The position numbers and the translations under genes are program-made. Positions 1-64,000 of a stretch of 64,000 bases of DNA are shown piece after piece (position 1 is the stretch's first letter; each line of letters starts with the position of its first letter). The stretch spans positions 20,710,001 through 20,774,000 of the forward strand of contig NC_087250.1 in NCBI RefSeq assembly GCF_037042905.1, written 5' to 3'. Under the pieces are notes generated by a model, which had not been told where the DNA came from, did no database searches, and saw nothing but the letters and a program-made list of their open reading frames with translations. This DNA comes from Lytechinus pictus. Taxonomy: Eukaryota.

Positions 1-10
1 TGATGTAAAC

Positions 11-300
11 AATAATAATAATAAAGGTATATTTACCCAGGGTAGCCACTTCAGTTCCGAAAACTGTTCTCCCAGCGGGCCCTGCTATTATTACCCGGCT
101 AAGCTAGGCTACCTGTTGGGTGCACACAGCTTTTTGAGGAATTACTTCCTGCCGGTACCCATTTACCTCACCTGGGTCGAGTGCAGCACACTGTGGATGA
201 ATTCCTTGCTGAAGGAAATTACGCCATGGCTGGGATTTGAACCCACGACCCTCTGTTTCAAAGTCCGGAGACTTATCCACTGGGCCACGACGCTCCACAC
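11..300 (-). mobile_element. tRNA-derived SINE (family 1, CORE-like centre, (TTA)n tail)
   Basis: Minus strand has A box TGGCCCAGTGG, B box GGTTCAAATCC and a 3' (TTA)n tail. TSD GATGTAA(A/G)C at 2-10 and 303-311. The paralogous empty site TGATGTAAACCATATG is at ~35506. Confidence 0.85.
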
Positions 301-302
301 CA

Positions 303-565
303 GATGTAAGCCATATGAAGATACGAAAAAAATAAATTATACATGTCTTTTACTTGATATGCTTACCGATCTTACATAAAAAATATTTAGATCGGGTGCC
401 TGATTTAAAAAAGAATATCTGTGCTTTCGTGTCTTTTTAAAATAAGACCTTTTCTAATGCCAAATAAATAATCTTAGCAATTTTTGCTTTCTAATACCCA
501 ATGACTAAATCTGTAATCATCGCCAAGATATGACGCTAGATGCCGACTCCACGCTCTAACGACTA
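303..565. repeat. Paralogous copy of the 5' flank of Ly6/uPAR gene A
   Basis: Aligns by eye with ~35507-35785, e.g. CATGTCTTTTACTTGATATGCTTAC and CGCTAGATGCC...CACGCTCTAACG. Confidence 0.8.
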
Positions 566-908
566 AGAAAATGCCACACTTGAATTGTTGACAGGTGAAA
601 ATACATACATTGACAACTTAACTTAAATTGTAATGTTGGAGTTTTATCTGCATATATTATGTGTCATTTATAAGAAATGATAAAATAAGGTGGAGGGTAA
701 AACTACTTTACAACGGAGCCCTCCACCTTTATAAATATAAATTTATAACATAAACATGATAATATATGTATAAATACAAATGAAAATTAACTTAAAATCA
801 AACAAAAGTTATTATCTATAAAATAAACATGACAAACAATATACAAATAGCGAATAGGCATGAGTGCGATGGTGCGAGATTTCGCATGATGTGAAAGAAA
901 GATGCTCT

Positions 909-1370
909 ATAAGCCAGTTCGTAGTTCCTTTCTGCGCATGATCAAAAGTTTCTACGCATGATCAGAGGAAGGTCATTTGTACTAAAGTGACATGGTGGTT
1001 TAAAATCTAATGGGATAAGCACCAACTTTGATGTCTTGATTATTCATATATTCTTTTGAATTGTGGTTTTCATTTACATCCACAAAAAACAACAATGCGT
1101 CCACGAACATGACGAACGACTGATATTTCACAGTTTGCCAAGTACATTGTGCAACATGCTATGATATGCATTCAAAGTAGGAATGCAACAAATACCTTCA
1201 TAAAGTGTTCATTGGTGTGCTATTCTAGTCACCTGGTCTATTCAATTTCTTCATCCTGCTATGTAAGGCAAGCTTACGTAATATCTTGCTTTGAAATCTG
1301 CCTATCATAATGAAAGAAATGAAAGGTCATTTGACCAAAATTGTCCATGAGTAACTACGAACTGGTCTAT
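909..1370. mobile_element. Non-autonomous TIR element
   Basis: Ends ATAAGCCAGTTCGTAGTT and AACTACGAACTGGTCTAT are inverted. A near-identical inverted partial copy lies at ~49660-49907 and a decayed copy at ~4635-4805. Confidence 0.6.
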
Positions 1371-2044
1371 TCAACGAGGCGGTAGCCAAGTTGAATAGAG
1401 CGTCTCTTTCCTTCGCCGAATGCGAAATCTCGCACCATCGACCATTGCACGAATAAGAATATTAGCTTTTTGTGTTGTACAACGCCTCGGAATTTAGCGA
1501 AAATATGAAGAAAAAAAACAAGTTTATCCCTGTAGTAATCTATGAAAAGGGAGCAAAAATACTGAAAGCGAAAAGCAAAAACCCACAAGCGCACATGACC
1601 TTGGGCAGCATTGCGCATTTAGCCAGCAGGCTTATACGCGTATTGCACCTTCATTTTTACTGAGCGCAGTGAATTAAATCGTATTGTGACGTCACCTCCC
1701 AAAGCCGTGCAACGGTACATTTTGGATGGTACGTCTTTTGTGCAACGGTACGAATGTTTGACATTCAGCCTCCCATTTGCTCGCGTACAACAAGCTTAGT
1801 AGGCGTTGTACAAAACAAACAAAGGAGGAAGGAACACCAGAAAAAAGCTACGTTATAATAATAAAAAAATTGGGTAACTGGTATCCTCGTTTAAAAGAAT
1901 AAATGTAATCAGTGGATTGAACTGAAAATGAGAGTTTATTGAATAGGGAGCTTGCTTTATACGAAAAGGGTTTTCTTTTGAATTCAGCTTTAGGGAATGG
2001 AATGTCGAGGAGAGAATTTAGTTTATAACGGGTACAACATTTAA

Positions 2045-4023
2045 AGGGGAATCCAACCCAAATAAAAACTTGTTTTTATAAGGAAAAGAAAAATCAGACA
2101 AGTTGATAGGTGAAAGTTTGTACAATATTGGACAAACAACAAGAAAGTTATGAATTTTTTAAAGTTGTTAATATTGGTAATCACTATACCCATGGAGACT
2201 TCGAATTGGCCGCATATGGGATGTCATAGTGATGTAAGGCCAGTGGCGTAACTACGGGGGGCATGGGGGGGACGTGCCCCCCCCCCCCCCATCGGCTGGC
2301 CAAAAAAAAAAAACGAGGAAAAGGAGAAAAAGAGGGAGAAATTAGAAAGAGAAACGTAGTGGGAAAGAAGAAAGTATTGTTCATTATAATACATTATAAT
2401 TATGTTATGTTATGTTACATAAGAAACATAAGAAACGTGATTTGCTCAGGGCCTATGTCTTCATTGTTCCTGGTGCTCGCATTGTCTGTTTTACGAGATA
2501 TATAATCCTGTTGTACTTGAACCTACCGTTTTCAAGTCAATATATACACCAAATATATTTCCTCGGCCTCGCACTTCGAGTTATTATTGTTTAATGTAGT
2601 GACATGTTTTTTTCATGACTACTTAAATTGATCGCCTCATTTTAAGGTATTAGTATAAAACATTTCCTGTCCGTGCTTACGTTCGCATTAGTGGATTGGT
2701 GAGATTTGTCTGCTCTTCATGAATTCCTAAAATCAGTCCTTAAAATATCCCTTTTTCTGATCTGAATATAAAAACTTTTCAGCTCGCGCTTCGCGCTCGC
2801 ATCATTTGGTTAGTGAAATACGTATGGTCTTAGTGCATTCCTACAAACAAGCCTTAGAATGCCCTCCTCACGTCTGAATTTCCTAAATTTTCAGCTCGCG
2901 CTTCGTGCTCGCAATATTTGACTAGTGAGATGCGTATGATAATCATGATTGCAATGACTACAAAAAGTGCTTCATGCGTTTAGATGTAATTCTAACAAAA
3001 TCAGCAAGCGCTTGGCACTCGCATTATACGGCTATGGTGAGATATGTATACTCTTAATGGATTTCTTAAAAAAATAGTCCTTAAAATATCCCTGTTTGGG
3101 GTCAATATATCGCATCATTTGGTTGGTGAAATACGTATGATCTTCGTGAATTCCTACAAACAAGCCTAAAATGCCCCTCTTCAGGTCTGAATTTCCTAAA
3201 TTTTCAGCTCGCGCTTCGCGCGCGCAATATTTGATTAGTGAGATGCGTATGTTAATCATGATTACAATGACTACAATTGCTTCATGTGTTTAGATGTAAT
3301 TCTAACAAAATCAGCAAGCACTTAGCACTCGCATTATAAACTTTGGTGAATATGTATACTCTTAATCGATTCCTAAAATATAGTCCTTTATCCCTGTTTG
3401 GTGTAAATATATATAAAAATTTCAGCTCGCGCTTCGCGCTCGCATTGTTTGTTTAGCGTGACAGCTAGGAACGTATCATGATTACCAAAATTGCTTATAA
3501 TGTCCCTTTTTAGGTCTGAATATAAAAAAATTTCGCTTCGCGCTCGCATTATTTGATCAGTGAGATCAGTGAGATGATTCTATAAGGTCAGTAAACCTGG
3601 CAACAGCGCGCTTCGCGCGCTCACTAAGTGACTAATTTTTTTTGCTGGTGCCCCCCCCAATGCCGCGACCCACGGTACGCCACTGGCAAGGACTACTCTT
3701 CCATGTACTCCAATACATATTATGGTTAAAATGTCATTTTTCCCAAAAGTTTTATTTTAAACTATATTTTTCTTTCATGAGGACATAAAACAATATACTA
3801 CCAAGGTTATATTTAGATTACTGCCCCAGGGGAATGGGTACTTATAATGCCACACTTTTACTTACCCAGTTGCCAATTTGAAATCTACATAGTATTAGTG
3901 ATCTCAATTTTAAAACAGCTATAATTTTCTTATTGCTTCTCCGATTTCTTTCAAACTTTCACCATTCTCTTTTATTTTTCTCGTTCCCAACACAACATTG
4001 TATGGCCAGGGCTGGATTCCCCT
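2045..4023. mobile_element. Kolobok-like MITE (TTAA target) carrying a nested hAT-like element
   Basis: TTAA-AGGGGAATCCA ... TGGATTCCCCT-TTAA. Confidence 0.7.
2241..3685. mobile_element. hAT-like non-autonomous element with repeated CAGCTCGCGCTTCGCGCTCGCA motifs
   Basis: TIR CAGTGGCGTA...TACGCCACTG, with subterminal G/C runs and internal repeats. TSD is degenerate. Confidence 0.65.
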
Positions 4024-6152
4024 TTAAAGGTGCAATGAGTTATTAGCGATTTTAAACAACCTGGGGCTTTTATATTAATCATTTTGAATACTAATAAACT
4101 AGTTAATATTAGTCTTTGTTCAACGGGTTTTAGGGATTGTAAGAAGTGTACACTGTGGTGTAATCTTTATTCAAAGAGGGTGGATAGTTTTGGAGATTCT
4201 CAAAAATGCGTTTGTCATCATTTCACTTCATTTATGCATTATATGATTGCATATCACTTTTTTGTAGATTGGATATAAAATATAGGTTTGTTTTTTAACA
4301 GTTTCCCCATGTAGTGCAACAATAATTGACGTTCCGATAATAAACTATTTTGGTTAAAATACGAATACAATAAGCCTGTTCACGGTTGTAAACTGCGCAC
4401 GTGCAGAAAAAGGTAATCGGAGACAACCATGACGGTGGCTTTCAAATTCACTGACATAGGCATTTGTGATTTGATGATTATTCATGTATTCCTTTCAAAA
4501 TATTTATCACGTCCAAGCTGAAGAGTAATAAATAGAGCCTTCATAATCACTGGTATTTGACAGTAGCCTAAACAATAGTCAAATGTGCCAAAGGCAGACA
4601 ATAAAACAGATTTCCAAACTTTATCCCTGATGTACTATTCTAGTCACCTGGTCTATACAATGCCTTTTGTTCTTAGAATTTGAATACTCTACCGGTAAAG
4701 CTTACGCAACATCTACATTTGAAAATTATAGTGCTTATCCTAATGAAAAATCACAAAGGTCATTGGAGAAAAGTTGATCATGAGCTAACCGTGAACTGGC
4801 TTATTGTTTGTGTACTGCTTTCTCAAGGATTTTTGACACAGAGGGCAGTACTGAAAAAGTGCCACCCTTGTGAATTGACGTGATTTAGGGGACCTTGAAA
4901 TCAGATGTAATTTGTGAAGTTTTCAATGACAAGTTAAACAATTTAGCGAGTGGTTCCACAATGATATCCGCAGGTAATTTAAGGCCGTGTTTATGCTTCC
5001 ACTTTTCAGGCCAGAATCAGCGTTTCCATACGTGATTAGTCCAAAACACGGTTGCGTCCATGCTTAGTTTCATTTAAACGACGTTTCAAAATGCCAATCG
5101 TAAACTCACAAAAAGGTGCGTTTGTAAACGTCGTTTGACCAGAATCAGGCTTTCTGGGGAAGTATAAACAGAACCACGATCGTAAACGTGTTTAAATGAC
5201 GTCACTTAATACATGCTTCCAGTGAGATGAAAGTCCGCGGGCAAATACAGTTGCATTGCTCCATGGTCGCATGGTACCTTCACGGAATTACCTCTCATCT
5301 CCCTTGTTACATTTACATGTGTGATAATTGATTTAAGTACTATCACTAGTAATACTCTTCCAATTTGTCATCACGATGAATGTTGAGGGATTTACAAAAA
5401 AAACTGGAACATGAGTTATAATGAGGAGACATCACCAGATGCCCCAGTAGCATAAACAAATATATGTTTTATTATTTCATTATGTATACTTTAATATTCT
5501 TTATTTTTTCTCACTATTATCCTCACCATGGTGGAAATTATATGGCTATGTCAAGTAGCTCCATGCAATGACTAATTTTATCGGAAATTGTTTGATGTTT
5601 AAATTACAGTCGACGTACCTTCCCCATAACAACACTCGGAAAAAAAACTTTCGAAAAAGGGCGCGCCCAATTTGACCTCGCTTTCCTGCTCAACGAAAAT
5701 TACGATGCTAAAGCCCCTTTCACAATTGTTGCCAAACAGACTACAACGGCTTGCGACTCGAAAATTTTCCCGTTGTACGACTCGTTGTAGCCGTTGTACC
5801 ACTTATTGTACGATCCAGATGCGACAAAATGGTCGCATCTCGGTCGGGAAAAAAAACCGTGCTGCTCCGATATTTTGAGCGACTGACGCGATGAAAAATA
5901 ATTGCACGACAGGCAGTACGAGTGTTGTGCGACTTTGCACGCACTCGTAAGACCCCGAACGAGTGTTGCACGAGTATTTTCATGTCGTACGATGATGCAT
6001 CCTGTCGTACGAGTCCGTTGTACCACCCTAAGACTATTGGAAGACCTGTCTTGCCCCCTTTGCAACGTTGTACGATTTTTTTTCACCCCCAATATAAGAT
6101 CGAGAACTCCTGAGCTTTCATCCCAAATGTCTGGACCATCCATACTGTAAAC

Positions 6153-7454
6153 ATGGCTGCTGCTCGACCAATAGCTCCTGGGAGGCTCTTGCATTTGCTA
6201 AGTCTGAGAAGGCAAATCCAAAACGTTCAAGACAGACATGTCATATTGATGGCCTTACTCATCCGTAGACGTCAAAGACATGCAAGGCAAAGAAGAAGGT
6301 GGTGGGTCAAACCCTGGCTTGAGAGACGTGTGCTGTTTGGACAGTATGATAATCTGATGACGGAGTTGCAGAGAGAATGTCAGGGTGACTTCCTGAACTA
6401 CATGAGGATGCCACCAGAAACGTTCCTTGAACTGTTGCAGCGCATCACTCCGAGGATAGAGAAGTCCTATCGCTACCGGTAGCCACTGGATCCTGGGCTC
6501 AAACTGGCCATCACCTTGAGATATCTTGCGACCGGCAACAGCTACAAAACCCTGCAGTATGCCTTCCGTGTTGCCCATAATACCATCTCTCTGTTTATAC
6601 CAGAGGTGTGCCAGGCCATCATCAGTGAATACCAAGATGAAGTATTTTCCTGTCCAACTACTCCAGATGAATGGAGAGAAGTGGCACGGACTTACGCTGA
6701 CAGATGGAACTTTCATCATGTCTGCGGAGCCTTGGACGGAAAACACGTGGCCATCAGAAATCCACCAGGCTCTGGTACGATCTACTACAACTACAAGGGT
6801 TTCTACAGCCTCATCCTCTTGGCCCTAGTTGATGGCAATTACAAGTTCCTCTGGGCTGACGTTGGTAATCCCGGTTCTTCATCGGATGCCCAGGTCTTCA
6901 ACCACAGCCCGCTGAGACGTGGACTGGATAATGGTACTCTTGGCCTGCCAGATCCAGAGCCCCTGCCAGATGATGACCGAGACACCCCTTACTTCTTAAT
7001 TGGGGACGACGCCTACCCTCTCAAGACATTGATGCAAAAGCCGTACTCCAACCGTGAGCAGACCGACGAGGAGAGAATCTTCAACTACCGTCTCTCGAGG
7101 GCTCGCCGTGTGGTGGAGAACAGCTTTGGCATCCTTGCCCATCGCTGGAGATGCTTGTTGAGTACCCTACAGCTTGATCCAGAAAAAGCCAGGACAGTCA
7201 TTATGGCCTGCATGTGCCTCCACAACCTAATGAGAGATCGTTTTCCTGGGCTTCAGAACATTGACGTTGACCATGAAGATGAGTTGGGCAACCACATCCC
7301 TGGGGCATGGAGAAACGCAGCAGTTCTGCAGGATGTTGAACGAGTTGGCGGAGGCTACCAGGCAAACAAAGAGGGCAAGAAGCTGAGAACTTACCTGAAG
7401 CACTACTACAACAGTCCAGTTGGAAGCCTGCCCTGGCAACAACACATGATATAG
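6153..7454 (+). pseudogene. Harbinger DDE transposase (HARBI1-like, 433 codons) with one in-frame TAG at 6480-6482
   Basis: ORFs 6153-6482 and 6516-7454 share a frame, and the join reads YR*PLDPGLKLAITLRYLATG. Motifs RRWWVKPW, FLNYMRMPPETF, GALDGKH, IGDDAYP and RRVVENSFG supply the D-D-E triad. Confidence 0.92.
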
Positions 7455-7532
7455 ACTGCCACTTGGCGCACTACTTGGGATACAGCACAGACTCTGCCAT
7501 AAAAATGGCATGTAAACTTCGATCATGATTTT

Positions 7533-8473
7533 GTGGAATGAATCATTTCAAAGTAGAAATGAATGACCATGTCAACAGTTATTTTAAACATACATTACTT
7601 TTACATCGAAAGGTAGTTTGAAATTTAAAAAGTTAACTCTCCTTAATAACATGTGTTTGAAATAAAATAATGAAGGAGAACATGTTTGAAAAAATGTGAT
7701 TTATGAAAATAAAAAAGATGTACAGATATAACATATTTTCTTTTGTCATTAATCATGTTGTTTTAAACATGATATATATTTTTCAAAGACATTTTATTAA
7801 CGATAATTAATTTTATTGACCATGTTAATGTTTAAAATAAAGTTTGAAATAAATGTTCCAAAATGGGTCAGTTGTAAATTAAATTGAGAGAGTTCATCAA
7901 GTAACAATAACAATCCAAACAAAAGTTCACTGTCCATTTTCTTTATTTGACAAGTCTGACAAGTTCAAATGGATGATGATTGATGTGACGGCGCTGTTGC
8001 TGTCTCCTTGATTTAGTGGAATGAATCATTTCAAAGAAGAAATGAATGATCATGTCAACATTTATTTTAAACAAAAATTTCTTTGACAATGAAATGTTTG
8101 AAATAATAAACGTTGATTCTCCTTTAATAGCATGCATTTAAAAAAAAAAAAACATTTTTGAAAAAACGTGATTTATGAGAATAAAAAAGATGTACAGATA
8201 TAACAAATTTTATATTGTCATTAATCATGTTGTTTTAAAAATTATATATTTTTTCCAAGACATTTTGTTAACGAAAATGAATTCTATTCACCGAGTAAAT
8301 ATTTAAAAAAGTTTGAAATAAATGTTCCAAAATAGTCAAATTATAATTTGAGTTGAGAGAGTTCGTCAAGTAACAATAAAAACAATCCTAACAAAAGTTC
8401 ACTGTTCATCTTCTTCATTTGACAAGTTCAACTGGGTGATGATTGATGTGTTGGCGCTGTTGCTGCCTCCTTG
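7533..8473. repeat. Diverged ~480-bp tandem duplication inside the Harbinger element
   Basis: GTGGAATGAATCATTTCAAAG starts at 7533 and at 8016. Both copies end in GGCGCTGTTGCTG(T/C)CTCCTTG. Confidence 0.85.
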
Positions 8474-9069
8474 CTGCTGCTGCTGAAAGGGGGCCTGCTG
8501 TTTTTGCTGGAAGTGGGGGTGCTGCTGCTGGAAGGGGGCACGCTACTGCTGGAAGGGGGCCTGCTGCTGGAAGGGGGCCTGTAAATTGGGCTGCTTAAAT
8601 CCTCCCTGAGGGTTCTGAGGGGTCCAGGTGCTGCTTGGCCCGAGCATCCCAAGGAAGGAAGCAGGTGGAGCGTCCTGGGTGAAGCCGATCGGCGCTGACT
8701 GAGGCCTGAGTGGCTGGATCATCTGGGGAGTGCTGGGGTGAGATACTGGGGTGGTGGAAAGGTGGTCCGCCCGATCCTGGTAGCGGCTCACCAAGTTGAA
8801 AGTGTCCCTGGTGAACTCTCGCCAGAGGGGTCTTGGGAGTGGGCGGACGGCCTGCAGCATCCATTCTAGCCAGGCCTGCCTCTCGCCAGCGCCTTGGGTG
8901 AGTGCCGCATCCACCTGGCTCCGGATGGCCGTCTGCTCGGTGGATGTTCACCCTCATCACCAGCTATGACAGAAGCAGTAGCTTTCTCCTCGGCCACGGG
9001 TATAGGCTGGGGCCCTTCCTCCTCATCAGGCTGATTTTTCCTCTTTTTCCTTGACTTCTTTGGGGCCAT
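8399..9069 (-). pseudogene. Harbinger second ORF (accessory/DNA-binding protein), internally deleted or frameshifted
   Basis: Basic NLS-like start MAPKKSRKKRK, then a frame break near 8945, then a helical segment ERQAWLEWMLQAVRPLPRPLWREFTRDTFNLV and a Q-rich tail. TAG at 8543-8545 interrupts a frame that stays open to TGA at 8399. No Myb/MADF domain is visible. Confidence 0.65.
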
Positions 9070-9857
9070 GCCGATGCTTGTATTTTGGTTGTGTCTTGTT
9101 CACTGTAGCAGCGTCTCGTCAGGCATCAGCGGTTGTAATGAAGAAAGTCGCATCGCGTGTCGTATTTATAGGCCAACACCTCGCGCGACAGGTGATGCGG
9201 TGTGTCGCACAATGGGTCGTAGCCTTGTACGATCGGTTGTAGTAGTCGTACAACGGGTCGCTAGGTCGCGCGACATATGGCGCTACAAAACGCATATGTC
9301 GTGCGACTTGGTCGCATCATCGTTCAACCGTTGCAGCCGTTGTACGACTGTTGCACCCGGAAACATGAAAATAATCGCACGATTACGTCTCACGACTGTT
9401 GTATCCTGGTGCAGTGGTCGTTCACCTCTCGTACGATTTTATATATTGCTTGCGACTCAAAGACAACACTTCTACAACAGGACGGAAAAAATATTTTCGA
9501 AAAAAAAAATTATCGCACGAGTGAGGCGCCAATTGTGAAAGGGGCTTAAGCCAGCTGGAGTTCGTGATTTCGCCTCTGAAAAGTTAAGTATAAACAGCAC
9601 TCCCAGAACCACGTTTACGATCGGCGTTTTGAAACGACGTTTGAAAACGCTGATTCTGTCCTCGCAATGGAAGCATAAACACACCCTAGTAAGTTAGGAT
9701 GTAGCCCGTTCATTCCTACAGCCTTTTTACAATCACCTCGATAGGTAGGTATTAACCAAGCTTTGTCAAAGTTCGCTCCTCTTTGATATGTGTAATGTTT
9801 TTTTTTTTCTCTTACACCCTCTCGAAGTCACATTACACCCTTCTGTAATGTAATGTC

Positions 9858-9963
9858 AATTGGCGGCGGAGCAGAGGATTATCTTTTGTGTTTGGGGGGG
9901 GGGGGATGCGTATTGTTGCGTCCCCCCAAACACAAAAGATAATCTTTTGCTCCGCCGCCAATG
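9858..9963. mobile_element. 106-bp hairpin hAT-like MITE
   Basis: Almost fully self-complementary (TTGGCGGCGGAGCA...TGCTCCGCCGCCAA), with 8-bp TSD GTAATGTC. Confidence 0.8.
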
Positions 9964-10374
9964 GTAATGTCCGTTATGTTCAAACAGAATAATAATATCT
10001 ATCCCTACATCTCTCTCTCTCCTTCCCCTTTCCCCTACTTTACTTCCCTCTCCCTCTCAGCCAATCAGATAGCATCCTGATGATTTGTTTTTCTTCTTCT
10101 CCGCCCCTCTTTCTTTCAAATGTTATATTGTACTCTGCTTAGGCCATACCCATATCACAAAAAACTGCCATTTACCCACTGAGCAGCGGACTTGGTTTAA
10201 TTGCCAATTTATATGTTATTTACTTTGTAAAGTGTTGACTCGATTGATCATTGTATTACATTTTTATTTTTTATTTGCTACCTTTCATTAATAAAGAAAT
10301 GATATCATCATGATTGATGAAGTGGTACTTTGTATGTTTTCCTAGTATGGTGCCTGGTCAACCCGGAATCGGAT

Positions 10375-12763
10375 GGTCTAATATCACTTGGTCTAATCAT
10401 CAGATGGGCTAACAACATTCGGGCTAAACCCACTTAGTCCAATTCTCTTTTGGTCTAATGACCACTTGGTCTAATAGCCAATTAGTCTAATGACCACTTG
10501 GTCTAATAGCCAATTGGTCTAATGACCACTTGGTCTAATAGCCAATTAGTCTAATGACCACTTGGTCTAATAGCCAATTGGTCTAATGACCACTTGGTCT
10601 AATAGCCAATTGGTCTAATGACCACTTGGTCTAATAGCCACCTGGTCTAATGCCCGGTTGGGCTAATCGTCACTTGGTCTAATTTCCATTTGGTCTAATT
10701 GCCATTTCGTCTAATGTATTTTATTGTTACTTGGTCTAATTGCATTTGGTCTAATACCAGTTCGTCTAATAGTCGGTTGGTCTAATACTAGTCGGTCTTA
10801 TACCAGTTGGTCTAATCCTCACTTGGTCCATTATTTAGTTGGTCTAATGTGCAGTTGGTCTGATTTCCATTTCGGCTAATTTTATTAGGTCTAATTTCCA
10901 CTTCGTCTAATTTCCAGATAGTCTAACATTCATTTCGTCTACATGACACTTGGTCTAATTTGTAAAGTTTGCATGGTGACTTGTTTTCAATTTTCTGGTG
11001 AAATTTTTAAAGTAACTTTCCGCGCGCCGGCTTCGAATCTTCACACGCCGCCCCTCGATTTTGGAGTACAGTTAAAGTGACTAAATTTCCATTCCCAAAT
11101 TTGGAAAAATATGGAAATTTTCAAAGCCTGTGGAGATGAAAAAAAAACGTTTGGAGATTAAACAAACTTTGGGATTTTTGAAGGTTAAGATTTGGGGAAA
11201 AACAATAGATTTTGCTAGAATAACGCTGTTATACAATCATTGAGGTGAAAAAATATGATGTTTATTTATCCACCTCTATGTATATATGATCTACTGTAGA
11301 TAGTTAACGGCTGGCTTAACCCAATCAGGGTTCCCAGCTTTTCAAGAAAAACAAAAATCCCTGATTTTTGTCTGAAGAAGTTTAAAAATTCCATGACAAT
11401 TATTTAAACCCATTCCCAGTTTCTCATGCCTCTAAATTGTTGCAGTGAATTACATGTATTATTATTTTTTCTAATTTTACGTGTAGGCCTATTATTGTTT
11501 TTAATTGTATATACCAGTAGGCCTACTTGTACGGTAGTAAAAGAGGCTGCACTAAAAAAACAACATAACATGTCTTTCAATGAATGTTGTTTTCATATAC
11601 AACAAAATATAACAGAGTCTGACTGACTATCGTGCATTCGACTTTTGGGCATATCAAAATTCCCTGATTTTACCCTGACTGGAAAAACGTAAAAAATCCC
11701 AGATTTCCTTGATGGGCTGGGAACCATGCCAATCCATTTTAAGGAGGAGGCGAAGATGTAGATAAAAAAACAGAATGAGGAGATGTATACGATGAATGAC
11801 TACCGTGGTTATAACTGATAAAGGTCCGCAAACGTAGACTATACTATGTTATTAAAAAGTCAATATCGCTGCTATACCAATATGGTCGCCGTGATGTTGT
11901 CGCAGCTAACCCGATAAACCTGTATAGTGTCATCAAACTATAGACAGGTGGTCTGTTATTTGCCTCCAAACTAACTATTGGAATAACTTAACAAAATATT
12001 CATAACAAAATTACATGATCTAATGGCTTTGTAACTTTTGGAATCCCCCAAACTGCATAACTATCGCTTATTTTCCATCAAGTTCAAGTATCGTCCGTGC
12101 ATGCGGTGATGTAATGATTATGAATATGATATAATTTTCATCATCATCTATATCGATATGTAGGCTATAAGAATTATATTTGATTAGAATAATTCACTTG
12201 ATGATCTACTATCTCGTCATCGATAGTCTTTCATGGTGCAGGTTTTGCGCCCACCAGCCCTACCCCGGCTCTACCCTTCCGGATCCTGGCGACATGTATT
12301 AACTGATGCATGGTATTTTTCCACTACGTACCATATTTTTTAATTCTAGATCAAATGCATAATAATGAATGATGTTATGTTCGAATTAATGGACATTAGC
12401 CCAACTGTGTATTAGACCAAGTGGCGATTAGACCAAGTGGTCATTAGACCAATTGGATATTAGACCAAGTGGAAATGAGACCAAACGGTCATTAGACCAT
12501 GTGACATTTAGACGAAATGAATATTAGACCAAGTGGAAATTAGCCAAATTAGAAATCAGACCAAGTGGTGTTAGACCAACTGTAAATTAGATTAAATGGT
12601 TTTAGCCCAACTGCTCATTAGACGAATTGGATATTAGACCAAGTGGGAATTAGACGAATTGGATATTAGACGAACTGGTTGTAGACGAAATGAGTTTAGA
12701 CTATGTGAAGTTGGACGAACTGATAAGTAGACCAAGTGGTATAAGACCATCCGGTAATTCACC
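10375..12763. mobile_element. Non-autonomous DNA transposon with inverted arrays of ~16-bp GGTCTAAT repeats
   Basis: GGTCTAAT array at ~10375-10960 and inverted ATTAGACC array at ~12395-12750. 8-bp direct repeat AATCGGAT at 10367-10374 and 12764-12771. A second, partial copy is at 38713-39530. Confidence 0.8.
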
Positions 12764-13067
12764 AATCGGATCACCACGGCTATGCACCTCTTGGCCTGGT
12801 GAGATTCGAATTATATTACACACAAACTTCAGCTCGGATGTAATTAAACTCTGTCTCCGAACTATAATATGATTTGTTATTGCACACCTTACCACTTACC
12901 ATTAATATTTATCATTTATATGCAAACTATCCCGGAAGCGGTTTTCTATTTAGAATTACCGAAAATCTTGACTACTTGAACCAGGCAACTGGATTTTCCG
13001 AGTTCAACTAGTCTTCTCGTGATTTATTCCGTCTTTTCGTCTACGCACAGTTTGAAGTCATTTTTAA

Positions 13068-13986
13068 TTTGAGAGACATTTCCCTATTTTTGAGCAAGCG
13101 GCAAGCGAATGCCAGTGCAATATCAAGAACCCATCATCACCGTCATCATCATCATCATCATCATCATAACCAACTTCATCATCATCATCATCATCATCAC
13201 CATCATCATCCTCATCATTGTGATCCTTATCTTCATCATAATCAACTTAAACTTCATCATCATCATCATCCTTATCATCATCATCTCTTATCATCACCAT
13301 CTTCATCATTATCATCCTTCATCATCATCATAATCAACTTCATCATCATCATCATCATCATCTTCATCATCACCATCTTCATCATTATCATCCTTCATCA
13401 TCATAATCAACTTCATCATCATCATCCTCATCACCATCCTCATCCTCATCATTGTGATCCTTATCTTCATCATAATCAACTTAAACTTCATCATCATCAT
13501 CATCTCTTATCATCACCATCTACATCATTATCATCCTTCATCATCATCATAATCAACTTCATCATCATCATCATCACCATCTTCATCATTATCATCCTTC
13601 ATCATCATAATCAACTTCATCATCATCATCCTCATCACCATCCTCATCCTCATCATTGTGATCCTTATCTTCATCATAATCAACTTAAACTTCATCATCA
13701 TCATCATCTCTTATCATCACCATCTTCATCATTATCATCCTTCATCATCATCATAATCAACTTCATCATCATCATCATCATCATCATCTTCATCATCACC
13801 ATCTTCATCATTATCATCCTTCATCATCATAATCAACTTCATCATCATCATCCTCATCATTGTGATCCTTATCTTCATCATAATCAACTTGAACTTCATC
13901 ATCATCATCTTCATCATCATCATCCTTATCATCATCACCATCTTCATCATTATCATCCTCCTTCTCCTCCTCCTCACCATCATCAT
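13068..13986 (+). repeat. L2-type LINE 3' tail followed by an expanded cryptic (CAT)n block with higher-order repeats
   Basis: 13068-13130 matches the L2 3' end at 29166-29243 (CCTATTTTTGAGCAAGCG...CAAGAACCCATC). Marker TGATCCTTATCTTCATCATAATCAACTT recurs at 13221, 13455, 13659 and 13863. Confidence 0.85.
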
Positions 13987-15973
13987 ATGGACGATGTCAT
14001 GCTTGAAAATGTGTGGAGAATTAAGCAAGTATGAAAGGAATCAGATTAAGAATTATTTCAAGATTTATTTGTTTTCCATCGACAAAATACTAACAGACAT
14101 TACAAAGTCAAATAATTACAGAAGTTTCAATCTAACACAGAAGTACAATATGATTAACATAATAAAAATATTAAGTATATTAAATCACGGACTGAATTTA
14201 GAACGAAGCGGTTTTACTAAAACAAATCTGTCTAAGCAAAAAAAAAGTAAACAAGCGGAGGAAGGGGCTTGCCTGAAAAGCAATGATTGTAATAGAGGCA
14301 AGCCCCCCTGTGATTAAGTTTTAACGTAAATATGGTAAGAATCTTTTGCACAATTTTTTTACCAAGAGAGAAAAGGGATAGAACAAATAAGACAGAGAAA
14401 AAGAGACCAAAACAAATAGACCCGTACTCAGAAGTCGGGTTTGATAATCTGATCTAAAGTTGTGATTTAACTATGGATAGCAAATATTGTGACATAAGAG
14501 TATACAATCATACAATCAGCTCATTTGACTCTCAACCCATTCTTAACTGTCTAAGAACGATGTCATTAAAAAATAACTGTCTTCACCATTGAAGAATTAG
14601 GAAGGAGCACACTAAACATAAGAAATATACCATGTGAACAAATTGGGCCATGTTCGGCTTGCCATAATTTTAGCAGAGTTAGACCTTGGTCTAAGTTAAG
14701 CCCTAGTACAGAATACAAATGCAAATAAAAAGCAAATAGAGGGATGCTGAACCCGTTGCCTGCTGGAACCTGATGAACCCTGTATAAAGCCTATGGGTTC
14801 CACAGATTTCAGAAGTCAACGGGCTAAAAGAGGAAGAGGGGAGGAAGTTAAAAAGGAGAATCCTTAAATGTAAACCCCTTTTATGCTTATCAAAGGACAA
14901 ATTGTGAAATCATCTATTTTGCAAACCAATTTCTACGAGTTTCATATTAAGAGGACATTACTCAGACTCCCAACCATGCCAACTGCAATATTCTGCCAAT
15001 AACCAAACTGCCAACCAATATAAGAGACCGTAGCCTAATAACATTGTTACAAAAAATATCCCAACTGCATCTAGAAAGAAAATAATATTTCATTTCTTCC
15101 ACTTCAAATAAATGAATTGACAATCACAAATCAAATGAAGATCTTGTACATTGATATAAAACAAAGATATATCTTACTATCAATGAGCCTGCAGATTTCG
15201 GATTACAAATGAAATGTTACTGTACAATTTAACAATGCCACAATATTTACAACTGTGCGATAATTCACCAATATCAAAAACATACAGGGAAATTGAAATC
15301 TTTGTCATGCTGTTTCAGCACTTGCGCCATCTACGACCAGGGCTTGATGAAACTAGAATTTCTTGAATATGCAATCATACATTATTAAATGGCCAAAAGT
15401 TATTTTGCAGTGAAACAATTTTCACATGAGATATATCAATGGTTATTGGGAAGTGAAAGATAGAATGCCATGAATGAGGTCGGTTCATGGCTTGAAATTT
15501 AAATGTTTACCTTAGATCTACCACCAGTATTGGTAAGATTTAGAAACAAAACGCTATTGTACAATATGTCTTAACACAGCCCATGGAATTTTTAAATATT
15601 TGTTTTGTCAACCTATGAATCAACCAGCCGTTGTCGAAGGATGTTTCAAAAAGAGGAAAGTGTGAATGATGGGCGTTGCAATGATACACTAACGATTAAT
15701 TGCTATAGTCTTTGCTTCTTGCAACATTGCTACAGCTAAAATTGAAGTAAAATTGCAAGAGAATATTTGCAACTAATTGTAAATAGTTTCTCGTAACTCT
15801 CCTTCAGATTCATTTTTCATAAACGCCAACGTGCAACGCGTGATTTGATTTATGGATACGCGATTCTAGTGCGCGTCCCGTGCGCATTGATTTAACCAAT
15901 GCGGTGAGGCGTAAATATACCACACGCAACTGAAATCAAAGCACGCTTTGTGAAACACCCCCTCGTTAAATGT

Positions 15974-16233
15974 TTACCATTTAATGACAATGTAAGACAC
16001 AAGGAGGGATGCCAAGAGAGCCGTGATGCTGATACTCAACCCCGGTGCGCCGTTGCAGAGATCACCGCTGCAAACGCAAGCATTTCCACTGCCAGAGACG
16101 AATTCAGTTCCGGCAGGCAGCATTGAGTTGATTATGGCTCGCTGGGCGTTTAGCTGGGCTTCGCTGGCTCTCTCACATTTGTTCGCATTCACCCCACAGT
16201 CCCGGAAAACCACATCTGTTGACACAGCCCCAA
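15974..16233 (-). CDS. Gene A exon 3 (C-terminal LU domain and GPI signal)
   Basis: Acceptor ttttttccatag, then (V)GAVSTDVVFRDCGVNANKC...ACVCSGDLCNGAPGLSISITALLASLLVSYIVIKW*. Confidence 0.9.
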
Positions 16234-19200
16234 CTATGGAAAAAAAAAAACATAATAACGGAATAGATTTTTAATGGATTTCATATATTCGAAACGAAAA
16301 GGTTGTCAAGCTTTCAAATAGCGCTCTGGGAAAATAACTATTGGTGTCATAAACAAGACAAAAATCAAAAGAAAAGAAAAGTAAAATAGGTGAAACATTG
16401 CGTAAGCGGTATAGTTTAAAAAAGGTCGCGAACGAAGAAATCGAGTGAGTGAAATTTCACGGCAGAGACAATTTTTTCGGCATCACCAATTTTTCCAAAG
16501 GGTAGATAGCTCTGGGGAACCTTGATTTAAGATACGCCTACCATTGTTCTCTTCATTCATTTCTTTACAATATTTAAAATAAAAAGAGTTACCAAAGCTG
16601 TTGTACATGTATAACTTCACACATTTGTATACTTTCTCCCATACGTGTACTGTATCAAAGCAATAGCTTTGATCCAGCTGAGGCATGGCGGCTTGTCATT
16701 GTTCAAAACCCACCTTCACCCGACAAAGGAAATTATAATTGGTATAGTGTCGAAAATCTGTCTATCTGACGGTCAATCGAATCGGGGTCGCCCTAGCCAC
16801 TAACCCGTCTCTGTGGTCTAGTGGTTAAGGCACCGGCGTTCAAAGCTGGGGGCCCGGGTTCGATTCCCGGCAGAGACATTTTTTCGGCATCACCAATTTT
16901 TCCAATGGGTAGATAGCTCTGGGGAACCTTGATTTAAGCTACGTCTACCATTGTTCTCTTCATCCATTTCTTTACAATATATATATATATATATTTCTCT
17001 TCATTTCTTTCACAACATATTTAACCCTTTGCGTGCGACGGGCTTCCACAGAAGCCCAGTGAGTCGTTCACTTAGCTACGACGGGCTTCTACAGAAGCCG
17101 AGATTTGTTTGGTTTAATTCGATGAAGTTTTTCAGCTTTTTCGTAATTGTTATGTACTAAAACCTTTCCCACTATTTCCTTTATAAACCTATTTCGACAA
17201 TCAAATGAAAAAAATACACAGCTACGTGGAGAAAAATCCCTAAAATAGGAAATCATTTCAACTTTACCCGAATTTTTCGTTGGAGTCAGACGGGGAGGAT
17301 AAATTTTGTGACGTGCACGTACGCGCGCGCACACTAGGCCTGATCACGTGATTTGATCCATATCGTTGTTTTGAAAGATAAGCTAAAATCATTTCTGGAA
17401 GATCGTCAGGTAATAACCTACGCGTTTATTCACGATTTTCGTCTTATTTGTTTCATCAAGACGATATCACTCTAGATAGAATGATATCTCCTTGGTTTCA
17501 TCGATCGATTGTATTTTCAGAAAAACAAAAAGCTTGTAATGTCTTTTTAGTACTTTGAGCTGATCGCGGTGCACTTTTGAACTTTTTCCCTCCCCATCAT
17601 CCCTCATTTATTTTTTTCTAAAAAAAGAAGAGAAAAGAAAGCAGTTTAGCACACCATTTATCTTATGCTCTTTTCAAAAGGGAAACGTCCATGTAGTTCA
17701 TGATATCGGCACTACCGAAACAAAAGAATGTCTGGGCGGCAACTCAAACAAATTCCTTCCGAAAAGAGCAGGATACAGATGGTCAACGCCCCGAACAAAA
17801 GGAAGATTAGCGTTTATCGGCAAGATTACCTATTGAATGCCCTTCGTACTTAGCAATACAACAAGTTTTTATGAATACTTTTCCGACCAACATACTTTAT
17901 CTAAAAAAAAGAAAACAAAGTTGTCTCAATTACCAACAAAACAGGTGCTTATGACATCGGTCAGTGATCCATTTTGCATAAAAGCGCTTCCCCTGGGTTA
18001 TGATGCATATGAGGATGAAAGAAGAATCATTTAGGGAAATTATAGAAAAAAAAATGTTTATATGTCACGGTGAACGAGAGAGAATGAGAGACAGAGACGG
18101 CTAATAAAAATATATTATTTAATTCATGTCAATATACAGAATGAATTTATAATAGGTTAGGTTCTAAAAGCTCTTTATCTTATTCTCCTTTTTTCTCCCA
18201 GATGATTTTTTTTGCATTGAAAAGTTGACGGAAACATTATCACTTCAAATTATAAAACCAACAATGAACTAAGTTTCCTCGCCTGAAATGGAGGAGATAG
18301 AATGATATATGATGAGAAATTACGTTAAGGCACCCACTATAAAGAAAACGCGTTTGTCTGGCGTGTCACCAGACAGAACCCGCTCAATCCTACAAACTTT
18401 TATTCATGTGTGACCTACACCCCCCCCCCCCAAAAAAAAAGGTTGATACCGACCCAAATTTTATTGATTTTCCTACTTTTTCGCGAATTTCTTTTTTTTA
18501 CCGGCGAATTGCGTGGTAGAAAAGATTTCATATAGAAAAAAATTGTTTCCTTTACTGCAAACATTTGGGGCGCTTACCCTGGTTAGCATATAAACCAAAA
18601 TATCTGATTTTTAAAATAAAAAACAGGGGCCGCTGAGCGCTTTGATAATGGAGGGGTTGAGCTGAATGTGGGAGGGAGTGGACTTGCCAAAAAATCACAA
18701 ATTTATATAGACTTCGGATTTTTTTGTACATGTTTGCTGAAAGGGGTGAGGACTGAAACTTCCTACCAACTCCGCAGCCTCTGTACTATTAGATAGAGAC
18801 AAAAATGAATTCTAACTATTAGGAATGTTTTTTTTATTTATTACTTTGTTTTCGGTTGTGAAACCAATGAGACAAATTGAAAATAGAACAAAACGAAAGA
18901 ACAAATAAAAAAAACCTTTTATTGCGTAGGCTATAATTTATTCAAGAAAAAAATACTTTCTCTTAATTTCAGTAATTGCTAGCATGGCTCTTTTTGAGGG
19001 AATAGTAAGATAAAGAAAGAAACGTAGAAAGTGACAAGAAGAGAGTTGGGAGGTATGATTTTTTACTCATAATTTTAGTCACTTTTATTCGATTTAACTC
19101 TTTGAAATAATTTCAGGATATTACAAATCGAATACCGGTGCGCAAAGCTCAGGAACAAAATTATTTTATTATTATAATAGCTGCGTGGAAAATCGAATTA

Positions 19201-22200
19201 AATGAGACATTTGATTTATGAAAAAAAATATAAAAAAAGAAAATTACTTTTAGTGAAAGATTGAGGTCTCTGTCTTGCCATAACCCTAAGCCCCAAGTTC
19301 ACAAAAAATAGTTTAGTTGTGCATTTTCATACGATGATGATCATCATCGTATTGTCTTTTGCGAAGATATCTACCCACGTTATCAATATAGAAAATGGAA
19401 GATGATACAGAATTTATTATGAAATGACAGTAACAATAGTAATTTTAAAAGGTTTTCGGGACATTATTTGAGAAACTGGGGGAAAACCCCCCAAAAATTT
19501 CGACATAATGACCACAATGCAATAGGACGAGAGGCCCATCTCCGATACAAGTTGGTAAAAACGAGGCATTCTCTCGGAAGCGTTTCCGATGAAGAGAGAG
19601 GGAGAGAGAGGGGAGGGAGACGTTAGATGTAATGTAAAATGACAGGTACTGAGAAGGAAAAATCAGAGAGAAAGGATTGGGGGGATGGGGGCGGGTATAT
19701 ACCTCGTAATCCAAATCGGGAAGACGGAAGACGATATGTACAGATATAATTTAAATGAGAAGAACTCAGAGAAAAAAGGTGTAGAAGGGAGGGGCATAGA
19801 AAGACGATAGATATAAGGGAATGAAAGCGGTAGATAATACATTCAGTTTATAGGTTAGAAACCAGAGAAAGGGAAAACGAAGAAATCCCTTATTGGTACC
19901 GTTTTATAAATACATTATACATGTACATTTTATATTGACAAATGCGCAAAAATTAAACACATTTACCATCCGCCAGTCAAATAGGAGGATTTCAGTAGCT
20001 TTTAAGTGTTATTGAAAATTAGTAAACAAATTTTATATAAAACGGGCCCCTGGTAATTTTTTGAACCCCCACCCCCTCCCGCTTTCCCTCGTTCTCTCAT
20101 CCGATATTGCTCTTATTTTTGTCTTCTATTTCAAAGGAAACAAACAGAAAATAAAGGAATTTAGAACACCGTCTATCCTCCGCTCTTTTGAAAATGAAAA
20201 CGTCCATGCAGTTCTTGGTCTCGGCAGTCCCCAAACAAAAGAAATTCATGGCGGACACTCAAACAAATTCCTTATAAAAAGAGCAGGGGACAAATAGCCA
20301 ACACCCTGGATAAAGGAAGATTAGTGTATTTCGTCAGGATAATATTTAGCAATACAAAAAGTTATTAGGAATATTGCTTTTCATATTAGGACAGCAACAT
20401 TAAAAAAGTAAATGATTACTCAATTTATATTGACAACACATGCAGGCGCTTAAAACATGGCAAGAACATTTTCTTCTTGAGCATGACAGTGCTTTCTTCA
20501 CAAAAAAACACAATTTCCCCTGGATGATGATACACATAGGGATGGAAGAAGATGCAAGTGAGATTAAAAAAAGAATAGAAAATGCAAATCGAGATACATC
20601 TATAGGAGAATAATAAAACGACAGAAAGGATGGAAGGGAAAAAAGAGGAAATAGACCAAAAAGGTATAATGTAAACCATAATGTGCGCTTTTGCTATTGC
20701 ATGAATATTTACTTAAAAAGAATTATAGAATACTAGTCCCCCACCTCAATTTGTAATTCACGCCATTTTATAGAATGAATTTGTCATGTTAGGTTTTGGA
20801 AGCTCTTCATCTCATTCTCTCCTTCTCTCCCATGTGAAAATGTTTGCACTGAAAATTCGACAAAGCATAATCAGTTCAAACGCTAAAACTAACAATGAAC
20901 TAAAAGTTTCCTCGCCGGAAATTGATGAAATAGAATGATAATTTACGTTGAGGCATCCATCTGAAAAAACCATGTTTGTTTGACGTGTCCCGACAAACCC
21001 CTCTCAATCTTGCACCTACCCCCCCCCCCTAAAAATGTTATTATTTTTTTTTGTCTTTTGTTTTTCTGCCGAATAGCGTAGCAGAAAAGGATCCATTTAA
21101 AGAAAAAAAAAGACAGGTTGACCTTATATTTTTTACGGCAAACATACTATTGGGGCGCTTACCCTGGTGAGCTTCAAAACTCAAATATTTAAAAAAAAAT
21201 TGATAAATAAAAGGGACCGCTAAGCGTTTTTTATAATGGAGGGGTTGAGCTGAATGTGCGAGGGAGTGATCGGCCCCTAAAAATCATAAATTTATGGACT
21301 TCGCGTTTTTGTATACGTTTGCTGAATGGGGAGGGGGGGGTGGACTGACGCCTCCTACCGACTCCAACGCATCTGTATTTAATTGAACGATTAAAAAGAT
21401 AGAGACAAAACGGGATACAAATCTTTCTTTATTTATTACTTTTGTTTTCGGTTGTGAAAAAATCCAGAACGGTTAAAAACGAATAAAATGAAAGAACAAA
21501 ATAAAACACTTTTGAATTAAAAGCATCTGAATTAAATTTAGATGCTACCATTTCAGTAAATAAAAATAATTTACTTTCTCTCATTGTGACAAAGAGTAAT
21601 CGGTAGCATGGTTGTTTTGGAGGGAAAAGGGAGATAGAAAAATGAAACGTAGAACGAGACAAGGAGAGCGTTTGGAGGTATGATTTCAGATCCACTATAT
21701 ATTTGAGTCATATTTACCCCCTTCGCTCTTTGAAATTGCAACAGGAAAACAAATCGAAGACAGGTATGCAATCTTCAGGAACAAAATTATTTTTTTATTA
21801 CAAACTATAATTCATGAAAAGAAGAAGCCAAAGGCGATTTTTAGTGAAACATTGAGGCCACCGTCTTGTAGCCCAGAAGCCAAAAATCACAAAATAGTTT
21901 CGGACTTTCGTTGCGCAGCATCATCATCGTACTTGCAAGGGAATATTCACCCTTTTTTATTCATTCTGGAAAATGAGGTATTTGGTATGCTGTGATTTTA
22001 CCCAAAACGGATTATCGTCGCAATTATACACTTTGCAAATGATCTGTATACAAGGGGGTAAAGAGACCTTTCATGAGTAGCGTGACAATAGACAATGAAA
22101 AAAGCACCAGAGCAGACAACAAAGCGGTATCGATCGAACCCGACTCGTCCGCGAGTGCTGATTGCCCTTACGCATTTTTGTACACACTGCCTATTGACTT

Positions 22201-22521
22201 GGGAAAAAGCGAAGATTTTACAAAAAAACACGACTTTTTCCTCATAAATTTCTTAACTATTCTGTTGATTTGAGAAGCGAGACCTTTAATTCTAGAAAGA
22301 AAAATATCTGACCTTTCATCTTTACATTTACTAAAAATCCTGAAAATACTTCAGTTTGTCGCAATTAGCAATAGATTAGGAAAACACCGCCACAGATCCA
22401 TATACCAGCAATGTACAAAAACAGCTCCGCCGCAGGGAGAGGTATCCGGTTTCGCGGGCCCGCACGCAAAGGGTTAAATACAAAGAGTTGCCAAAGCTGT
22501 TGTACATGTATAATGTATCAT

Positions 22522-22571
<50 letters not shown>

Positions 22572-25500
22572 CTCATGAGAAAGAGACATATCTCACCAAC
22601 AAATTAATGCGAGCGCGAAGCGTGAGCTGATTTTTTTTTAATATACTGACGTGACAACAAGAAAAGGGTGCCTTTTTAGGACTGTTTGTATAACTCATGA
22701 GGATAGATACGTGTATCTCACTACACAGATAATGCGAGTGCCGAGAGCGAGCTGAAATTTCTTTATATTCTGACCTGAAAACTTGATATTCTAAGCATTT
22801 TTGGTACCAATGATTAAGATGGGTATCTAAAAGAACAATAGATGCGAGCGCGAAGCGCGAGCTGAAAATGTTGATATTTCGATCCGAAAAAAATGACAGT
22901 TTAATGGACGTTTTTAATAAAGAACAAGATCCAACAAAAGAGTATTGCAAATCGAAGCGGGAGTTCTTTTGAGGTTTAGAACTGAAAGCGGGACATTTTA
23001 TTCACCCATTTAATCATGAAAAGTATGGGTTTTTGCTACAGAAATGATTCCAGCGCGTAGCGCGAGCTGATTTTTTTTGTTTTCCAATCTGAAAAACAGA
23101 AAGTTTGAGCAATATTTTAAATAAAGAACGAGGTTGTTTACCAATCTCGCTTGCTGATTTATGTGTAACAATACAATCTTATTTTATTTTTGCACATGCA
23201 GAATTATTTTGAGGGGGGGGGGGGGGGCAAATGATATGTTTGCCCCCCCCCCCATATTTTCATTGGTAGGGCGATCGCCCCCTGCCCCCAGGATCGACGC
23301 CTCTGGTTATGAATATTGATTAGGCGGGCTGATGATGTTATATCCCCACTTGTTCTTTTGTATTTTAATATATGAAATTAGGTTTATTCAAAAATTGTCT
23401 ATCAAGAACTAAAACAATTGTATTGACAACGGATTAAGCGCATTAGTTATTTTTGCCACAACGTATTTCATCGTAATAGAGACACATCATTTACACATGC
23501 TTGAAAAAATGAAACATTTATGATTTCATGTAATAACATAAGAAAAAAGAAAGTGGGGATGTGACATCATCAGCCCATCTAATGAATATTCAGTATCTTG
23601 TGGATATAACTGTTCTATAACTTCGTTATTTGTTATCCGATTTTGATGACATTTTCAGGATTTTGCTCTGTAAATGTAACTTTTTTTGATTTAGATATAA
23701 ATATTTTCAGTCTTGACCATCCCTTTAATTAAAAAAATGCATTCTTTTAATGTATTTCCAGATAATTAACAAATGATAATCAAATGTGGTCCCTTTTCCT
23801 TCCCTCTCTTTCCACATTTCGCTTCTTGTCCTCTTCTTGTCTTGTAACTTGGTTAATAGTTAGAAATAACCGCCCAAAAGGCCTAATTAGACGATATATT
23901 TTACTTCATTTCCTTTCCAATATCGAAAAATCAGACACAATTCGAGTGAGATAGAGGAAAGAGAAAGGATAACGCAAAACGTATAATAGGCATGTGATAA
24001 AAGCGGTGAAAGGGGGGGGGGGGGGTGGAGGGGTTAAATGGATACTCCGGGCTGAAAATATTTACATAAATAGTTTAAAAATTCACAGAGCAAAATGCTG
24101 ATAATTTTTATCAAAATCTGATGAGAAAAAGGGAAATTCTTGCATTTCAAATTTTAGCAATATAATGTAAAAAAACAGTTCTGCACGACGTCATTAATAT
24201 TCATTAGATGGACTGATGACGCCACACTCCACTCTCCTTTTTCTTATGTAATTACATGAAATTATAATTGTTTCATTTTTTCATATATATATATATGTGT
24301 GAATGATATGTCTCCGTTGTAAGGAAGTTGCAACAATGTATATCTTATGCACATAATTGGTTGTTATTCCAATATTTTTTATTCTTTAAGAAAAGAAAAA
24401 TGAATAAACCTGATTTCATATACTAAAATCCAAAAGAGCAAGGGGGGATATGACATCATTTTGTTCATTAAATACTCAAGATTAGCCTAGAACTGTTTCC
24501 CTGTACTAATGCAAATCTTTAAAAGGCATAACTTTGTTATTCTCTGTCCGAGTTTTGATCACATTGTCAGTGTTTTGTTTGTCAGATTTTTCTTTATCTG
24601 TTCAAATCATATTATTTTCAGCCTGGAGCGCCCTTTAGAGGTAAGAGATGATCATAAAAGCGAAGATATAAATGTTTTAATCTACATCAACCATAGGCGG
24701 ATCCAGGGGGGGGGGGGGGCGAGGGGCCCCCCCCCCCCTATTGGCGGAGCAAAAAAAAGAAAAACAAAGAAAAAAAGGGAAAAGAGGAGAAAAAAGAAGA
24801 GGAGGAAGACGAGTGAAAAAAATATTAACATGAGGGGAAGACATGGAAAATAAAAAGAATCTTTCGTGTCACTATATAAAATTTTGCTCGCGTTTCGCGC
24901 TCGCAATGCCTGTTAGGTGATTTAAATAACTTGTTCAATATGGAGCTTAAATATCAAGTTTGGAAGTCAATATACAAAACATATTTCACCTTGGAAATCA
25001 AACTTTCATTATTTTGTGTGATTTACAAATTGATTTGTATAAAGTGCTCTGTAAAAACGTCAGTTTTATGGTCTGAATATTGACATTTTCTGCTCGCGCG
25101 CTCGCAAATTTTGATTTATCAGGTACTTATTATTTTCGTGTATTCCATAAAGTTTAGAAAAAAATCCCTTTTCAGGTCTGATTGTCAAAACGTATCAGCT
25201 ATAGCGCTGCGAGCTCGCATTTTGATTGGAGAGTTATGTATGTGTTAATATTGATTACACAACAAACTACTTAAAATCCCCTTTTCATGACAGTTAATCA
25301 AAAATTTCGGCTTGCGATTTGCACTTGCATTAATTCCGCACCCTCATTATGCATTAATAGATAATATATTAATCTAATAATTAAATTGTCCCTTTTGTTT
25401 CATCTCGCGCTTAGCAAGAGGAATATATGATGACATATGACATGTCCTAAGGATGTCCCGGTCCTATGTCAAAACTCAAAATAATGATAAACAATATCAG

Positions 25501-28500
25501 CTCTTTATTAAGTGCGATCCATATCCACCCCACAATTTTCCTACAAAGTGCTAGAAATACAGAGCTGAAATTAACCTTTTTGTTAGATCGGAATATTAAA
25601 TATTTTATGCTCGCGCTTTGCTTTCGCTTTGATTTTCATGATAAAAGATGTATTTAGAATGCCTAGATTCTAGGATAAATCTGAAACACGCACGTGCTTC
25701 TGCTCGCACTTTGTGCTCGCATTATTAATGTAGGAAGAACCCCTTTTACTCATCCTTTTCATGATTTACAAAACATGAGTAGAGTGTCCCGTTTTAGGTC
25801 TAAATCTCGATTTTTTTCCCGCGCTCGCATCATTTGTTTAGTTACATAGCTATCCTTTTACGAACACAAATATTGATTAAAATTTTCAATTTTTTATGTA
25901 GAAATGTAAAAAAAAAAAAAAAATTATGTAGAAAATTAAAAAATTCAGCTCGCGCCTAGCGCTCACATTATTTGATTGTTGAAATATGTAACGTCTTCAT
26001 GGCTAACTGCAAGCAGTAGGTAGGCCTACCTTTTCGATCAGTTCAAAACGTGTATCGACAATTTCTGCTCGCGCTTCGCGTTCGTAGTTTAGTTGCATAC
26101 ACATCTTTTTCAGGATAACAAACATTGCCTTGAATGTCCAAATTTTAGGAAAAATAAATACGCATTATATAAATAAGGATTGATGGTATATATTTATGTT
26201 GATTTATAAAGTTAAAGCGAAGAAGTAACTATTACGACTACCCCTTAAAGAAACAACAAAAAATCATTTCGGGCCCCCCTATTGGCGAAGGCTGGATCAG
26301 CCCCTGATCTACGTTAGTTGATTTTTGTCACTTTCTTCTTTGTGGATGGAACCATTTTTTTTTTCGAGGGGGGGGGGGGGTGGGCCCAAAGCCCCAGAGA
26401 CAGAGGGGAGACATGGGATGGAGAGAGGGAGAGAAAGGGGGCAGACTGAGAAGGAGAGAGAGAGAGAGAGATAATCATTATTCGGCTTACCAGTGTCAAC
26501 GTTGTACTGGAAGCTGTAATCGACTTTCAGGCAGCCGCCCATAGTTGAACAGTCCGCTGTTGCTAAGTTGTCACCGTCGCAGGAAGGGTAGCCCGTCTGT
26601 GAGGACGGTATGTTGAGCTCTTGATTATTCGATGAAATGGACGCACAACGATAGCATGACTGCGAGAAGGCTGTCATAAAATAAAAATAAAATGATAATA
26701 GTATCGGAGACCGGGGCAAATTGTAACACGTGTCAAATAGTCGGGTAGATATGATGATCAAAATTATATGAATATATTTTATCTTGTGTACGGAATAAAC
26801 ATATATGCGAGCAGCATTTCTATGGCGAATGGTAAAAAAATCAATGAAATACCTCTTTCTGTGGAAATTGAAAATGGTTTTCTCTGAACCTTTTGTATAT
26901 CAATAGGCAAATCATTTCACACCCGATAATGAAATGAAAACGAAAGTCAATGGCCATTGAAAAAAATCAAATCCAAGCATTTCATATTAAATAATTAATG
27001 GTGCAAATGCTCGCTTATGACGTCTAATCCAAAACTTGAAATTCTAATAACTTTCTTAATTTTTAACGGATTTTCGTCAAGACTTCAGCATATTTTTAAT
27101 CATTTTTTTCTGCTATTCTCACAAAAACATCTTTCTTCAAGGTGAAATTCCTCTTTAAGCTTAGAAGTAAGGTCTTCATAACTTAATCATATCTGGGAAA
27201 TTTGTTTTGTCACCATATCAAATATCAGTTTTGTCCAATAAAGTTTGCGTATACACTCTAAAAATGGTTTACCCAATATTTGGTAAAATGGGAACATGTA
27301 TGTTGGTTGGGTAAAAAGATACCCAATATTTTGTCAATTTAACGCAATGTTGCGTTGAAATAGCCCAATATGGGGTAAAAAATACCCAGCAAACATGCAT
27401 GTTCCCTTTCTACCCAATATTGGGTAAAATTTTACTCAGTGTTTTTAGAGTGTAGTTTGTTTCATTGAAATCAGAAACTTCTGTGTTTTCATTCTTTTTA
27501 TTTTTCTTATAATTTATATCACTTTAGTAGACATTAATAAATTAAGGCATGGTGAGAGTGTACCGTAATTTTATATTTTCTTAGTTAAAATTGTAAATCT
27601 GAGTAGGCCCATACTTCGAAAAAAAAGCACAGCTTAGAGTCGCCACGTCAACTAGCTCAAACATGAGAACTAGTCCAGTCAATATAGGGTTTGACCCACC
27701 ACTAATTGCAACACTAGATATTCCACTGCAATGCTTTCAAGGAAGGTCCCCTAAACAACATACTAAAAGTCCCAAGAAATCCAAGCAGTGGAAATTTATG
27801 AAATTTGCATATTATGCAAATTGGCCCTAAAAAATTAGAAAAATAAGGAAAATAGCCCAAAGATTACAAATTGAGTGTCCAGAACAATTCAATTTGAGCA
27901 AAAATTCATGATAAATAACTGTTTTCAATGTCTTTTGTCAAAAGTGCAAAAAATCTACCTCATTTGCATAATATGCAAATAAGCATCCTTATACTGAAAA
28001 ATGTCAAGGTATTGTGATTTTTCTCTCATTATCTGCTTGAAAATATCATTAATGTTCGAATTTACATGCTGCTATCACTAAGGACGTTGAATACATTTGT
28101 ATTCAGCTTAGTGTATGTAGTGTAATCTGCATATTATGCAAATCAAAGTATCTAACATGTTATAAATATTCAAGGAAACACACTGGTGATACATCCCTCA
28201 AAAATTGCATGTAGATTATCTATTGAAATTGAAATATGGCAATACCTTACAGGAAGGTTTTCTAAACACCATATTAAAAGTCCTTAAATATACAAGCATA
28301 TAGGAATATATCAAAATTTGGATTTTATGCAAATTAGCCATAATAAATTACAAATAAGGAAAATAATCCAAATATTGGAAATCAAGTGCATAAATCAATA
28401 CGAATTGAACTGAAGCCCATGATAAGTTTTACAAATCTATTTATTTTTTTAATGAAAAAAAAATCGTAAATAAATCTACCTCATTTGCATATATATGAGC

Positions 28501-31500
28501 ATCTTTATATGGAAAAAAACACTTCTTGCTTGGCTGATATTGACTTTTGTCACGAGCAGTTACCCCACTCATATTGTACAATGATGAGTCCATTCTACAT
28601 GGATCCCACTGCTTGAATGCTTCATTATTTCCATCCAAGTCTTGCTCTCATCTTGACTTTATATAGACTTTGCGTTTCTTGCGAGTATAGTCCACGCTAG
28701 CAACTCCTGGATTGCCAAGTGATCAGCACAAGATGTCACACCCGTACAAATAAAAGCCCATTAGCTTCGAATATTTGGTCCTTGTAGCACACCAATTAGC
28801 TTATAAACTTGGGGTCCTTGTATTTAAAGCGCTAACGATAAATCTCCACCCTACATCTCAGAGCTCTTATCTCAGCATAGACCAACACGCAGTCTCAGAT
28901 CAGCAGCTCAAGCATTGCTGAGGGAATCTCTCAGCCACACAACCTGGGGTGACAGAGCCTTCTATATCTCTGGACCAAAGCTGTTGAATAGCCTTCTCCA
29001 ATTTATCAGGACAGCAGAGACCCAATCAACTTTTGAGTCTTACCTGAAGACCTTTCTGTTCCCCACTCCAACATTATCCCAAGACAAGAATATCTCAATA
29101 GTAGCATTACTAGGACAGTACTTGAACTGAATGATGATCCTAAGCACTGTTTGAAGACATTGAAATTTGTGAGATATTTCCTATTTTTGAGCAAGCGCCA
29201 TGAGCGCCCAGCTGAGGCGGATACCGGCGCTTTACAAGAACCCATCATCATCATCATCATCATCATCATCACTTGTCTTGGTGGTGAATATGAGTACTTG
29301 CTTGGATCACAAGATCTCTGGGCATGCTTAATAAGAGTAACAATGGGCATCTGCCTATACGAGCGACATGAAAGCCATTCATAAATTCATGATGAAGGCT
29401 TAAAGTGTATTATAGGCATCTTCCTCAGATACAGGAATCGAGATTAGACGTTCTTGCTGAATCCAGTTGCTGCTTCATGATGAAGCATCCATTTTCTGTT
29501 CTTTCCTCTTTGATAAATCTCCTATGGCAACCATCTCCAAATATTAAAGCTATAGTTTCTAAGTAAGTCGTATGAAAATAATAATATTAATTTCCTGATA
29601 TCTATGGTAAAAAGAAATTCCTCAGTGAGACAATGAACAAACCAGATGGAGGACTAAGCCAGATTATTGCCTTTCCAACAAGAGGACACAACATAATGGA
29701 ACACCCTTAACATCACCATCAAATACCATCCAACATTGATTAGACAGTGTGACCACTTCCATGATTTATTTGCCACAATGTGCTACTCATGGGTATACTG
29801 TGAGGTTATCCAGAGGAATAAACATTTTATGGTACGACTAAGGATGTTCTTCTGGAGGAATGCTAACTTTAATAGTGTCATGCAGATGTACTTTGAACAA
29901 TCATACAACTCTCTGTACTGAAATCTGACAAGTCGAGCATAGGAGACTGAATGCCAATCAAGAGGACTTTAACAAGAGCAACACCATTAACCATGTCTTC
30001 TTCCGACACAAGTTGCCTCAATGAGACAATGGACATAAGTTGTGTCGGAAGATGTCAAGAGTTTTAGAGAAAGGCTAGGAAGGCTTGCACATTTTAGAGC
30101 TCCAAAAGCATCAAAGAGGACCATAAGAGGGTTTGTAGACAAGCCTTTAATACATATTTGTTGACCGGATTGACAATGATCCAGGCTGTAACAATTAGCA
30201 TGTTGGGAGCCCTTAATATCTATGACTATAGCTATGACTACATTGGAATATCATTATTAAAGGAAGGCAAAGATTTTTAGTCTTAGTATTCACCACTGAT
30301 CATGATGATGATGACGCTGAAATCCTGGGACCCAGTCCTGACCCAGATATGGCCAGATAACATATTGTTTAGTCAAGCAGGTGTAGCCAGACTACTGAAG
30401 AAATTGTAACCTGCATGAAGCTACTAGGCCAGATGGAATCTCTGCTGCACTTCTTAATGAGACTACTCATCAGATCTTACCTGCCATAAGTTTGCTTTTC
30501 CTGGCCTCCCTTTATCATGTTTATACGGTGAAATTTAAAGAAAGTCTATATCGTTCCCATCCACATAAGAAAGGGTTGTCAACTCTAACAAACTACACAC
30601 CAATTAAAAAACTGTGCTTTGTTCTTGCCAATCCCATCATCTTGTCAGACTAACGCTTAGGAAGCGAAGAACATATTTCCAGTATTTTTCCTTGAATATA
30701 AATCATTTTAGGATAGATTTGAATGCTTAGTGATATCAGCATATTAATTTGAAACAAGTGGAATTCCTCTGGCCGTCTCACCTGCATCACGCGATTCAAT
30801 ATAGCAGCAGTGCTGATTTTGAAAACTACTATAACTCGCACAAGATGTTCAGTGATACTTGGTTACTCTTATTTCCACGTTTTATGAACTAGACCCATAC
30901 ACTTATAGAGATATGATGGTAATTCAACAAATACCCCCAACGTGGCCAAAGTTCATTGACCTTACATGACCTTTGACCTTGACCATGTGACCTGAAACTC
31001 GCACAGGATGTTCAGTGATACTTGATTACTCTTATGTCCAAGTTTCAAGAGAAAGATCCATCAACTTTCCAAGTTATGATGGTAATTCCACAGATACCCC
31101 CATTATGGCCAAAGTTCATTGACCTTTGACCTTGGTCATGTGACCTAAAATGCGCAAAGGATGTTCAGTGATACTTCATTACTCTTATGTCCAAGTTTTA
31201 TGAACTAGACCAACACACTTTCAAAGTTATGGCGGTAATTCAACAAATACCCCAATTTGACCAAAGTTCATTGACCCTAAATGACCTTTGACCTTGATCA
31301 TGTGACCTGAAACTTGCACAGGATGTTCAGTAATACTTGATTACTATTATGTCCAAGTTTCATGAATCAGATCCATAAACTTTTAAAGTTATGATGGTAA
31401 ATCTACAGATACCCCCAATTCGGCCAAAGTTCATTGACCCTAAATGACCATTGACCATGGTCATGTGACATGAAACTCAGGCAGGATGTTCAGTAATAAT

Positions 31501-34500
31501 TGATTAACCTTATGGCCAAGTTTCATGAACTAGGTCCATATACTTTCTAAGTTATGCTGTCATTTCAAAAACTTAACCTCAGGTTAAGATTTTGTGTTGA
31601 CGCCGCCGCCGCCGTCGGAAAAGCGGCGCCTATAGTCTCACTCTGCTATGCAGGTGAGACAAAAACTGAAATGTTTTCAATGCAGTCAATGTGATAAAAA
31701 TCAAAATTTCTTGACATTTTCCATATAAGGATACTTATTTGCATAATATGCAAATGAGGCAGATTTGCTAGCTTTTTTAAATAAAGACATTGAACTTATT
31801 TATTTATCATGAATTTTTGTTCAAAATTACTTGCTGTGGATATTTACTTATTAATCTTTGGATTAATTACCTCATTTTCTATTTTTTTTAATGGCTAATT
31901 TGCATAATATGCAAATTAATTTTCAGGCATTGGGATGAATTATCATGCTTAGTGATATAGTAGCATATTAATTTCAACATTAATGAAATGTTTTCAAGCA
32001 GTCTATTTGAGAAAAATCACAATATCTTGACATGTTTTCCATATAAGGATGCTTATTTGCATAATATGCAAATGAGGTAGAATTTTTTGCACTTTTGATT
32101 AAAAACATTGAATTCAGTTATTTATCATGAATTTCCATTCAAATTAAAATGTTTTGGACATTTAATTTGTAATCTTTGGATTATTTCCCTTCTTTTTCTA
32201 ATTTTTTCATGGCTAATTTGCATAACATGCAAATTTCATAAATTTCCACTGCTTGGATTTCTTGGGACTTTTAGTATGTTGTTAAGGGGACCTTCCTGGA
32301 AAGCATTTCAGTGGAATATCTCGTGTTGCAATTAGTGGTGGGTTACCCCCCTATTCTGGCTAGATTGACTGGACTAAACGTTTTGTCAATCATAGTGCTT
32401 GTTTACAACATGTTACAAGGAGAATTGCAACATCTTCTATAAGCTCAGACATGATAAATTAATCATTTTGATCATATCTGTCCAATGAATATGGATTATG
32501 AAATCATATTCGCAGCCATATGCTAAAATGCATGAATTTGTACAGAGCAAAAATCAGTATAAATACAAACAGGTAACAAACATGCCCATACCCCTACGTT
32601 AGGTATCATCTGGGATATACAATGAGGATAGGAAGTGAATTGAAGTGGGGAATATGTCTTTGTGCACATGATATCGGGATAAATAAGAAATTCGGTATTG
32701 GATACGTTTGTTACTAAAAAGGTAAAGAATATTTGATTTTATCCGAAAAATTTGCGTATTTTTGTATTGATTGGTTTTAGACAGAGCTGTCATTTCCTCC
32801 CTCTTTAAGAAATATCATTTTATTTGAAAAAAAATATATTAAAGTTAAAAAGCATAATGTACATGTATAGTGTTTAACAAAGCCGTCCATTTAGAAAGAT
32901 GTCTGGGTAGATATTAGATACAGACCCCAAATAGAATCTACAGTTAGGGTGAAGCCACAACAACCTAAAACAAAGTGATTCATGAGTTTCACAGTTGACA
33001 TCGCGATCAAATCTATGCGATGATCTTCTGACCTTATCATCGTCATGGACACATATGTGGCATTACCCCATGGTTATGTGTACACTACGTGCATAATACT
33101 ACCATCGTTCACTCGAATGAAGGAATATCACAAGGATGGTTAAATTGCAATGGATTCGTTGTGACGTAGACTACTGGATTACAGTTAGTATCCAAATGAG
33201 ACCGAGCAAAGTGAGCGAGCATATTTCCATATTTGGAACAGAAACAGAATGATTATCAAATCGTCTTTGTAGGGATTGTAATTATGAGAGAAATTGCGGT
33301 GGTAAGCGTATTAATAAGCGAGCCTCAAAAAAGTTGCGTCAGTCGTTTAATGCAATAAATACGGAGGATGCTAAGGGGGTATTATAAATAACGTAAACCT
33401 TAGAAGGACTATGAAGAACAAATATATAAAAAGGGCAAATATGGATTTAAATAGTCGAGTTTTGTTAAATGAAAACTCATTAGCTCACTGGTGAGATGGG
33501 AATGAAAAAAAAGGATAATTATCGGAAATAAAGGTACCATAATTATGAAATGATCATAGGCCATCACAGGCTACAATATAAACTTCAAAAAACGTGGAAA
33601 TATCACAATGATGAATACGAAAATGAAAGATTTCGAATAATCTTAAAGATTATATGGGGAGATGATGCAACATTCCAAATTTTGAGCAAAATTCATTTAT
33701 GAAATATTTATTACATTTTTGTGTTAATTACTTTGATCTTAAGTCCCCTATAAATTGATGAAATGGTAAAAATAAATGTTTTATTAACGGCATTGATTTG
33801 ATCAATGTCTTCAATGATTCATCGTATACTTTTTGAAGAAATATGCGGTAGGCCAAATATTTTTCGTACAAAATCCCCGCTTCCACAAATATACCAGATG
33901 GTCCCCTAAAGGGATATTTTAATTAGTTTATGATAGAAGTTATAATCATAATTATAAGTCATTCGAATCACATATTCATAAATGAACTTATTATAACTTA
34001 ACTCCCATGATGTGTAGTGGATATCACCCAAACCTTTTGCTTTTTCAAAAATAATAATTAGGTCAATTTAAGCTCTTTAACTGCATTTAAAGATAAATCC
34101 ACACATTAACATTAGTATAAACCATTTAATGATTAAAACAAATATTTTTTCTTATCTTTTGGAGTGGGGGGGGGGGGTGATTGTACATGCCATACCCCCT
34201 CTCCGAAAAGTGTGGGGGATGTATTCCCCACCCCTCGATTTATGCCCGTGAAATGAGCCATTCGTCGAATAAGCACGGTTGTCATATCGCGAACCAATCT
34301 TGTCCAATTTTTTCTGCGCAATCTGATTTTGACATTAATATTTCATACTCGTCTTGCTCACCTACGCGTGAAGTGTTCATTAGGTATCAACATGTAGAGG
34401 AATAATTGGATTGCATAAAGATGCAAGTAAAATATCGTAATCGATTTTCCTTTGAATAAAAAAGATGTGGGAATCCCGATTCTATTTTTTCTGGGACGCA

Positions 34501-34803
34501 CTGTATATTTCTCCATACAATTTAGTACAACAAAGCGGCGAAATTTGTCTAATTTGCACCCAGTCTGCTTTGATCACTGCATGGAAGCGTTGATCTTGCA
34601 TCCCTCACTGACTGTCTGGCGGCCCACGAAAAATTGGCAAAAATAATTTTAGGTGTATTTCTCCTCATGATTACTAGTTCGAGCAATGAATTATGGATTA
34701 GAAATAGAGTTAAAAAAGAAAAATTATATAGAGGAGAGATATAGGAGAGCTTACCGCTTCCAAAAGACAGCGCTACAACGAAGATCAGAATTTGGACATC
34801 CAT
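15974..34803 (-). CDS. Gene A: 3-exon Ly6/uPAR (three-finger, quiver/sleepless-like) GPI-anchored protein, 162 aa; join(34803-34755,26670-26491,16233-15974)
   Basis: Exons of 49+180+260 nt = 489 nt, with phase-1 GT-AG introns. The protein has a signal peptide, 10 Cys (CxxC at the start, CxC-x4-CN at the end) and a hydrophobic GPI-type C-terminus. Confidence 0.88.
16460..17024 (+). repeat. ~408-bp unit in partial tandem (direct repeat 16460-16614 vs 16868-17024, continuing at 22474-22514)
   Basis: CGGCAGAGACA(A)TTTTTTCGGCATCACCAATTTTTCCAA...GGGTAGATAGCTCTGGGGAACCTTGATTTAAG occurs twice. The second copy resumes after the piggyBac insertion. Confidence 0.85.
16807..16878 (+). tRNA. tRNA-like cloverleaf with TCA anticodon (repeat-borne; suppressor-like or pseudo-tRNA)
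   Basis: Acceptor stem GTCTCTG/CAGAGAC, D stem GTCT/AGGC, anticodon stem CCGGC/GCTGG with loop GTTCAAA, T stem CCGGG/CCCGG with loop TTCGATT. T6 follows at 16879-16884. Confidence 0.6.
17025..22473. mobile_element. Non-autonomous piggyBac-like element, 5449 bp
   Basis: TTAA-CCCTTTGCGTGCG ... CGCACGCAAAGGG-TTAA. The flanks rejoin to match the uninterrupted repeat at 16570-16614. No transposase ORF. Confidence 0.85.
22520..23305. mobile_element. Truncated hAT-like MITE (same family as 41456-42338)
   Basis: Colinear similarity from the CA/TA microsatellite to the end GGATCGACGCCTCTG. Confidence 0.75.
24034..24638. mobile_element. Kolobok-like MITE
   Basis: TTAAATGGATACTCCGGGCTGAAAATA ... TATTTTCAGCCTGGAGCGCCCTTTAG. 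A related fragment is at ~23310-23728. Confidence 0.55.
24692..26306. mobile_element. hAT-like non-autonomous element
   Basis: CATAGGCGGATCCAG ... CTGGATCAGCCCCTG, with internal GCTCGCGCTTCGCGCTCGC motifs. Confidence 0.65.
26491..26670 (-). CDS. Gene A exon 2 (N-terminal LU domain)
   Basis: Acceptor tttatgacag, donor GTAAGC. Encodes (A)FSQSCYRCASISSNNQELNIPSSQTGYPSCDGDNLATADCSTMGGCLKVDYSFQYNVDT. Homologous to 61457-61627. Confidence 0.9.
27254..27452. mobile_element. CACT-ended (EnSpm/CACTA-like) MITE
   Basis: TA-CACTCTAAAAA ... TTTTTAGAGTG-TA, with internal TACCCAATAT repeats. Confidence 0.7.
28790..29270 (+). mobile_element. L2-clade LINE 3' fragment
   Basis: Translates to a typical L2 ORF2 C-terminus (PPYISELLSQHRPTRSLRS...TWGDRAFYISGPKLLNSL...YLKTFLF) and ends in (ATC)n. 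Confidence 0.8.
29330..30600 (+). mobile_element. Decayed CR1-group LINE ORF2 fragment
   Basis: 30345-30520 translates, with stops and shifts, to DNILFSQAGVARLLKKL..GPDGISAALLNETTHQILPAISLLFLASL, the region just before the RT core. Confidence 0.55.
30752..31665. mobile_element. Helentron-associated (HINE/DINE-1/pearl-like) element with ~160-bp internal tandem repeats
   Basis: SubTIR GTCTCACCTGCAT (30775-30787) / ATGCAGGTGAGAC (31648-31660), a terminal hairpin, (GCC)n and A-rich ends. Repeat marker at 30948, 31111, 31263 and 31426. Confidence 0.75.
34755..34803 (-). CDS. Gene A exon 1 (signal peptide)
   Basis: ATG...MDVQILIFVVALSFGS, then G|GTAAGC phase-1 donor that matches the exon 2 phase. 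A promoter lies directly upstream. Confidence 0.82.
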
Positions 34804-34899
34804 TGCGGTATCAAATTTCTCCAGTGCGTTGAGCGATAAATGCCGAAAACAGTCGATGCACCAAGTTCACCAACAAGAGTGATTGCACTTCGATACTGA

Positions 34900-35080
34900 G
34901 GCGCACCTTATAACTTTACTAGCGCCGCCCATTTACGGTACATGCTGTATACTGGTTTAGCCAATAGGATGTCAAGGTCGATTAGCGCGTAGCCAATTAG
35001 CGTTGTTTATGCGGTTGGCATCCGCATTCGCTTCTGTGTTCAAGACCTAGCCAGTGTGATACTGGTAGGGCGGGGCGGGG
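34900..35080 (-). promoter_or_regulatory. Gene A core promoter: TATA-like box, two CCAAT boxes, GC boxes
   Basis: TTATAA at 34908-34913, CCAAT at 34961 and 34993 (32 bp apart), GGGCGGGGCGGGG at 35068-35080. All are conserved in the paralogous copy at 49394-49566. Confidence 0.7.
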
Positions 35081-35787
35081 CCATTGTGGTGGTGGTGGTG
35101 GGGGGGGGGGGGTGATTTACAGTATATCTCCGGAATTCGAACTCTACCAGCTTGTGGATTAGAGTGTTGCGAAATATATTCAAGCCTTACATGGACAACT
35201 TTTAGATGAAAATGGAAAATGCCATGACATCACCACCCGCGTATTACACATTCACGAGGACATACATATAATGATATTCACAAAATATTGGTAAACTTCC
35301 AAATCCACAACATGATTATTAAAAAAATAAACTAATATTAGCGTTTAGCACACAGAAGTTTCCTGCCCGGAGCGACCTATTGTATGAAAGAAAGACTCTA
35401 CCATTAATTCAACAGACTATCTTTTAAGGTTTTTTTTTTCAAATACCCACAAAGCGCATGCCACTATTCAAATCCTCACTATGCGTTTGCACTAGAACGG
35501 TTCATGATGTAAACCATATGAAGATATGAATAATAAAAAGTATACATGTCTTTTACTTGATATGCTTACGGTTCTTATATCAAAAAAATATTTTGATCGG
35601 ATGCCTGATTTAAAATAAAATATCTGTGTTTTTGTGTCTTTTTAAAGTAAAACCTTTTCCAAAGCCGAGAATGGGCGAACATTTTCAGGAATTTATCTAT
35701 GCCATTAGCTTTTTAAATACCCAACGACTAAATATGTAAACTTCGCCAAGAGATGGCGCTAGATGCCAAAATCACGCTCTAACGTCT

Positions 35788-37282
35788 GTGGAGGTGGCGT
35801 GGCCGAGTGGTCTTAGGTAGTGTTTAATACAGGAACACTACCCAGAAGGAAAAACCAGTAAGACCAGTAATTTTTTTTACTGGTTTCCAGTATATTTTTA
35901 CTGGGCCAGTTGATTTTTAACTGGACCAGTAAAAATCAACTGGAGACCAGTTCCAACAATTGCATTCCATTTGAAGCAATTAGTAATACCAGTTAAATTG
36001 TTTTTCATCAAACTGGTGTTTCTGGTCCAATAAATGGTTTCCAGTAGATTTTTACTGGTTTCCAGTATATGTTTACTGGACCAGTTGAATTTTATCTGGA
36101 CCAGTAAAAATCAACTGGAGACCAGTTCAAACAATTGCATTCCAGTTGAAGCAAAGTAGTAATACCAGTTAAATTGTTTTTCATCAAACTGGTGTTACTG
36201 CTTACTGGTCCAATAAATAATGACTTTATTGCAAGTCAAATCATTTGACGAATTATGGAAAATGAATCTTGCAATTCAGAGAAAGTTATTATGATTCGTT
36301 ATCATTGTTATCATCATTCTTCTTATAATTATCATAATTATTATTATTATGATTATTGTTATCATTGTTATTACTGTTATCATTGTTATCGATATTGTAA
36401 TTATTATTATTAATTATCATAATTATCAAGTATTAACATTATCATTGAAATAATTATTTATTAATTATTAATTATGATTAAGATCAAAGCAAGATATATT
36501 CCTCTGATATAGTCAACTGGTCTAAAGTAATTCATTGTTTGAAATTGAACTGGTCAAGACCAGTAATACCAGTAATTCTGATGATGCTGATCACCTGGTT
36601 TACCTCATTTGCATATTTCCTGTTTTAAACAGAAAAATCAGGATTTAGAATGGAATATCCTTGCAATGGCACTCATTGTTGTTTAAAAACTTTCCAAATA
36701 AGTGTGTGAACTAATTCACAATGAAAGTGTGTAATTTCATATATCACATTTAAAATAACAGCAGAAAGATTAATTTACTAACCATCTTTTCCATCACATT
36801 TCACTGACCATGGTATATAACAAACCAAATGCATGTAATAAATTGATCCAGTAAGACCAGTACGAGGACCAGTTTGACCAGTTCGAGGACCAGTTCGAAG
36901 ACCAGTAGAAAATACCAGTAAAGACCAGCTTGATCGGAGACCAGTATGAAGACCAGTGAGACCAGTAACAACCATCAGAAACAAGACCAGTATAAAATTC
37001 CAGTAATTCAAGACCAGTTTAATTTTTAACTGGACCAGTAAAATTTTAACTGGACCAGTATGACCAGTTAGACCAGTAAACCGATGTTCCAATTTCCAGA
37101 GTTACCAGTTAAAATTTTACTGGTCTAACTGGTCCAGTGGAACTGTTTTTTCCTTCTGGGTAGTCTTAGGCGCCTGCCCGTGAGCAAGGCATTTAATCTA
37201 CAATGCTCTTTTATCCTGCTTTGAAATAAATGGAAATGCTATATGCATTATTGGTAGCTAGGTGTGCACTTGTTAAAAAAAA
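35788..37282 (+). mobile_element. tRNA-derived SINE (family 2), interrupted at 35818-37162 and lacking its B box
   Basis: Head GTGGAGGTGGCGTGGCCGAGTGG and body GCCCGTGAGCAAGGCATTTAATCTAC...GTGCACTTGTT match the intact copy at 50017-50213. Confidence 0.85.
35818..37162. mobile_element. DNA transposon insertion rich in ACCAGT/ACTGG motifs
   Basis: 8-bp TSD GTCTTAGG (35810-35817 and 37163-37170). Inverted repeat TACCCAGAAGGAAAAA at 35839-35854 and 37147-37162. Confidence 0.85.
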
Positions 37283-38712
37283 CGACTGGAAAAAGACACG
37301 CGCATTTTTTGACGGCTAAAAATGCATTTATTGACTACTACACTTTTGTAATGTTGGAATTATATATATATTATACCTGAATCTAATGTACATCACCGAC
37401 CCTTTGTCGAAGTTTTAAAAATGTTGGACGGGGATAACCAAATATAAACCTGCAGCCTTGCCTTGCATAGCACCTCAAGCCTTCTTGTCAGGTTCCTAAC
37501 TCATAATGTAGTCTTGTAAAATAGACCTTCTTTAATGAACACGCACTAAAACACTACTCATAGCATTCATACCGCAATAATATAATGTATGAATTCTTGT
37601 TCATTTTTCAATGGATGTGAATAAAATGAATTTGAACTTGAATTTGGAGATTTCTCCAAGAAGCAAGGTGGTAGGGATAAGGGAATGCAGAACGTTGTTT
37701 GGGGGGCTCCCTTCCGTAAACGAACGTAAGCAAATTATTGTCCGCAGCATCCGTACCTGTCCGTAAACAATTCAATTCAACTTCCATTTCAATTCAATTT
37801 CAAACGGACGTTAGTGTTTGGATACGAGTACTTGCGGTTAACTGCAAATACTAACGGTGGACGCAAATGGATGCGATGTAAAAATTTCACGGATAATCTG
37901 CGTCCAAGCTACGGATATTTACGTTTATTTACGGATAATTACGTTCATTTACGGTGACTTGCTGAAGTTAGCATCCGTGGCGACTCCCTGTGAAATTGTT
38001 AACATTTCAAAATTTAGGAGGGTTGGCGGCGTATAAAGTCTATGTCTCACCACGGATAAGTTACTAAGAGTTTAGTTTACTTATAACCCTGCGGATGCCT
38101 GCGGATGGCTGCGTCCACTTATCCGTATCTATTTGCGGCGGACGTAACTCAACTTAAGTGACTGTGGCTTGAGTAAACGTAAACTTCGGAATTAACCAGT
38201 TTTAAGTTAACTATGGCATTAGTCGACATTCGACAGGTCAAGATTTGAAATAAAGTTAATACCTTGGACACATTTGTTACGGCCGCCGTAGATTCTAAAA
38301 TTTCTACGGCGAGTAGCAATTCTACGGTCGCCGCAGAATTTCCATGGCCACTTACTCTAGCGGTCACATATGTTACGGTCGCCGCACGGCGTATTTTTTA
38401 ATTTATGGAAAAAAAATCTGCAGCTGACGTATGTCCTTGAAATCATGACGTACGGTCGCCCTAGGGCGACCCTGCGCTGACCGTAGGTTTTTGATAAATA
38501 CTACGGCAAACGCGAAGTGGCCGCAAGGCGCCCTCACGGCGGCCGCAGGGGGACTATACAGTGAGTATACCATGAATTGCTTGTCACATGATATTTTACA
38601 TTAGACATTTCATTTCAGAAAGTTTTTAAAGTGTCGCACCATGCCCATGCGCGTATTCTGGGCGGGAGAGAGGGGTGTGTTTTCGGGGTCCGGGCCCCCG
38701 GGTAGGCGGTAA

Positions 38713-39530
38713 GGGGAATTATCGGATGGTCTAATACCACTTAGTCTACTTATCAGTTCGTCCAACTTCACATAGTCCAAACTCATTTCGCCTACAACCA
38801 GTTCGTCTAATATCCAATTCGTCTAATCCCAACTTGGTCTAATATCCAATTCGTCTAATTTTCATTTAGGCTAATAACCAGTTGGGCTAATTTTTACATG
38901 GTCTAATATCCAATTCGTCTAATTTCCACTTGGTCTAATATCCAATTCGTCTAATGAGCAGTTGGGCTAGAACTATTTAGTCTAATTTCCAGTTGGTCTA
39001 ACACCACTTGGTCTAATTTCGACTTCGGCTAATTTCCACTTGGTCTAATTTTCATTCCGTCTAATTGTCACATGGTCTAATAGCCAAATGGTCTAATGAC
39101 CACTTGGTCTAATAGCCAAATCGTCAAATGACCACTTGGTCTAATCGCCAATTGGTATAATACCCAGTTGGGCTAATCGTCACTTGGTCTAATTTTCATT
39201 TGGTCTAATTCACACTTGGTCTAATTAGTGTCCATTTATTCTAACATAACATCATTCATTATTATTTATTTTATCCAGAATTAACAAATATGGTACGTAG
39301 TAGATAATTACCATGCATACATGTCGCCAGGATCCGGAGGGGTAGAGCTGGGGTAGGGCTGGTGGGCGCAAAACCTCACCGTGAAGGACTATCGATGGCT
39401 ATCGATGACGCGCTCATCAAATGAATTATTCAAATCAAAAATAATTATTATATTTAGGCCTATATATCGATTATATAGATGATGATGAAAATTACATCAT
39501 TTATTCATAATCATTGTAGCTCATAATGGT
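38713..39530. mobile_element. Partial inverted copy of the 10375-12763 element
   Basis: Reverse complement of ~12090-12763, including the GGTCTAAT array and CCAGGATCCGGA(A/G)GGGTAGAGC. Confidence 0.8.
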
Positions 39531-39646
39531 CGAATGGCGGGGTTTCATCAAAATAACATTATTATGAAGAAATGAACAAAAATATAATGTAATTGATTGT
39601 GTGGATACGTACCTGGTAAACATGTTTATGCCTCTTTTAAGGTTCC

Positions 39647-40015
39647 ATGACAATTGCTCCGCCGACATTTGCTCCGCCGACAATTGCTACGCAAAATACG
39701 ACAACTGCTCCGCCGACAGTTGCTCCGTCGACAATTGCTCCGCCGATATTTGCTCCGTCGACATCTGCTCCACCGAAAATTGCTCCACCGACAATTGCTC
39801 CACCGATGATTGCTCCGCCGACATCTGCTCCGATTGTACGACAATTGCTCCGCCGATAATTGCTCCGTCGACATCTGCTCCTATTATACGACAATTGCTC
39901 CGCGACAATCGCTCCGCCGATAATTGCTCCGCCGACATCTGCTCCGATTATACGACAATTGATCCGCCGACATCTGCTCCGCCGAAAATGGCTCCGCCGT
40001 AAATTGCTCCGATAA
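39647..40015. repeat. 15-bp tandem array (ACAATTGCTCCGCCG variants), probably a transposon subterminal array
   Basis: About 22 degenerate TGCTCC-containing units. Confidence 0.85.
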
Positions 40016-41455
40016 TGTGACAATTATTTATTCATTTTTTTATTCGTACTTTCATACGCATAACAATTGAAGCACAGGCTGAAGGCGTCAATTTACAAAT
40101 TTGTAATATATTACAAAGTAAACTTAAACTATGCTTGCATGATATATTACATGACATACACAGGGGCCGCGGAACGGTTTTCAAAGTGGGGGGCTGAGTT
40201 AAAAGTGGGGGGCTGACCATGCTAAAAATCGCAATCACATGGTCATTCTTACGTTTTTGTACACGGTTTTGGAAAAAAAAAGTGGGGGGCTAAAGCCCCC
40301 AGCCCCCCGGTTCCGCGGCCGCTGATACATGCATATAGAAAGAAATAGTAAAAAGGTGTAAGCACAAAGGAGGGATAGATATTCTTAATACTTATTCATG
40401 GTGGGGGGGAGCATTTGTGTGAGTTTTTTTACGTGCCTGGTGATTAAAATGAAGAAAAAAATACACGATTTCATGTAATTATTATAACAGTACAAAAAAA
40501 ATAGATATACCCCATTCTTAGCGTCAAAATCACTCAGACTGGCGAAATATGCTCCGAAGTTGAGACATTTACTCCAGGTGAAATTCAACGGTACCCCACC
40601 TTATTTGTCAAAAACCTGTACTGTAGTCACGCAAAATGTTTACTGTCGGCAAATTTTGTTCCACACAAACATGACCAAGACATTCAGTAAGTTAAAATTA
40701 ATATTCAAGAAAATACCAACTTGTGAAAGGCTACATGTCGTGTCACCTTCTCGGCACACCCCTCCACTCTGGTTTCCATATCCTCTCGTATACACAGTGC
40801 ATAGGCGGATCCAGCTTTTGGCGAAAGGGGGGGGGGGGCGCACTGCCGAGCGCCGCACATATTTTTGCACTTCACCGGCGCCATAAAAGAAAATGTTGAA
40901 AAAGGGGTTAAGTCTGACCCTGTCAAATGCTCTTTTCAAAATGTAGGATTTCCAGTCATGCCATTTTGCATGACCACACGCAGATAATATTTCCGGGGGG
41001 GGGGGCAAGACTCGAACATATTTTTGAAGAAAAAAAATGATAAACGGACCGAGCCGTTCAATGGGGCGATTATTTTTTTTGGTGCACATCTCACATTTGC
41101 ACAATTTTCATAGTTTTCATGAAATGTTAAGGAAAAAAATGTGTTTTCACAACAGCTGATCGGGAATTTGCCCCCCCCCTTCCCCCTTGCTGCGTACGAC
41201 CATTCCCTGAAGTCCACTTAAACATATCTCATTATGACAGAAAATACATCAATCTAAACATATAATCTTTCTAAAACATATATAGAGAGAGAGGTTGAAA
41301 AACTTATTAAAGAAAGAAACAAGCAAAAATTAACACAAATTATGCATGTTATGTGCGATTTCAAAATCTCGTGTACTAACCCTTTTATTACGACGAGGCC
41401 AATACTTTTGTATATTAATTGAGATACAAGTTTTTTTTTACTATGTATATATACA

Positions 41456-41584
41456 CAGGGGCGTCGATCCTTTTTTAAGATTGGGGGGGGGGGGGAGGGG
41501 GGCAAAATCATGAATCAACTTTCCAAAGGCGCTCGATCACACAAAACAAACAAACTCACACACACAAACATGCACACATACATA

Positions 41585-41619
<35 letters not shown>

Positions 41620-42338
41620 TTATTTATTTATATGACTCATGAGATAGAGACAAATATCTCACCAACAAATTAATGCGAGCGCGAGCTGAAATTTTTTAGT
41701 ATACTGACCTCAAAACAGGAAAAAGGTGCCTGTTTAGGACTGTTTGTAGTAACTCATGAGGAGGATACATATCTCACTACACAGATAATGCCAGTGCCGA
41801 GCTGAAATTTCTTTATATTCTGACCAGAAAGCTTGATATTTTAAGCATTTTTGGTACCAATGATTAAGATAGGTATCTAAAAAAACAATAGATGCGAGTG
41901 CAAAGCGCGAGCTTAAAAATTTGATATTTCGATCTGAAAAAAAAGACAGTTTAATGGAAGTTTTTGATAAAGAACAGGATTATATCCAACAAAAAAATAT
42001 TGCAAATCGAAGCGGGAGTTCTTTGGAGGTGTAGAACTGAAAACGGGACATTCTATTCACCTATTTAATCATGAAAAGTATGGGGTTTTGCTACAGAAAT
42101 GATGCGAACGCGAAGTGCGAGCTGAAAATTTTTATAATCTGAAAAGCGGAAAATTTGAGCACGATTTTAAATAAAGAACGAGTTGTGTAGCTCAATCTCG
42201 CTTGCTGATTTCTGTGTAACATTACCATCTTATTTCATTTTTGCACATGCGGAATTATTGGGGGGGGGGGGCAAAACGATATGCCCCCCCCTATATTTTC
42301 ATTGGCGATCGCCCCCCCCCCCAGGATCGACGCCTATG
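41456..42338. mobile_element. hAT-like MITE
   Basis: CAGGGGCGTCGATCC ... GGATCGACGCCTATG, with 8-bp TSD TATATACA. Confidence 0.85.
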
Positions 42339-43293
42339 TATATACAATGATACTACATCATGAATCATTTGGAATACATCACCAATCCAGGTTTATATTA
42401 TCATTCAATTTTCATGTACATGATGTATAGGCCTATACAGATTTGGTATTTATATATATATATATATATTGTGATGCTTTTCACTAAATATAATGCAATT
42501 TGTAATGATGAGTAATTTTCATCTAATTACTTTGATGAAACTGGATATAATGCTTTTGACCTGAATTCGGAAAGAGATCCTTCAAGACAGAGCTTTGGAA
42601 ATAGTTCTCCAGTTTTACAGGTATCGTTATTTTTTAAAAACTTCTTCCTGAGTGATCAGATGAATAATATTTAACTTAATGGAAGATGAAAATAAATTTA
42701 ATTTTGTGGCGTAAACATTTAAACGTTAAATCAAAGGTATTGACAAACTGTATTTATACATTGAAAATGATATTTATACGTATGGTTGCGTAATTATACA
42801 CTCCCGGTATTAGCAACGGGTTTTAGCAAAGCTTTGGATTAAAATATCGAATCATCTTCATAAAACACTATAGTAGCTGTCTTACACTAAAGGCCATAGA
42901 GGTGGCACAATGTGGAATGTGTAAAAAAGAAAAGTGACTGACCTTTTTTTTTTATTAAAGCATTGGAAAATAAGATCAAAATTAAGATATTATGTTTTTT
43001 TTTCTCATTGAATTTGTGATTATATGATGTTTTTAATATTTCTTTAACTTTAAGTACAATTTTTGTTATGGGTTGGCCTCACACAAGGTTTCTTCCTTTC
43101 TTGGTCATTACCTCCCTCACTTTCTTTAAATTTGATGTACATTGTATTTACATTGTCTATTTTTTATGTATTTTTACCTTGATCTCTTGAGGAGAAATAA
43201 ATGAAACTTGAAACTTGAAGTAAATCTCCCTTAACCATGTTAACTTGTTTGTATGAATAAAGTTAAGATGTTAATAAACGCTTTAGTCTTAAG

Positions 43294-43465
43294 CATTGGC
43301 GGCGCAAGCCAAACAATTTAGGGGGGGGACCACCAAAATTTTTTGATAAGCAAAAAAAAAAAAAAAAAAAAGGTCATCAACGAAAAATTTAGGGGGGGAC
43401 CATCCCCCCACCTCAAATTTAGGGGGGACACGTCCCCCCTGTCCCCCCCGCTTCCGCCGCCTATG
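43294..43465. mobile_element. Short hAT-like MITE
   Basis: CATTGGCGGCG ... CCGCCGCCTATG, with 8-bp TSD GTCTTAAG. Confidence 0.8.
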
Positions 43466-43524
43466 GTCTTAAGTAAGAACTACACACTAGGAAACAACAA
43501 CAAAAATCAGCATTTAACTCCTCA

Positions 43525-43847
43525 TAATAATAAATAATAATAATAATAATAATAATGATAATAAGGTCATATTTTACTCAGGTTAGCCGCTTTAGATATA
43601 AACAGTGTTCTCCCAGCGGGCCATGTTTAACAATATAATTATTACCCCGGCTTTAGCACGGCTATACCTTGATCGAGCGCTCGAGCATTCAAGGAATTTC
43701 TTCCTACTGGGTACCCATTCACCTGACCCTGGGTCGAGTGCAGCACAATGTGAGTAAATTTCTTGCTGAAGGAAAACCCGCAATGGCTTGGATTCGAATC
43801 ACTCTGATTGAAAGACGAGAGTCTTAACCACTATACCATGACGCCCG
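43525..43847 (-). mobile_element. tRNA-derived SINE (family 1, diverged)
   Basis: Same centre (GGTACCCATT...GGGTCGAGTGCAGCAC) and tail (GTTCTCCCAGCGGGCC, (TAA)n) as 11-300. Confidence 0.8.
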
Positions 43848-44253
43848 ATCGGGAAAATATATTGGATGAAAATACCCCCTCCTCCCTATTTGCGAAAGCA
43901 AAATCCACCCTTGGTAAAGAAATAAAAAGCGCCCATCCACATAATTCTAGTAGGGCTTACTCCGATGAAAGGGCAATATCTGTGCTCCCTGGTCACATTT
44001 GTTCTTTAAAAAAGTGGTATTACATCATATTCATGGATAGTTTGCTTTTTATCAAGTCATCATTAAAAAAGTGGTCTGCAGTTGCCCTTTTTCATGTAAT
44101 TATGAAATAAGATAATTCAACATGCATTCAAGGCACCTGTTTGCCTATAAACGAGGAGGGGGTCGCCATTTTTTACACAAGTACACAGGGGCCCAAAATT
44201 ATAGGTCGGGCCCCCGAGATGCAAAATTCTAGATACGCGCCTGGTGCCTCCAG

Positions 44254-44398
44254 GGGTCCGTTGCAGAAAGAGTTGCGTTTAAACGCAAGTCAAAAAATCA
44301 AACGCAAGTCCCAAATGCGCGCTGTTGATTGGTTGAAAATCCAGTTGCGCATGATTTTTAGAGTTGCAATTGATTGCAACTATTTCTGCAACGGGCCC
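44254..44398. mobile_element. Harbinger-type MITE
   Basis: CAG-GGGTCCGTTGCAGAAA ... TTTCTGCAACGGGCCC-CAG. Confidence 0.75.
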
Positions 44399-44802
44399 CA
44401 GAGCAGATAACACAAAGGAAAAGGGGAAAGGAGGAAAGAAAAACACAAGGGCAGCCGCACGGCCACCGTACGCTCGACGTACGGCCGCCGTAGACCGTTC
44501 TACGCCATGCCTACGGCTAGTTTAATTTCTACGGCCTGTAAAAAAATGGAATCCGCCGTACGTCGACCCTGCGGCCACCGGAGATTTTCTGCGGCCGCCG
44601 CAGAAATCTCTCGAATTCAGGTATCTACCGCCGCCATACGCCCGCCGTAGAGCAAATGTGACCAAGGTATGGCCTAGCCTAGGCTAGCCCTATAGCCCAG
44701 CCTAACATTTTGTATTGTCATTAATGCCAATTTAATAAGTGAATTGAATTGGATCTAGATACAGACACTTGACAGATCTAAGCCTAAGGCCTATGTATAG
44801 GG

Positions 44803-45098
44803 CAGGGGCGGATCCAAGATTTTCAAAAGGGGGGGGGGGCAATTTTTTCCGATAAAAAAATTGACAAGGAAAAAAAAAAGGTTTTTAACAAAAAAACTAG
44901 GACATTTTGTTCCCCAAACAATTTGACAAGCAACAAAAAACAAGTTTTTTAACAAAAATTGCGTTATTGCGTCCCCCAAAAAAAAATAACACAAAAAAGG
45001 CATTTTTACATTACATATCATAATTTTGCTTCTCAAGGGGGAGGGGGGGGGGGGGGGCACGGGCCGGCTGTCCCCCCCCCCCCCTGGATCCGCCAGTG
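44803..45098. mobile_element. hAT-like MITE
   Basis: CAGGGGCGGATCCA ... TGGATCCGCCAGTG. Confidence 0.65.
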
Positions 45099-45579
45099 GT
45101 AAGGTATACCGGTAATTTGAGGGTGCTAATTCATTCGTGGCAACATGTAAAGATCACGTCCCTGGTCCATCCAAGTCCATGCGCATGCGTACTCTTATTC
45201 CGAGACGCAAGTCATGAATATTTGTATTGGGGTCCGGAACTCTCTCTCTCTCTCATTTCAGTTCCTCCGCTGTTCGGAGATCGGCAGGTATCACTGCAAA
45301 AGTTGAGTCAATGAGTCTGCGGATGAAAAAATAATTTCGCGTCCGGGCGCCGACGTTATCGAGCAGTCGATTTAGGTCAAAAATTGAACTCCTTGGATCA
45401 AAGGCTGTGAGGCGGTCATCGGTCGGTTGCTGGCCGCTCAGAGATCGGTTGATGATTTCGCGGCGAAGTCAAGATCGGCCGGACAATTGCTTCAAAATAG
45501 GCCGGTGGTCGATGGGAGACCGCCGGTAATCGGTGGGCCGTCAGCTCTGGTGCCAATAGGAAAAGTTCCCCGATTTAAT

Positions 45580-46930
45580 TTGGCTTGTTACGATCGTCTG
45601 CGTTTGCGGAGCGGGGATGGCCGCACCCTTTCTAGAAAACCGGGGGAGCTTTTCTCGAAAGGGTGGGTTGAGGGAGGGGAGTCAAATCAACGCACCTTTT
45701 CGGGAAAAACGGGGGAGCTTTTCACGAAAGGCTGTGTTTAATAGTTTTCTGAACCAGTCGCTTCTATGAAAATTATTCATCGAATAATAGCAACGATATA
45801 ATATTAATAGACTATTGGTAAAGGTGCACAGATGTGGAGGGCTTTGGGGTGCTTCCCCCTAAAAAGAAGGAAAGAAAATAAAAGAAAAGAGAAAAGGTGA
45901 AATATGATATCATTTTCTAAATATTTTTATGTCAAAATCTGATACAAACTTTTTTTTCCAAAAATGAAAATGTAGATTTTTTCTTGCTCCCTCACAACTT
46001 TTAGTACATTTTGCCTGATACGACATATCTGACCCTTTCAAAATGTTTGGCTCATTACGCCACTGATAATTAGGAGAAACAGAAGAGAGCCTGCAGTTTT
46101 TGTGATTTTGAATAAAATTGCATATTAATGAAGTAATTATAGAGACCAACAATTCCACAAAGCCATATAAAACAATGGAATTATTAGGAGAAATAGCCTT
46201 TTCTGTTCTGAATAAATTGGCATTTGCATAGAATTGTGATGAAACATATATCAGTGGCGTAATAAGTCAAATATTTTGAAGGAGCTCATGGAGCTGGATA
46301 TGGCGTATCGGGCAAAATAAATAAAAAAAGTTGTGAGCAAGTAAAAATTTGGACATTTTATTAAAAAAAAATTATGTATGGCATAATATTCGGAAACAAA
46401 ATAGTTCACCCTTCTCTGACTCTTTTCCTTTCTTTTTTTTCTTCGTCGTGATTTTTTTTTTTGGGGGGGGGGGGGTGAGGGGGGGGGGGGGTAATCGCCC
46501 GAACTTTCCCCCCCGTCATCTGTACACCAACATGACCACTGAAGCAATTACTTTGAAACTGGCTTTCCTTTACAAACTGCTAGCTAGCATTAATATCGTA
46601 GTTACCATGTACTGCAGAACCCGGTCGACGCGTGCACCGCCGAGATTATTGAAAATAAATAAGCCTGAAATTATAATGCACAAAAATTGTGTTTTTTTCC
46701 TCCTTTCTTTCCCTGTTTAATGCAAATGTCCGTCGAAGTGTTCCAAAGATGATACACATGCACCCACACACACCCTCGCCTCATACGCGGCCTCCATATA
46801 CCCTCGCACAAATTTACACAGACTACTCGGCACTGACTTTCGTGAAAAGCTCCCCCGGTTTTCTCGAAAAGGCGCGATCACCCCCGGTCCATCTCCGCTC
46901 CGCGAACGCAGACGATCGTAACAAGCCCCC
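45580..46930. repeat. Inverted arms of a long-TIR element
   Basis: 45582-45730 (GGCTTGTTACGATCGTCTGCGTT...GGGGGAGCTTTTCACGAAAG) is the reverse complement of 46836-46927. Confidence 0.6.
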
Positions 46931-47351
46931 CCCCCTCCGATTTGACCTTAATTAGGGTTTGAGTAGTGAGTAATCGACAGGGAACCACTCGGCTACCGAT
47001 AAGTCTTTTTACAGCTCGCTGGGCGATATCTCTATGGCGATGCCTATTAATTAATTCCAGCGGCACCCAAGCTACTAATTAGTCGGTCGCTTCTCATAAT
47101 ACATGTCGCAATAATTTTACATCATTTGCTTTGGATATTTTTTTTATATCATTGTACTTTTATTGTTAATTGTACGTTTTTTTTACTTGCCATTTTAGCT
47201 TTAAGATTCCTTCACAAGTTATACATATTTTTGCCTATGCTACATTAAGCAATAAATTAACTGTCACAGGGCCCCATGGGCTACCAACATATTGTTAAAT
47301 GTGCTTCCTTTTTTCTTCAAATTCTTATATAATTATTTTCTATTTGATATA

Positions 47352-48339
47352 CAGTGCGTATCAAAAAGAAGTTTACACTTAGAAAAAATCCTGTAAAATT
47401 ATACATTTGTAATATCTTGAAGATTTTTCTACATTCTAACATTAGTACAGATCCATTTAGGCAAATGACGATATAACTGTCGAAAAATATTTCCGCTTGA
47501 GTAAGCACCACTTACTTTTGAAAAGTTAGTGAAAAATGATTTTCGCAGAATTTTGAAATAGTTATGCGAATAAAAGTAGACCTTAATCATGAAGAACACG
47601 TGGAATTTAGCTAGTGAAATTGATTTGAAGACATCTTTTACCTTTCTTAACTTGTTTTCCTGCCCAAAACACTCCGAAGAGTGCATTGCGCCCTACCCCA
47701 CTCCCCCACACACCGAGGCCATCGTGACGATATTTTGCTTTACACTGAGCTGTGATTTACATGAAATGGCTTAGGCTTGATTTTCATTTTATTAATCATT
47801 GTCAAGCTTGGGAAAAGTGTGGAGAAACAAGTATTAAATGAAAAATGAAATGTAAACCCACTTTAAGTGATAAAAACGTAGTGAAAAAATGCTGGAGATG
47901 TTTGATATAAACTTTTGTTCAGATTCAGTTATGTCCTCAGATCCAGCTGGCACAAAAAGGGTAAAGGTGGTGCTTATTAAGTATTGAAATAGCAATTTGG
48001 GTGGCAAAAGTGCTACAAAATGCTTGAATGTATCTGTTTTATTTCAATAGACTAAAAGTGCAAGGGAAATGCATGAGAAATGTTTCGCAGGGTGAATTTG
48101 ATTTAGCCCTTTCCCCTTGACACAGCGTGAAAACGAGCATTTCTGCGCAAACACATTTATGCGAGCTTTACAAAAATGGACAGTGCTCACTCAAGTGTAA
48201 AATTCTGTCAAAACTGTTACTTTCATTGGATAGATGAGACCCATACCCACGATTATATGTGAAAAAATTACCCACATGTTGTATATTTTTTAATTCCCAG
48301 GGCTTTTTCAAAGTGTAAACTTTTTTTTGATACGCACTG
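47352..48339. mobile_element. Tc1/mariner-type MITE, 988 bp
   Basis: TA-CAGTGCGTATCAAAAAGAAGTTTACACTT ... AAGTGTAAACTTTTTTTTGATACGCACTG-TA. Confidence 0.85.
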
Positions 48340-48452
48340 TATAATTACTTTAATTACAAATAAATAAACGGTTTCATTCAATTAATTTATACAGATATAT
48401 ACCATTATAAGATTACATAGTCAAAAGTACACATGTATTAATTCCATTCCCA

Positions 48453-49200
48453 ACTGGTCAAAGCGGAAATAAATTTACCGGATTGTGACCACTGGTCAAA
48501 GCGGAAAGAAATTTACCGGATTTTTTAAATCACTGCTTGAAGCGGAAAAAAATTTACCGGATTTTTTAAATCACTGCTTGAAGCGGAAAAAAAATTACCG
48601 GTTTGTGATCACTGGTCAACGCGGAAAGATATTTACCCGATTGTGACCACTGGTCAAAGCGGAAAGAAATTTACCGGATTTTGACCACTGGTCACTAAAG
48701 CGGAAAGAAATTTACCGGATTGTGACCACTGGTCAAAGTGGAAAGAAATTTACCGGTTTTGGATCACTGGTCAAAGCGGAAAGAAATTTACCGGATTTTG
48801 ATCACTGGTCAAAGCGGAAAGAAATTTACCGGATTGTGACCACTGTTCAACGCGGAAAGAAATTTACCGGATTTTGATCACTGGTCAAAGCGGAAAGAAA
48901 TTTACCGGTTTGTGATCACTGTTCAACGCGGAAAGAAATTTACCGGATTTTGACCACTGGTCAAAGCGGAAAGAAATTTACCGGATTTTGATCACTGGTC
49001 AAAGCGGAAAGAAATTTACCGGATTGTGACCACTGTTCAACGCGGAAAGAAATTTACCGGATTTTGATCACTGGTCAAAGCGGAAAGAAATTTACCGGAT
49101 TTTGATCACTGGTCAAAGCGGAAATAAATTTACCGGATTTTGATCACTGGTCAAAGCGGAAAGAAATTTACCGGATTTTGATCACTGGTCAAAGCGAAAA
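48453..49200. repeat. 38-bp minisatellite, ~19-20 units
   Basis: Unit ACTGGTCAAAGCGGAAAGAAATTTACCGGATTTTGATC, head to tail with no spacers. Confidence 0.95.
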
Positions 49201-49232
49201 GTAATTCATCTTCGTTGTAGTAATTCTTTACA

Positions 49233-49570
49233 TCAGATGTAAAGAAGTACTACAACGAAGATCAGAATTTTGACATTAATTTCCATCGCAGTATCAAATT
49301 TCTCCTGTGCGTCGATCGACAAATGCAGAAAAAAGTCAATGCGCCAAGTTCACTGACAAGAGTAGAAATTGCATTTCGATTGTAAGACGCATCTTATAAC
49401 TTTATTAGCCCCGCCCATTTACTGTACATGTTGTTTATTGAGAGTTTAGCCAATAGGCTGTCAAGGTCGATAAGCGAGCCAATCAGCGTCGTTTATGCCG
49501 TTGGTGTCCGTATTCGATTCCGGGTTCAAGACCTCGTAATGTGATGCTGGTGGTTGTGGGGCGGGGTGCG
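49233..49570 (-). pseudogene. Orphan Ly6/uPAR promoter plus truncated exon 1
   Basis: Colinear with 34772-35080. ATG at 49286 gives MEINVKILIFVVVLLYI*, with no splice donor. No exon 2 or 3 was found between it and gene A. Confidence 0.8.
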
Positions 49571-50016
49571 AAGTTATTTTTCCCCCACATGAGTAATCCA
49601 TGAACATTCATGACTTCCGTCTTCGGAATAAGAGTACGCGTGCGCGTGGACCCTACACAATAGACCAGTTCGTAGTTACTTCTGGGACAATTTTGGTCAA
49701 ATGACGTTTCATTTCTTTCATTATGATAGGCAGATTTCAAAGCAAGATATTACGTAAGCTTGCCTTACATAGCAGGATGAAGAAATTGAATAGACCAAGT
49801 GACGAGAATAGCACACCAATGAACACTTTATGAAGGTATTTGTTGCATTCCTACTTTGAATGCATATCATAGCATGTTGCACAATGTACTTGGCAAACTG
49901 TGAAATACCATTATAGGAACATTAATTTCCGCCAACTTTACAAAAGTGAGCATTCCTAAGACTCCTCACTCATCAGTAATAATCTATCAATATCTATACT
50001 GTTATATATATATATA

Positions 50017-50213
50017 TTTTTTTTTTAAACAAACAAGTGCACACCTAGTTACCAATAATGCATATAGCATTTCCATTTATTTGAAAGCAGGATAAAAGAG
50101 CATTGTAGATTAAATGCCTTGCTCACGGGCATAGGTGCCGCGGCCGGGGATCGAACCCCGGACTTTCCATGTATAGCCAGGCGCCTTTGACCACTCGGCC
50201 ACGGCACCTCCAC
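50017..50213 (-). mobile_element. tRNA-derived SINE (family 2), intact
   Basis: A box TGGCCGAGTGG, B box GGTTCGATCCC, and an A-rich tail. Confidence 0.85.
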
Positions 50214-51004
50214 AATATAATATAAGGGATCGTTTGGCCCAAGAACTTTGTGTGAAAAAAAATATCCCGATGTTGTAAGATTTGTGTAAATGTTTGTATT
50301 GATATGCTTTTTGTGATGCATGTAGACACTTCGGTTAAGTATCGTATATCACACGTGAACTTTTGGTTTCGGAAAGAAATTATTATGCAAATACATGATC
50401 ATCGAAACATTTCTCTAATAATTGCTTTTAATTTTCATCAGGGATATTCAAAGATTCAATCATGTGAATTGATCGTGCTTTCGAATAATGAAATTTGTAT
50501 TTCCTTGTTTGTCTGGCACTTTAATGGAGTATGATGTGAAGTAGGCCTATGACTATACTGCGCAGTTTGACCAATCACAAGAAATTACCATTCTAATCAT
50601 GTGTAGGCGTCCACTGCGAGAGAAAATCAAAAGAAGGTTCAAAATTCAATCGTGTTCAGTGTCGCAATTGCCTTGCTGAAGGTCGTTAAATCAGAGCTGA
50701 CCGCGTTTCCAAACTAGTCTGCTGTGAAAACCCTTCACTCGAATTAAGGGTCTGAATGTGCAGCCTACTCATTCCTTGTGTACTGGAGGCCCTTGAATGT
50801 GCTAGTCTTTGCGTGGAGACACACTTGCTGATCAAACTTTTAATCAGGGTCTGTGCCTGCAGACGATTTCCAAACGTACCTCTTTTTTGGCGTTTATTAT
50901 TATTTTTTTCTCCCGAGTATCTGAAAGACGACGATTACTTTTATGACCGGGAATGGATGTGGTGACGAAACTGTCTTTTCTGGTAACGGAACAAATGAAG
51001 TTGG

Positions 51005-51463
51005 CCCGGAAGGGGGGGGGGGGGGAGGGCAGTCAAATATATTGCTGTACACACGCGTTACAAAAAAAAAACGCGTTTAAAGGGGTGTTTTTTAGTATTG
51101 GACGCGGTCCGCGCGTGGACCCGTTAAGGGTATAAAAAAACACCGATTTTCAAGAAAAAGGGTGGTTTTGAAAAACTGGTCAATGGTCAATCGCGGGGTC
51201 AAACGTATTTAGGGTATGTTTTTTCCCCAAAGCTTTTTTTTTAAGACTAGCCAAACGCGTTTAGGGTATGTTTTTTCCGCAAGCTTTTTCAACGAGGTCA
51301 TATTTTGGCGACAACTTGTTTAGGGGCCAAAATGTGTAAAATAAACCCCGCGAAAAACTTGTTTAGGGGGATATTTTGCACACACAGAAAAACTCGTTTA
51401 GGGGGTGTTAAGAAATGTCTTGGTCACGCGTGTGTACATCAATATATTTGACTGCCCCCCGGG
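51005..51463. mobile_element. MULE-like MITE
   Basis: TIR GGGCAGTCAAATATATTG(C/A)TGTACACACGCGT, with 9-bp TSD (T/G)GAAGTTGG. Confidence 0.7.
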
Positions 51464-51950
51464 GGAAGTTGGACGATGATGGCATTGGACAAGATATGGT
51501 TGGGCCAAAGTGAATACACACACATATCACCATTGTGATTAGTAAGAGGTAGTACAAATGATTGAAATTAGAGAGAGAGCATAAGTCTTTAAAAAAAGGA
51601 TAAAAATACATCCGAATACTGAAAAAAAAAACGCGAAAAATAACACACAGACAAAAAAAAACCGGACTAGATAACGAAGGAAATGAAGTAAAGTTGTAAT
51701 TAAAAATGCCTTGATATAAAGATTGCCTGTTGTTCGGACCAGGGGCCATTCCATCAAGCTGTTCGTAAGTTAAGAGCGACTTTAAGAATGACTGGTGATC
51801 CTTTCTTACGCGCTGAACCATCGCCAATAAACATTTTGGTGCTTATCATTTACCACAAGAAAGAATCACCAGTCAGTCTTAAAGTCACTCTTTACTCACT
51901 TTACTCACTGAAACAACTACCAGAAACGAATCCTTACGATCATAACGAAT

Positions 51951-52247
51951 AAATAATAATAATAATATAGAGCATTTATAAAGCGCCAAATCCACATTGA
52001 TTATGTGCTCAAGGCGCTGACTTACACTTGGAATATTATTATTACCCCGGCTGTAGCTAAGCGGCCATATAGGCGCTAAAGCGTTCAAGGAATAAATCCT
52101 ACTGGGTACCCATTCACCTCACCTGTGTCGAGTGCAGCACAATGTGGATAAATTTCTTGCCGAAGGAAATTACGCCACGGCTGGGATTCGAACCCACGAC
52201 CCTCTGTTTCAAAGTCCGAAGACTAATCCACTGGGCCACAACGCTCC
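51951..52247 (-). mobile_element. tRNA-derived SINE (family 1 head and centre, different L2-type tail)
   Basis: Head nearly identical to 11-300. TSD AACGAAT at 51944-51950 and 52248-52254. Confidence 0.85.
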
Positions 52248-52684
52248 AACGAATGTGAATTATTGTAGGATGAAACAAACAATATATATATATATATTAT
52301 ATAAAGTATGATAAAGTATGGCTGTATGACCACATGTACAGTATTGTGATTGCTAATACATCTAGGGGCCTGCATCATAAAACTTGTTATACTAACAAAT
52401 TTACAATAACTGTTAAAGGATATACTGAAATCTCTAAATCGGATCGGATGATATCAAATCTATTATATACAATGTGCATTTTTTTTTTACTATAACAAGT
52501 ATTTATGAAAATGGGCTTAGGAGAGACGGACCCCTGAAACCAGTAAAAAATGAAGTTCGAACAGGACACGATCAGATCAACAGGAATGGTTCAAGGTTTT
52601 CAGTTTTAATGGAATCTTGTATGAATGTGTTTATATATCATGGTATCACTTTCGAAACCATTCTCGAGCCTTTCTAAAAAATAT

Positions 52685-53205
52685 GCATTTCTTCCCCTTA
52701 AATCACTCAAGTAAATCACAATAAATCATATTAATGAAGATCTTGTACATGTATATAAAACAAAGATATATCTTTATTATCAACGAGATTGCAGATTTCA
52801 GATAACAAAGGAAATCAATTTACAGCTGTCCAATATACCAATGTCAAAAACATACAGGAAAATTGAATGTTTTGTCGTGTTGTTTTATCAACTGCGCCAT
52901 CTACGGCAAGGGCCTGATGAAACTAGAATTCGTTGATGTTTATCCAATGATAAATGGCAAAACGTTCTTTAGCAGTGGAATAAGTTTATTACGATAGATA
53001 TTAACGGTTACTGGGAAGTGAAAGATAAATGCCATGAATGAGGTCGGGTCGTGGCTTGAAATTCAAATGTTAACCATAAATCTACCACCAGTATTAGTTT
53101 GTAAAAAATGGTATTCTACAATATGTCTAAACGCCGCCTATTGAGATGCTTTAAACAGTCAAACACATGTAATATTTGTTTTGTCAACCTATGAATAGAC
53201 CAGCC
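52685..53205. repeat. Paralogous 3' flank/UTR block of Ly6 gene B
   Basis: Colinear with ~15085-15630, e.g. ATGAAGATCTTGTACAT, GCCATGAATGAGGTCGG and TTTGTTTTGTCAACCTATGAAT. Confidence 0.85.
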
Positions 53206-53786
53206 ACTGATACAGGTGTCCCAACACGAGTTTAGAGTGAATTATGGGGCGTAGCAACTAGCAAAGAGCTTGCGATCATTATTTTGAAAGTGTATTTTCG
53301 GTCCCAAAATCATTTATTGGTCCCATGCTTTGCAATTATTGTAAATCTGTGTTTGATTGCCGATCCAGTTCTTGCAACAAGAAATGTAATCTGATTTGCT
53401 ACATAAAAATGAGGTGAAATTGCAACAAGAAAACATTTGCCACTGATTCTGAATAGATTGTTGTTGTTGTTGTTGAATATAATGGCGCTCTTCAACCTCT
53501 CCAATATATACCCAGTCCATAGTGATGATTATATGATATATCAATATTGATTAGTCACCCATGCATCTATTATATTAAGTCCTAAAAAGTTATATATCTT
53601 CCCCGAATAGTAAATTAATACATATAAATATATAACAGACAAAGTAAATAACGCGCGTGCCAAAATGATCATAATTGTTCGTGGAAAAGATTCGTTCAAC
53701 ACCAAACGAACGGAGAGAGCAACAACGCACTGCAGTGTTGCTATAATAAAGAATAATTGAATTGCGCGCACAATTAGGTAGACATG

Positions 53787-53958
53787 TGTTCAATACCAGT
53801 CCATAACTACAGTAGAGGTCTAAATAAGACAAGAATTCACTCTGCAAATTCCAACACAAACGTTACTTTAATCGGCATCCATTTTACTACACGATTTTCT
53901 TGTGCACCCTATTTCGGGTCTCCTCGCACTAGTCTTCATTCAGACTGTATACACAACA
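53787..53958 (-). repeat. 3' LTR
   Basis: Identical to 58551-58722 and preceded on the minus strand by the polypurine tract. Confidence 0.97.
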
Positions 53959-54599
53959 TCTCCCCTCTACTTGAAATAGGGTATCGTATCAATTTTCAAA
54001 TGATCAAATAACACTAATGGCAAATAGAAGTATAAATATACCTTCTAGCATATACATGTGTTTTGAAAAAATAACCTTATACTGAAATCAGTTTGTAACA
54101 TTATGTACATTGTATTTCAAAACATAACTCTGTATTGTTTGCATATGTATCCTGGTTGCATAATAAATATTTTGTATCTTGAAAACCGATGTGTACAGTG
54201 CAATTATTTCAAATATGAGTTTCTTCTCTTTACCTGGTAACTTTATTAAATATATTGTTTTTATATGCATATGCAAGTGTTTAACCTGTGTAAGTTGTAT
54301 TAAGGAATTTCAAAACAACTGTTGCAAGTTTCTTTACCTGTATAAAACAGTACACCACATAATAATCACTTTCAACTTGCAATGAAAATAACACAAATTG
54401 TTGATTTTTCATTTGTTTTTTTTCACATGTATAACAATTTCCATGAAGTTCAATATCTTTCCTTCTTTTTTTTTTAAACCCTTGAAGCATAATTTGAACA
54501 AACATAAAATATACCTGTTCTTTAATCAATGAACCCTGAAAACAATTTACGCCCTTCTGTCATGAAAATAATTTCTTTTTCAGGCCTAATTACCAAGAT

Positions 54600-57500
54600 T
54601 CAATGAGAAACATAATCATATGTCCAGACTGGTACTTTTTTGTCACGTTTAGGTCTTTCATTATGACTTCCAGTCTGTTCACTAGCTGTGTTTGATTTTC
54701 TCTGATCAACATGACCACTATCCCTGAACAATGTCAGTTTTGAGGCATTCCAAATACGTCCGTCTTCCAAGACAAATGTGTACAAACCCTTTTTGGCTAC
54801 AATTTTCTGTGGTGCCTTAAACCATGAATTGTTCTTTTTCTTGACTCTTTTCACTCTAACCTTATCACCAATGCTAAACTTTGGAATGGAAGCACCCCTA
54901 GTTTTGTCAGCGTACTCGCGTGCTTTCTTTTGCTTTGCACCAACACGCCTTCGCATTTCAGTATCCTCCCCGGCACGCCTATTGCCATCATTAGCATCAT
55001 GAATATGTAATGGCGTGACCATGGGTCGACCATGTAACAACTCTGCTGGAGTTGTACCAGTGGTCTGATGAGGGGTAGCGCGGTATGCCATAAGCAATTC
55101 AAGGACTGCTTCCTTCCATGGTTTACCTTGCATTGTTGCAATTTGAAGCGTTTGCTTCAACACCCTATTCCAACGTTCAACCTCACCATTTGAACGCGGG
55201 TAGTACAGTGATGCTTTGGAATGTGAAATACCTAGCTTCTTTAGGAAATCTTCAAATTCACTAGATACAAATTGAACACCATTGTCAGTAACAACTTCAG
55301 AAGGAATACCTTCCCTAGCGAACACTTGTGTAAGAAATGTAATGACTGAATGTGTAGTCACTTCAGAAACAAAAGCAACCTCTGGCCATTTGGAGTAATA
55401 ATCTATGGCTACAATGGCATATTTGTATGAAGGTTGTGTAGTATTGAATGGACCTGTTATGTCAATACCTATTTTCTTCCAAGGTCCATCAGGAAGAGGA
55501 ACACTCTGTAAGGGAGTATTACGAGTATTTGAAACCTTATCACTTGATTGACACAAACTACAATTATGAATAGCATCCTCTACCATCCTATCCATACATG
55601 ACCACCAATAAATATCACGTAAGCGTTGCTTGGTACGCACTATTCCTTGGTGTGCGGAGTGCGCATTTGTAATCAAGATTGCTTGAAGTGATTTGGGAAT
55701 GACAACTCTATTACCACGAAACACGCAATCATCAATGATTGTAAGCTCATCGCGAATCATGTAATATGCTTTCAGTGAACTATCTTTGCTCGATTCTTTT
55801 GACCAACCATGTAATATCTTCTCAATCACACGTTGTAGAATTGAATCAGAAGCCGTTGCACGTTGTAACTCGGCTTTTGATATTGTAACTTCCGCGAATA
55901 TGCTCTGGATCACAACTTCATGATCATCATCTTCAAAGACTGAAGGCGTTGGTTGTGGTAATCGCGATAATGCATCAGCAGCATGATTCTGTAGACCTGG
56001 AATGTACTCGACGGTGTAGTTGAATCGTAGCAAACGCGTAGCCCATCGAGCGATCCTCATAGACTGACGTCCTGTCCCCTTCGTTGACAACAATGTAGTA
56101 AGAGATTGATGATCTGTGCGGAGAACAAAATGGCGGCCCCACACGTACTGGAACCACTTTTCACAAGCCCATACACATGCGAGAGCTTCTTTCTCGCCCA
56201 CCGAATAGTTTTTCTCAGCTTTAGTGAGCGTACGGGAAGCGTAAGAGATAGGAACCTCCTTTCCATCCTTCATCTGCATAAGGACAGCTCCTAACCCGTA
56301 TTCTGATGCGTCAGTTGAAATAACTACTGGTAGATCTGGATCGAAAAGATGCAACGTCGAACAATGTAGGATCTGATCTTTGACTGTAGCAAATGATTCG
56401 GCAGCAGCAGTAGACCACACGAACGAAACGTCCTTCTTGGTCAACTCTCGTAGTGGTGCAGTTACGCTGGAGAAATTCGGAATGAACTTTGCGTAATACG
56501 AAGCCAGTCCCAAGAATGATCGGAATGTTGCAGCATCCTCAGGAACCGGAGCATCTCGTATTGCAGCAACGTTATCTTCATTAGGTTGAACGCCTTTGGC
56601 AGAGATAACATGCCCTAGATAACTGATCTCCTTCAGGTTGAACTGGCACTTCTGTAAGTTCAGTGTAAGTCCTACACTCTGTAGCCGTTGTAGAACTGCC
56701 CGAAGATTTGTGTCATGGGTTGATAGAGTATCACCGTAGATGATGATGTCGTCAAGGTAGCACTGGACACCAGAAAGTCCAGCTAGAATAGACGACATAA
56801 GCTTCTGGAATGCTGAAGGAGCCGAAGAAAGTCCAAAGCAGACACGCTTGAACTGAAAGAGTCCTTCATGCGTAATGAAAGTTGTGAGATGACGCGAATC
56901 CTCATGAAGAAGAAGCTGATGGTATGCACTTTTGAGATCTAAAGTGCTGAATACAGTTGCTCCTCGCATCTCACTCAACAGTTCTTCTATGTGAGGCAGT
57001 GGATATTTATCCTCAACTATCGCTCTGTTCACATCTCGCAAATCGACACACAGGCGGATGTCCCCATTCTTCTTATTCACGACGACTAATGAGGAAATCC
57101 ATTCACTTGATTCTACTGGTTCAATGATATCAGCTTTAACCAAACGCTGTAACTCTGTCGACACTTTGTCTCTAACTGCAAAAGGTAGGCGTCGCAGCTT
57201 GTGTTGTACTGGCGGCACGTCCTGTTTCGTCTTCACACGATGCACGTAACCCTTCGCAAGTCCAACATGGTCACTGAAGAGCTCGTTGAATTCACCACAA
57301 ATCTCTGAGTTCACTGCATTAACCTCGTCTGGCATCTGTGGTAGCACATGTAACAACTTCATGAGATCACGTCCCATGAGACAGCTTCCTTTTGTAGCAA
57401 TGAAGAATTCGCACATGACTGTAAGGTCACCATGAGAAATATTGGCCTTGAACATCCCAACCACTGGAATTTGTTCATCTGTGAGGTAAGTAGTGAGAAT

Positions 57501-58538
57501 ACAATTAGCTCGTGGTGGCAGAAGAGCTTTCCGAGTAAAATGTTTGTAAAAAATGTCAAGAGGAATGGTTGACACGCGAGACCCTGTATCAAATAACAAG
57601 TCAAGCTTCACTGATCCGTTCACCGTAACTGGAAACAAGATTGCATCCTTGGATGGGTGAATAGTCAAAACCTCAACGTTATGTAGTTGAGACTGTTCTG
57701 AAGAAATTTGATGAACAGCTTGCTGTCGGGACCTACACACTTTAGCAAAATGTCCCTTTTTCCCACATGAATTGCAAGTTGCTTCTCTAGCTTTACAAGA
57801 GACATCATTAGCTTTGTGCCTCTTATCACCGCAACGATAACAAGTTACAGTTTTCTGTTCAGGTGGACTGGCAGTTGACTGTTTCCACGCACCAGGCTGT
57901 TTCTGTCTACGCTTTGGCTTAAACTTCACTGCGTTCACACTATCTGCAGGTGTATTCAGTGCTCGAGTCTCTCGTGACGCAGATTCCATCTGACGTGCAA
58001 TTGTCATAGCAGACTGAAGAGTAAGATACGGCTCGATCAGAAGCCTTTCCCGAATTCGCTCTGAGTTGGTCTTCTCCACCAGTTGATCCCGAATGAACTC
58101 ATCTCGAAGATCACCAAACGCACAGGTAAGTGACAGAGACCGGAGTGCACAAACATATGTTTCCACAGGCTCGTCTGGCATCTGGCCTCTCTGTCGGAAA
58201 CGGTAACGTTCAGCAACAACATTAACCGTTGGTAGAAAATGATTATCTAGTCTGTCTATGGCTTCTGCATATGAACAAGACTCACCAGCACCGGTTTCTG
58301 TAGATGACCCAGCAATAGCAGCAGAGGTCCCCGATGAGGTAGATGGTAATGTATGAAACACCCGCTGGCCCTCCGCTCCGAGACAGTGGAGTAGCAAGGC
58401 ACGGCGACGGTCCTCGTTAAATTTGTTGGCAGCCGATGCAACGAGATACACGTCAAAGAGTCCTTTCCATTGTTTCCATGGCATAGCAGGAGTGCCTGGA
58501 GTAGGTAAAAAGTATGGCGGGGGTTGCAAATTCGCCAT
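54600..58538 (-). CDS. Gag-Pol polyprotein, 1312 aa from the ATG at 58538
   Basis: Two CCHC knuckles (CYRCGDKRH...C and CNSCGKKGHFAKVC), protease LFDTGS, RT YLDD, RNase H TDAS, and integrase HHCC plus D,D(35)E, in Gypsy order. Confidence 0.96.
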   Translation of the reverse strand: MANLQPPPYFLPTPGTPAMPWKQWKGLFDVYLVASAANKFNEDRRRALLLHCLGAEGQRVFHTLPSTSSGTSAAIAGSSTETGAGESCSYAEAIDRLDNHFLPTVNVVAERYRFRQRGQMPDEPVETYVCALRSLSLTCAFGDLRDEFIRDQLVEKTNSERIRERLLIEPYLTLQSAMTIARQMESASRETRALNTPADSVNAVKFKPKRRQKQPGAWKQSTASPPEQKTVTCYRCGDKRHKANDVSCKAREATCNSCGKKGHFAKVCRSRQQAVHQISSEQSQLHNVEVLTIHPSKDAILFPVTVNGSVKLDLLFDTGSRVSTIPLDIFYKHFTRKALLPPRANCILTTYLTDEQIPVVGMFKANISHGDLTVMCEFFIATKGSCLMGRDLMKLLHVLPQMPDEVNAVNSEICGEFNELFSDHVGLAKGYVHRVKTKQDVPPVQHKLRRLPFAVRDKVSTELQRLVKADIIEPVESSEWISSLVVVNKKNGDIRLCVDLRDVNRAIVEDKYPLPHIEELLSEMRGATVFSTLDLKSAYHQLLLHEDSRHLTTFITHEGLFQFKRVCFGLSSAPSAFQKLMSSILAGLSGVQCYLDDIIIYGDTLSTHDTNLRAVLQRLQSVGLTLNLQKCQFNLKEISYLGHVISAKGVQPNEDNVAAIRDAPVPEDAATFRSFLGLASYYAKFIPNFSSVTAPLRELTKKDVSFVWSTAAAESFATVKDQILHCSTLHLFDPDLPVVISTDASEYGLGAVLMQMKDGKEVPISYASRTLTKAEKNYSVGEKEALACVWACEKWFQYVWGRHFVLRTDHQSLTTLLSTKGTGRQSMRIARWATRLLRFNYTVEYIPGLQNHAADALSRLPQPTPSVFEDDDHEVVIQSIFAEVTISKAELQRATASDSILQRVIEKILHGWSKESSKDSSLKAYYMIRDELTIIDDCVFRGNRVVIPKSLQAILITNAHSAHQGIVRTKQRLRDIYWWSCMDRMVEDAIHNCSLCQSSDKVSNTRNTPLQSVPLPDGPWKKIGIDITGPFNTTQPSYKYAIVAIDYYSKWPEVAFVSEVTTHSVITFLTQVFAREGIPSEVVTDNGVQFVSSEFEDFLKKLGISHSKASLYYPRSNGEVERWNRVLKQTLQIATMQGKPWKEAVLELLMAYRATPHQTTGTTPAELLHGRPMVTPLHIHDANDGNRRAGEDTEMRRRVGAKQKKAREYADKTRGASIPKFSIGDKVRVKRVKKKNNSWFKAPQKIVAKKGLYTFVLEDGRIWNASKLTLFRDSGHVDQRKSNTASEQTGSHNERPKRDKKVPVWTYDYVSH

Positions 58539-58550
58539 CCTCGTCGCCAA

Positions 58551-58722
58551 TGTTCAATACCAGTCCATAACTACAGTAGAGGTCTAAATAAGACAAGAAT
58601 TCACTCTGCAAATTCCAACACAAACGTTACTTTAATCGGCATCCATTTTACTACACGATTTTCTTGTGCACCCTATTTCGGGTCTCCTCGCACTAGTCTT
58701 CATTCAGACTGTATACACAACA
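58551..58722 (-). repeat. 5' LTR
   Basis: Followed on the minus strand by the PBS (58549-58535). Confidence 0.97.
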
Positions 58723-60395
58723 ACATGCCAACAAAACCAAGAACCAACACAACACATTCACAAAATAATAGCGAAATAGAGATAAAATAACAGATTATGA
58801 CAATTCTAGATTCAAAGAACAGAAATACAAAAATATACAAACACTGGAATAATAATGTACCACATCTTAGAAATAAACCCATCACTTAATTGTTGTCTTA
58901 AATCAGTTCAATCCTCAGTAAACAGGATACAATTCTTTCATTAAATAAACCAGTCTGTAACACGGATTTAGCCAAGCTCAATTTGTGACCTACGAAATCT
59001 TCTCAGATAACTATAAAAAAAAGAAGATTGTAGAGTTATTTTTTTCGAATTCCTCATTTTCAACATTTTTTCTTAAAAGCTTTTGCTTTAAATATCTATC
59101 ATGTTAAAACATATATGATATATTTAGATCAGATTTTGTATTTTTCCAAAATATTACGTAGTTATGATAACAGTTTTATGACCTTGCATATCACTTATGA
59201 TATAAGAGAGATACATGAGGTTGATACATTGTTCATCTAAATTTCGCTGCTCCACATTAATGCGCATACACAATCCAGCGCCATGGTTTGACCGTACCTA
59301 TCGTGTCCGGTGCTCCGGCCGCGCCGGCCAGTACGAGATAGGGGTACGGTTGGCTGGTAGCTGCATTTCTGCATGCATGCCCCGGGACGAAATTGTTTTT
59401 CCCAACGCAGTTGCGAAGCCCATATGAATATTCATGACTTGCGTCTTCGGAATAAGCCACTAACAAAGTGAACTGGACTTAATCGGGATAAATTAGCAAA
59501 TTGGTTTATTCAATGACAGAACTCAATCCTATTTACCGAAGATTTTATACAAATTAACACTGACAATAATTTATTTAAAGTTTTATTTATTTAAAGTTTT
59601 ATTTATTATTTATTTATGTGGTTAATTATTATTCCATTGTTTGTATATTTTTGTGTAAATTTGAATCTAGCATCGTCACAATCTTTTAGTTTACTTTTAA
59701 TTTGCTATTAATCCCTGAGTGTATTGTGTCGGTTCGTGGTTTCGTTGGCATGCCTATCAAATTCGTGCACTTCAGTTGTATGCGTGTATCGAATGGACCC
59801 TCTACGTTCTTTGGTCAAAGCTTCACCATTTAGTGACAATGTAAGATACAAGCAGTGATACAAAGAGAGCCGTGATGCTGATACTCAACCCCGGTGCGCC
59901 GTCGCAGAGATTTCCGTTGCATGAGCATGATGAGCAAGTAATTCTGCTGCCAGATACGAATTCAGAACCACGAGGCAGGAGATAGGCGGCTAAGAGTTGC
60001 AGTTCTTGTAGTCGTTCATTGGTTAACCGCTCACATCTGTTAAAATTCTTCCCACATCGCCGGTCAACCACGTCTGACGACACAGCTCCAACTATGAAAT
60101 ATAATAACGGAATAGGTTTCTAATAGCATAAATGGATTTACATATTCGATGCGAAAAGATTGTCACGCTTTAAATAACAAGTGCTGAAATAAAATAAAAA
60201 AGGATCAGGTTTAACTTCGCTGAGCAAAATTTTTTGTCTTTTCAATATTCAACTGTAATTTTTTAATGTATTTATATATTATATTCAATAAATTATATCA
60301 TATTTGGTCCTATTACTTTCTTTTTCCTTTCGCATTCCACTTCATGTCCTTGTTTGTCTTTCCTTTATGAATTAATACAGACCAAGCAGGTTTTT

Positions 60396-60700
60396 CACTG
60401 TTAGAAAATTTATCCTTAAAATGAAAGAAGTTCCTGCAGCAGAGTCTCGAGAACACCTATAATCTTACCAGATTGCGTAATCTCACATTATATCATGTAA
60501 ATTTACAGGAAATTGGTATTTGGTGTATGGAACCTTACAAATTTCCTTTAATAAAAAACCCTTTTCCCCTTTTTAAACAGACCTGTTCTGTTAAATTGCA
60601 GAAAAATCCCTGTTTTATTATTTTTTTATGAATATGACTCTGTTATTGCTTTCTGCAAAATCTTTTTTTTTCCTGTAAAATCAGGATTTTTTTAACAGTG
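60396..60700. mobile_element. CACT-ended MITE
   Basis: CACTGTTAGAAAA ... TTTTTTAACAGTG. Confidence 0.6.
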
Positions 60701-60950
60701 CGCTCATTTACTTCTGGCTACTGTGTTATTCCAAAAGTTTCAAAAACTTGGGGGGGGGGGGGGTCATTTGCTAATGAGTGTCATACTTTGTGGAATAGCC
60801 TTCCCAAAGACATTAACAAATGTATATCGAGACTTTTAAAAATCTTCTGACAACTTTATTTAACTTTTAGCTCTTTATGCACCTTGAGCACTCTACAGAG
60901 TGGATTTGGCGCTCTACACGTCACATTACTATAATTATTATCATTATTTT
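60701..60950 (+). mobile_element. L2-type LINE 3' remnant
   Basis: LWNSLP codons (TTGTGGAATAGCCTTCCC), then GCACCTTGAGCAC...GTGGATTTGGCGCT and an (ATT)n tail. Confidence 0.6.
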
Positions 60951-62242
60951 GTCTTTGAACTTGTTTGACAGGTAAAAACAAATCCTAGGCCTATTGAGAT
61001 ATCATTTCATTTGCATTATTCAATAGTGAAATATAATTCAAGTGACATAGGGGAAAGAGAAAAGGATAACACAAAATATAGAATAGACATGTAAAAAAGG
61101 GAGATTATGATAAAGAAGAAGATCATATTTTACTCTACGTCCATTGATTTTTCCTTACTTTCTTCTTGGTGGAGGGGACCCTTTTTTTTGGGGGGGGGGG
61201 GGGGAGGGGACAACACAATATCCCCCAACGGTGTGTATGCCAGTAAGAGAGAGAGGGGGGCATGGGGTTGAGAGGAAGAGACAGAGAGAGAGGGGGAGGG
61301 AGGGAGAAGAGAGAGAGAGGGGCAGACAGAGAGGGATAGAGAACTTACGTAAGGGGGGGGGGCTCTATTTCCTCTCGTATCTGGAATGAGTGTATGTGAG
61401 AAATACGAAGAGAGCAACAGGGGGGGGGGGGCAGGGTAGATGATCATAACCCTTACACTTGTCATTGTTGAAATTGAATGTATAAACCTCTTTCACACAT
61501 CCCTCGCCTCTTGAACAAGTCACTGTTCGGAGGTTGTCATCGTCACATCCTGTGTCCTAGCCTGATGGATCGACCTTCGGGTTATCATACGAAACGGACT
61601 GACATTCATAGCATGACTCTGAGAAAGCTGACATAAAAAAAAACACATAATGAATAAGATGGAACACATATGGAAACACATACTATTTCTTCTCAACTCA
61701 ACCCTGGGGGAAGCAGCGATGTGTCCGAGTCCAGTCAGTCTGAGTCCGAGACCAAGTCCGAGTCACGCCTTCCGAGTCCGCGTCCAAGACCGAGTCCGGC
61801 ACAACGTATTACATAGTCAATCAGAAACAAGTTTCGCATTCAAAATATCATACTTTAAAAATATATATATTATACAAACTACAAAACAATTATGAAACAA
61901 AAGTATGTTGTTGATTTTGAAGTTTAATAGGAACGTCCTTGGTTGTTTTCCCTAAAATTGGTTTTCACATATTTCACATGGGTTCAACTGATAATGATTC
62001 ACAGGAGAACTTAAAGAAATACTAGGTGTTTCAATGACGGAATAACAAAGTGCACAGGAAAGATTATTTGACTGAGTTTTTCAACTTAAAATTTAGACAT
62101 ACCACTCCTACACACTGTTGTAAATCCGGTCCGAGCAGTGTGTGTGTGTGGGGGGGGGGTGAAAATAATTGAGATGGAAATTAAGTATATAACCGTCTAC
62201 ATAATCCTTTTATCTTTCAGTTAAAGGACTCTTAGGATTTGC

Positions 62243-62638
62243 TTTTGTCTCGCCTGCATAGCAAAGCGAGACTATAGGCGCCGCTTTTCCGACGACCACG
62301 GCGTCCGCGGCGGCGTCGTCGTCAACATTGAAAACTTAACCAAGGTTAAGTTTTTGAAATGTCATAACTTTAAAAAGTATATGGACCTAGTTCATGAAAC
62401 TTGGACATAAGGCTAATCAAATATTACTGACGCCCGAGTTTTAGGTCACATGACTAAGGTCAAAGGTCATTTAGGGTCAATTAATTTAGAACATGTTGGG
62501 GGATCAATATAGAAATCTTAACCAAGGTTAATGTTTTGAAATGTCATCATAACTTTTTAAGTATATGGGCCTAGAGCACTGATGCTATATCGAATCACGT
62601 AATGCAGGCGAGAGTGCCAGTGGCGTTCCACTTTTTTT
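62243..62638. mobile_element. HINE/Helentron-like element, same family as 30752-31665, opposite orientation
   Basis: TTTTGTCTCGCCTGCATAGC...GAGACTATAGGCGCCGCTTTTCCGACG ... ATGCAGGCGAGA...TTCCACTT. Confidence 0.75.
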
Positions 62639-63101
62639 CAATGGCTATAATAATGAATTTATTGTGTTATAAACTACTGAACTACAGTTAACATCCAAAT
62701 GAGAGCGAGTAAGCAGTTTTTCAGTAGTTGAAAACATGATGACCAGAATTGTCTTTCATGAGGTGTTGATATTGGATAATGTGGCGAATGAGGAATGAGC
62801 CTATACTAGCGACCGAGCAAATTTTCAATAGGTGGAAGAATATTGCCCCCAAACCTCTTTTAAGTGGCGTGAATTATCTCATCACAGGCTATATGTACAG
62901 GGATACTACCATCTTTCACTTGAAGGAATATCACAATGATGGTTATATTGCAATTGATCTGTTGTGATGCAAACTACTGGATTGCAGTTAGTATCCAAAT
63001 GCGAGCGAGCGAGCAAATTTTCCATAGTTGGAAGAAACAGAATGATTATCAAATCGTCTTTCAAGGGAGTGTAATTATGGGGGAAATTGCGGCTGTGAGC
63101 G

Positions 63102-63335
63102 TAGTCTAGTTCTAGACGATTTTAAACGAATCTATTTGCACCACGATATAATACGTTCTATTCCGTGCGTACGCCCAGCCGAGTGTGCGCGCAAAACCGA
63201 GAACCTGTACTCCGAGGAAAAACGGAGTACAGGTTCTCGGTTTTGCGCGCACACTCGGCTGGGCGTACGCACGGAATAGAACGTATTATATCGTGGTGCA
63301 AATAGATTCGTTTAAAATCGTCTAGAACTAGACTA
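63102..63335. mobile_element. 234-bp perfect fold-back MITE (TAG...CTA ends, 9-bp TSD; AcademH- or MULE-like)
   Basis: 113-bp perfect arms with 8-nt loop AGGAAAAA. TSD CTGTGAGCG at 63093-63101 and 63336-63344. The paralogous site at ~33295-33320 is empty. Confidence 0.9.
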
Positions 63336-64000
63336 CTGTGAGCGTAGTTAGCGAGCCTTAAAAGTTGCTTCAGTCGTTTAAAATAATATTCATCGAATAC
63401 AGAGGGTGATAAGGGTATATTAGCAATAACGCAACCTTTAGAAGGAAATGAACAAGAAATATACATAAACAAACAAATAGGGATTTTAATAATCGAGTTT
63501 TGTTCAATGAAAACTCATTTGCTCAGTGGTTAAAGATGAGATGAGAATGAAAAAAGAATAGGATCATGATTATCAGGAATAAGGGTACCATATGAACTTA
63601 TCAGAGGCCATCACACGCCACAATATTAACTTCAAAACTCGTGGAAGTATCACAACGATGAATACGAAATTGAAAGATTTCGTAATATATTTAAGATTAC
63701 GTTGGGAAATGAAGATGCAACATTCAAAATTTGAAGAAGAATACATTTATGTGATATTTATTACATTGTTGTGTTAATAACTGTGATTTAAAGTCCCCTA
63801 TAAATGGATAAAATGGAAAAGGTGAATGTTAAGGTTAATAGGGGTTACGTTTACTTCGTGATCCGACTTGAAATTTGTGTGATGAGCGTTGTTTGAAAAT
63901 ATTGTGTACGTGCGAACTTTTTTGGGGGAAATATCGGAGTATGGAAACTGCGTGCATTAGCGCCAAAATAACACCGTCTCGTGCCGGACTCGTCACCGAG

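Follow-up and report, generated by a model that had tools for sequence, protein, structure and literature searches.

The tRNA-like gene found in the window, the 64,000-nt stretch of Lytechinus pictus DNA that was analyzed as a whole, is a module of a 405-nt tandem repeat with thousands of genomic copies. A sequence-only reading of this DNA had called the gene repeat-borne but had not placed it within a repeat unit. We put the probability at about 0.5 that, within this non-coding repeat, the tRNA fold serves as a processing signal for the repeat's RNA and not as a decoder.

A complete cloverleaf with a UCA anticodon

The 72-nt cloverleaf of the 7/4/5/5 type with a full acceptor stem, described in the sequence-only reading, was borne out in the sequence at 16807..16878 (+), where it is identical to the consensus of the young family (A) of the repeat. 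The A box (16814-16824), the B box (16857-16867), the G at position 32 (16838), the UCA anticodon (TCA, 16840-16842), and a run of six T (T6, 16879..16884, +) are all present; the T run resembles a Pol III terminator and also pairs with an A run in the predicted rod described below. The cloverleaf scored 60.9 bits against Rfam RF00005 (gathering score, 29; E 1e-10), which was the only gathering-level Rfam match in the window, and ARAGORN reported the anticodon tca with a SeC label given from the anticodon alone. tRNA-Sec has a long variable arm and an extended acceptor-T helix. The variable loop of 4 nt and the 7/5 fold therefore support the earlier statement that this is not tRNA-Sec. Folded alone, the tRNA-like strand was moderately better than shuffles (z, -2.0), with the D arm unformed in the MFE structure.

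A likeness of the D and T arms to tRNA-Glu, also claimed from the sequence, was not confirmed. A search with a T-arm pattern brought up genes for host tRNA-Gly, and none for Glu was present in the loci examined (30 of 63 matches plus four regions). Among the three host isotypes compared, which did not include Glu, Trp, or Arg, Gly-TCC was the closest, matching 49/72 positions of family A and 53/72 of family B. A bacterial sigma-70 and terminator scan of the DNA stayed at chance level and is irrelevant for a eukaryote.

The 405-nt repeat and its copies

The 106 nt 3' of the tRNA-like gene recur 407 nt upstream. The window holds one insertion of the repeat at 16456..16979 (+), consisting of about 1.3 head-to-tail units and 97.6% identical to the family consensus. 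At its 5' end the insertion is truncated at unit position 58, which lies in the T arm of the tRNA of the upstream unit, and it opens with the 3' stump of that tRNA and its T run (16456..16477, +). The far end of the predicted rod, with two loops at unit positions of about 171 and 222, lies at 16565..16631 (+). An antisense segment at 16737..16805 (+) forms an imperfect complement of tRNA bases 9-25 and 44-72, the T run, and the trailer, and has no complement of the anticodon arm; this predicted pairing is kept in subfamily B. Within the tRNA-like gene, loop 32-38 (16838..16844, +) is a candidate bulge-helix-bulge-like splice site if two units pair. The second unit's body runs to the main fixed 3' end (16885..16979, +), where a (TA)n target microsatellite spans 16978..16994 (no strand assigned). 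Just past it, at 16995-17023, a short extra remnant resembles the 3' end of the repeat.

Genomic copies were counted by pattern searches of the 812-Mb genome, which gave at least 1,881 perfect matches to the 27 nt that open the tRNA-like gene and at least 3,168 matches, with up to 3 mismatches, to a body motif. The unit is 405 to 412 nt long, non-coding, and without an ORF. Divergence of the young family A from its consensus was 1.5% (40 of 43 copies scored). The roughly two thousand "SeC/suppressor" calls that a tRNA finder makes in this genome are modules of the repeat, and such calls should be treated with caution.

Long satellite-like arrays of the unit were observed on contig 28, on contig 21, which shows a two-unit higher-order pattern, and on contig 2 near 8.87 Mb. 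The contig 2 array is the largest, with 44 near-identical units and 43 identical tRNA-plus-T6 sequences, and it ends at the main site in (TA)n. At several independent loci, the anticodon arm is interrupted at the same base (unit position 32) by another mobile element with the same end sequence.

When relatives were sought outside this genome, viral contigs gave no match. In metagenomes, three matches on two contigs were considered as relatives and rejected, being tRNA-like repeats with other loops and unrelated flanks. Unrelated metagenome contigs carry tRNA-like repeats with the same D-arm motif; in one of them the acceptor stem is paired, and a decayed second copy lies 290 nt upstream.

The window contains other elements. 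A DDE transposase frame at 6114-7454 (+), split over adjacent frames (Pfam DDE_Tnp_4, E 6e-31), is one that we take to be Harbinger/PIF-like. An uninterrupted frame of 1,317 aa at 54600-58553 (-), with a zinc knuckle, protease, RT, RNase H, and integrase, is apparently an intact LTR retrotransposon. The stretches 10450-12671, 38798-39225, and 48453-49206 hold minisatellites of 16/32 nt in both orientations and a 38-nt array of about 20 copies.

Insertion anatomy and Penelope-like elements

The anatomy of the insertions was investigated in 126 segments from 78 loci, a sample biased by the picking of loci by pattern. The 3' ends fell mainly at two sites about 50 nt apart, with 49 of 125 at unit position ~171 and 44 of 125 at ~222, so that most copies (93/125) end in the rod-end interval corresponding to 16565..16631. 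TA or CA repeats adjoin 79 of these 93 fixed ends. The two sites are located in loops of the predicted rod, at its far end, and these loops are likely start sites of reverse transcription. The 5' ends, by comparison, were ragged: only 4 of 126 lay within 5 nt of the tRNA start, where about 3 were expected, and 9 of 126 lay near the tRNA 3' end, where short truncations are common anyway. Since the 5' ends do not cluster at the tRNA start, the template is continuous across the unit junction. Forty head-to-head inverted pairs were found among the 126 segments, 24 of which use one 3' site each, and 21 segments were longer than one unit. The gene had also been set apart from ordinary SINE heads, and the scarcity of 5' ends near the tRNA start and about 230 nt of conserved upstream sequence agree with this; the repeat is not a plain SINE because its template runs through the tRNA's 5' end.

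Insertions of Penelope-like elements (PLEs) are described, in the available text of PMC8557442, with 5' truncation, partial tandems, inverted copies, two 3' ends, and (TA)n targeting. In addition, a PLE RT starts at two internal sites in an AC-rich stem-loop, making a "tail" (PMC11167929). One microsatellite that holds copies of the repeat also contains a PLE fragment, and a search with this fragment gave 151 matches. Among them is an open frame of 736 aa that has motifs of an RT and an endonuclease; a hammerhead core follows it, and it shows the same two-end pattern. The atlas look-alikes of this protein were RVT_1/GIY-YIG (0.96-0.99), and Pfam and PDB gave no useful match to it. The RT and endonuclease motifs of this frame are named partly after PMC8557442. 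Two hammerhead-bearing PLE families with open RT-endonuclease frames were observed in this genome; they insert in (TA)n, form inverted pairs, and have two 3' ends, and they sometimes share one microsatellite with the 405-nt repeat.

No 3' sequence shared with an autonomous element was present among the matches listed at 12 PLE loci, a set without Naiad-type families. Eighteen tRNA-less 3' ends were considered as traces of such an element and were rejected as simple truncations or inversions. Because no autonomous partner with the same 3' end was found, we infer PLE mobilization from the anatomy, which makes it highly probable that the 405-nt repeat is a PLE-mobilized passenger.

Two predicted folds kept between two subfamilies

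An older subfamily, B, surfaced in the search for host tRNAs. It is also 405 nt long and has an internal divergence of 7.4% (30 of 32 copies scored, with 7 A-type rows of 39 left out). Subfamilies A and B differ at 10 of the 72 tRNA bases, and their flanks differ by 20 to 33% substitutions. Three of the tRNA pairs have changed in a compensatory way, two further changes are wobble-keeping, and the others affect base 37 and one base of the variable loop; no pair is broken. When changes were placed at random in simulations, such a pattern arose in at most 1 of 1,000 trials (P <= 0.001), and the absence of broken pairs taken alone had a P of 0.002 to 0.07. Cloverleaf pairing held in 93% of cells across 22 distinct copies, a control that is inflated by relatedness. 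The covariation check thus found compensatory changes between A and B, and the earlier suggestion that the structure is maintained is upheld at the level of the two subfamilies.

The whole unit is also predicted to fold as a long rod, in which the 70 nt before the tRNA act as its imperfect antisense copy without the anticodon arm. The z score of the rod on the tRNA strand was -6.4 for A and -3.5 for B, compared with -4.4 and -1.7 on the antisense strand (25 shuffles each). Of A's 88 aligned long-range rod pairs, 28 are altered in B; 12 are broken, compared with 25 +/- 3.4 expected (P ~1e-4). Five double changes in the rod alone were not significant (P 0.08). Base 70 of the tRNA changes jointly with its cloverleaf partner and its rod partner. 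The predicted rod masks the tRNA except for its anticodon arm and sets the ends of the unit side by side. Both predicted folds are kept on the master lineage, and single copies decay freely.

This decay is what one would expect if the tRNA were a passive relic that was acquired once, through an inverted PLE-type insertion, and copied from a long Pol II read-through template, with both folds functionless: of 55 private stem changes, 38 disrupt cloverleaf pairing, as in random decay. However, three compensatory and no broken pairs (P <= 0.001) are hard to obtain without RNA-level selection on the master lineage, and the wobble-preserving rod changes, with their deficit of broken pairs (P ~1e-4), are likewise hard to obtain without selection. 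We therefore regard the passive relic as unlikely.

The A box and the B box are identical in A and B, and compensatory changes have preserved the acceptor stem. Both would also follow if, in a PLE-mobilized repeat, the tRNA were a Pol III promoter and/or a signal for RNase P and RNase Z, with G32 and UCA as neutral relics. Cutting at the tRNA ends, or read-through, would then yield unit-length or multimeric RNA, and the rod would juxtapose the ends for ligation or for template jumping by the RT. The predicted rod does bring the ends of the unit together, and in family A a structure combining the rod with a second, free cloverleaf is only 4 kcal/mol less stable than the MFE. Moreover, tRNA-derived promoters are known inside non-SINE retroelements (Helenus, in the available text of PMC10886601). 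Against this, T6 would halt Pol III before the body, and the insertions show no pile-up of 5' ends at the tRNA start (4/126), with 9/126 near the tRNA 3' end. The promoter or end-cutting account also leaves the conserved G32 at a CpG site and the antisense gap at the anticodon arm unexplained, and we consider it possible but rather doubtful.

Anticodon variation and the suppressor question

The sequence-only reading had raised an opal-suppressor-like role for the gene. TCA is present in 1,875 of 1,919 copies with intact flanks, which reflects the youth of the family (1.5% divergence), and in 19 of 22 B-pattern matches, one of which is A-type. The chance that three anticodon bases survive the A/B split is 0.34 to 0.5, so no selection on the anticodon was detected across it. 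TCC accounts for 13 of 24 non-TCA matches, in older copies that are 3.5 to 8.5% diverged and carry linked changes. It is common to both units in three insertions, and TCT is common to both parts of one inverted B insertion; gene conversion could also yield such sharing within an insertion. Only two anticodon-arm variants, A36C (3 insertions) and U33A, are shared across one insertion, and no significant difference emerged between shared and private variants (Fisher p 0.25 and 0.11).

In loop 32-38, G32-U33-U34-C35 is kept in all detected branches, and 36 and 37 are variable. No dispersed branch without C35 (20 matches) or without G32 (39 matches, mostly the CpG change) was found. The exception is the contig 21 array, with A32 in 5 of the 6 units shown; its units alternate, which suggests DNA-level expansion. 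Position 36 is free in older copies (UCC, UCU), and G32-U33-U34-C35 persists.

In a suppressor role, single copies would read UGA on behalf of the host or of a UGA-containing partner, after being transcribed by Pol III to T6, matured, and charged. The intact boxes, terminator, and cloverleaf and the presence of UCA in both main subfamilies agree with this. PLEs with in-frame UGA also exist (Naiads), though these are explained by SECIS in the accessible text of PMC8557442. Nevertheless, position 36 varies in older copies, and anticodon retention is within chance. G32 is atypical among decoding tRNAs. Partner-type ORFs are open without an internal TGA (736 aa, in a set that did not include Naiad-type elements), and no CCA-ended reads were seen among the loose ends listed, from a library type unsuited to tRNA. 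Recovered PLE frames were examined as UGA-containing partners and rejected for their lack of TGA, and a TGA-read-through scan of eight loci gave nothing relevant. A suppressor role is therefore not supported, with older insertions carrying TCC or TCT, and we consider it very improbable.

RNA-seq reads over the repeat

Three raw RNA-seq runs, chosen by species label, were searched over about a quarter of each (12.9 million records). The region 16300-17100 received 1,754, 1,162, and 944 reads in the three runs, only 22 to 34 of which were at least 99% alike; most were 90 to 99% alike. Between 33% and 64% of the reads continue into unlike flanks. Both orientations were covered about equally, so the library looks unstranded, and one run was dominated by a single variant. 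Coverage crosses T6 without a step and shows no defined ends. No CCA end appeared among the loose ends listed, in libraries that cannot show a 75-nt tRNA, and reads over a circle junction are indistinguishable from genomic tandems in cDNA libraries. The signal looks like read-through of old copies and not like an abundant circle, in libraries that may lose circles.

These reads bear on two points. The sequence-only reading had assigned the gene its own Pol III terminator; the T6 run is indeed conserved, but it pairs in the predicted rod and RNA-seq reads cross it. The resemblance of the RNA-seq to read-through also fits the passive-relic account, as does the finding that RNA left unprocessed is the main PLE substrate in vitro (PMC11167929).

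A proposed route through tRNA splicing

We return to the preferred reading, in which the fold is a processing signal. It is somewhat probable that the tRNA fold is needed in cis for RNA processing; a route through TSEN and RtcB specifically is one that we advance tentatively, on the basis of modeled pairing. In RNA that covers two units, the inner tRNA halves would be captured by the antisense segment, and a single tRNA body would arise from the outer halves (5' of one tRNA and 3' of the next). The intervening 405 nt, one permuted unit, would resemble an "intron" that follows base 37 and is closed by pairing of G32 with C35', with 3-nt bulges at 36-38 and 6 nt to the exon end. TSEN would cut out one unit, leaving ends that RtcB joins, and RtcB would close it into a unit-length circle. 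In such a rod-shaped circle the tRNA would be shielded against renewed cutting. One of the two loops would serve a Penelope-like RT as its start site, and the enzyme would copy around the circle into (TA)n. The unusual G32 and the UCA triplet would arise as by-products of the splice site, and a UGA-anticodon tRNA-like RNA would be shed as a spliced by-product.

In metazoan TSEN substrates, what counts for the pair at 32 is how strong it is, not which bases form it; the exon end lies 6 nt away and the bulge is 3 nt, according to the available text of PMC6614914; these regularities also appear in the accessible part of a review (PMC10485636). By sequence, both A and B fit this geometry: G32:C35' is a strong pair at 32, the exon end is 6 nt away, and the proximal bulge measures 3 nt. 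The splice model would explain G32, the free positions 36 and 37, and the omission of the anticodon arm from the antisense segment, as well as one insertion whose units share U33A with a fully pairing four-base helix. Against the splice model, the bulge-helix-bulge conformer lies 7.8 (A) and 11.5 (B) kcal/mol above the MFE, with P 0.02 to 0.04 for the swapped arm and ~0 for the 32:35' pair. Pairing of the outer halves had a P of ~1, but equally so with shuffled spacers (12/12), and it was rejected as evidence of design. The G32-C35 pairing is one of three possible changes, which counts against the splice-site reading.

T6 also weighs against the splice model: it should stop Pol III before the body, so a multi-unit RNA would need Pol II or read-through; no promoter for such an RNA was identified. 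A hammerhead core was absent from A and B with a descriptor that did find both PLE hammerheads. Rfam likewise gave no ribozyme in the repeat, but it also missed the PLE hammerheads. One loose descriptor match to a known ribozyme in B was discarded, being absent from A.

Taken as a whole, the picture of a ribozyme-free retrozyme, that is, a selfish 405-nt RNA posing as a tRNA intron whose TSEN/RtcB circle is copied by a Penelope-like RT into TA microsatellites, has in our estimate a clearly less than even chance. If the splicing model is true, a mobile element exploits tRNA splicing for its transposition intermediate, which would be a natural selfish use for the chemistry of tRNA intronic circular RNAs (tricRNAs) and would offer a compact system for testing Penelope-like RTs on circular templates. 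Even without the splicing model, there is PLE-style mobilization of a tRNA-bearing repeat with two conserved, mutually exclusive predicted folds.

Comparison with known systems

Our literature search, which did not extend to Repbase, Dfam, or most subscription journals, gave no published description of such an element, and the available text of PMC13247085 does not mention one. The repeat shares features with four known systems. Like tRNA-derived SINEs and Helenus/TRIMp3, it is a non-autonomous retroelement carrying a tRNA-like sequence with Pol III boxes (Kojima 2024, PMC10886601, available text). In contrast to them, its tRNA is internal to a circularly permuted tandem unit, the full acceptor stem and T6 are kept, insertions do not begin at the tRNA, and no LTR pair was seen.

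The 5' truncation, partial tandems, inverted 5' copies, two 3' ends, and (TA)n targeting are shared with PLEs and their non-autonomous derivatives (Craig et al. 2021, PMC8557442, accessible text; Frangieh et al. 2024, PMC11167929). Unlike PLEs, the repeat has no ORF, its "tail" is about 50 nt instead of 30 to 40, it carries a tRNA module, and no 3' likeness to an autonomous family was found. The predicted splice geometry, and the same enzymes in the proposed model, recall tricRNAs (Schmidt et al. 2019, PMC6614914; PMC10485636; available text of both). Here, however, the "intron" would be a whole permuted repeat unit, by way of the tandem arrangement, the pair would be G:C and not C:G, and the proposed circle would be a transposition template.

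Animal non-LTR retrozymes have units of about 170 to 400 nt, co-occur with PLEs, and are proposed to form RtcB-closed circles that are copied into tandems, as given in the accessible parts of two reports (Cervera and de la Pena 2020, PMC7229834; Li, Clavereau and Pollet, bioRxiv 10.64898/2026.07.22.740005). The 405-nt repeat resembles them in its tandem, non-coding, highly self-paired units. It differs in having a full tRNA cloverleaf and an antisense mask instead of a hammerhead core, and its circle is a proposal. The 405-nt repeat works like a retrozyme but, carrying no ribozyme, is not a member of that class.
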